From the NCBI RefSeq assembly GCF_009914755.1, contig NC_060930.1: 64,000 nucleotides of DNA; one strand, 5' to 3'. Of this stretch, positions 1 to 64,000 are shown piece by piece (positions within the stretch are counted from its first letter, which is position 1; each line of letters opens with the position of its first letter). The translations under genes and the position numbers were made by a program. The DNA is from the human T2T-CHM13v2.0 reference genome, Homo sapiens. The notes under the pieces are model-generated. The model saw only the letters and a program-made list of their open reading frames with translations. It was not told where the DNA came from and did no database searches.

Positions 1-233
1 GTTTCCATTGTAAAACCAGAGCATGTTACAATTATTTATTGTGGTTTATTTCAGATTATGTTCAAATAAATTATGAATTTTATTATGTCCACAGTAAAAC
101 TTATCTTAATTTGCCTCTGTTTATTGGTGGTGCTTTGGCAAATTCATAAACTGTATCCTGTTTAGATATAGACACTGCTACTTTGAAGATGGTTTTGAAT
201 GAACATTAACCATATATTGGTAGGAAAAAAGGG

Positions 234-591
<358 letters not shown>

Positions 592-2268
592 TTAGGTGAG
601 TAGGAAGATTTAAGGGCAAACTATACCTTATTTATACACTCTGTCACACAGAGAGAAATATCTATTTGAATAAATTTTTTCCATTCATAATGGCTATACT
701 CTCCCATAGTATGAACGGATTGGTTAAATTGAGCAGGCACCCCCACTTCTTAATATGCAGTAGAGGCATCTGCTTAATAAACTCAGCTGCTCTTCTGGTG
801 GTGCCTAGCCTAGGACACAACTTGAACTTGTGTACAGACCTCTAACAGAGCATTCGGTTTCTCTGTATTCTTGGAAGATGAGCTGAATCCTTGTCACATC
901 TGTCTGGAGTGACACTTTTAGGCAATGAGCTTTATGCCAAAAGGAGAAAGCTGGAACTTCATTAGGCTAATAGTATAGGTAATTTGACTATTTCTGGACC
1001 TGCCTGCTGAATAAAATCTATGAGACTTGCTTTCATTGTTAAACTCATCAGATAACAAAATTATAAGGGAAGAAGGGAATAACCTTCACTTTCCTCTTGC
1101 TATTGGAGCTACCTATAAATTTCAAAATAACCAAATAAGTGCAAATAGCTACATTAGGTCAGTTCTACAATGTTGAGTTGAGGATTAAACTTGCTATTGC
1201 TTAGCAATTTCATGCTAGGGATATACTAAAGTGTAAGCTTTCAAAAATATGCAGTAATAATCATGTATAAAATACCTGGGTTAGCACTGTTTGTAATAAC
1301 AATAATAACAACAACAAAACATATAAACCTACATCAACAGGAAAATGGATCAGTGAAGTATTGTTTATTCAGAACGTGGAATATTATACAGAAGCAAAAA
1401 TGAACGAGAATAAATGTCACAAGCATAATAATGAGATAAAAACAAATTGCCAAAGAATAAATACAATAAAATATCATTTACACCAAACTTTAAAAATGCA
1501 AAAATAATATATATTGCTTAGAGATAGATTTAGACAACCAAAAGAAGTATGTTAGTAAAATAAATATCAAGTACAGGTTAGTTGGAAGATGATGAACAGC
1601 ATAGTTAATTGGGAAGAGACACATAAGGAGATTTAAATGTGTAGTAGCTATATAGATGTCTGCTCTATTTTTCTTAAATATGTGTATTCAGTATTATATA
1701 ATCATTTGTTTTAAGGGTAAACAGAGGTCCATCCTTTAAAAATGATTAATTTCACTCTTGTAGGGAGAACGATTTGTTGGGAAAGCTTGGAGACATTGGA
1801 GAGTTTAATGAAATCTAGCTGAGAGCAGATTGTAGTTGGGCTGAGGAGGTGGCAGTGGAGACAGATAGTTCGGTTTATGATATATTTTGGAATTAGAAGC
1901 AGTGGGATCTGTTGCTGACATAGATGTACAAAATGAAATACAGAGAGAAATAAAGTTTGACTGTTGGATTTTTTGCTGGAGCAACTGGTAGATAGTGGTA
2001 TCATGAGGGAGTTAAGATTACTAGAAGGATTCCTGGGGAGAGTGTGAAGGGCAGAGTGAAAGACTGAGGGTCTTATTGTGTGTTACAGCTAACCCAGACT
2101 ACCCAAGAATCTTTCTAGTTCTTTAAATGCTTTGCTATTCTAATTATCTCTAAGTGGGAGGCTTTCTTTTAAAAGTTTCTTTTAAAAAATAAATCACTAT
2201 CTTATAAAAGAAGCCTAACCAACCCAGCCTCAGTCTACTATGATTGTTTCTACAATATTTAAAATTTG

Positions 2269-2574
<306 letters not shown>

Positions 2575-2699
2575 TTACAGATAAACATGACTTACTTTAT
2601 AGAAGTGTACCGTCTGCCCCATCCCTTCTGGTACTGCCTAAACCACGCTAGACAAATGCTGAGGAGATAAAGGAAAGGACAGATAAGATGTTTGTGTTT

Positions 2700-3510
2700 T
2701 TAAAATTTGTTTTAATTTTAATTATTATGGATACATAACAGTTATAGAGTACATGTGATAGTGTAATGCAAGCAGACAATGTGTAATGATCAGATCAGGG
2801 TAACTGGGATACCCATCACCTTAAGCAGGTATTATTTCTTTGTGTTAGGAACATTCCACTTCTACTCTTTTAGTTATTCGGAAATACACAACAAACTATT
2901 ATCAACTATAGTTGCCCTATTTTGCTACCAAACACTAGATCTCATTTCTTCTATCCAACTGTATTTTTGTACCCATAAACAAAATGGGTACAAAATTTTG
3001 TACCCTCTTCATTCTGTCCCACCCCACCAACTACACTTCCCAGCCTCTGGTAACCATCATTCTACTCCCCACCTCCACGAATTCCAATTTTTTTAGCTCT
3101 CACATATGAGTGGGAACATGCTGTATTTGTCTTTCTCTGCCTGACTTGTTTCACTTAACATAATGTCCTCCACTTTCATCTATGTTGTTGCGAATCACAA
3201 GGTTTCATATTTTTATGTTTGAATAATATTCCATTGTTTATATGTACCACGTTTTCTTTATCCATTCATCCACTGAGAAACAGTTTGATTTCTTATCTTG
3301 GCTACCGTGAATAGTGCTGTAATAAACATGGGAGTACAGATATCTCTTTGATGCATCAATTTGCTTTCTTTTGGGTAAATACCTAGCAGTGGGATTGCTG
3401 GATCATATGGTAGTTCTATTTGTAGGTTTTTTTTTTTTTTTTAGAAACCTCAATACCGTTCTCCATAGTGGCTGTACTAATTTACATTCCCATCAACAGT
3501 GTACAAGCGT
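2700..3510 (-). mobile_element. L1MA-like LINE 3' fragment
   Basis: Reverse L1 3' end motifs (TTCACTTAACATAATGTCCTCC, AGCAGTGGGATTGCTGGATCATATGGTAGTTCTATT, TTTACATTCCCATCAACAGTG). Confidence 0.85.
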
Positions 3511-4525
3511 TTTATATATATGAATGAAACCTCTCTCTGTGTGTGTGGGTGTGTGTATATATATATATAGAGAGAGAGAGAGAGATAGCTAGATATGCAA
3601 AGGACCTGAAATTATACATATGTATTATATATTTATTATAAATGTAAATAGAATATATTATATATTTATATAAAATATGCATGTTATATAAATATATCAT
3701 ATATTATACAAATAGATATCATATATTATATATAAATAGATATCATATATTATATATTATATAAATATATCTTATATTACATATTATATAAATAGATATC
3801 ATATATTATATGATATAATTATTATATATTTATATAGAGCCTCTCTCTATAGATGTTTATATATATTTATATATTATATTGATATATATTTATATATTAT
3901 ATTGATATATACATATTTATATATCTATATATTATATTGATATATACATATTTATATATTATATATATTTTTATATTTATATCTAAATATTTATATATTT
4001 ATATCTTTATATATTTATATATAATATTTATATATTAATATAATATATATTTATATATAAAAATATATATATAATATAATTTTATATAAATATTTATATA
4101 TTATATTTATATATACATATTTATATATTATATAGAGGCTCTCTCTGTATAAATATATGTGTATATGTAGAGAGAAGTTTTATATATATAAATTATATAT
4201 AGTGAAAGGTTTTATATATATAAACATATATATTTTATAGATATAACTCCCCTTTTTCTCTCTATATATATGTGTGTGTATATATTTATATATGGAACCT
4301 CTCTTTCTCTCTCTCTACATATATATAATGTATATTATATATTGATATATCTCTGCATATACAAATGTATTTATATATTTTTCTATATATAAAATATATT
4401 TATATATGGGGGAGTTTTATATATATAAAATATAATATATAAGGGGGTTTATATGTATTAATGCATGTATTATTTTATATTATACTAATAATATATAATT
4501 ATATGTTATTAAATTTTATATATAG
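3511..4525. repeat. ~1 kb degenerate (TA)n/AT-rich low-complexity tract
   Basis: Mostly alternating A/T with recurring units such as ATAAATAGATATCATATATT and TATATTATATTGATA. Confidence 0.95.
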
Positions 4526-5611
4526 CGAGAAAGAGATGGGGTTCTCTTGAACTCCTGGACTCAAGTGATCCTCCCACCTCAGCCTGCTGAGTAGCTGGGA
4601 CTACAGGTGCATACCACCACACCTTGCTAGAAATAGTTTTAATTAAATTATTGATGAGCTATCTAATTTTTTTGGTGGAAAATGGGTTCCCCTCTCATTT
4701 AGAGTCCCCTACTTCGATTAGTTCTCCTTGGAGCAATTATATCAATTAGCATAATGTGGGTAATCACTCCATGGAACACTGGACAAAATAATGAAAAGAT
4801 AAGGATCATATCTATTCTATGACTTCGATTTTCTAAGATATACCTAAAGTTTCTATTATACAAAATTATCCTTATTAAAAGTCAGCATGATTCAGCATCC
4901 TTACTCATTAATAGAATGAATTTCTTTCTATAATATGTATTAGTTCTTTAATTTAAAAAATTTAAATCAGTATAAACTTTTTATCTTTTATTGTAAAACT
5001 CCAGATCCTTTGCATGCTGTTCTATATATAATGCATTTCCTTTTGAAAGTTTGGTGTCCCCAAACTTTTAAGAACGAATGATTCAGGAAGATGGCTGTGA
5101 ATATCCCCTGACCATTGCCTTGTAGGCCTGGAGGACTCCTTTTCATACAAGACCAGGGAATGATATGGCTCTATTGGTTTCTGTAGCTTTTTTTTTCTTT
5201 TTCAATGCAGATTCCTTCATCTCCCATCACCACCCATATTCTAATTAATTGAAACAGATTGTCAGTTTCTAAACACAAATGCAATACCCATATCTTTACC
5301 TTTTCTCATATTATTCCTTTTCCCAGTCTAAACTACCTTATTTCTTCCTCTCCCAAACTACTATTTTTTTCTAGAAGACCCAACATAAAATTTACCTCTA
5401 TTGTTAAGACTTATCTAACGTTTTTAGGTAGAATTAATCTTTTCTTCTCGAGGCCATCGTAGCACTTTACTTACAATCAGTAGTGCCACTGATCACACCT
5501 CCTCTTCTCTATCTTCCTCACCGCCATTAATTCTGAGCAAATAAGGGCTCTGCTTTACTCGATTTTGTATCCCTACTGTCTAACACAGTGCTTGACAAAT
5601 AGGTAAGGAAG

Positions 5612-6013
5612 TGTATTAGTCTGCCTGGCACCACAATAAAATGCCATGGACTGGGTGGTTTAAACAAGACAAATTTCTCACAGTTCTGGACATGCCAAGA
5701 TCTAGGTGCCAGCAGGGTCAGTTTCTGGTGGGGCCTCTCCTCTTGGATTGCAGACAGCTGTCTTCTCTTGGTGTCCCCACATAGCCTTTCCTCTGTGTGT
5801 TCTCAGAGAGAGAGCACGTAAGCCCAGAAGTGAGTGAGCTCTTGTCTTTTTCTCTTCTTATAAGGACACCAGCCCTATCAAATTAGGGGCCCGCTGTTAT
5901 AGCCTCATTTAACCTTAATTACTTCTTTAAAGACCCTATCTGTAAATGGAGTCACATTGTGGGTCAGGGCCTCAGCATATGAATTTTCAAGGGGGCAAAT
6001 TTCATTCTGTAAC
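5612..6013 (-). mobile_element. MaLR solo LTR (MLT1-like)
   Basis: TGTATTAGTC terminus, TTTCTCACAGTTCTGGA, CTCATTTAACCTTAATTAC motifs. Confidence 0.8.
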
Positions 6014-8879
6014 GGTAAACTTTATAATAAAATGTGTTGGATGAATGACATTATTCTTATTTTCAGAAATGTTTTCCTCAACTACTTGCAGATGTCTAAG
6101 TTCCTTTAGAAACAGATTAAACTTTGAGCAGCAGAGATGAATGGTTTAAGATAGAAATGTTTGGATGAGGCAATTTATTGAAAATCATTTACTCTAAAGT
6201 GTAATGAGTTGATTAGTCACCATCCTACGTGACTGAGTGCACCTCGTTCCAGTTCACACAGAGAGGATGGATTCTGGCATTGGAGGGTTGGGGAAAGTGA
6301 ACTGTAACGAGAAAGATGGGGTAGTGAGTTATTAGAAAAGAAAATACAAAATATTATCTCATGTTCTGATAGTGATGAAGACTTAGTGACTAGGAGGTCA
6401 TTTGGAGGTGATATAATAAAGCTATCATGGCCAGAACTTCTAGTTAGAGGCATATGAGACTGATCCCAGCTCCTCCAATTTTTTCAATTGCAGCCAAGTT
6501 ATTTACCTATCTGTAATTCAATCTGTCTCATCAAATAAATGAGGATTATAATATCACCTAATTTACAACTTTGCAGTGGTGGTTAAATAAAAATATATAG
6601 TGCACATTCCAGTTTCTGGACATAGTTAGCATTATGAGAAGTTAGAAATATTAAGACTATTTTTAATATTGTTAGATGCTCAAAGGAGGTGTTAGTGTTA
6701 CAGCACTGAGCATAATAGACAAAGATTCCTGCTCAGGTAGAGCTTGCTCTAGTGCAACATCTGTGCATGTGTGTGTCTGTGTGTCTGTGTGTCTGCTTGT
6801 GTACAGCTTCGAAATAACACTGATTGTCTTTGAACCACACCACACATAATAAAAATGATTTAATAATTAATGTCTTCTTACAGGGTCACCTTCAGTGTAA
6901 TGGACTTCATTCCCAGAGCACTAATTAATAGGGGCTGTGATTGTCAAGGCACAAAACAAAAATGCTGGAAATACTGTCAACTGTATTACAAAGATGTCCA
7001 CTTGAGTTTTAAATATTTGGGAAGAATGATGAAAAGTTACTAAAATAACTACTTTGTCTAAAACCATGTAATTATATAAACATGGAAATGATTATCATAA
7101 CATAGAAGAAAAATCTATTTTCTAATTACTTTCATTGGCAGATTTTATTATTTCGCTGATCAGTGTTGAGGTACCTGTCTGATACTTACAAAATCCCTTT
7201 TTATGGATGTGCTTCAAAGCATTTATTCTCAGATCACTCAGACTGCAAATGGAATTGTGCTTGGAACAATGACTAGTGTTATGTGGAGCATTTTGCTATA
7301 GTGTTCATTTGTCTTCTTTCCTGTTAAGCCCTTAAATCGCTGCCAAGTGGTGTCAAAGAACCATAGCAACAATAGGAGTTAGTTTCTATTCACCTGAAAA
7401 TTCATTAATCACAATTTCCCTTCAAATCTAGCTAGAATCTTTAGCTGAAATTTATGTAGTTTTTTATAATCTTTTGTTTGGGAAGGGTTGGTAGTAATTA
7501 TCTTAGAATATATAAATATTAAATCCTTTGAATATAAAAAATGACTTTAAAAATTCCAAATACCATTTACTAATTATTTATATTTTAATCAATATGTTTG
7601 TTTCACCAGAAAGAACCAAAATCTTTCATTTGAAATCTTTGTGCTTTGGAAGCAAAACAAGATTACTTCAATAAGTGCACATTTAAGATTCCTATTTATA
7701 TTCTTCAATGGGTGTCTGTAAGCCACAGATAATTAAATTGGTGGTTCCTTTGTTCAGAGGCTACAAATGTGTTTATTTAAGTTACTCATATGTTCAACAA
7801 CTGTTTTTGTAAAAAGGAGGAGTGGGCTCATACATTTATTCATCAAGCATTTTCTTGGAGCCTGTTATGTGCAGGGCCTGAGCTAGGTAGGGAGTACAAA
7901 GATAATTAAAATATGAAACAAAAGGGAAGATAAATACATATGTAGACAAATAAAAAGAATATATAGTAGAGAAATTATGTTGATTGAGCTGGCACATTTT
8001 GCTCAGTTCTTTGTAGTTGTGGTGTTTTGTAGTTTTGATTTGCAGTTTTCTGCATTCAATTGAGGATTTTAATAAGTTTCTTTAATTTAGTTTTGGTTCT
8101 CATGATGAATTATTTTAGAAATATAGTACCCCTGTGAGTCTTAAGGCAGTGTTTTCTTTCCTTTTGTTGTTAGTTTTCTATAATATTCATGGCGGACCTT
8201 TTCTGTCAGCCAGCTTCAAATGATGTACGCCTATTTCTGTATTTTACCAAGAGAAACAAAAGAGTGTTTTCCATTTGTGAAGTAGAAATAGTAATAGTAC
8301 TTCACATAGAGTGGTGTTGTGATGATTAGAGTTAATTGTTTAAAAGCGTAACAATGTCTGGCACATACTAAGTGCTACAAAATGTAGTTAAATAAAATAA
8401 ATAAAATAAAATATACCTTATTCCCCATTCCAGTCATTGTCTACCTGGTGGTTGTGGTTGACCTAAATCAACTTACTCTTTCTTTTTGGTAGAAATGGTA
8501 GCCATCCCAAAATTCTTGGGTTTCAAGTAAAAGTGAAAGCAAACTTCAGCTGAATTATACCACATATACAGACATTTATTAACTAAATATTGATTAGTAA
8601 GAGAACATATAAAACAAAAATTGAAACAAATATTTTGTACAACTCATTTTATAGTTTCTAGATAGCTCCAGTTCTCCAGCCATGAAGTGCTTTGAGCACT
8701 AACCTGAATGAAAGATTTGCTAGAACCAAATGGCAAAATTCTAGAGACAAGACATTTCAGCTTTGTAGACTCTCAGATGCTCAGAATCAGGGTAGTGAGG
8801 CACATATCACAGGTGCAAAATTTAAGTAAGTGCCAAAAACTCAGTAATCAGGAGTAGTAATATTTCTAAAAATAATTCT

Positions 8880-9244
<365 letters not shown>

Positions 9245-10990
9245 TGACAATGGCATGCAATCCCCTTGGGCAACACAGAGGATAATGTGGAGATTTATAT
9301 ATAGCCATGTTCTTTCATTGTAGAGATGTTATTAACTTTTTTCACTTAGTTCAAAATACGGGAGAATATTTTTGTAAATATATATAGGGGCACACTTCTT
9401 TTCTTTGCTGAACTCAGATTCCAGTATGGCTTGATGGGGCACTACTTAGATCCCTCAAGAGTTCACTTCTGGAGGTAGGAGGGGGTAGAGATTTAGTCCA
9501 AGGCATTATCCCTAAAGGCAAGACTTCTGGCCTTTCAGCGTTCTTCTACTTTGTCATGCATATTAGGAGGAGTGAGTGTCTCTGTAAAACAAACAAACAA
9601 ACAACCCAAAAAACCCAAAACTACATACTTCAGGTATTTTAAATTTCATCATTGAGAGTTTCATCATGCTACATGCTAATCCACAGGCCATTATTTCCAC
9701 CAATAAAAACCCATTTCTGAGATCCAATATGCTAATTAGCAAAGAGTAACAGTTCCTGATTAGAGCTCTCACTGACTGCCTATGGGCCCTGCATTCTTGA
9801 TGGTAAATTATGTGACCACTCCCAAATGTGAAATTTGGATTACAGTGAAACTGACCCTAGATTTGAGTTGGTATCTTCTTTTGTCTCTACTGTTTGGTTG
9901 TCTGAGATGCTAAAACATCAGAATTACGGGAAAATCCGTAATTTCCCACATGGAGTAGTATTGGGCTCATCTTGACTCCATACATACATATAATTTTATT
10001 TAAGGAGACTACATCTCCCAGAGTTCTACAAACATTTCTCCTCTATAATTCTTGCCCAGTTCTTTTCTAGGAATTGTAGTCACTAATTTTACATAGAAAG
10101 AGATAGACTTACTGAGGATGCAGGGAGACCAACACATAGGTTTCTGCACTCTGTCTGGTGAGAGGTATATGCCTTGATTTCTGGCTGGGTATTATAAATG
10201 CCTTGTATTTCTGTGCCAGTGGCAGATAGAGGGGTAAAGACAAAGCATTTTCTTTTTCTTTCAAGGCAGCAGATTTTCATTGTTTGAGTGTATATTGTGC
10301 AGGGGTCAGTAATTGTCTCCCCACCCAACTGCCAGTTGTAATTCTTTTCAGATTCTGGCAACAATATGACTCTTAGTCCTGGTCAGTTAACTTATTCTTT
10401 CATCAAATGTTTATGGAATTTTTCCTACATACTAGGTGCTATTTTAGGCACTGGGAACACAGATAAAATAAGCCTGCCTTTATAAAGCTTAAATTCTTGT
10501 TTTGCCTCTTCATCTCATTCTGTGAATTCATGGATAGGAATAAGAAGAGCTGCTAGATAGATATCATTTGACACTGAAGCCCAACCTAAAACACTTTGGC
10601 ATATCTAGTGAATTTCAAATATTAGGGTAATCAGTTTGATCTTTTCTCATATCCATAAATTACTCATTAAGGAAATTTAAATTGTTAAATAAAGTTGCAC
10701 AGCATTTTATATATCTTCTACATGGACTTTTAACATAATTCATTTAGTATTTTAATGTTTCAGAAGCATTTCAGTCCATCCACCACATTATTTATGGGCA
10801 GAGTTGGCTCAGAAAGATTAAATTAACTGCTTAAGGGATATTCCTAATTAAGTAAAGAAGCTGAAACTCAAACCCAAGACTTCTGACTTCAAGTTCAGTG
10901 ATAATTCCATTATACTAGTCAAATATGCAGTTTCCAGCACTTTCCATGTTGATGAATAATTCATTAAATTCACAGGGCAATAGATAATAA

Positions 10991-11306
<316 letters not shown>

Positions 11307-12504
11307 AGTTGTTTTTTTCACAACTGAATTAAGCCATGGATTTTTTCCAAGATTGCCTGTCAGTAGTTCAAAATGCTGTGTGTATTCAGTAAGCCTCTTG
11401 CTTCTTTGACCTGTTAGAGTCTGCTTGTTCTGAGTGCTCAGTATCAAACACTCTTCTGATGCTACAGGCCTCCTTATGAGGACATACTCATTTCGTTGTT
11501 ATCAGTGAGTTGAAAACACAACTGACACTAAGGCCACATGATGTTTCTTGGTCAGCTTCTATTGCATTAAAGTTCCCATTTTATATTTTGGTTTCCTTTT
11601 TCTTCTGATCAAGATATAATTTAGGAACCATACAAGAAAGAGCCCATCTTTTTTCCATTACCTCAGAGAAGGTAAAATATATCTTTTCAAGTTTTAGATT
11701 TTTTTCAATCTTGATTTTCATATATTAAATGCATAATGACTCTCAAGTATGTTGCTAGAAAGCTTTATCTTCTAACAGCCCATTACATATTTAATGAGGC
11801 TCAGTCAGTTGCACATTTAACATGGTCTAGTAAGCATCCATTTTAAGGAAGGCGCACAGTTAGTTCCTACAGGCTCGATTGCTCCAGTTTATGGAATAGT
11901 TTTCAAGTTTCTGCATTGGTACTAGATTATCAAGGTCCCCAGAGCATCTGATATTAAAAGATGCCTTGGACACCCATCCACCAATCCCTTCGTTAAGAAA
12001 AGAAAAAAAAAATCCTACAATTGCATGTCAAGAACAATAATTATATTAGGAAAAACACACTGATACATGGTTTATATCATGCCCCAGAACCTTCTCTGAA
12101 TAGAAGAAATTTGAATAATAACTGCTGCACACACACACACACACACACATATACTTAGACACACATTAAGGTACTCTTACAAGAGGAAAGGCTTTTCACT
12201 CAAAGATACATGAATGGGAAAGAAATATTTCTCTATTTCTCAAAAAGTCAATTAAATTTTATGTTTGATCAAATTGCCCAAGTATCTCTTAATACATATC
12301 TAAAGGCATAAAAGTGAGAAATGACACAACCCAAAACTCTTTTCTTAGTTTCTACTAATATAGTTTTTTCAAAAGATATTAAAATGATTTTTCAACCTAC
12401 AGAGTAATAATTATTTCAAGCAAGTATCATCAATGTTTGCTAAAACTATAGAATGAAAATCTGAATAAGAACAGTATATTGTATTATCCCAAAGTCTCTT
12501 TCTA

Positions 12505-12985
12505 CAGCTCACAAACCAATTACAAAAATTGAAACAGTGATTTTCCAGTAGAGAAACATGGCAGATGCCACCTTAACCAAGTATTCATAGTTAACATAGC
12601 TAATAATGGGACAAACAGCTGATCCTCCTGTTGTGATGCACGAATGATATACCATTCCTGCCTAAAATACGTAAAATGAACATACAGTTAAGGAAACATC
12701 AGACAAATTCACATCGAGGGACATTTTACAAAACAACTGGCCTGTAATCTTCATAAGGGTCAATGTCATGAAAGAAAAAGAAAGAAAGATGGAGGAATCA
12801 TTTCGGGTCAAGAGAGACTAAAGAGACCTGACAAGTAAATGCAAAGCATGATCTTGGATTGACACAAAAAATTTCATAAAGGATGTTATCGGGATAATTG
12901 GTGAAAACTGAAAATCAGCTGTGTGTAGTATAATATTACATTAATGTTAAGTCTCCTGAGTTTGATAAAACTAGTGTATGAATAC
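12505..12985 (+). mobile_element. L1MC-like LINE 3' fragment
   Basis: GAAACATCAGACAAA..GAGGGACATTTTACAAAACAACTGGCCTGTA..TCAATGTCATGAAAG resembles L1MC 3' UTR. Confidence 0.65.
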
Positions 12986-13816
12986 ACAAATACATGTTTG
13001 CATATACATGCATATATATATATATACAAATATATATGCATTAAAATAAAAAGTTGAAATGTAAAATATGAAAAAGTTAATTCAAGAAAAACATTGTACC
13101 TAAAAAAAAAAATAAAACAAAGCAAAGCAAAAGGGAACAAAAATTATTGAGACTACAATTGTTGTTATTCCTTCTGTCTGTGTCTTGGAAATAATGAAAT
13201 AATTTAACCAAGTTATAAAGATGAGGAACAAAATTTGTGAGACTTGTTTTATTTACAGTCCTTTTGCTATGGCAAGCTCTCTGAAATACCTTTTTGTTTT
13301 TGTTTGAGTGTCATAAACTACTTCTTAATTGTTTTGGGTAGCTTATAAAATTTCATATAGAGTGCAGCTTAATTATGTTTTCTTGAAGCTTTTTTCTCTC
13401 TCTTGCTATATTCACCATTGAAGCAAACGTTTGTTGCTATAAAACAAGGAACCATTGGATTTTATACAGCCATGTCCCTGGTGCCTTTATGTAATCTACA
13501 TTCACACTCTGCATATTTAGCATCGCTTGTAATGAGGCTTCCTGAACCATGGTAACCCTTGTAACTCAGTAAATAATGGAAATTAGATGGATCATTCTTT
13601 CTAGTGGCATGTTGTGAGGTAATCGGCTTTCATTACAGGCTTTCTTGCAGAGGTGATTGGGATTAGATGCTGTAAACACAGAGCAGAATATATTCGTTTT
13701 CCCAAAAAGCCAAGTTCAAGATTTGTATGAATCACTGTCGCTACTTTCCCACAGCCATTTTCAGCTTCTTCCTGAGCCTGTAAATGGACAACCTTGCTTA
13801 ACATGTCTGCTTTCCA

Positions 13817-14116
<300 letters not shown>

Positions 14117-14415
14117 TCCATTTTCAACATCTCTTTAAGGGATTCTGGTCCCTCTGTAGAAATCATCCGGAAGAAAATATTTCTTTCTTTCGTATATTAA
14201 TTTTGCAATGAGTAGTCTCTATAACGGTAAGCCACATTTTCCTGCAGAAAAGGGACTGCTTCTCTTAGCTTACCTTGGAAGCTTAGAAGAGAAAAATATA
14301 AAGCTTTATTTTGTGTATGTGGTTGTGATGACCTACTGTCTTATGCAAAATCAATTAAATATATTCATTTATACTTTCAAAATTTTCAAAGTTACGAAAT
14401 GGCAGGTTACAATGA

Positions 14416-15190
<775 letters not shown>

Positions 15191-15408
15191 TTTCATAATA
15201 TCAGTGACCTGGGATTGTCATCAGTTTCTGGTGCTTCTTCCTGCTATTAAGTCATCATTAAGTGAAACGTGCTTTTCAGTATCAGGGGATTTTGTTGTAA
15301 GGCACACTTTGTCCTACTGTGTCTCTTTTACTATTAAAGTTACTACAAGCATGTTTCTCTTTGACTGTATTTCTCTTTGAAGCATTTTGAATTGATAATT
15401 AAATAATG

Positions 15409-15935
15409 TAGTCCTCCCTTATCCATGGGGATAAGTTCCAAGACCCTCGAGTGGATACCTGAAACCACAGATACCGAACCCTATATATATTATGTTTTTC
15501 CTAAGTGAGCATATCTATGATAAAGTTTAATTTATAAATTAGAAACAGTAAGAGACTAACAACTTCTCTTTGACATATGTTTGGGTTTCTTTTGGTATAT
15601 CCAAGTTGTCAGCATCACTACTCTTGCACTTTATTAATTAAAATAAGGGTTACTTGAACACAGCACTGCCATAGCAAGACAATCAATCTGATAACCAAGA
15701 TGGCTATTGAGTGACTAATGGATGAATAGTGCATATCGTGTGAATCTGCTGGACAAAGGGATAATCTACCTCCCAGGCAGGACGGCATGAGATTTCTTCA
15801 CTTTACTCAGAATGGTGCATAATTTAAAACTTACGAATTATTTATTTTTGGAATTTTGCATTTAATATTTTTGAACTGCAGTTGGGGAATTGAAATCACA
15901 GAAAGCAAAACTGCAGATAAGTGGGGGCTGCTATA
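15409..15935. mobile_element. MER44/Tigger7-like DNA transposon
   Basis: Inverted-repeat-like ends TAGTCCTCCCTTATCC ... GATAAGTGGGGGCTGCTA. Confidence 0.7.
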
Positions 15936-16639
15936 GTGGTTTGCACTATTATATTTGGAAGAGGAAAGGTCTAAACATTTGGCTTTTGTTGCAAATGAAG
16001 AAATTTTTTTGGGTAGGAGTAATCACCTAAAAACCTTAATAAGTTGTGATCTTGCTCGAAAACCCAAGAAGTGTTTCTTTTTTTGTTTTTGTTTTGCATA
16101 TGTAGCATTATTTGTGTTTGTTTGCCTGATTATAGATGAAAGTGCTTGATGAAATTCCCAATATTTATTCTATCTCTAGGATAATGTGAACATAGCAATT
16201 AAAGCTTATAAACAGTGGAGTTTCATGCCCAGATAATTATGGCAAGAATTTTTCAGGTGCACGCTTTCTAAAATTTATATGCTTAAGGAAGCACTTATGA
16301 TTGAAAGCACGAGGACGATTCTTTTTCACTGCCCCATTCATAACCATTTTTTTCTCCCATTTTACATAGAAAGGCTTTCTGCTTATCTATTTAGGATCTT
16401 TATATGATTGATGATCTCACCATGTAGAAATTTCTCAGATTCAAAATAAAGGGACACTAGAAATATTACAGTGTTGAGAAGGTGAATACTCTAATGACTG
16501 TTAGGCAAATCCTTTTGAAAGCCAGGTGACTTCTAATTCTTTGCTATCAATATATAGAGATAGATTATTTAAAATAATTTGGATGATTGATCACTACAGG
16601 AGTTTGCAGTTAACTTGGAAACAATTCAAATAATGGATT

Positions 16640-16885
16640 GGCTGCATGCTCATGCCTATATCCCAACATTTTGGAGAGGCTGAGGCAGGCAGATTGCTTG
16701 AGCCCAGGAGTTTAAGACCAGCCGGTGCAATATGAGGAGACCTTATCTCTACAGATAATTTAAAAATTAGCCAGATGTGGTGGCACGTGCCTGTAGTCCC
16801 AGCTACTCAGGAGGCTGAGGTGGGAGGATTACCTGAGCTAGGGTGACAGAGCAGGACGCTGTCTCAAAAAACAAGAAAAAGAAAG
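16640..16885 (+). mobile_element. AluJ-like SINE
   Basis: TTGCTTGAGCCCAGGAGTT diagnostic, internal deletion in right arm, A-rich tail. Confidence 0.88.
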
Positions 16886-17092
16886 AATAGATGGATATTT
16901 CAATACTAATATTACGTTCGCCCCAACTATTATTTATGTAAATGTTTCTCAGTACATATGTCCACGAAAAAAAATTTTTAAGGGAGAAAATAAATTCTCA
17001 CATCTGTCTTATTCTAGCAATATGACATATCTACAATACGTAAACTAATTGGAAAGAAAAAAATCCCACAGTACCATCAATACCCTTAACAG

Positions 17093-18403
17093 ATGCCATG
17101 GTAAACTATGTTATTGGCCTCGATTCTTTACTTTTTCCATTCTTTGCCTTGAAGCTTTGCAGTTCTCCTCACAAAAGTAGCAGATTATGTTTCTGAGTAG
17201 GAAAATCTCTTTTTATACTCTCATAACACTCTCAATACATCATTTCTGACACCAGATGTGTGGATTTTTTTCTACACAGACCAATTTTTGATACCAGCAG
17301 AGTGTTCTTTAATTTAATTAAATGTTGACACTGTCTACCTGGAGACAGCATTAGATCCACAGGTTAGGTCCCACTAGAAAGGCCCCTTGTCTGACGTCAA
17401 TCGTTAAGTCCAGGTTGTCACTTCTGAGTAACCCACTGTAGAGATTCCCATTGTCCCTTCCTCGGGTTAGGTCATTTGCTAGAAGAGCTCACAGAACTCA
17501 AGAAAACAGTTTACTTGGTAGATTAGAATTTATTGTAGAAGGATGCAACTCTAGAATAGCCAGACGGAAGAGATGGATAGGGCAAAGTCAATGGGAAGGG
17601 GCACAGCTTCCACAGCCTCTCCAGGCTTGCCACCCTGTTGTACCTCAATGTGTTCACCAGCCTGAAAGCTCTCTAAACCGCATTCTTTTAGGTTTTTATG
17701 GAGGCTTCATTACATAGGTATAATTGATTAAGCCATCAGCCATTGATGATCAAGTGAATCTCTAGTCCTTTTTCCCTCCCTGGAGGAAGGTGTAGGAGGG
17801 TGAGGCTGAGATTTCTAGCCCTCTAATCACCTGGATGGTTCCCCTAGCAACCAGTCCCCACCCTTAGGGACTTTCCAAAAGTCACTTCATTAACATAAAC
17901 TCAGGTGTGGTTGAAGGGGCTTGCTATGAATAACAAAAAATGGTCCTTTCACCTTTATCACTTGGAAAATTCCAAGGGTTTTAGAAGCCTGTGCCAGGAA
18001 CTGGGATGAAGACTAAGTATATGCCTCTTATTATAAATTACCATATCACAATTTCCCAATCCCTCGCTTCTGGGTTTGACTTTGAGACTTGCTTTAGCTA
18101 ATAGAATTGGCTGGAAGAGACAGTGTGCCAGTTCTGGGTATAGTCCTCAATAGACCTTACATGTTTCTGCTTTCTTTCTCCTGCATCTGCCAGAGCTGTG
18201 GCAAAGAAGTGACCAGGCTAGGCAGCTTGTGGAAAGAGAGGATGAGAGACAATGTGAAGTAGAGTTATCCCAGATGATCTGCCCCAGCCGAAACCAGCCA
18301 GAAGAGCGCTGACTCCCCTCTGCCCCACAGACACATAAATTAGAATAACTAGTAAACTGAATCTACTGAGTTTTGGATAGCAGCAATTGCTAACCCACAT
18401 AGA
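17093..18403. mobile_element. MLT1-like LTR containing a nested MER21-like LTR (17194-18050, -)
   Basis: Inner element TG...TTATAAATTACCATATCACA flanked by GTTTC/ATTTC; outer GACTTGCTTTAGCTAATAGAAT..GTGTGCCAGTTCTG motifs. Confidence 0.65.
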
Positions 18404-18680
18404 TATTTAATAGTTAACAATGTATTATTCTTGTAATTTTGATCACTTGCTTACTATTAATACTAAAAATAAGAAGAACATCCGTAAGACATATTTTAAT
18501 ACATGTCTTAGAGCATTATGGCCACAGACAACTAAAAAATTATTTTAGGTACCTATTTTTGTTGAAGAGAAGTATTAATGGGTGGTCACATTTGGGTAAA
18601 ACAAAAATGTAATTCATTTGAATGAAAATGCAATAAGCATGTGAATACAAGAAATGAAAAAGAATGAAAAAAAAAGATGA

Positions 18681-18982
18681 TTTTTTTTTTTTTTTTTGAG
18701 ACAGAGTCTTGCTTTGTTGCCCAGGCTGGAGTGCAGTGGTGCGATCTCGGCTCACTGAAATTTCCATCTCCTGTGTTTTTTAAGTGATTCTCCTGGCTCA
18801 GCCTCCTGAGTAGCTTGGATTACAGGCGCTCACCACCATGCCCAGCTAATTTTTTTATTTTTAGTAGAGACGGGGTTTTGCCATGTTGGCCAGGCTGGTC
18901 TTGAACTCCTGACCTCAAGTGATCTGCCTGCCTCAGTCTCCCAAAGTGCTGGGATTACAAGCATAGGCCAACATGCCTGGCC
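18681..18982 (-). mobile_element. AluS-like SINE
   Basis: Poly-T then full reverse Alu. Confidence 0.93.
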
Positions 18983-19730
18983 TAGATGGTGTATTTTTAA
19001 GATCAGTAATGGTGGGTATCAATTCGCTATGGTGCTTAGGTTTCAATCAGAGATGCAAAACCATTAGGGAGGTCTCTATCTATCCATCTATCTATCTATC
19101 TATCAATTGATTAGTTGGTTAATCAATGTATCTATTTTTGTAAAAGAAAGGATTTGTTGCAAAGATTTGATTTTATGCCATTTTGGGATCTGGTTAAAAA
19201 GTCTCTGTAAGGTGGTAGCTTCTGCATCTGATGCTGAAACTTCAAGTCCACAAGGCAGACAGTCTGGAAGGGGAACTAAATGTAAAGTCAGAGTTAGAAC
19301 AAGCTGGATCCCTTAAGCATGAGCTTAATCAAGAACAGACTGAGATCCACATTAGTTCTCACTGCCCCCAACCATAATGATGTGGAGATGCTGCAGGAGA
19401 GGCTGGTGCTCTTCATCAAAGAGCTATACACACATTCGTTCCAGGAATTAGAGAACCTGAAGGAAGATCCAGGGACAGGTAGAGCAGTTGCAGATCAGGC
19501 AGCTGATCCATGCCAACAAGGTGAGCAGGCAGAGAAGCAACAAAATATATGAGCTACAAAGTGGCCACCACTTCTATCCTGCAATTTCCCACAAGGTTCT
19601 CTTGTGTGGCCACCCTTACCAGAAGCATACGGTAAGGAGAATTCTAGAAAAAATAGTTTGGCCTAATCTCATGGACACATTAGAGTGATAATACTTTTAA
19701 AGAGTTTTTCACAGATCTATTTTAAAATGC

Positions 19731-20205
19731 TGATGGGGTTCACAACATGTTACCCCCAAAATATGGCACCTTGGCATTTGAGAAAATGGTGGAAGCCAGA
19801 AGGTCACTCTCCCCTTCCTCTTGCCCTTCTCTGAAGCAAGTCATAAAATCTAGAAAGGTCAATCTCTGACCTTTTTCCACCTTTCTACCCTGAAGCAGGT
19901 CATAGGACCTTCGTTCCAGAAGGGCCCTGCCCATGCCCAGAAGAAAGAACTTCCTTATCTCTGAAGGCACAGGGACACAGAGAAGAATCTGAGCAAACAA
20001 GTCTCACTAGGTTTTCCCCAGGTGTTAACCATTAGATTATACCTACTTTGTCTGATCATACTTCTCAACCTTCCACTTCATCATAGCTAGCATAAGAAAC
20101 ACACAGTTTTACCTGTTTTATTAAGCCTTCACTTCAGAAGGCCCTAGATCATAGAAAAGTATAAAATAAATGTATATGTAATCTGTCTTTGTTATAGGAG
20201 CCTTT
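19731..20205 (+). mobile_element. ERV1 LTR (MER31-like)
   Basis: TGATGGGGTTCACAACATGTTACCCCCAAAATATGGCACCTTGGCATTTGAG start and AATAAA near the 3' end. Confidence 0.65.
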
Positions 20206-21323
20206 TAATTAAAAAAAAAAAACCCTCAGGAGTTAAAACATCTTGAAAGGGACTGATAGAAAATCTTAAATATACTTTAATACAAAATGGCATAATACAT
20301 TGTCTGACATAGAGATTAAGAACTCAACTTCTAGATTTAGACAGCTACAGTTTAAATCTCATCTTTACTACTAGTTAGTCATAGGAATTTGGCAGTTTTC
20401 TGGGCTTCAGTTTCCTTACCCATAAAATTGTTACCTGACAAAAAGTGAGGACTACCTAACTGTAAATTATATTATTAAATAAATGAGGTGAACTCCGCGC
20501 AAGTGTGAACTAATTTCTTACCTTTTTAAATTCTAAGTGTCATTCTAAAACCCTGTATATCTCACATTCAAATTATAGTAGGCTCAATGTTTTCATTATT
20601 CTGTTTACTCAGTTAGAAGGAAATTGACATTTGCGTGCTATCAACTTGGAGTTCAGCAGCTTCCATATATGGATCTACCAAAAGTGTCCTTTTGAAAAAG
20701 TATCACAAAAGGATGTGACTTGGTATTGTTGAAGTCTTTTAAGAAGAGGGAGGTGATGACAGAGGTAAATACAATGAAGAAATTAGTGAGCTCCTTGGTG
20801 AGTGCTGAATGGGTAGAAAGATGCATACGTAGGGATGGGGAGCAAGTGTAGAGACGAGGTTAATAGATAAGTAAAGAGAAAAGGCTCAGATCTCAGGGCC
20901 ACATTAAGTCAGAGCTGGTATATTCTTGTACAATCCATTTGTGAGATCTCCAATGATGTCATTGTAATTAATTTATAAAGGATTAACTAACCGTCTGCCC
21001 AGGGAGAACAGATGTATTATAGTTAATCCATATTTTAGATATCATTTGATGATCTTTAGTCACTGTTACCATTTTTAAAGTGTTTCCAAACAAAAGTCAT
21101 TTGTACTTTCAAGAAATGACTCTTCCTACTGCTTACATTAAAAAATAAATGACATGCAAACTATATGTAAACTATAAATTCACAAAAATTCTGCTTGGAA
21201 ATAATTAATTGAGTTCACCAGAAGCCTAATATGCAACAGACATCACCAGTCCCTGGTGTTACCACACTGACACTGCATTTCCTTCTTATTTTTATATCTG
21301 TCTTTTTATTTGTTTATTTTGTA

Positions 21324-21783
21324 ACTTACACTTTCCTCCCACTCCTGATGTTAAACATGCAGCTTCGCCCAAGTGTGAACTTCAGAGAGTATTCCATCAG
21401 TTACTCTCCCTCTGTGGTCTGCACAATGCCCCAACAGACTGGTATGAATGTTGAAAGCCTTTTCCTTCTCCGGGCAGCAGCCTCAGGGGCTTCTTTTCTT
21501 TCCTGCTTTAGGGATGCTTTGTCAGCCTGTGAATGTTGCCTCTTTGGTTGGCTTTGTGGAGACAGCTTGTGCTCAGATGTGATTTAGTTGTAAGCTGATT
21601 GCTGCTCCATATGCGAAAAGAAAGAGAGAGTGACCAGTTCTGAGGCAGCCAGTCAGTGTGCCCCAGACCATTACGTCAGTATCGCATGATGGTGAACCGC
21701 GCAGTGCCAAACAATCTCTTCTTGGTGCCCTTTCTTTCTTTTTTCTTTTCTTTTTTTTTTTGGTCTTTCAAAGAAAGGTAAGA
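21324..21783. promoter_or_regulatory. Candidate promoter/first-exon region with divergent splice donors
   Basis: Non-repeat DNA with a local CpG cluster, TTACGTCA (CRE/PAR-bZIP-like) at 21671-21678, minus-strand donor GTAAGT at 21329-21324, plus-strand AAG|GTAAGA at 21778. Confidence 0.5.
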
Positions 21784-23147
21784 AAGCCTGGGAAAAGAGC
21801 AAGAGATACAAGATACACTTGCCTTTCCTTGAGAATTTCTAAATGCTATTTATTATCAAATACATTTTTCTTTTAAATTGAGATTCTGTAATGGAGGAGG
21901 GGAGTAAAGAAGGATAGAATCTTGAGGAAGAAATAATTTATAGTATATTGAAACTCGGGTGCGGTATATCAGTTTTATCTGTTTTGGTACTTTATTGATT
22001 TCCCCCTGCCCCCAACTTGCTCCTAGGTTTTTGTAGTGGTTATATTAATTTTTATCTAGAAATATGTATGTACATTAACAGAGCAGTGGCAGAAAATAAT
22101 ACTTCTTTCAGTTGGGAGGAAGGTTAATCAACATAATTAGAATGTTTCTTCTGTTATCTTAATGTTCTGGTTATTCTCCCTCAGACTTCATTGCTTAAAA
22201 GAGACTATATGCTTTAAAACCATAGTAGGCTAGTACCCATATGTCTCATCAATATCACATATTGTTCAGGGGAGGCTTATTTGAAAGTAATGTGGCACAT
22301 TGGTTTTACCAGTGTTGTTTCTGAGGACTGTACCATGGAGATTCCATATGCCTTGCGGAAGCAGTTTTAGTTGGTGTTGATAACCCATTTTCACAATAGG
22401 TTTCATGGCAATCAACAGTGTTTTGACCCTCAGTTTGAACATCTGATCAAGAAGGTTTTTAAAATAAGAGCCTCATTCTACTGAGGTCCACTAACTTCTC
22501 TGTAACATGTGAACCAAACCCTAAAAGCATTTCTTGCTGCTTATCTACAATAGAATTGCAGATTATTTGTTTGATCACATGGGGCTAACAATGGTACCCC
22601 TCCTGATACTACTTTTTTTTCACAAATTAAAGGAAAGAGGAATTTGTGTTAAAAATAAAGGAAGGAGGAATTTGTGTTAAAAATAATAAAGTATGTTTTC
22701 TTATTCTTCTGGGAAGAGAGATAACTTTCTGAGAAAATTTATTCTAGTTATGAAGCAGAGGCACCGAATCACACACTTCAAATCTTTGTCACTTTTAACA
22801 AAGCTGATTGATTATGTGAGTTTATGCCTGTCACCTTTCCTTTGGTAAAGGAAGCCTTAGCTTTGTCTTTAATGTCTGAAATGTTAACAAGAATATCTTT
22901 ATGTATTATTTAATAAATTTTTTATTTGATAAGTAAAGTAGCATTGTCACTGTAAAAAAATTAGAAAATGCAGAAAACATGAAGGAGAAAAATCATTCCA
23001 TTATTCTATTACATAAAGGGAACCTCTCTTATTATTAAGTGATTGATAGGCTGACAGGTTATTTGCTAAAAGGAAAGCATCCAACTATCCAAGTTAGTTC
23101 TGGCACTTTTCTTTTTTAGTACTTGTTGCAGCTGAAATGATCTAATC

Positions 23148-23370
23148 CAGGGGTGTTCAATCTTTTGGCTTCTCTGGGCCACCTTGGAAAAAGAAGAATT
23201 GTCTTGGGCCACACATCAAATACAGTAACACTAATGATAGCTGATAAGCTTAAAAAAATTGCAGAAGAGATCTCATAATGTTTTAACAAAGTTTATGAAT
23301 TTGTGTTCAGCCACATTCAAAGCCATCCTGGGCTGCATGCAGCCCATGGGCCATGGGTTGGACAAGCTTG
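23148..23370. mobile_element. MER30 hAT MITE
   Basis: CAGGGGTGTTCAATCTTTTGGCTTC ... GGTTGGACAAGCTTG with 8-bp TSD ATCTAATC/ATCTAGTC. Confidence 0.85.
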
Positions 23371-24983
23371 ATCTAGTCCTTTGTGAAATTTTTATTTTTA
23401 TTTTTGGCTATCTCTCCACAACAAATATATAAGCTCCATGAGGACAGGTGTTGTTTTCTATGTTGTTCACTGTCGTGTCCCCAATACTATTAAGAACAAT
23501 GTCTGACACTAGAAGCCATTCAGTATTTGTTAAATATTGCATTAATGAACAAGCATGAGTTACCTTTCAAGAGTCCTTGCCCAGTTGAACCTATCCTGTC
23601 TAAGCAATTTTTTCTCTTGATACTTAAATTAGCATTACAGAAAGAATCTTTCCCTAAGCTTTACATAATGTTGCAAAATCAGAAGCTAAGACTGTTGAAC
23701 ACTATGGGTTTGCACGGTTAGGGCAGGTTCCTTTATGTTTGTTATTAAATGATTGTTCTATTACTGGACTTCTTGGGTTGTTCAAGCTACTTTTCTTTGG
23801 TTTTCACTGAACGGAATGGCATGGATGGATGGCCATGCCTTCCTTCAATTCCTTCTGGCCTCACTGGCCTTTTGAACCTGCCAAACTCTTGTGCAGGACC
23901 TTCGCATGAGCTGTTCCCGTGCCTAGAAATCTCTTCTATGCTCTTCAGGGGACAGTTCTTTCAACTCTGTACTTGGCTGTCAGTTTCCCAGAGCAGACCC
24001 CTGACATTGTAGAGGTGTCTGTGTACACACACTTATCACTGTCTGATATGATATCACAATTGCTTAACTATTCATACATATGACATTTGTATCTATTACC
24101 TCTGTTCCCCCATCTTGCACTAGAATGTTTTCATGAGAGCATGAAATGTTTTTTGTTTACTGCAGTATCCTATAGACAGACTAAAGTAGCCAAAGCTTTA
24201 TCCAAGAAACCTTACATTTACATGATATGTGCTAAGTACTAGGAATTTTAAGATGACTATGAGACTATCCCGGAGCCTCTGCTATGAACAGGCATTGTGA
24301 GCATTGCCAAGGATACAACCTTGAAGGAAGTGAGGTGAGGCAGGGTGATGCAGATAGATAATTAGAAAAATACAAATCTATCTAGGTGGTGCAGATAGAT
24401 AATTAGAAAAATACAAATCGTTAAATAATTACAGTTTTGATAAGTGCTGCAAAGGAAGTCCCAGGTACTAGAATATAGCTGGGATCTGGCTTGCATGACT
24501 TTGTTACAGTAGGTGGCTAGTCAGGCATGAATGGGGCAAGAGAGGGCTCCCCCATCACCCCATCAGAAAAGTCGGGTGACCATCAGGTGATGGTCAGACA
24601 GTTGTCACACTGCCTCTAAAATAATAATTGGTCGCAGCCAGTGCCAGGGAAAGGCAGTTTCCCTATAGACAGGAAAAAACTGAAACTGGTGATCAGCAGC
24701 TTCCTGATGAGATCTTAGGAGCTGGGCAAGTGGGCTCACACATGTGCACTAAGAGGCAAAACGGTGGAATTTAACTGGTATATGACCTTCCGCGCCCATT
24801 CCACGGCAAAAGGGAAGAATGCCTCAGGTGAGCATGCGTACAACTCCAGTAAACACACCGTGCATGCTCCCCTCCCAAGCACTAGCAGGCCACTGTGTAT
24901 GTGGACAACCCACACCAAGAGAAGAATCAGGGGAGAAGGAACGCAAGACCCAGAATCACGCCAACATATAAAACCCCAAGTCG

Positions 24984-25305
24984 GGCCGGGTGCAGTGGCT
25001 CACGCCTGTAATCCAGGCACTTTGGCAGGCCGAGGCGGATGGATCACGAGGTTAGGAGTTCAAGACCTGCCTGGCCAACATGATGAAACCTTGTCTCTAC
25101 TAAAAATACAAAAATTAGCCAGGCGTGGTGGCGGGCACCTGTAATCTCAGTTACTCAGGAGGCTGAGACAGATAATTGCTTGAACCCGGGAGGCGGAGGT
25201 TGCAGTGAGCCCAGATCGCACCACTGCACTCAAGCCTGGGTGACAGAGCAAGACTCTGTCACCAAAACAAAAACAAAAAACAAACAAAACAAAAACAAAA
25301 AAACA
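24984..25305 (+). mobile_element. AluS-like SINE
   Basis: Full Alu, (CAAAA)n tail, flanks AAAACCCCAAGTC/AAAACCCAAGTC. Confidence 0.92.
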
Positions 25306-25419
25306 AAACCCAAGTCAAAAGGTCAAACCCTGCACTTGTCCTTCAAAGTCGCTTGCTTGGGCCTCTTCCAAATGTACTTTTTTTTTCTTTTGTTCCTGCT
25401 CCAAAGCTTTTTTTTTTCT

Positions 25420-25451
25420 TTCCTTTTCTTTCTTCCTTTCTTTCTTTTTTC

Positions 25452-25483
<32 letters not shown>

Positions 25484-25722
25484 AAGACAGGGTCTCACTT
25501 TGTCACCCAGGCTGGAGTGTAATAGCGTGATCTTGGCTCACTGCACCATCCACCTCCCAGGCTCAAGCAATCCTCCCACCTCAGCCTCCTAAGTAGTTTT
25601 TTAAAAAATTTTTTTGTAGAGATGAGGTTTCACTATGTTGCCCAGGCTGAGCTCAGATGATCCACCTGCCTCAGCCTCCCAAAGTGCTGAGATTACAGGC
25701 ATAAGCCACTGAGCCGTGCCCC
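25420..25722 (-). mobile_element. AluJ-like SINE
   Basis: GGCTCAAGCAATCCTCCCACCTCAGCC, CACTATGTTGCCCAGGCTG, T-rich tail. Confidence 0.88.
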
Positions 25723-27223
25723 TGCTCTCAAATTTTTAAGTCAACTTTCACTCATGCTCTAAAACTTGCCTCAATCTGTTCTTCTGCATTATGCCCCTCA
25801 GTCGAATTTTTTCTTCTTTGAAGACAATAATTGAGGTGGCTGCAGACCCGTATGGACTCACTGCTTGTAACTCAGATACTCACCACTGCTAACAGTTTGA
25901 TTCATTCCAGGTACCCTATCTAATATTGCTCAGAACATTAGACAGAAAGACAGAGGAGTTTACTTAGTGCTCTTCAGATGCACGGTGTGGATGCTTTCTT
26001 TCTCCATTTCTCTAGCAGCCCTGTACATTTCCAACCAGAGACACCCACACATACCTATAGAGTTAGGACAAAGACACAAGGCTCCTAGGTTGGTTTTTAC
26101 TTTAAGTAAAATTCTGTGAAACAGGGATGTGAATTAAATATTCTGAAATAAGTCAAATATTTGGATTAAGAATTGCCCTAAAATAGAAATCACCAACCCC
26201 ATACCAGAGATGGATTTAATTAAAGTCACTTAAATACCTGATCCTGATAAAATCATTATGATTTTCGCTGGTTGCGGGCTTCATATGCAATGGTAAAATG
26301 CAATTTGGGGAGTATTTATTTTGAGATGCCATGTTAAGTCAATGCCCAAACTAATCTCCACAAGCCCTTTGATGACACTTTAATTCAAGCCAACAAAATG
26401 GTGTGTGAATTTTATTAGGGGCAATACAATATACAAATAAATTAGTTTAAACTATAATTTTTCTCTGTCATACAAATACTTTATTGACCAGAGAGCAACT
26501 CTTTACTGCCATCCCCTGATCTGTTGTGGAAATACTGCTTCTACTGGAGAAAACTAAATTATTCTATGATAGTACTAAGAAAAGAAAATTTAGTCTTTTA
26601 ATCCCATGGATAAAGTTAAATGGCTTCTTTTCTAGGATGCAATATTGCCTGGATTTCAAATTGCTGTACATTAGCTTCTCCCCAAAAGTAATAAGAAACT
26701 ATAGCATTTAGTTGATGCTATCTTAGAGCCCCGGGATCTCTTAAGTGGTGCTAACTTTTCTTCTCTTTCCGGAAATATTACTCATTCTCATTAAAAAAAT
26801 AGATGTGGGAATAACTAAATTGAGTCAAGCTCACTCACTGATATAGCTTTACTTCACACAAAAGGGCCTTTCTATTGAACCTGTGGGTATTTAACTGAAT
26901 TCCAGTAGCTCAAATACAATTTTATGAGAAATTCGTTGCCCCTTTCTTCCAGCCTGAATATGAAATTAAAATAGGCAGGAGAAGTTGAGAGGGTGTCCTG
27001 TTTAAGCAGGGTGGTTAGACCATTTACATTCAAGTTTAATATTGATACATGAGGTTTCGATCCTATCACGATATTGTTAGCTGTTTGCTTTGTAGTTTCT
27101 GCTGTGTTTTTGCTTTCTGGGGTCTGGGGGCTTTGTACTTCAGTGTGATTTCTGTTTGTTTTAGAATCATGGAATGTTAGAACCAGAAGTAAATGAGAGT
27201 CAACAAATCAGGTGCTAGCCCTT

Positions 27224-27609
27224 TGTGATAGTTAATACTGAGTGTCAACTTGATTGGATTGGAGAATACAAAATATTGATTCCAGGTGTGTCTGTGAGGG
27301 TGTTGCCCAAGGAGATTGACATTTGAGTCAGTGAGCTGGGAAAGGCAGGCCCACCCTTAATCTGGGTGGGCACAATCTAATCAGCTGTCAGCATGGCTAG
27401 AATATAAGCAGACAGAAAAATGTGAAAAGAGACTAGCTTAGCCTTCCCAGCGTGTATCTTTCTCCCCTGCTGGATGCTTCCTGTCCCCGAACATTGGACT
27501 CCAAATTCTTCAGTTTTGGAACTCTGACTGGCTCTCCTTCCTCCTCAGCTTGCAGACAGCCCATTGTGGGACCTTGTGAACGTGTGAGTTAATATTTAAT
27601 AAACTCCCC

Positions 27610-27678
<69 letters not shown>

Positions 27679-27710
27679 ATTAGTTCTGTCCCTCTAGAGA
27701 AACTAATACG
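27224..27710 (+). mobile_element. MLT2A (HERV-L) solo LTR with (TA)n expansion at ~27614-27677
   Basis: TGTGATAGTTAATACTGAGTGTCAACTTGATTGGATTG start, CTAATACG end, 5-bp TSD CCCTT at 27219-27223 and 27711-27715. Confidence 0.9.
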
Positions 27711-29134
27711 CCCTTGCTGAAACCAAGGTCCAGAGAGTGAAGTGATGTTCAAGGTCACATAGCAAAACAGAGGTTGATTCTGCTACCCCTGATATCCTCT
27801 TCCACATAGGCTCTTCATGGTCTGAGTTTGGAAAACTCATCTTGTCTGTGTGCACCTGGGTTGTGATAGCTTCCCCAGCTTTCATCAAACCCTTAATTCT
27901 GTTGTGCTGCCCCCTGGTGACAAGGATTATCTACTACAGCTACAGAATTTGGCCCAAGCATGCTCCTCCCTCTGTATTCATTCAGTTGACAAATATTTAT
28001 TGAGATCTACACTATGCCAGTCACCTTCTAGACACTGGAGCTTCAGTAGTAAAAAAGCAACGCACTATCTCTGTCAAACACATTAAATAACACACAAGGC
28101 TATGGAGATGATATATCAGAGAAGGGACAGGCATAGTGGCTGGAGAATTGCAAGTTTAAATCATGTGTTCCTAGGTTGACCTCTCTGGAAATAAGACGTT
28201 TGAGACAAGATTTGAAGGAAGTGAGGGCATAAGCCGTGCTGGGGCCAGGGGAAGCATGGCCTGGGCAGCAGAAATGTGAAGATGCCAAGGATCAAGAGGG
28301 CATCTGCTGGTTCTGAGGAACGGTAAAGAGGCCATTGTGCTCTGAGCTGAGTGAGATGCAGAGAATAGAGACAAGCACAGTGCCATGCAAAGGCAGAGAA
28401 GGGAAGGACCAGTGGGGCCTGCAGGCTGGAGCAAGAGTTTGGTTTTTCTCTGGATATGGGGACTGTTGGTGCCGTGACTCGGATCGGGGGACCTCCCTTG
28501 GGAGATCAATCCCCTGTCCTCCTGTTCTTTGCTCCGTGAGAAAGATCCACCTACGACCTCAGGTCCTCAGACCGACCAGCCCAAGGAACATCTCACCAAT
28601 TTTAAATCGGGTAAGTGGCCTCTTCTTACTCTTCTCCAACCTCTCTCACTGTCCCTCAACCACTTTCTCCTTTCCACTCTTCAATCTCTCCCTTCTCTTA
28701 ATTTCAATTCCTTTCATTTTCTGGGAGAGACAAAGGAGACACGTTTTATCAGTGGACCCAAAACTCTGGCACTGGTCACGGACTGGGAAGGCAGCCTTCC
28801 CTTGGTGTTTAATCATTGCAGGGACGCCTCTGATTATACACCCACGTTTCAAGGGTGTCAGACCACGCAGGGACGCCTGCCTTGGTCCTTCACCCTTAGC
28901 AGCAAGTCCCGCTTTTCTGGGGAAGGGGCAAGTACCTCAACCCCTTCTCTCCTTGTCTCTACCCCTTCTCTGCTTTTCCAGGGACAGGGCAAGTACCCCA
29001 ACCCCTTCTCTCCTTGTCTCTACCCCTTCTCTGTTTTTCTGGGAGAGGGGCAAGTACCCCTCAACCCCTTCTCCTTCACTCTTAGCGGCAAGTCCCGCTT
29101 TTCTAGAGGAGGGGCAAGTACCCCAACCTCATAC

Positions 29135-29280
29135 CTCTGTGCCCCAATCCCTTATTTCTGCACCCCAACCTCTTATCTGTGTGCCCCAATCCCTTATTTC
29201 TGTGCCCCAACCCCTTATTTCTGCACCCCATCCCTTATTTCCGTGCCCCGACCTCTTATCTCTGCGCCCCAACCCATTTT
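29135..29280 (+). repeat. HERV-H leader tandem repeat of ~21-nt units
   Basis: Repeated CCCCAA(T/C)CCCTTATTTCTG(T)GC-like units. Confidence 0.85.
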
Positions 29281-30206
29281 CCCACTTTTCTGGAAGGTAA
29301 GAACCCCCGAACCCCTTCTCTCCATTTCTCTACTCTCTCTTTATGGGCAACCTTCTACCCTCCATTCCTCCTCCTACTCCCTTGGCCTGTGTTCTCAAAA
29401 ACTTAAAACCTCTTTAACACCTGACCTAAAACCTAAATGCCTTATTTTCTTCTGCAATGCCGCTTGACCCCAATACAAACTTGACAGTAGTTCCAAATAG
29501 CCAGAAAATGGCACTTTGAATTTTTCCATCCTGCAATATCTAAATAATTCTTGTCTTAAAATAGGCAAACAGTCTGAGGTGCCTGACGTCCAGGCATTCT
29601 TTTACACATCAGTCCCTTCCTAGTCTCTGTGCCCAGTGCAACTCGTCCCAAATCTTCCTTCTTTCCCTCCCACCTGTCCCCTCAGTTCCAACCCCAAGCG
29701 TCACTGAGTCTTTCTAATCTTCCTTTTCTACAGACCCATCTGACCTCTCCCTTCCTCCCCAGGCTGCTCCTCGCCAGGCCGAGCTAGGTCCCAATTCTTC
29801 CTCAGCCTCCGCTCCTCCACCCTATAATCCTTTATCACCTCCCCTCCTCACACCTGGTCCGGCTTAGTTTCGTTCCGTGACTAGCCCTCCCCCTCCCGCC
29901 CAGCAATTTACTCTTAAAAAGGTGGCTGGAGCTAAAGGCATAGTCAAGGTTAATGCTCCTTTTTCTTTATCCCAAATCAGATAGCGTTTAGGCTCTTTTT
30001 CATCAAATATAAAAATCCAGCCCAGTTCATGGCTCGTTTGGCAGCAACCCTGAGACACTTTACAGCCCTAGACCCTAAAAGGTCAAAAGGCTGTCTTATT
30101 CTCAAAATACATTTTATTACCCAATCTGCTCCTGACATTAAAACTCCAAAAATTAAATTCCAGCCCTCAAACCCCACAACAGGATTTAATTAACCTCGCC
30201 TTCAAG

Positions 30207-32750
30207 GTGTACAATAATAGAAAAAAGTTGCAATTCCTTGCCTCCACTGTGAGACAAACCCCAGCCACATCTCCAGCGCACAAGAACTTCCAAATGCCTG
30301 AACGGCAGTGGCCAGGCGTTCCTCCAGAACCTCCTCCCACAGGAGCTTGCTACACATGCCGGAAATCTGGCCACTGGGCCAAGGAATGCCCGCAGCCCGG
30401 GATTCCTCCTAAGCCGCGTCCCATCTGTGTGGGACCCCACTGAAAATTGGACTGTTCAACTCACCTGGCAGCCACTCCCACAGCCCATGGAACTCTGGCC
30501 CAAGGCTCTTTGACTGACTCCTTCCCAGATCTTCTCGGCTTAGCAGCTGAAGACTGACACTGCCCGATCTCCTCGGAAGCCCCCTAGACCATCACGGACA
30601 CCGAGCTTCGGGTAACTCTCACAGTGGAAGGTAAGCCCGTCCCCTTCTTAATCAATACGGAGGCTACCCACTGCACATTACCTTTTTTTCAAGGGCCTGT
30701 TTCCCTTGCCTCCATAACTGTTGTGGGTATTGATGGCCAGGCTTCTAAACCTCTTAAAACTCCCCAACTCTGGTGCCAACTTAGACAATACTCTTTTAAG
30801 CACTCCTTTTTAGTTATCCCCACCTGCCCAGTTCCCTTATTAGGCTGAGACACTTTAATTATCTGCTTCCCTGACTATTCCTGGACTACAGCTATATCTC
30901 ATTGCCGCCCTTCTTCCCAATCCAAAGCCTCCTTTGCATCCTCCTCTTGTATCCCCCCAACCTTAACCCACAAGTATAAGATACCTCTACTCCCTCTTAG
31001 GCAACCGATCATGCACCCCTTACCATCTCATTAAAACCTAATCACCTTTACCCTACTCAACGCCAATATTCCATCCCGCAGCACACTTTAAAAAGATTAA
31101 AGCCTGTTATCACTCGCCTGCTACAGCATGGCCTTTTAAAGCCTATAAACTCTCCTTACAATTCCCCCATTTTACCTGTCCTAAAACCAGACAAGCCTTA
31201 CAAGTTAGTTCAGGATCTGCACCTTATCAACCAAATTGTTTTGCCTATCCACCCGGTGGTGCCAAACCCATACACTCTCCTATCCTCAATACCTGCCTCT
31301 ACAACCCATTATTCTGTTCTAGATCTCAAACATGCTTTCTTTACTATTCCTTTGCACCCTCAATCCCAGCCTCTCTTCGCTTTCACTTGGACTGACCCTG
31401 ACACCCATTAAGCTCAGCAAATTACCTAGGCTGTACTGCCGCAAAGCTTCACAGACAGCCCCCATTACTTCAATCAAGCCCAAATTTCTTCCTCATCTGT
31501 TACCTATCTCGGCATAATTCTCATAAAAACACACGTGCTCTTCCTGCCAATCGTGTCCGACTGATCTCTCAAACCCCAGCACCTTCTACAAAACAACAAC
31601 TTCTTTCCTTCCTAGGCATGGTTAGCACGGTCAGAATTCTTACACAAGAGCCAGGACCACACCCTGTAGCCTTTCTGTCCAAACAACTTGACCTTACTGT
31701 TTTAGCCTAGCCCTCACGTCTGCATGCAGCAGCTGCCGCTGCTTTAATACTTTTAGAGGCCCTCAAAATCACAAACTATGCTCAACTCACTCTCTACAGT
31801 TCTCATAACTTCCAAAATCTATTTTCTTCCTCATACCTGACGCATATACTTTCTGCTCCCCGGCTCCTTCAGCTGTAGTCACTCTTTAAGTCCCACAATT
31901 ACCATTGTTCCTGGCCTGGACTTCAATCTGGCCTCCCATGTTATTCCTGATACCACACCTGACCCCCATGACTGTATCTCTCTGATCCACCTGATATTCA
32001 CCCCATTTCCCCATATTTCCTTCTTTCCTGTTCCTCACCCTGATCACGCTTGATTTATTGATGGCGGTTCCACCAGGCCTAATCGCCACACACCAGCAAA
32101 GGCAGGTTATGCTATAGTACAAGCCACTAGCCCGCCTCTTAGAACCTCTCATTTCCTTTCCATCGTGGAAATCTATCCTCAAGGAAATAACTTCTCAGTG
32201 TTCCATCTGCTATTCTACTGCTCCTCAGGGATTATTCAGGTCCCCTCCCTTCCCTACACATCAAGCTCGAGGATTTGCCCCACCCAGGACTGGCAAATTA
32301 GCTTTACTCAACATGCCCTGAGTCGGATAACTAAAATACCTCTTAGTCTAGGTAGATACTTTCACTGGATAGGTAGAGGCCTTTCCTACAGGGTCTGAGA
32401 AGGCCACCGCAGTCATTTCTTCCGTTCTGTCAGACATAATTCCTCAGTTTAGCCTTCCCACCTCAATACAGTCTGATAACAGATGAGCCTTTATTAGTCA
32501 AATCAGCCAAGCAGTTTTTCAGGCTCTTAGTATTCAGTGAAACCTTTATATCCCTTACGGTCCTCCGTCTTCAAGAAAAGTAGAATGGACTAAAGGTCTT
32601 TTAAAAACACACCTCACCAAGCTCAGCCACCGAAAAGGACTGGACAATACTTTTACCACTTTCCCTTCTCAGAATTCAGGCCTGTCCTCGGAATGCTACA
32701 GGGTACAGCCCATTTAAGCTCCTGTATAGACGCTCCTTTTTATTAGGCCC
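30207..32750 (+). pseudogene. Disabled HERV-H gag-pro-pol
   Basis: CCHC knuckle CYTCRKSGHWAKEC, protease-like LINTEAT (catalytic DTG degenerate), RT-like YSVLDLKHAFFTIPL, integrase remnant; many stops, frameshifts and deletions. Confidence 0.9.
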
Positions 32751-33370
32751 CAGTCTCATTCCAGACACCAGACCAACTTAGACTGTGCCCCCCAAAAAAC
32801 TTGTCATCCCTACTATCTTCTGTCTAGTCATACTCCTATTCACCGTTCTCAACTACTCATACATGCCCTGCTCTTGTTTACACTGCCGGTTTACACTGTT
32901 TTTCCAAGCCATCACAGCTGATATCTCCTGGTGCTATCCCCAAACTGCCACTCCTAACTCTTGAAGTAAATAAATAATCTTTGCTGGCAGGACTATGCTG
33001 AATCTCCTTAGGCACTCTCTAATCAGATATCCTGAGTCGTCCCAATTCTTAGAACTTTTATACCTGTTTTTCTCCTTCTGTTATTCCATTTAGTTTCTCA
33101 ATTCATCCAAAACCGTGTCCAGGCCATCACCAATCATTCTATACGACAAACTTTTCTTCTAACATCCCCACAATATCACCCCTTACCACAAGACCTCCCT
33201 TCAGCTTAATCTCTCCCACTCTAGGTTCCCACGCCGCCCCAATCCCGCTTGAAGCAGCCCGGAGAAACATCGCCCATTCTCTCTCCGTACCACCCCCCAA
33301 AAATTTTCGCTGCCCCAACACTTCAACACTATTTTGTTTTATTTTTCTTATTAATATAAGAGGGCAGGAA

Positions 33371-33822
33371 TGTCAGGCCTCTGAGCCCAAGCCAAGCCAT
33401 CGCATCCCCTGTGACTTGCACGTATAAGCCCAGATGGCCTGAAGTAACTGAAGAATCACAAAAGAAGTGAATATGCCCTGCCCCACCTTAACTGATGACA
33501 TTCCACCACAAAAGAAGTGTAAATGGCCGGTCCTTGCCTTAAGTGATGACATTACCTTGTGAAAGTCCTTTTCCTGGCTCATCCTGGCTCAAAAACACCC
33601 CCACTGAGCACCTTGCGACCCCCACTCCTGCCCGCCAGAGAACAAACCCCCTTTGACTGTAATTTTCCTTTACCTGCCCAAATCCTATAAAACGGCCCCA
33701 CTCTTATCTCCCTTTGCTGACTCTCTTTTCGGACTCAGCCCGCCTGCACCCAGGTGAAATAAACAGCCATGTTGCTCACACAAAGCCTGTTTGGTGGTCT
33801 CTTCATACGGACGCGCATGAAA
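33371..33822 (+). promoter_or_regulatory. LTR7 (3' LTR), LTR7up-like
   Basis: TGTCAGGCCTCTGAGCCCAAG start, two CACAAAAGAAGTG blocks, TATAAAA, AATAAA, GCGCATGAAA end. Confidence 0.92.
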
Positions 33823-35618
33823 GGGACCACTGGCCTTTCGTGAGTAGAGGTATGACATGAACCTTCGGAAGCCTTTGGAGTCAGTCCTCTGACTGCTGCA
33901 TTGCGAATACACAGGAGTGGGGGCCACAGTGGAAGTAGAGAGGCCTAGCATGAGGCCATTGCAATAACAGAGACAAAACGATGGCAGTGAGTAGTGGGGA
34001 GACAGCTGTGAGGCAAGACCCTGTACATGTCCTGAAGTTAGAGCCATTAGCCTTTGCTGATGATGTGATGTAGGAGGTGTGGGAAAGAGACACATCAATG
34101 TTGACCCCCAAATGTTCTACCTGAACATGAAAGAATGGAGTGGCCATTAAATGTGATAAGAAAAGGCTGAGTGAGAAGCAGATTCTCAGAAGAAGATGAG
34201 GAGCTCAGTTTAGAACGTGTCAATGTTTCTATTTATTTACATATTGATTACTTACAGTGCTCTTCCTTCCCTCATGTAGATCCAAATTAGCATCTGGTAT
34301 AATTTTCCTTCTATCAGAAGAACTTCCTTTAACATTTCTTTTAGTCCACATCTGCTGGTGACTAATCCCCTCAGCATTTTCTGAAAACATCTTCATTTTA
34401 CTTTCAATTTTGAAAGATATTTTCACTGGATATGGAATTCTGGGTCAGCAGTTCCTGCCTCCCCCCACCTCCTACCCCTACCCCAATCAATAACTTTGGT
34501 TGCTTCAATGTCTTCTGACTTTTATAGTTTCTGACAAGAATTCTTTTGTCATACTGATCTTTGTCCTTTGAATTTAATATACTTTTCTTTCCTGGTTGAG
34601 CTGAAACTGTTTGCTTCGTCATGTGTTTTCAGCAATTTGATTATGGTATGCCTTGGTGTGGTGCCCTGTATGTAAGTCCTAATAAACTCATCTAGTTGTC
34701 AAGCTGGACTTGTCTGAGTCATTCTCTGGTCTCTCAGCACCTTCCTTGTTTGTGGGGGGAGAATGTTATAGTCCTAAGTTTTTCTCATAACGGTAGTTTC
34801 ACTTGATATGCTGGAGGGTATTGCCAATAGGCAAAGGAAATCTTTTTTCTCTCCTTTCCATTTTATAGGGCTTATCACTGGAACCCAGTATTTTCTTTCT
34901 TTTAAAATTATATGCATACATATACATAAATTATGCACATACATGTGTGTGTGTGTATATATATGTGTATATATATATATATATGTAGTCTGTGACAAAG
35001 CTTCAGGAGGTCCTGAGAACATGTGCCCCTGGTGTGGTTTTCTTTGTGTTTCTTCTGTTTGGGGTTCTTAGAGGTTCTGGGATATGTGGGTTTATGTTTT
35101 CATCAAATTAAGAACATTTTTTATCATTTTTTTTAAGGGTTTTTTTTCTGTCAATTCTCTTTACTGAGTCTTCAACTACATGCTGTTAGATTGCTTGATA
35201 GTGTCAAACAGTATCATTGATAAGGTCATGATGCTTTGTTCATTTTTTAAAAAGTCTTTTTTTCTCTGCGCTTTATCTAGGACATTTTCTATTGCTTTAA
35301 GTTTACTTTAATATTTTTAAGTTCACTGATCTTCAATTTTGTAGGGTTTAATCTGTTGTTAATCTTTTCCATTATATTTTTAATTTCTGATATTGTATTT
35401 TTATCAGTGCAAACTATGTGTAATTCTTTTTATAATATTTCTACCACTTCTTCCCTCATAATGTTAATATTTTCTTCCACTTCCCTGATTGTATGGAGTA
35501 TAATTATAGTAGAATTTGAAATTTTCTGTCTGCTAATTTCATCATCTCTGTAAATCTGGTTCTGTTGCTATTGAGTGACTTTCCTTTTGGTTATGGGTCA
35601 TATATCCTCCTTCTTTGA

Positions 35619-38730
<3,112 letters not shown>

Positions 38731-40213
38731 TATTTTGTATTCTTTTAAATAGTGCTGAACATTGTTCTGGCATGCAGTTAGTTAAGTTGCTTGGATTCAG
38801 TTTGATCCTTCTGAGGCCTGCCTTAAGCTTTTTTAGGGTGAATCCAGGGTACCTTTTGGTTCAAATTTAACTTATGCCCAATACTAAGCGGACACTCTTC
38901 TGAGGATTTTACCCAATGCTCTATGTATTTCAAGGTCTTTCTCCTTTGGTTGGTGGAAACATTGAGTATTTTCCACCCTGTGTGAGTGTTTAGAATTTTT
39001 CTGTCTGCTGTTTTTTAAAGGGGTTTTCTCCAGTCTCAGATAGTTTTCTGTCGCGTATGCTCACATCAGTACTCAGACAATGACTGAGGTGCTCCTCTGC
39101 AGTTCTTGAATCCTCTCTGTGTAGCTCCCTCCTCTCTGCCTCACAGATTCTAGCTGTTTTGGCCTTTCTCAACTCAGATCTCTTCTTCTCTACTCTGTGA
39201 GATACCTTGGCTCTGGGTTTCTTCTGTCTCCTCTACAGCCTGGAAACTGTCCAAACAGTAAGCTGATAGTAAGGATAGAGCTCATCTTGCTCATTTTTTT
39301 TCTTCTCTTGGGGAATCACTGTGCACACTACCAATGTCCAATGGCTGAAAATTATTGTTTCATATATGTTGTCTGATTCGGTAGATGTAAAAGCCTAGGA
39401 TGCTGCTGGTGGTGGTTAAATCCAATTTCTGTTATTCCAAACTGGTAGAAAGCAGAAACTCTTAGGGCATTTTAATTTGGGGATATGTCTGTTGAACATG
39501 CAAGTAGTGTTGTCATGTAGGCATTTAGATATATGTGTTTGGAGATCCGGAAAGAGTTCCAGATTAGAGATACACATTTGTTATATACATTTAATCACAT
39601 ATTGCCTTGGAAAATTTCTTTCCAATGGCCCCATCCCTCTTATCAGAACTAAACTGTTACACATTCTATCTTATCAGGTGTCACTAAGGAGATAGGCTAA
39701 ATAAAATAAGGTAATAGTGTCATTGAGTCACTCTTTCCAGGTACATGTTTATCCGTTAATAGGGCCTACCCAAGTCAATATTCTTGCCAACCAAACACAA
39801 ATAAATTTTACCTGAATTGCCAATTCTTTTCCATTAATAGTGGCTCCCTGAAGTGCTATGTACAGAAGAAATCTGAGGCCATGTCCAGGCAAAGAGTGCC
39901 ATGGCTGATTACTTATTTCTGTTGTGGAAGCGGGAAGGAGAATAGGGATAACTGTACCATGTGTTATGCTGCCTGTTTTGACATAGAACAATAAATGGAT
40001 ATATTTGGGGCAAGTGATATACAAACAACACAATATAGACTATCAACTATTTTGCTTTTATTGAGAAAGATATTACTAGTTATTTCTGTAGAATAACTCA
40101 TAAGCATATATTCCCAGCCCCAAATTAGTTAATAACACAAATTCATGTTGGATTTTTTTCTAGCACAATGTGGTTGGAAAATAGAACCTCTCCTTATGCA
40201 ACTCATAGGTGGT

Positions 40214-40570
40214 TGTAGTGTGACAGGTCCCTCACCAGGATACCTAAGGGCATATGTCTGCCACCTGAACCCTGAAGGCTGGGTGGTGAGCCAAGGCCAT
40301 AGTGCCCAACCCAGGTGTCCCTGAGAAACCAAACATCCTGGAGAATATCTGAGAACATACCAAGAAAAACAGTCTCATTGTTCAAACACAGTCAGCAAAG
40401 AGCCAAAAAATTAGCTTAATAGCATGCCGCCATCCAGGAATGCCCTGTATGTAAGTCAAAATAAATCACCTACTCATCAATCTGGACTTGTCTGAACCAT
40501 TCTTTGGTCTCTTGGCACCTTCCTAGTTTGAAAGGGGGGAACGTTACAGCCCCAAGTTTTTCTCTTAACA
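40214..40570 (+). mobile_element. ERVL solo LTR (LTR32-like)
   Basis: TG...CA ends, GTGGT/GTGGC flanks, AATAAA, CCTGAACCCTGAAGGCTGGG motif. Confidence 0.65.
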
Positions 40571-40892
40571 GTGGCTTCATTCAATATATTGGAGGGTGTT
40601 GGCAACAGGCAAAGGAAATCTCTTCTCTCTCTTTTTCATGTCATAGGGCTTATCACTGGAGCCCAGCTGTCTTTCCTATATAAGGGGAAATCTAGAAGAA
40701 AAAAAAAATCGTATTTTTTAAACTAGAAGTTAAGAAAAGCTCTACTTGGAACATCAGAGCTAAACCTTCTTTAGATTATATTGAATTGTATTTTCAAGTT
40801 TATTTGAATGATATTTGGAATATAGTAGGCTTTCAATAAACAATTTGTGAATGCATTAAGTGACTTTTCTATTTTCAACCTTGAATGGATAT

Positions 40893-41279
40893 TGTATTAG
40901 TCCATTCTTACACTGCTATAAAGAAATACCTGAGACGGGGTAATTTATAAAGAAAAGAGGTTTAATTGACTCACACTTCCACAGGCTGTACAGGAAGCAT
41001 GACTGAGGCAGGGGGACCCAGGAAATGTACAATCATGGCAGAAGATGAAGAGAAAGGAGGAACGTTTTACATGGCCAGAGAAGGAGGAAGAGAGCGAAAC
41101 GGGAGGTGCTACACAGTTTTAAACAACCAGATCTCTTGAGAACTCACTCACTATCATGAGAAAAGCAAGGGGGTAATCTGCCCCCATGATACAGTTACCT
41201 CCCACCAGTTTCCTTCTCCAACACTGGGGTTATAATTCGACATGAGATTTGGGTGAGGACACAAATCCAAACCATATCA
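40893..41279 (-). mobile_element. MSTA-like MaLR LTR
   Basis: TGTATTAGTCCATTCTTACACTGCTATAAAGAAATACCTGAG ... AAACCATATCA. Confidence 0.88.
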
Positions 41280-41442
41280 AATACCTAGGCTTATTGCTGA
41301 GACCTTTCCTTGTAGCCAAATGTTGACACTCTGGGATCACAAAACACCTCAGGCAAGTCTTGAAAGACCTCAGCCACATAAAAGATACTAATTGTGGCTG
41401 ATCAATACCTTCAAAAGTGTGAATTTAATCCAGATAACAGGG

Positions 41443-42554
41443 TCATGATACTTAATTTTATGTGTCAACCTGACTGGGTTAAGGAATGCCCAGATAGCTG
41501 GTAAAACATTGTTTTTACGTTTTTATAGGGGTGTTTGTGGGGGTGTTTCTGGAAGACATTAGTATTTGAATCAGTGAATTGAGTAAAGAAGATCCTCTCT
41601 ACTAATGTGGGCAGGCATCATTCAATCCATTGAATGCCAAGACAATAAAAAAGTGGAGGAAGGGCAAATTCTCTCTCTCTTTCCCATTGAATTGGCACAC
41701 CCATCTTTGCCTGCTCTTGGATGGCAGAGTTCTTGGACTCTGGGACTTACACCACCACCCTCATCTCTGCTTCCCTGGTTTTCAGACTGGGAGTTTTGCC
41801 ACTCAGTTTCCTGGTGTTATTAGTCAGCCTTCTCCCAACGGACAGAATCAATAGGATATATGTATATATAAAAGGAAGTTTATTACAGAGATTTGGCTCA
41901 CACATTTACGTGGTGAAGTCCCATATTAGGCTGTCTGCAGGCTGGGGAAAGAGAGAAGCCGGTAGAGGCTCAGTCTAAGTCTGAAAGCCTCAAAACTAAG
42001 GAAGCTGACAATGCAGCCTTCAGTCTGTGGCCCAAAAGTCTGTGGCCCAAAAGTCCCCAGGAAGCTGCGGGTGCAAGTCTTAGAGTTCAAAGACCAAAGA
42101 ACCCGGAGCCTGATCTCAAAGGACAGGGGAAGTGAAAGCACGCATCTGGCACAGGAAGAACAAAGAGAGCCAGGAGACTTGGTAGGCAAACCTATCCCAC
42201 CTTCTTCCACCTGCTTTGTTCTAGCAGTGCTGGCAGCCAATTGGATGGTGCCCACCCATACTGAAAGCAGGTCTTCCTTTCCCAGACCACTGACTCAAAT
42301 GTCAGTCTCCTCTGACAACACCCTCACAGACACACCCAGGAATAATACTTTACCAGCCATCTAGGCATTCCTCAATCCAATCAAGTGACACCTAATATTA
42401 ACCATCATGCCGGGGTCTCCAGTTGCAGATGTCAGACTGTGGGACTTCTGGACCTTCATAATTGCTGAGTCAATTCCCATAACATATCTCCTCTAATATA
42501 GAATTTATATGCATCCTATTGGTTCTGTCTTTCTGGAGATCCCTGACTAATACA
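41443..42554 (+). mobile_element. MLT2 LTR with a second, inverted MLT2 LTR nested at ~41815-42409
   Basis: Outer TTAATTTTATGTGTCAACCTGACTGG ... CCCTGACTAATACA; inner TATTAGTCAG ... AATATTAACCATCA. Confidence 0.8.
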
Positions 42555-42711
42555 AGGGCCCAACGTGAGGTGCAGTTTCCATCTTTCCACACCAGTTACC
42601 CATCATGATTTCTCTTCAGTTGACTCAAGCAGAGTTAGTTGCACCTGGGAAGTTTGTTTGCACTTCTCATTTAATTCAGTTTGACAAGCATTTAACAAGA
42701 CCTTACTCTGT

Positions 42712-42937
42712 AGCAAGGTTTCTCAACCTTGCCACTCTTGACATTTTGCCTTGACATTTTGTTGTCTAATTCTATGCTGTGCTGTGCTGTCCTGCACATT
42801 GTAGGATGTTTAGCAATATTCCTGGCATTCACTCACTAGATGCCAGGGGTACGCTCAACCCCCCTTAGTCTTGATAATGTCTCCAGACATCAACAGATGT
42901 CCCAAGAGTAAAACTACTGTTACTTGAGAAGCACTGC
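42712..42937. mobile_element. MER20-like hAT element
   Basis: TTTCTCAACCTTG..TTGACATTTTG..GCACATTGTAGGATGTTTAGCA..TGAGAAGCACTG. Confidence 0.8.
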
Positions 42938-43331
42938 CCTAAACTCTCACCTTTGTAAATAAACCTTCCTTGAATTATCGTATTTTAAGTATGACATCTG
43001 TATCCTGTTGGAATTAGTGACTGATACAGAGTGTATGCAAAGCTAAATGAATTTGAAGTTCATTTTGAAGTGCACAAGGAGAAATAACATGGTTGGTCTT
43101 AGACTATTTGGTTATCTTATACAGTAATTAAAAGTAAATAACTTTGGCTAGTGGAAAGAGTGAAGTGTTTGATCTAGAATTGGTAGAATGCCTAGACAGG
43201 TGATGATGAGGGCCTAAGTCAAGGCTTCCCTACTGAATGAATGGAGAATAGCTGTACAGGAACATGGACCCCCTCACCCCTCAGGATGGTTGAAGGATTC
43301 TGAGTCTTGTTTCCAGTAACTTATACAATCA

Positions 43332-43691
<360 letters not shown>

Positions 43692-43967
43692 TTATTTTCT
43701 AATGTGAAAATAATTTCACTTTTATGTGGAAAGTGTGAAAACCCTTGCCTAAACTAATTCATGGGCAATGAGGACAGTAAAGAGGAATTATATTTCCAAG
43801 ATGCTGATAAGGCAAACTTGATTAGACTTGGTGATTGATTAATATGGGGGTGAGAGATAGTGAGGAGTCAAGGATGACCCAAGTATTTGCTTAGGTGCCT
43901 AAATAGGTAGCGGTGGTTTTGCCAACTAAGATTGGGAACACAGAAGGAAGAGAAGAGCATGTTTTGG

Positions 43968-45348
43968 AGCAGTGGTTGTCAAAGTGTGGTTCCTGGACTA
44001 GCATCATCGGCATCACCTGGGGACTTGTTGGACATGCAATTCTCAGACTGCACCCTCGTCTACTCTGGGGGTGGGGCCCAGTGATCTAAGAACCTGTCCA
44101 GGTAATTCTGATCTATGTTGGAATTTGAGAGCTTCTGTTTGGATGTAAGGTAATACTTTCCACCTGAGGCTTGTTGAATGTTCCAGCAGGACATTCAGCG
44201 AAGTTTGTGGTCTCGAACTTCCTTGGCTTCCTTGTGCTTAGTCTTATGGGTTTTTGTTGTTGTTATTGTTTTGTTTGCTTGTTTTTTTTTTTAGTGAAGG
44301 AAGAGCTGTCAAGCTCCTTTTTACCCCCTTGTTCCTTGAGGCCAAACAGAATCACAGAGAACATTTCTTTTAGAAAAATGATACACACAAAACTTGGATA
44401 AACGATGGTTATGGTGTTGATATTTCAGTCTGAAGTCTACTTTTTTTCAGAGGAGGAGCAAACCTGCTGCCTCTTCTTCCTCCCACCCATTTGTTTTCTG
44501 TATCAGGGATCAGCAATGGCCCATGGGCCAAATCTAGTCTCTGACCTGTTTTTGTAAACAAAATTTTATTGGAACATCACCATGCCCATTTGTTAACATA
44601 TTATCTATGACTTCTTTTGCACTACCCAGCAGAGTTTGGTTGTGACAGAGAATGTATGAAGTGCAACATCTAAAACTTTTCTTCTCTGGCCTTTTAGAGA
44701 AAAAGTCTACTGACCTCTCCTTGAGACCAGCGGTTCTCAAAGTTCAGCATTCATCAGAATCCCTGGGGTGGGGAGAGGGGTTTGAAACACAGGTCACCAG
44801 GCCTCCCCTCCAGTGTTTCTGATTCAGTAGGTCTTGAACGCAGCCTGGGAATTTACATTTCTAACAAGTTCCCAGGTGATGCTGATGTTGCTGGTCTGGG
44901 GGCAACACTTTGAGAATGTATTAGTCCACTCTTGCATCTCTCTAAAGAAATACCTGAAACTGGGTAATTTATAATGAAAAGAGGTTTAATTGGCTCATGG
45001 TTCTCAGGCTGTACAGGAAACATAATGCTAGCATCTGCTTGACCTCTGGGGATGCTTCAGGAAACTTACAATCATGGTGGAAGGTGAGCGGGGAGCAGGC
45101 ACTTCACATGGCCACAGCAGGAGCAAGGTGGTGGGGGTGGTGCCACACACTTTTAAACAACCAGATCTTGTGAGAACTCACTCACTCTCATGAGGACAGT
45201 ACCAAGGGAATGGTGCTAAAGCACTCAAGAAATCCACTCTCATGATCCAGTCACCTCCCACCAGGCCCCACCCCCAGCACTGGGGATTATGGTTTAACAT
45301 AAGGTTTTGGTGGGGACACAAATCCAAACTATATCAGAAAACTACTGC
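43968..45348. mobile_element. Cluster: MER5A (~43968-44135), MER58 (~44503-44720), MER5A interrupted by MSTA LTR (44917-45336, -)
   Basis: CAGTGGTTGTCAAAGTGTGG; GTAAACAAAATTTTATTGGAAC; CAGCGGTTCTCAAAG..AAGTTCCCAGGTGATGCTGATG; TGTATTAGTCC..TATATCA. Confidence 0.75.
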
Positions 45349-47759
45349 TTTCAACAGTGTCTTTGTACCCTCAGAACTCACCCTTGCCTAGATCAAGGAA
45401 AAAACTGCCTATACAAGCTCAATCAGGCTCTGCTGCTACCTCAGCATGGACTGTCGCTCTTATGGAGCTCCATTTTCATCCTACTGGTTCCCTCTATGTG
45501 TGAGTCCTCTCTGCACAAGTCTTTAAGATAAGCTATTTGCTTACATTAAAAAAAAAGCCTTCCTTTCTCCTTATTTTTCTGAGGTACAATATATTAGAAT
45601 GTTGACATCTAGATCTTTTTAAGAATTAGCAACTATTCTCATTGGTTATGCTTATGATCATCTTTTTCTGTTTATTCTTATCTATTTACCTTGTTCCTGT
45701 ACCAAATCAAATAAATAATTTGAAGACACAATTTTTGTTTTCCTTATTTGAGTGAAAGCTTTTAAAGAGAGGGAAACTGTTTTTCACAAGTTGGAGAAAT
45801 TTGTGAAATTCACAAATTTCTCCAACAAACACAGTATCAGTCTGAAATAGGATTAGGAAGAAGTTGAGATAGAATCAAATAGAGGTGTTGACTACTTTCT
45901 CCATTTTCACGAGCTAGGCTTCTACAAGGTTGTTTCATTACTTTGTTAGAAGTGCTGTGGCTTAATCACCAGAACACCAGACAGGGCCGTATGTGAATGT
46001 AGGTGAGAGTACATTCAATAATAAAAGCTTTTGTAATATTCAGGAGTTTTCATATGGTTGCTTTCTTCCCTTCCTACAGAAAATATAAAGGTGACTGTCT
46101 CTGTGTTTATGATGTAATATAAGGTTGATATAATTTAATTTTGAACTGTAAGTTCATAGAAAGTAGGACTATATGTGCCTTATTAGTTGAGCAACTATGA
46201 GTAAAGTACTATATCTACCCAATAGCTTAATAAATTCATGCAATAACATTTCTCTTCCCCTTCTTCTCATACTGTATTTATCAGAGTCTATGGTTGAGGA
46301 AAAAAACTACCAAGGAATAGTGAAGGTTTATAAGTCAGTTTGTTTCTCCCCATTTCTGCCCTGAAAAAAAAATTGGCAGTAGGAAAATCAAAGTCTGATA
46401 AACTTATCATCCAACTTTTAAAAAACATAAAAATTGATGAATTGTTGGGATGAAGAGCCAGGAAAATAGCTACCCAATCTATAAATTGCTCAGCCAGAAT
46501 GATGTATTAGCAGCCACTCTTTAAATATGAAATGTACTAGTACTGGTTCTATCCATTTATCATAGATTTTATGCCTCAAATATATTCATAATGTATTACA
46601 GTGCTGAAGTTCATTTCTCACACATTTATATATTTAATATATTCCCCCCAGAAGATTTGAATGTGGTTAAAGGCAAAGTTGTATTTCTTCTTGATAATAA
46701 TAAAATAATAAAGTGTTGCTCATAAAAGAAGTTCAGTATGAATTTATGGCTGGAGCCAGGCTGTATTTTATGCTGCAGTAGTAATGCTCTTGCTCACCTG
46801 ACAGTGGCTTCTTTCAACATCATTACTCTTCTGGTTTAGGACTTTGTGATAAAAAAAAGTCATCTTTTTAAAACTGGCACTTTCAGTTCTTGATAATTCA
46901 AGATGATGGGCTTTCAGAAAAGCACATGCCCTGAAGAATACCCTAAGGAAACCAAGTGTCTCTAATTACTGTGTCTTTGATTTAATACCAGATGGTAATA
47001 ATATGACTATTACAAAATGGCAGAGTTGTTTCTACTTAGGAATACATTAGTAAAACTATTCTGTGGTATTAGAAGGAAGGATGGTTATACCAGTTACCTC
47101 TGGAAGGGTCATTACTTACTGGAAAAGAGCATGAGGGGTCTTTTGAGGTGCTGGAACAGTGCATTCTGTTTCTCCGTCTCAGTGCTCATTTCACAAGTGT
47201 GGTCATTTTGTGTAAATACATTGACTTAGGATTTGGGTCCTTGATATATGTTAAGCTTCAGTAAAAATGTCTATTAAATAAGAAAAGGTACAATCTATTA
47301 GGGTGACTTGGAAAATCAGCCCTATCTTTTTCTGAAGTTGTCAACTCTATATAAATTGTCGACTCTATATAAAGACCAATTATTTTCTACTTTGGAAAAT
47401 CTGCTTAATTGTTTTTCTTTTTGTATTGTACAAGCAACATGATGTATGGTGCTTAGGCATCCCCTTCTTCTATTTTCTCTGGGATCCTCCCCCTTGCTGC
47501 TGACACTGCTTCTTTTGTGGCATACACATTTAGGGGAGGCCTCCATGACAACATGGCAAGAGGTTTTATTTTTTGTTTTATTTTACATAATTTATTATAA
47601 TTGGAAGGTTCTCGGAATGACCCTGGAAAGATGCTGATGGTATCTATTCTTCCAGTTTACTTCTACAAATTGAAATAACACTTTAGGGACAAAATGTTAT
47701 ATATATACATACATATACAAGTGTGTGTTATATTTTCATTCCATAACAATGGATATGCA

Positions 47760-48482
47760 TATATCCATTTGAACATCCCTACTCCAAAAATTCAAAATCC
47801 CAAATTCTCCAAAATCCAGAACTTTTTGGTTACTGACATGATGCCACAAGTGGAAATTTTTTTTTTTAATTTTGACAAATCTTATTTAATTCAGATAGCA
47901 GTCTGATCACACATGGTCCAACAACATTCAAATAATAAATCAAATATAATCAGATGTTAAATACTGGTCTTCAAACATCATAGCCAATGATGCCACGCTT
48001 GCCTATGATCTCTCCGACATAAAACCACATAACACCTCAGTGGCCACCAAACCATTCAGCACAGCTTCCTTAACTGTGAGTTGTTTGAAGCTACCAGTCT
48101 GAGCACTATTGACTATTTTTTTCAGACTCTGAATAGCTCTAGGGATCTCAGCAGGGGTGGGAGGAACCAGCTCAAACTTGGCGTAGTACCAAAATGTGGC
48201 CAATCAAGGCTTTGAGTAAGTCACAGCAGCGTTCACCAGCACCAGGGTCTTTTCCACAAGGTTACGGAAAAATTGGGCCAATGGTTCTGGGATGGAAAGT
48301 CTGTCGCCCTGAATGCCACAAGTGGAAAATTCTACACTTGACCTCATGTGATGGCTCACAGTCAAAAGGCAGTCAAAACTTTGTTTCATGTAATTAAAAC
48401 ATAAGGAAATTTTGTGTTTAGAGAAAATCCGAAATCTGAAAAACTGGTCCCAAGCATTTTGTATAGAGATAGTCCACCTGTA
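47760..48482. mobile_element. Tigger4/MER46-like DNA transposon hosting the ATP5MG retrocopy
   Basis: CATCCCTACTCCAAAAATTCAAAATCC ... AATCCGAAATCTGAAA..GGTCCCAAGCATTT..CACCTGTA. Confidence 0.7.
47857..48312 (-). pseudogene. ATP5MG: Processed pseudogene of ATP synthase subunit g (ATP5MG/ATP5L)
   Basis: Translates AQFFRNLVEKT..ATFWYYAKFELVPPTPAEIPRAIQSLKKIVNSAQTGSFKQLTVKEAVLNGLVATEV; intronless, poly-A, ATTAAA, 16-bp TSD ATGCCACAAGTGGAAA (47841-47856, 48313-48328); start reads ATTG, in-frame TGA and a frameshift. Symbol refers to the parent gene. Confidence 0.96.
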
Positions 48483-48609
48483 AGTAACTTCTGCAGTGAG
48501 CTGCCATCAGCTGAACAGGAGCTGATAAACTCTTTCACACAGAACTGCCAATAGATAACACTTGTTATCCTTTCCAGACCTATATGCTTTATTGTGGAAT
48601 GACAACACT

Positions 48610-48780
48610 ACACACACATATAATATATATGTATATACTATATATTATATATAATATGACATGTATAAATATATGTAACATTATATATACATATATGTAT
48701 ATTTTATACATATATATTATACATAAAATATATATAAAACACATTATATATATATACACACACACATATATATAATGTAA
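48610..48780. repeat. (TA/CA)n low-complexity tract
   Basis: Alternating AT/CA sequence. Confidence 0.9.
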
Positions 48781-48784
48781 TACA

Positions 48785-49137
48785 TTATCCAAAATGCATG
48801 GGACCAAAAGTGTTTGAGATTTTGGGTTATTTTGGATTTCAGAATATTTACATGTATGTAGTGAGATATTTTAGGAATGAGACCCAAAGTCTAAACATGA
48901 AATTCAGTTATGTTTCATATACACCTTATACACATAGCTTGAAGGTAATTTTGTAGAATATTTTAAATAATTTTGTCCATGAAACAAAGTTTTGACTGCA
49001 TTTTGACTGCAACCTATCATGTGAAGTCAAGTGTGGAAGTGGAATTTTTCACTTGTTATATCATGTCAGTCCTCAACAAGTTTTAGATTTTGGAACATTT
49101 TGGATTTTGAATTTTCAGATTAGGGATGCTCAACCTC
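48785..49137. mobile_element. Second MER46/Tigger4-like element
   Basis: TTATCCAAAATGCATGGGACCAAAAGTG ... GATTAGGGATGCTCAACCT. Confidence 0.7.
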
Positions 49138-51401
49138 GATATTATGTTGTTTGGACTGGAGATAGGAAAGCTTTGGGAGGAAAGAAGTCATTTAGTATTT
49201 GGGTGGGGGACATGCTTTCCATTCTGACTGAGCACCACAGAACCACTCCCCAAAACCGGTGGTCTATGACCATATTTTGGCAAATCCCTTTGCAAGGGGT
49301 TTCCTTCAGACATGGGTAACATAAATGGGTGTAGTGGTGAGGATGCACCACTGGATTTGGCTCTTGCAGGTGCTTTGTCAGGACTCATGTATGACTGGCA
49401 TTAACAGATTTTGAACATGTGCAATTGGCTACTCCAGATGCCCTGGCCTGCTGGATAGACAATGAAATACTTCAAGCCATCAAGTTAATAAAAGCATCTG
49501 ATAGTAAATTACATCTACTCCTCTAGATTAGATTTCTACAGATGAGTGTATCTGTTTGCATTAAAGGCACTTATGCATGCATTCAGATCATTATGCTCAC
49601 AACGCTAAGAGAAACATTTTCACAATTTTCGATATATACATCTAGTAGCCAAAATATACATATAAAAACATTATGTTAGCATAATATATTTATATGGCAA
49701 GACGGAACATTTTAAATATCATAATTAGAGTTCAGGATAGGTCCTCCTGTCTCTTCCATAATTCCTATCCTAAAAATTCTTGAGTGAAAATAATCATCTT
49801 CAGAAAATTTCTTATAGTCTCTCCTCAGGAAATAATTTATTTATTAATAATATGGCAGAGAGTGGCTCAGAAAAAGAAAAAAATATAACCTATAGATTAT
49901 ATTTTTAAAATTCCTAGAAGCTAAAGAGAATTAGAAAATGAAGCCCAAGGGATCAATAAATCTTCCAGAATGTTGCTGGATTGTGCAGAGATTGCACTGG
50001 CTATCTCTTTGTGAAGGGTACTTCTCATTTACAGTTTATCCATGCACTTTGCAAATGCAAAGCACAGCCCAGAATATCCTCATTTAAATGAAGGACACAA
50101 TTAATAGCCCACCTGCTGGGCTAAGGAGAGAATAGTGTGATAGCGAAGCTGAGCTAATTCTTTGATGCTAGGTTAAAAGTCTTGGTCCTTAACCTCATTT
50201 CAAATAAACAGATCAGAAGTCTCTACAAATAAAAAGAACAAGAGAGCCCTGGTTATATTAGGGGAAGAAAAGATGAGGAATCTGAATGTTTGAGTCCAGA
50301 CTCTGCCATTTACTCCTTTTATGACTAAGCTTAAAACCAATCTCAATACCAGCTTTTCCATCTGTAAAATTAGCATAATGTTGCTTTACTGAGATAAGAC
50401 ATGGAGATGCAGCAAAAAAATAAAAAGCCTGTAAAAACAACTATGATTATGATTGATACAGAAATGTCAAGCACCTGCTATGCTTTGTGCCTTAGGACAG
50501 TCCTATGAAGCAGGCTGAGAGAAAAGCCTTGGAAAAATTTGCTAAATTCTTCCTTCATTTGAGAATGAATGGGCTTGAGAAACTGTTTTTAAGGAAACAT
50601 GTACAGCAAAGCTGGGGTTATTCCATAAGCTTCAATATTGGGGGGGGGGGTGGTGGGAAAGAAAGGATGAGGCATTCTTCAGCCCTTCCAACTTGCTCTG
50701 CATCTTGTTTGCTAATTTGTCTTTATTAGAAAATAGAAGATGTCTGCCACTCAGGTGTGCTTCAAACGAGAATGGAAAAGTACAACTGGGTGTCATCAGT
50801 GTCAGTCACGTTGGGTGTAAATGAGGCGATCTAGCAGGGAGGAGAAGCAGAGGAAATAACTTGATTATGGATAGTTGTGGGTTAGGGATGGCTGTTTCCC
50901 TGATGCTCTACCTTTAAAAGAGGTCCAGGAGAGAGGCTACACCAGCAGAGGGCTGAGGAACAGTGTGCGTAATTCTAGTTATTACTTAATGTTATCTTGA
51001 GTGGAAAATAAAGGAATATTGTTACAAAATTCTTCATAGTACTATCTGTTTGTGGGGGTCCTGAAACTCTTGTTCCTGATGCATAGATGCATTACTTTGG
51101 GACTTGTTAAAAAAGAGTGGTTTTCCCTAACATTTGTCAGAAATTCCCCTAAAACATTATTTCTTGCATATTGCAAGTGACATCTTTGATTGCTCAAGCT
51201 CCTCTCTCTTTTCCTTAACTTTTATTCACAAATTGCTACTTGTCTGCATTTCCCTTTTCCATCAGCATGGCCACAGCCATGAACTCTGATGGCTACCAGT
51301 GTTGGTTATTGTTCGCATTCTCTTTCTCGATCTCTCTCTCCTACCTCTCCATTCGATTCCATCCTATAAATCATAGCCTAATATTCCTGAAGCACATCTA
51401 A

Positions 51402-51755
<354 letters not shown>

Positions 51756-52132
51756 AGTTTTAATTCCCCACTGCTCTCATGCATTTGCCAGTCTTGCTGA
51801 AATACTCGCACTGGCCAAACATACCTTGTGTTCCTCCACTCAGGCCGTGATCTTCCCATTAAGATCTCTACCAGTAATGTTTCTCATCTTTCTCCTAACA
51901 GGAGCAGGTCAGGTGCCAGATCTTTTTGAATGTGCAGTTCATAAAGAGAGGAAGGAATTTGGGTTGTCTGAATATCTGCTTCCAGGGCAAAGTGAGGAAG
52001 GGAGGAAGAAACCTTGACTGCAGAGAAGGAAACCAGGCAGCTCTGGCACATTACCGTCACAACAGTGTCTATTCTACTTATGAGAGTATTGAACCTGATG
52101 CCAATACTTCATCCCATTGTATCTCCTACTAG

Positions 52133-52873
<741 letters not shown>

Positions 52874-53030
52874 TAACATATATATAGACAGATGCATATA
52901 ATCACACCACAATCCGAATATAAAGAAGTTTCATCACCCCTCAAATGCCTTCATGGTATCCCTATAACATCACACCCTCACTTTATCCATAACCTCTGGC
53001 AAGCTAATTTATTTTCTGTAACTATAGTTT

Positions 53031-53275
53031 AAAAAAAATTAAATATTTTAAATAATTTATTTTATTTTAAGTTACAGGATACATGTGCAGGATGTGCAGG
53101 CTTCTTACACAGGTAAACGTGTGCCATGGTGGTTTGCTGCACCTATCAACCAGTCACCTAGGTATTAAGCCCAGCATGCATTAGCTATTTATCCTGATGC
53201 TCTCTCTCCCCTGCCGCCCCCTCCACAGACCCCAGTGTGTGTTGTTCCCCTCCCTGTGTCCATGTGTTCTCACTG
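53031..53275 (-). mobile_element. Short 5'-truncated L1PA 3' end
   Basis: GATACATGTGCAGGATGTGCAGG..GTGCCATGGTGGTTTGCTGCACC; 21-bp TSD TATTTTCTGTAACTATAGTTT at 53010-53030 and 53276-53296. Confidence 0.9.
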
Positions 53276-53370
53276 TATTTTCTGTAACTATAGTTTTATT
53301 CCTTAAAAATATTTAATACAATTTGAGAATATCACATAAATGGAATCAGATAAATACATAGATAGACTAA

Positions 53371-53730
<360 letters not shown>

Positions 53731-53734
53731 TAAC

Positions 53735-55895
<2,161 letters not shown>

Positions 55896-56719
55896 CTGTT
55901 TCATTTTCCCCCAGATTGGCCTTTGAAGTCTTGACCTTTCTTCCAGCCCTTTCTTAAATATAATTCCTTCTCTGAGGCCTTTCTAGTTCCCTTTACCAGA
56001 TGTGATTTCTTCATCCATTAAATATACAAATCATTTTGTCCCTACATATCACTTGTCTTTTTTTCTCTATATTATGGTGAACTGAATACTTCACTCATTC
56101 CTCAGTACAATATGGGATTATCATAGTGTTAAATACTTTTAATCACAATTCTGTCTTTTCTCACCCTGGAATATTGGGCAAATTCTTAAATCTTTCTGGC
56201 GTTCAGTTTTCTTTTCATTTGTAATGAGTGAAATAATAATTATTTTGTAGATTTATTGTGAGAATAATGCATGTTAGGTGCTCACTAAATATTAGGGTTT
56301 TTTTTCCCCTTTAGAGTTATACATTCTTGAGAACTTATTGCTACATACTTGCTTGAGTTCTCTGCAGTATCTGGGATGAAGTACAGATATATGTTTAATT
56401 GTATCAACAGAATTTAGCACAGGGCAAGGAACACTATCTATGTTTAGTAAACTCTGGTCTTACAACTCTTTATTGTATCTATAACAAATTTTAATATTAT
56501 GTGATTGTAAGGATCATTAGGAAATTAGCCAACTTGCAGCATTAACATAAGCAAAGCATGCAGGGAAACTAAATTATACCAGATTCTCTAGGCAGCTATT
56601 AAACTAAATTGAGGTCATTATTAGCTGAGTAAGGGAAATGGTTAGAGGAGGGCAAGACAATGGTACCCTTTAGTGAGCTACCAGAAGAGCAGATTTTACA
56701 GCAACTGAAGAATGGATGA

Positions 56720-57071
56720 TGTTATGGTTTGAATGTGTGCCCTAGAATTCATATGTTGGAAACTTAATTCCCAATGCAACAGTATTGGGAGGTGGGGCTT
56801 AATGGAAGTTGTTTAGGTCACAAGGGTTCTGCGCTCATGAATAGATTAATGCTGTTATAAAAAGGGCATGTGGGAGTGGATTCCCTCTTTTGTACTCTTG
56901 CCCTTCCACCTTCCACCATTTTGATAATACAGCAAGAAGGCCCTCACCAGATGTTGGCACTTTGATCTCAAATTTTCCAGCCTCCAGAAGTGTGAACCAA
57001 TACATTTCTGATCATGATAAATTAACTGATCTTAGGAATTTTTTTATAGCAGCACAAAATGGACTAAGACA
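56720..57071 (+). mobile_element. MaLR LTR (MST/MLT1A-like)
   Basis: TGTTATGGTTTGAATGTG ... GGACTAAGACA. Confidence 0.85.
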
Positions 57072-57349
57072 AATGAGGGTATGAAGAGGACTACCCGTTT
57101 AAAAGAGATTACTTTGGGATTTCAGGTAGCAAGGCAAGCAGGGGAGCCTTATGCTCTTTGTATTAGAGAAGAGGAAGAGTAGTATCTTCACCATCACTGG
57201 TGACCGGGAAGTTTACTGGCAGGGTTAGAATTCTTGTTGCTATCACAGTGCCACTAGGCTATCTGACAGACTGAATCTAGAAGCATCTGTTTGTGCTCTA
57301 CATAACAAATAGAAATGACTTTAGCTTTCAGAAACTTGAAGTTAACTGG

Positions 57350-57697
57350 GATCTTAGTCAGTTGGGGCTGCTATAACAAAAATGCCATGGACTAGGTGGC
57401 TTAAACAGCAAACTTTTATTTCTTAACAGTTCCACAGGCTGGGAAGTCCAAGATTAAGGAGCTAGCAGATCTAGTGTCTGGTGACAGCCCACTCCTTAGC
57501 TTGTAGACAGCTGCCTTCTCTCTACATCCTTATATGACTGAGAGCTCTTTTCTTTTAAGGACACTAAACACACTCATAAGGGCTTTACTCTCATGACCTA
57601 ATCACCTCCCAGAGGCCTTACCTCCAAATACCATCATATGGGGGATCACATTTCAACATACAGATTTTGGGGGAACACAAACATGCAGTTCATAGCA
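57350..57697 (-). mobile_element. MaLR LTR (MLT1A-like)
   Basis: TCTTAGTCAGTT..GCTGCTATAACAAAA..CTCATGACCTAATCACCTCCC..CATAGCA. Confidence 0.8.
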
Positions 57698-58320
57698 CTA
57701 AGAAAGCACAATCATTTGCAGAAATTGCTAACATCTAAATATTAGCTGGGTCAGTCTGTGGACCAAGAAAGAGAAGAAAAATATCTGTGGGATCTTAGCA
57801 TTAGAGACTATGATGCATCTGTTTATGTGTGTGTGTGTCATTTAGAGCATATAAATGAAGCTTGTTCTCATGTGGCAGTCTAAGAGCAGGTGGTGTTCCT
57901 GAGGAAGTCCAGCAGGGTGCACTAAGAGGCCAGGGGAAGAGAACACACTGGGAAATTGTGCAACCTCATAGGAGCTGAGCATAATATTAAGTTTATCATG
58001 ACCTTCAATGCAGAATTACCTAGGTGAGGGTGGGAGGGTATTGTAACAGAAAAAGATAAAAGGTAGCAGTCAAACATCACAAAGTATTTCTGGAATACTA
58101 TTTAAAAATACCACTTAAGCATTTAATCTTTGTATCTAGATTAAAAAGTTGTCCTGCAAATATTCACATGCTTTGCCACTAAAACAAGCTATAGAAATTT
58201 TATTTAATAATTTTATTCTTTACAATATGAGCCTGGTGCATACTAGGTAAGATGTTTTTCATAGTTCTTGGAAATAGTTATGCCTTTATCATGTGTATGA
58301 AAGAAGACAGGGATAGTAGA

Positions 58321-61300
58321 TGCTATGGTTTGAATGTTCCCTCCAAAGCTTGTTAAATTTAATTGTCATTGTGATAGAATTAAGAGAGGCAACTGTTAAC
58401 AGGTGGTTAGATCACAAGTCTCTGTCCTCCTCATAAATTGATTAATGTAATAATCACAGGAGCACATTATTATTGTGGGAATGGGTTAGTTATTGTGACA
58501 GTAGACTTGTGAGGCAACTGTTAATAGCTGATTAGGTCAAAGGTTTCTGTGCTCCTCATAAATTTATTAATGTCATAATCACAGGAGCACATTATTATTG
58601 AGAGTAGACTTGTTATAAAAGTGAGGTTGCACCCCTCTTGCTGTCTCTCTCATGTTCTCTTGCTCTTCTGCCTTCTGCCATGGGATGACACAGCAGGAAG
58701 GCCCTCATCAGATGCAGGCACCTCAACTTAGGCTTCTCAGCCACCAGAACTGTAAGAAATAAATATCTGTTCTTTGTAAATTGCCCAGTTTCATGTACCA
58801 TTCTATACCAGCAGAAAATGGACTAAGACACAAAATTGGTACCATGAAGTGGGGCCATTGCTATTAAAAATGTTGAAGTGACTTTGAAAGTAAGTAATGG
58901 ATAGATGCTAGAAGAATTTTGAGGAGCAGGCTAGAAAAAGCCTAGATTGCTATAAAAAGAGCAGTAAGAGTGATTCTGGTGAGAGTTGAGAATAAATGTA
59001 AAGAAGCCTGGAACTTCTTAGATATTACTTAATTGGTCACGATTAGAATGTTGGTAGAAACATGAATGGTAAAGGCCATTCTGATGAGGTCTCAATGGAA
59101 ATGAGGAACAAAATATTGTAAACTGACATAAAAGTTATTTTTGTGACACAGTTGTAAGGAACTTAGCAGAATTGTGTCCATGTCCTAGGACTCTATGGAA
59201 GACAAATTTAAGAGTACTGAATTAGAATGTGTGGCAGAAGAAATTTCTAAGCAAAACATTGAAGGAGCTGCATGGCTACTTTTAACTGCATACAGTACGA
59301 TGTGAGAGGAGAGATATTAGAGACAGAATTTATAATAAAAGGGAAGCAGAGCAGAAAAATTTGAAAAATTTGGAGCTTAGCCATTGTATTAGTCAGGGTA
59401 CTGTGGAGGGACAGAACTAATAGGACAGAGGTATATGTAAAGGGGAGTTTATCAAGGAGTATTGACTCACATGATCACAATGGGAGGTCCCACAATAGGC
59501 TGTCTGCAAGCTAAGGAGCAAGGAAGTCAGTCCAGTCCCAAAGCTGAAAAATTTGGAGTCTGACATTAGAGGGCAGAAGCATCCAGCATGGGAGAAAGAT
59601 GTAGGCTGCGAGGCTAAGCCAGTTTAGTCTTTTAACATTCTTCTGCCTGCTTTTATTCTGGCTGGGTTGGCAGCTGAATAGATTGTATCCACCTGGATTG
59701 AGGGTGGGCCTGCCTTTCCCATTCCACTGACTCAAATGTAAATCTTTTTTGGCAACACCGTCACAGACACACCCAGGAAGGCCAAATCCTTCAATCCAAC
59801 CAAGTTGACGCTCAGTATTAACTATCACAGCCATGTAAACAGTGAAAAGGATTTTTACCTTTGCTTTAGAAGAGCAAACCAAGGGTCTAGCCAAGCAACT
59901 ATTTGCTAAATTGGTACTGATAGAGGAGAGCCAGGGGCTAGTTTTCAAGACAATGGGAGAATGACCCAGAAGGCATTTCAGAGATCCTCCAGGCAAGCTG
60001 TGACCTTGAGGGCAAAGTTTCCAGAGAGGCACCCAAGGGAGCTCAGGATTTGCTGCCCAGGGTTATCCCAAACTTTGGTCCCTAAATTCTGGTGCAGCAC
60101 ACCTTAGCTGCCCCATTATTTTTTGGCTCAAGTGGGCCCAGTACAGCTCAATCAACCACTCTGGAAGTTACAAGACATAAACCTTGGCAATGTCTATGTG
60201 GTACTAATTCTGCAGACAGGTGGAATACAAGAGCTGTAACTTTTTCCACTTAGATTTCAAAGGATGTCGTAGACAGCCTGGGCACAGGCAGAAATGTCTC
60301 ATGGGTGGAGCCACCACAGACAGCCACCACCAAGGCAATGCCCAGCAGAACTGTGGGATTGGGGTCACTGCAGAGTCCCCACTTGGGCAACACTTACTGG
60401 GAGCTATGGCAGCTGTCAAGACCCCAGGACTGTAGAGCTACCAGCATGCCAACTCTAGCTGGGGAAAGCCACAGGCATGAGACTCTAATCCATGATAGCT
60501 GCTGGGTAGACTGAGCCTAGCACAACCTCATGGTGGGGCTGCCTGGGGCCTTGGGGGCCCAACCCCAGCCCAGGGTGCCCAGAATAGGGGACATGGAATC
60601 AAATAAGATTATTCTTCAGATTTACGACTTAATGTTTTCCTTGTTGGATTTTGGACTTACTTGTTACAGCTACCCTTTTTTCTTGCCTACTTCTCCCTTT
60701 TGGAATGAGAATGGTTATCCTATGTCTTGGCTATTTTGGAAGCACGTAACTTGTTAATTTCACAGGCTTACAGCTGGAGAGAAATTTGTTTAAAGATGAA
60801 TCATGCCTTGAGTATCACTCACATTTGATTCAGATGAGACGCTGGACTTTGGACTTTTGAGTTGGTGCTGAAATGAGTAAGACTTTTGGGGCTATTGGCA
60901 TAAAATGAATGTATTTTGTATATGAAAAGGACGTAAGTTGTGAGGTGCCAGGGATGGAATTCTATGATTTAAATGTTCCCTCTAAAATTTATGTTGAAAT
61001 GTAATTGCTATTATAGCAGTATTATAAAGCAGGACCATTAAGAACTGATTATGCCATGAGGGTTCCACCCTCATGAAAGGATTAATGTCATTATCTCAGG
61101 AGTGGGTTAGTTATTGCAAGACTGGGCTTTTTATATAAGTGAGTTCAGCTCCCTCTTGCTCTCTCTCTCATCCTCTCATTCCTTTCTGCCATGGTATGAC
61201 ATAACAAGAAAGCCTTAGCAGATGGGGGACCCCTGACTTTGGACTTCCAGCCTCTAGAACTCTAAGAAATAAATCTATTTTTTTGATAAATTATATCTAG

Positions 61301-61322
61301 ACATTATTCAGTTATATCAGTG
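58321..61322 (+). mobile_element. MST-type MaLR provirus (5' LTR 58321-58830, internal region, 3' LTR from ~60960)
   Basis: Two similar LTRs flanking MaLR internal sequence beginning AAATTGGTACC and ending with GGACTTTTGAGTTG..GGGATGGAA. Confidence 0.85.
59385..59829 (-). mobile_element. MLT2A solo LTR inserted in the MST internal region
   Basis: TGTATTAGTCAGGG ... TCAGTATTAACTATCACA with TSD GCCAT on both sides. Confidence 0.9.
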
Positions 61323-62171
61323 CTTGAGAGGGAGTGAGGTCAATCTGAATTCAGTGTCTTTTTTCACAGCTTTAGTTCACCAAGAAATGGGAAGAAAAAT
61401 CGGAGGGGAGCAGTTGACACCACTCATTAAATATGCCATTCTTTTCTCACTGAGGTGAAATGTGAGCTTCATCATATGCCGAATGATTACATATCCCCGA
61501 GTCTGTTTTTAGATATGAATTTATTTTGTTGATTTATTTGCCTAGTTCTCTTCCAACACTATGTTATTTTAATGTTTTGATATTTATTTTATTTATTTTT
61601 ATTTAATAAACATTTACTTAACACTACATGCTGAACATTATTTTTAGTGATTTATAACTTTGAAATCATTTCATCTTTAAATAAACTTACGAAGTGGGTC
61701 CCATTGATTGAATCCATTTTACAGATTAGGAAACCGAAGCACTGGGAGGAGTGACATAAATTCTAGATCCCCCAACCTATGTTCAGTAAAAACGCCAGTG
61801 CCCTCCTAAGAGTCCCAGGAATTCCAAAGTACTTGTTTTCTCATGGTAACTGATCCAATTTTTTTTCCCCTAGGAGTTATTAACATCAATTGAGTCTCAC
61901 TACACAGAACTGTTTTGTGCTCTCTGCCTTGTACTTCCCAAGCTAAGAAAAACCACCATTTCTCTTGTCCCTAAAACACTCCTTTTCCCATGAGGTTTTT
62001 TTTTTATGTCATAGTCACATTTACTGAAGGTTTGACAATTGGACAACTGTTATTACATCTCAGGACTTAAAAGTCCTTTAGTTCACTATCAGGGATATGT
62101 CACTGGCTAGTATTTCTCATTTCCAGTATCTAGATACCTAATCAATCTATCTATCACCTATCTGTATGTAG

Positions 62172-62345
62172 TTTTTTTCTCTTCTTCCTCCTCCTTCCCC
62201 TCCCCCCCTTCCTCTCCTCCCCTTCTTCCTCCCCCTCCCTTTCCTTTTCCCTCTCTCCCTCAATCCTCCTCCTCCTCCTCCTCCTTCTCCTTCTCCTCCT
62301 CCTCCTCCTCCTCTTTCTCCTTCTTCTTCTTCCCTGTTCCCCCAC
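62172..62345. repeat. Polypyrimidine (CCT/CTT)n tract
   Basis: Almost pure C/T strand; source of the poly-Arg pseudo-ORF. Confidence 0.9.
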
Positions 62346-62975
62346 CACGCTCTTTCCCCTTTTATTTTGTATTCCCCTGCCTCAAAATCATATACATAAA
62401 AGATGAGCTTTTATATCCAAAGTTGCTAAAAGAATGAAATGGGCATGTCCTCTGGATTGAAATTATTCCAACTCACTTAGGGACAGAAACAGCTGCAGGA
62501 AATGGTAGACTTAAATAGTAATTTACCCCTTCCTTCTCATCATCATTAAAATATTGCTTGTGAATTTATAGTTGTGTTTATAGTCCCAGCTATTCAGGCA
62601 GCTTAGGTGAGAGGATTGCTTGAGGCTAAGAGTTTGAAGCTGCAGTAAACTATGATTGTACCTGTTAATAGCCACTGCTCTATAGCCCTAAGCAACATAG
62701 GGAGACCCTGTCTAATAATATTAATATTTGTGTTTAGTAAACATAAACTCATAGACTGTTAGAACTGGCAGTCTAAGTCTTCTTTTATAGACCAGTAATT
62801 CTGAAACTTGGTTGTGCATTAGAATCTCCTGGGACCTTTACAAAATACTGATGTCTGGGAACAGTGCTTGCTATTCTGATTAAATTAGTTTGGAGTGTTG
62901 TCTGGCCATCAGGAATTTTTGTGAAGCTCCAAGGTGATTCTAAGGTACAGTCAAGTTGAGAATGACTGTTATTGA

Positions 62976-63391
<416 letters not shown>

Positions 63392-63689
63392 TACCTTGGG
63401 TAAGTTTCTTTATGGTTCTCCGAGTCACTCTGCACACCACTTGTACTCTGTCTGGGTTTGGAGTTGGACACGGTGAGAGCTGGCATGGTAGAGAACAAGG
63501 ACATATGTGCATGCACACGGGAGTGCTACTGCTTTTTAAGGAGTCACTCCTGGCATATTTAAAATAATTATTTACTTTCAATTAAAATAATAAAAACAAG
63601 GGCTCTTTTAGCCAGGTCGATAAAGGAAAGAGAAGGTTAAGGAAAGGATAATAGAGAACAGCTGTTTTCAATGTATTGCAAAGCCCCTT

Positions 63690-64000
63690 GTATTGAATTA
63701 CCCTGTGTAATGAATTACCACAAACTTAGCGGCATAAAAGAATACCCACATTAGCTCACAGTTTTGTAGGTCAGAAGTCTGGCATGGCATGGCTGGGTTC
63801 TCTGCTCAGGGTTTCATGAGGCTGAAACCCAGATGTTGGCCACATGAGGTTCTTTTCAAAAGGCTCTGAGGAAAAATCCTCTTCCAAGCTCATTCTTACC
63901 ATTGGCAAAAATTCATTCCTTTTGGCTCTAAAACTGAGATCCTGGCTGGCTGGGAGCTGGGAGCTCCTCTGAACTCCTACTGATCACTTGCATTCCTTGC
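63690..64000 (-). mobile_element. MLT1-like MaLR LTR running off the window end
   Basis: AATTACCACAAACTTAGCGGC..CTCACAGTTTTGTAGGTCAGAAGTCTGG. Confidence 0.75.

What the first reader, a model, noticed from the sequence alone, without database searches (positions are those of the whole stretch)
28459..33827. HERV-H provirus lacking its entire 5' LTR but keeping both target-site duplications
Seen: the left junction is GGGAC-TGT-TGGTGCCGTGACTCGGAT (TSD, 3 nt, then the tRNA-His PBS); the right junction is ...GCGCATGAAA-GGGAC. TGT equals the first 3 nt of the 3' LTR (TGTCAGG). The host L2 reads straight across the site, so no flanking DNA was lost. Established: proviruses integrate with two LTRs and usually decay to solo LTRs. 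Inference: either a near-precise ~450-bp deletion confined to the LTR, or integration of an aberrant cDNA from a failed or misdirected second strand transfer, whose minus strand ends ...GGCACCAACA-3', the CA end integrase needs. The element is promoterless and cannot collapse to a solo LTR by LTR-LTR recombination.
Basis: partly seen in the sequence, partly recalled or inferred. Interest (0 to 1): 0.8.

Follow-up and report, generated by a model that had tools for sequence, protein, structure and literature searches.

The report
HERV-H provirus missing its left LTR
An old HERV-H retrovirus copy on human chromosome 6 has the normal 5-base host duplication on both sides and a complete right LTR, but on the left only two or three LTR bases are joined directly to the tRNA primer site, so it was probably inserted from a faulty DNA copy or, less likely, lost that LTR later by an unusually exact deletion.

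Summary
GGGAC (28459-28463) is followed by TGT and then an 18/18 tRNA-His PBS (28467-28484). A complete 452-bp LTR7 (33371-33822) ends ...CATGAAA and is followed by GGGAC. Normal HERV-H copies have a 5-bp TSD at exactly these positions (5 of 6 perfect) and read ...CATGAAATT-PBS. This copy therefore lacks LTR bases 3/4-452 and one or two spacer bases.

Among 426 genomic copies with PBS plus leader, it is the only one whose break lies within 4 nt of the PBS. It is a singleton, not a class. It is not an L1-made retrocopy; a real one, L009, looks quite different.

Best reading (about 0.55): a reverse-transcription product that never built its left LTR was integrated. Both breakpoints sit at natural ends of replication intermediates. 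Pre-integration loss of the 5' LTR is reported for HTLV-1 and modelled for HIV-1.

Rival (about 0.38): a later end-joining deletion with 1-nt microhomology.

Only orthologous ape loci can decide, and none were available. The L2 continuity claim could not be tested. Interest is moderate.

The parts
28459..28463 (+). Left copy of the 5-bp target-site duplication (GGGAC)
   Evidence: Read. It is identical to 33823-33827. Its position abutting the first proviral base matches 6 normal copies.
28464..28466 (+). TGT: the residue of the left proviral end, equal to the first 3 bases of LTR7. The third T could instead be the T that normally precedes the PBS.
   Evidence: The LTR7 start TGTCAGG is shown. 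The normal bases before the PBS are ATT (408 of 426 copies).
28467..28484 (+). Primer binding site, an 18/18 match to the HERV-H tRNA-His PBS
   Evidence: The same 18-mer occurs 225 times in the genome, and all 30 of the 30 occurrences fetched lie in HERV-H.
28485..33357 (+). HERV-H internal region (leader, broken gag, pro, start of pol, remainder). The size fits the common short form.
   Evidence: The leader matches other HERV-H copies at about 80-91%. Pfam hits lie in the order gag-pro-pol on the + strand.
29954..30193 (+). Gag p30 remnant (open stretch)
   Evidence: PF02093, E 1e-4, below the curated cut-off.
30072..30443 (+). Open stretch holding the nucleocapsid zinc knuckle
   Evidence: PF00098, E 4.7e-7.
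30588..30848 (+). Protease remnant
   Evidence: PF00077, E 1.8e-6.
31001..31411 (+). N-terminal part of reverse transcriptase
   Evidence: PF00078, E 4.2e-6, profile positions 3-96 of 205 only.
33358..33370 (+). Polypurine tract (AAGAGGGCAGGAA) abutting the LTR
   Evidence: Read. The name is from general retrovirus knowledge.
33371..33822 (+). Complete 3' LTR7 (452 bp) with TATAAAA at 33686-33692 and AATAAA at 33758-33763
   Evidence: It aligns over 1-452 to 5' LTRs of other copies, best 96.5%. The end ...CATGAAA is the same as in 6 normal copies.
33823..33827 (+). Right copy of the 5-bp target-site duplication (GGGAC)

Best explanation
This is a HERV-H provirus that was integrated from a reverse-transcription product which never built its left LTR.

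Shown:
- The element is PBS-internal-LTR.
- It is flanked by the family's normal 5-bp duplication.
- Only TG(T) lies between the duplication and the PBS.

Inferred:
- Minus-strand DNA was completed normally. This is why the right LTR is whole and ends at the exact U5 terminus.
- Its 3' end stopped at the PBS, which is where the minus strand ends before the second (plus-strand) transfer.
- The step that copies U5-R-U3 onto that end failed or jumped, so only the terminal bases of U3 (...TG) became attached to it. This could happen by a template jump to the 5' tip of the plus strand, or by a premature plus-strand transfer. A less likely route is addition of untemplated bases.
- Integrase then joined this pseudo-end and the normal U5 end to host DNA in one concerted reaction, giving the 5-bp duplication.

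Consequences: the copy has no sense-strand promoter of its own and cannot collapse to a solo LTR. Its intact right LTR can still act on downstream DNA.
For: 1. Both breakpoints lie within 0-3 nt of natural ends of replication intermediates. One is the first bases of U3, the 5' end of plus-strand DNA. The other is the PBS edge, the 3' end of minus-strand DNA before the second transfer.
2. The TSD has the canonical length and register, with a chance match rate of 0.19%. The right end is the exact U5 terminus. Together these point to integrase joining both ends.
3. TGT cannot be a decayed ATT without two substitutions in 3 bases, next to an 18/18 intact PBS.
4. No direct repeat longer than 1 nt flanks the missing segment, so there is no sequence reason for a host deletion to choose these points.
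5. Precedent in print:
- A review passage (PMC4690875) states that Miyazaki et al. found 41% of HTLV-1 type 2 defective proviruses lacking the 5' LTR were formed before integration.
- Hardy et al. 2025 (PMC12657518; Results read, Discussion passages) model 'premature second-strand transfer' giving defective 5' LTRs. 20 of their 23 large deletions start upstream of the PBS.
- The same paper cites work showing that a canonical CA is not strictly needed at the U3 end in RSV, and that HIV-1 proviruses with a truncated U3 terminus are found integrated.
6. The flanks are single copy in the genome, so this is not a duplicated fragment.
Against: - It is a single case. Of 426 copies with PBS and leader, no other has a break within 4 nt of the PBS. 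There is therefore no recurrent signature of a mechanism.
- Every concrete route needs an unusual step: a jump after only 4-5 nt of plus strand, a skip over about 450 nt of template, or untemplated CA.
- Integrase normally needs more than 2-3 terminal LTR bases.
- The copy is old (nearest LTRs 96.5%, leader about 90%), leaving ample time for a later deletion.
- No ortholog or allele could be examined, so the timing is not shown.
- The single-stranded LTR does not fold into a panhandle that would bring its ends together.
Confidence: 0.55

Rival explanations
1. A normal two-LTR provirus was integrated, and a single end-joining or replication-slippage deletion of about 451 bp later removed LTR bases 3/4-452 plus 1-2 spacer bases.
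For: - The junction has 1 nt of possible microhomology (T), which is typical of end joining.
- The copy is old.
- It is a singleton among 426 copies, as an accident would be.
- Other kinds of 5' LTR damage exist in the family. L014 has LTR 1-33 joined to 341-452, and LTR lengths range from 138 to 750 bp among 53 loci.
Against: - Both breakpoints must fall by chance within 2-3 nt of the two LTR edges while leaving the TSD untouched.
- No repeat longer than 1 nt marks them.
- My rough expectation for such a coincidence over about 700-1000 HERV-H proviruses is far below one event. This is an inference from assumed deletion rates, not computed from data; the provirus number comes from PMC6298018, passage.
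- In the held sample, the one 5' LTR with an internal deletion (L014) keeps 33 LTR bases on the left, and the two U3-less 5' LTRs (L009, L036) begin at LTR position 346; none of these breaks lies within a few bases of the left LTR edge.
Confidence: 0.38
2. The two GGGAC copies match by chance. The element is a 5'-truncated fragment produced by a larger rearrangement or by a deletion reaching host DNA.
For: A 5-mer is short. The L2 continuity that would prove an undisturbed site could not be tested.
Against: The match is in exactly the canonical register on both sides. The chance rate is 0.19%. TG follows the left copy as at a true proviral end.
Confidence: 0.03
3. It is an assembly artefact: a real 5' LTR was collapsed out of the assembly.
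For: None found. It is listed only because no reads could be examined.
Against: The junction is clean to the base. The mask in NCBI's file starts at 28464 (hub table). The sequence comes from a telomere-to-telomere assembly, where collapse of one 450-bp LTR 4.9 kb from its twin would be unusual (general knowledge).
Confidence: 0.02
4. It is an L1-made retrocopy (processed pseudogene) of a HERV-H transcript.
For: Such copies exist in this family. L009 starts at LTR position 346 (about 25 nt after the TATA box) and ends at LTR position 412 (about 20 nt after AATAAA). It is followed by an A run and flanked by a direct repeat of at least 14 bp.
Against: The window copy has no R-U5 at its 5' end. 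It has a full U5 to the last base at its 3' end, no A tail, and a 5-bp rather than a long duplication.
Confidence: 0.01

Closest known systems
HTLV-1 type 2 defective proviruses formed before integration (Miyazaki et al. 2007, seen only as cited in the review PMC4690875)
   Same: The provirus lacks the 5' LTR but keeps the 3' LTR. Part of that class is reported to arise before integration.
   Different: Those are somatic proviruses of an exogenous deltaretrovirus, and they also lack internal 5' sequence. Here the break is exactly at the PBS, in a germ-line gammaretrovirus-like element. I could not read the primary paper, so its junction details are unknown to me.
HIV-1 proviruses with deletions ascribed to premature second-strand transfer (Hardy et al. 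2025, PMC12657518)
   Same: The deletion begins in the 5' LTR and is explained by plus-strand DNA leaving its template before strong-stop DNA is complete. The 3' LTR is unaffected.
   Different: In HIV-1 the deletions start at varied LTR positions and end further downstream, and matched integration sites were not sequenced. Here only 2-3 LTR bases remain, the deletion ends at the natural acceptor (the PBS), and both host junctions with the TSD are visible.
L1-mediated retrocopies of ERV transcripts (HERV-W type; the name is from PMC5016936 and PMC5537654, titles and abstracts; a HERV-H example is L009 here)
   Same: Both are a way for an ERV copy to lack part of its 5' LTR without a later deletion.
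   Different: Retrocopies start at R, end at R plus an A tail, and have long duplications. The window copy has none of these features.
One-LTR circles and nicked-circle reverse-transcription intermediates (general retrovirology, recalled)
   Same: The window element has the same content as a one-LTR form opened at the U5/PBS border: PBS-internal-LTR.
   Different: Circles are regarded as dead ends that do not integrate. The extra TG at the left end is not explained by simply opening a circle.

Membership tests
HERV-H (LTR7 / HERVH-int) provirus | tRNA-His primer binding site followed by the HERV-H leader | tested here: met
   18/18 PBS. The leader aligns to 58 of 75 held loci at 78-91%.
HERV-H (LTR7 / HERVH-int) provirus | LTR7-type LTR | tested here: met
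   The 452-bp 3' LTR aligns end to end with 5' LTRs of other copies, best 96.5%, with 50 hits of at least 400 bp.
HERV-H (LTR7 / HERVH-int) provirus | gag-pro-pol order on one strand | tested here: met
   Gag_p30, zf-CCHC, RVP and RVT_1 lie in this order on the + strand. All are fragments.
HERV-H (LTR7 / HERVH-int) provirus | 5-bp target-site duplication abutting TG... and ...AAA | tested here: met
   GGGAC on both sides. The rule was established on 6 normal copies.
HERV-H (LTR7 / HERVH-int) provirus | Two LTRs | tested here: not met
   There is no LTR7 sequence upstream of the PBS or elsewhere in the window. It is a member of the family with an abnormal structure.
Provirus that lost its 5' LTR before integration (HTLV-1 type 2 / HIV-1 premature second-strand transfer) | 5' LTR absent, 3' LTR intact | tested here: met
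Provirus that lost its 5' LTR before integration (HTLV-1 type 2 / HIV-1 premature second-strand transfer) | Family-typical duplication present at both ends of the defective element | tested here: met
Provirus that lost its 5' LTR before integration (HTLV-1 type 2 / HIV-1 premature second-strand transfer) | The defect existed at the moment of integration | not testable with these tools
   This needs orthologous primate loci or alleles. No primate genome other than the window's own is held.
L1-mediated ERV retrocopy | Starts at R, ends at R plus an A tail, long duplication | tested here: not met
   It starts at the PBS, ends at the last U5 base, and has a 5-bp duplication. Contrast L009.
Solo LTR from LTR-LTR recombination | A single LTR flanked directly by the duplication, with no internal sequence | tested here: not met
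   4.9 kb of internal sequence is retained.

The most novel reading that the evidence does not exclude
This locus is a germ-line fossil of a failed plus-strand transfer. The HERV-H integrase carried out a normal concerted integration, with the correct 5-bp duplication, using one true LTR end and one end made of the PBS capped by only the terminal TG of U3. If so, retroviral DNA without a left LTR can be integrated and fixed. Such copies would form a hidden category of proviruses that can never become solo LTRs.
Probability: 0.5. Interest if true: 0.55.

Novelty: new member of a known kind. Interest (0 to 1): 0.4.

Why it matters
If the defect dates from integration, the locus preserves both host junctions of an aberrant reverse-transcription product. 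Studies of HIV-1 defective proviruses say they lack exactly this information (PMC12657518, Discussion passage). It would show how little terminal sequence an integrase of this lineage needed at one end. It would also define a structural type of provirus that is immune to LTR-LTR recombination, which bears on models of provirus-to-solo-LTR decay in HERV-H. If the defect is a later deletion, the locus is an ordinary damaged provirus with a curious coincidence. In either case it is one locus, with no sign of a function beyond the regulatory marks on its remaining LTR.

Tried and rejected
1. L2 continuity across the site. Each flank finds only itself in the genome, plus one 53-bp hit for the left flank. 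An in-script empty-site reconstruction found no paralog spanning the junction in about 300 kb of held human DNA. Flank translations gave no LINE protein signal. The claim remains untested.

2. The G before the PBS as an inherited GT spacer variant. Two copies, L034 and L036, have ...AAAGT-PBS, but they are not clearly the closest relatives: 81.6%, and 91% over only 520 bp. Dropped.

3. The palindrome AAATTT at the U5/PBS border acting as a mimic of the U5 end. This would predict TSD-TTTGG, one base shorter than observed. Rejected on the sequence.

4. Use of the CA at the PBS edge as an alternative end. This would predict TSD-TGGTGCC, which is not what is seen.

5. A panhandle of the single-stranded LTR bringing its ends together. 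The fold of a normal 5' LTR plus PBS (L010) does not pair the termini and is no more stable than shuffles, z 0.46. Rejected.

Eight 2.2-kb pieces were used instead.

8. The primary HTLV-1 paper is not held. PMC3391691, PMC4062949 and PMC7877780 (passages) added nothing on junctions.

9. Five literature searches listed no paper whose title or abstract describes an endogenous provirus with TSD-TG-PBS. Of the papers they listed, only PMC6298018 and PMC6629862 were opened, and only as passages; these say nothing about such a structure. Subscription journals and supplements were not searched, so this does not prove that nothing is in print.
Full report
WHAT IS THERE

The window is human chromosome 6 (T2T assembly, per the hub table). 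Reading the two junctions directly:
- Left...GGATATGG-GGGAC(28459-28463)-TGT(28464-28466)-TGGTGCCGTGACTCGGAT(28467-28484)-CGGGGGACCTCC...
- Right: the 3' LTR starts TGTCAGG at 33371 just after a polypurine tract (33358-33370). It ends ...GCGCATGAAA at 33822 and is followed by GGGAC (33823-27).
- The PBS 18-mer and the LTR start each occur once in the window, even with three mismatches allowed.
- A sensitive blastn of the 452-bp LTR against the whole window finds only itself. No displaced left LTR lies nearby.
- Between PBS and LTR lie fragments of Gag p30, the zinc knuckle, protease and the first half of the RT domain, in that order on the + strand. This is the usual short, broken HERV-H interior.

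WHAT A NORMAL COPY LOOKS LIKE

The window's own genome can be searched by pattern.
- The exact PBS occurs 225 times.
- In the 30 loci fetched, the bases before it are ...CATGAAATT in 29 and ...GAAATTT in one, always preceded by U5.
- For eight proviruses I fetched a 2.2-kb piece where the 3' end was expected. Six contained it.
- In five of the six a perfect 5-bp repeat abuts TGTCAGG on the left and CATGAAA on the right. In the sixth, 4 of 5 bases match.
- So the family's duplication is 5 bp, the LTR starts TG and ends AAA, and two bases (TT) separate it from the PBS.
- The window copy obeys all of this on the right. On the left it obeys it up to the second or third base, then continues with the PBS.
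- The missing piece is LTR bases 3/4-452 plus one or two spacer bases. One T could come from either side.
- A 5-mer match at this spacing happens by chance at 0.19% of positions in this window (113 of 58,630).

IS IT A CLASS?

- With CpG decay allowed in the PBS and the first 12 leader bases required, the genome holds 426 copies.
- 408 of them have ATT before the PBS.
- I inspected the 18 others among the 55 matches of three complementary patterns, viewed after fetching the nine that had no locus. Seventeen have U5 upstream. One, the window copy, does not.
- Of the 408 ATT copies, 25 have something other than A one base further up. 24 have U5 and one is the second unit of a 65-bp internal duplication.
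- Of the remaining 383, I saw only 28, all with U5.
- A copy broken at the PBS would keep AATT by chance about once in 256, so the scan is close to complete for breaks within 4 nt of the PBS.
- Result: the window copy is unique.

BACKGROUND KINDS OF 5' LTR LOSS

Among 53 held HERV-H loci:
- One (L014) has LTR 1-33 joined to 341-452.
- Two (L009, L036) begin at LTR position 346, about 25 nt after the TATA box.

For L009 I fetched the other end. Its 3' LTR stops at position 412, about 20 nt after AATAAA. An A run follows, and a repeat of at least 14 bp matches the 5' flank. That is the anatomy of an L1-made retrocopy of a viral transcript. The window copy is the opposite: no R-U5 on the left, full U5 on the right, no A tail, and a 5-bp duplication.

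HOW IT AROSE

Two readings fit the sequence.

(a) Integration-time origin.
- Before the second strand transfer, the minus strand already carries the future right LTR, and its 3' end is the complement of the PBS.
- The left LTR is made only when that end is extended over plus-strand strong-stop DNA.
- If that step fails or jumps, the product is PBS-internal-LTR.
- The observed TG(T) equals the 5' tip of U3, which is the 5' end of plus-strand DNA. So both breakpoints coincide with natural ends of intermediates.
- The exact right end and the canonical duplication indicate that integrase joined both ends.
- Published precedent exists for the general event. A review states that 41% of HTLV-1 type 2 defective proviruses lacking the 5' LTR formed before integration (PMC4690875, passage; primary paper not held).
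- Hardy et al. 2025 model premature second-strand transfer as a source of defective 5' LTRs in HIV-1. They discuss integration of ends without the canonical terminus, citing work in RSV and HIV-1 (PMC12657518, Results, Discussion passages).

(b) Later deletion.
- A normal provirus lost about 451 bp by end joining, with 1 nt of microhomology.
- This needs no unusual enzymology and the copy is old (nearest LTR 96.5%, leader about 90%).
- But both ends of the deletion would have to fall by chance within 2-3 nt of the LTR edges, without any repeat to guide them.
- My rough expectation for that, over the roughly 720 HERV-H proviruses (PMC6298018, passage), is far below one. This is an inference from assumed rates, not a measurement.

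Weighing the two:
- I put (a) at about 0.55 and (b) at about 0.38.
- Every concrete version of (a) needs a rare step, and there is only one case.
This family's own U5 end is joined through AA, not CA, in 6 of 6 copies, so CA is not an absolute need for this integrase.

IDEAS THAT FAILED

- An inherited GT spacer.
- The AAATTT palindrome acting as a U5 mimic, which would give a junction one base shorter.
- Use of the CA at the PBS edge, which would give TSD-TGG.
- A panhandle fold of the single-stranded LTR (z 0.46, termini unpaired).

WHAT COULD NOT BE DONE

- No primate genome other than the window's own is held, so the decisive comparison of orthologous loci is open.
- The claim that a host L2 reads across the site could not be tested. 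The duplication itself is the only evidence here that no host DNA was lost.
- Five literature searches listed no paper whose title or abstract describes this structure in an endogenous retrovirus. Of the papers they listed I opened only PMC6298018 and PMC6629862, as passages. Subscription journals and supplementary tables of HERV-H locus catalogues were not seen and may list this locus.

VERDICT

The element is a HERV-H provirus of abnormal architecture, a singleton in this genome. It is most likely a new example, in an endogenous retrovirus, of the known phenomenon of proviruses that lost the 5' LTR before integration. A later near-exact deletion is not excluded. Interest is moderate.

Noticed in passing
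L009 (G000:C1 about 81.91 Mb, minus strand) with its other end in L109: A HERV-H copy built like an L1-made retrocopy. Its 5' LTR starts at LTR position 346 (about 25 nt after the TATA box). Its 3' LTR stops at position 412 (about 20 nt after AATAAA), followed by an A run and a flanking direct repeat of at least 14 bp.
   Followed up: yes
L036 (G000:C15 about 53.52 Mb, plus strand): A second HERV-H copy whose 5' LTR also starts at LTR position 346, in an unrelated A/T-rich flank. Like L009, it is preceded by TGTAG. The 3' end was not fetched, so the retrocopy reading is unchecked. It also has the rare ...AAAGT-PBS spacer.
   Followed up: partly
Six normal HERV-H proviruses on G000:C1 (L002, L005, L010, L012, L015, L016 with L077-L083): The right end of LTR7 is joined to host DNA through ...CATGAAA, that is AA rather than the CA usual for retroviral LTR ends, in 6 of 6 copies. 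The left end is the usual TG.
   Followed up: partly
L104/L105 (G000:C23:114420560-114420658): A tandem duplication of about 65 bp comprising the PBS and the first part of the leader inside one HERV-H copy, giving two PBS sites in a row.
   Followed up: no
L049, L057, L058, L063, L064, L065, L114 (various chromosomes): A repeated non-HERV-H sequence family carries an 18-mer equal to the CpG-decayed tRNA-His PBS. It is preceded by ...AACATACTT (ACGTACTT in L114) and followed in most copies (5 of the 7) by A(T/C)(G/A)TTCC; L063 and L064 differ there. I did not identify the family.
   Followed up: no
window 32811-33997: The hub's RefSeq table lists two enhancer features that together cover the end of the internal region, the whole 3' LTR and 170 bp of host flank. 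So the one remaining LTR carries regulatory annotation. I have no data on the assay behind it.
   Followed up: no
window 28317-29300 (+): A 327-codon stop-free stretch runs from host DNA across the left junction into the leader. It has no Pfam match and is probably a by-product of the C/T-rich leader.
   Followed up: partly
window 28886-29128: Internal direct repeats of about 57-96 bp lie within the leader (89% and 76% identity). This is a variable repeat region, which also explains why leader identities to other copies are lower than LTR identities.
   Followed up: no
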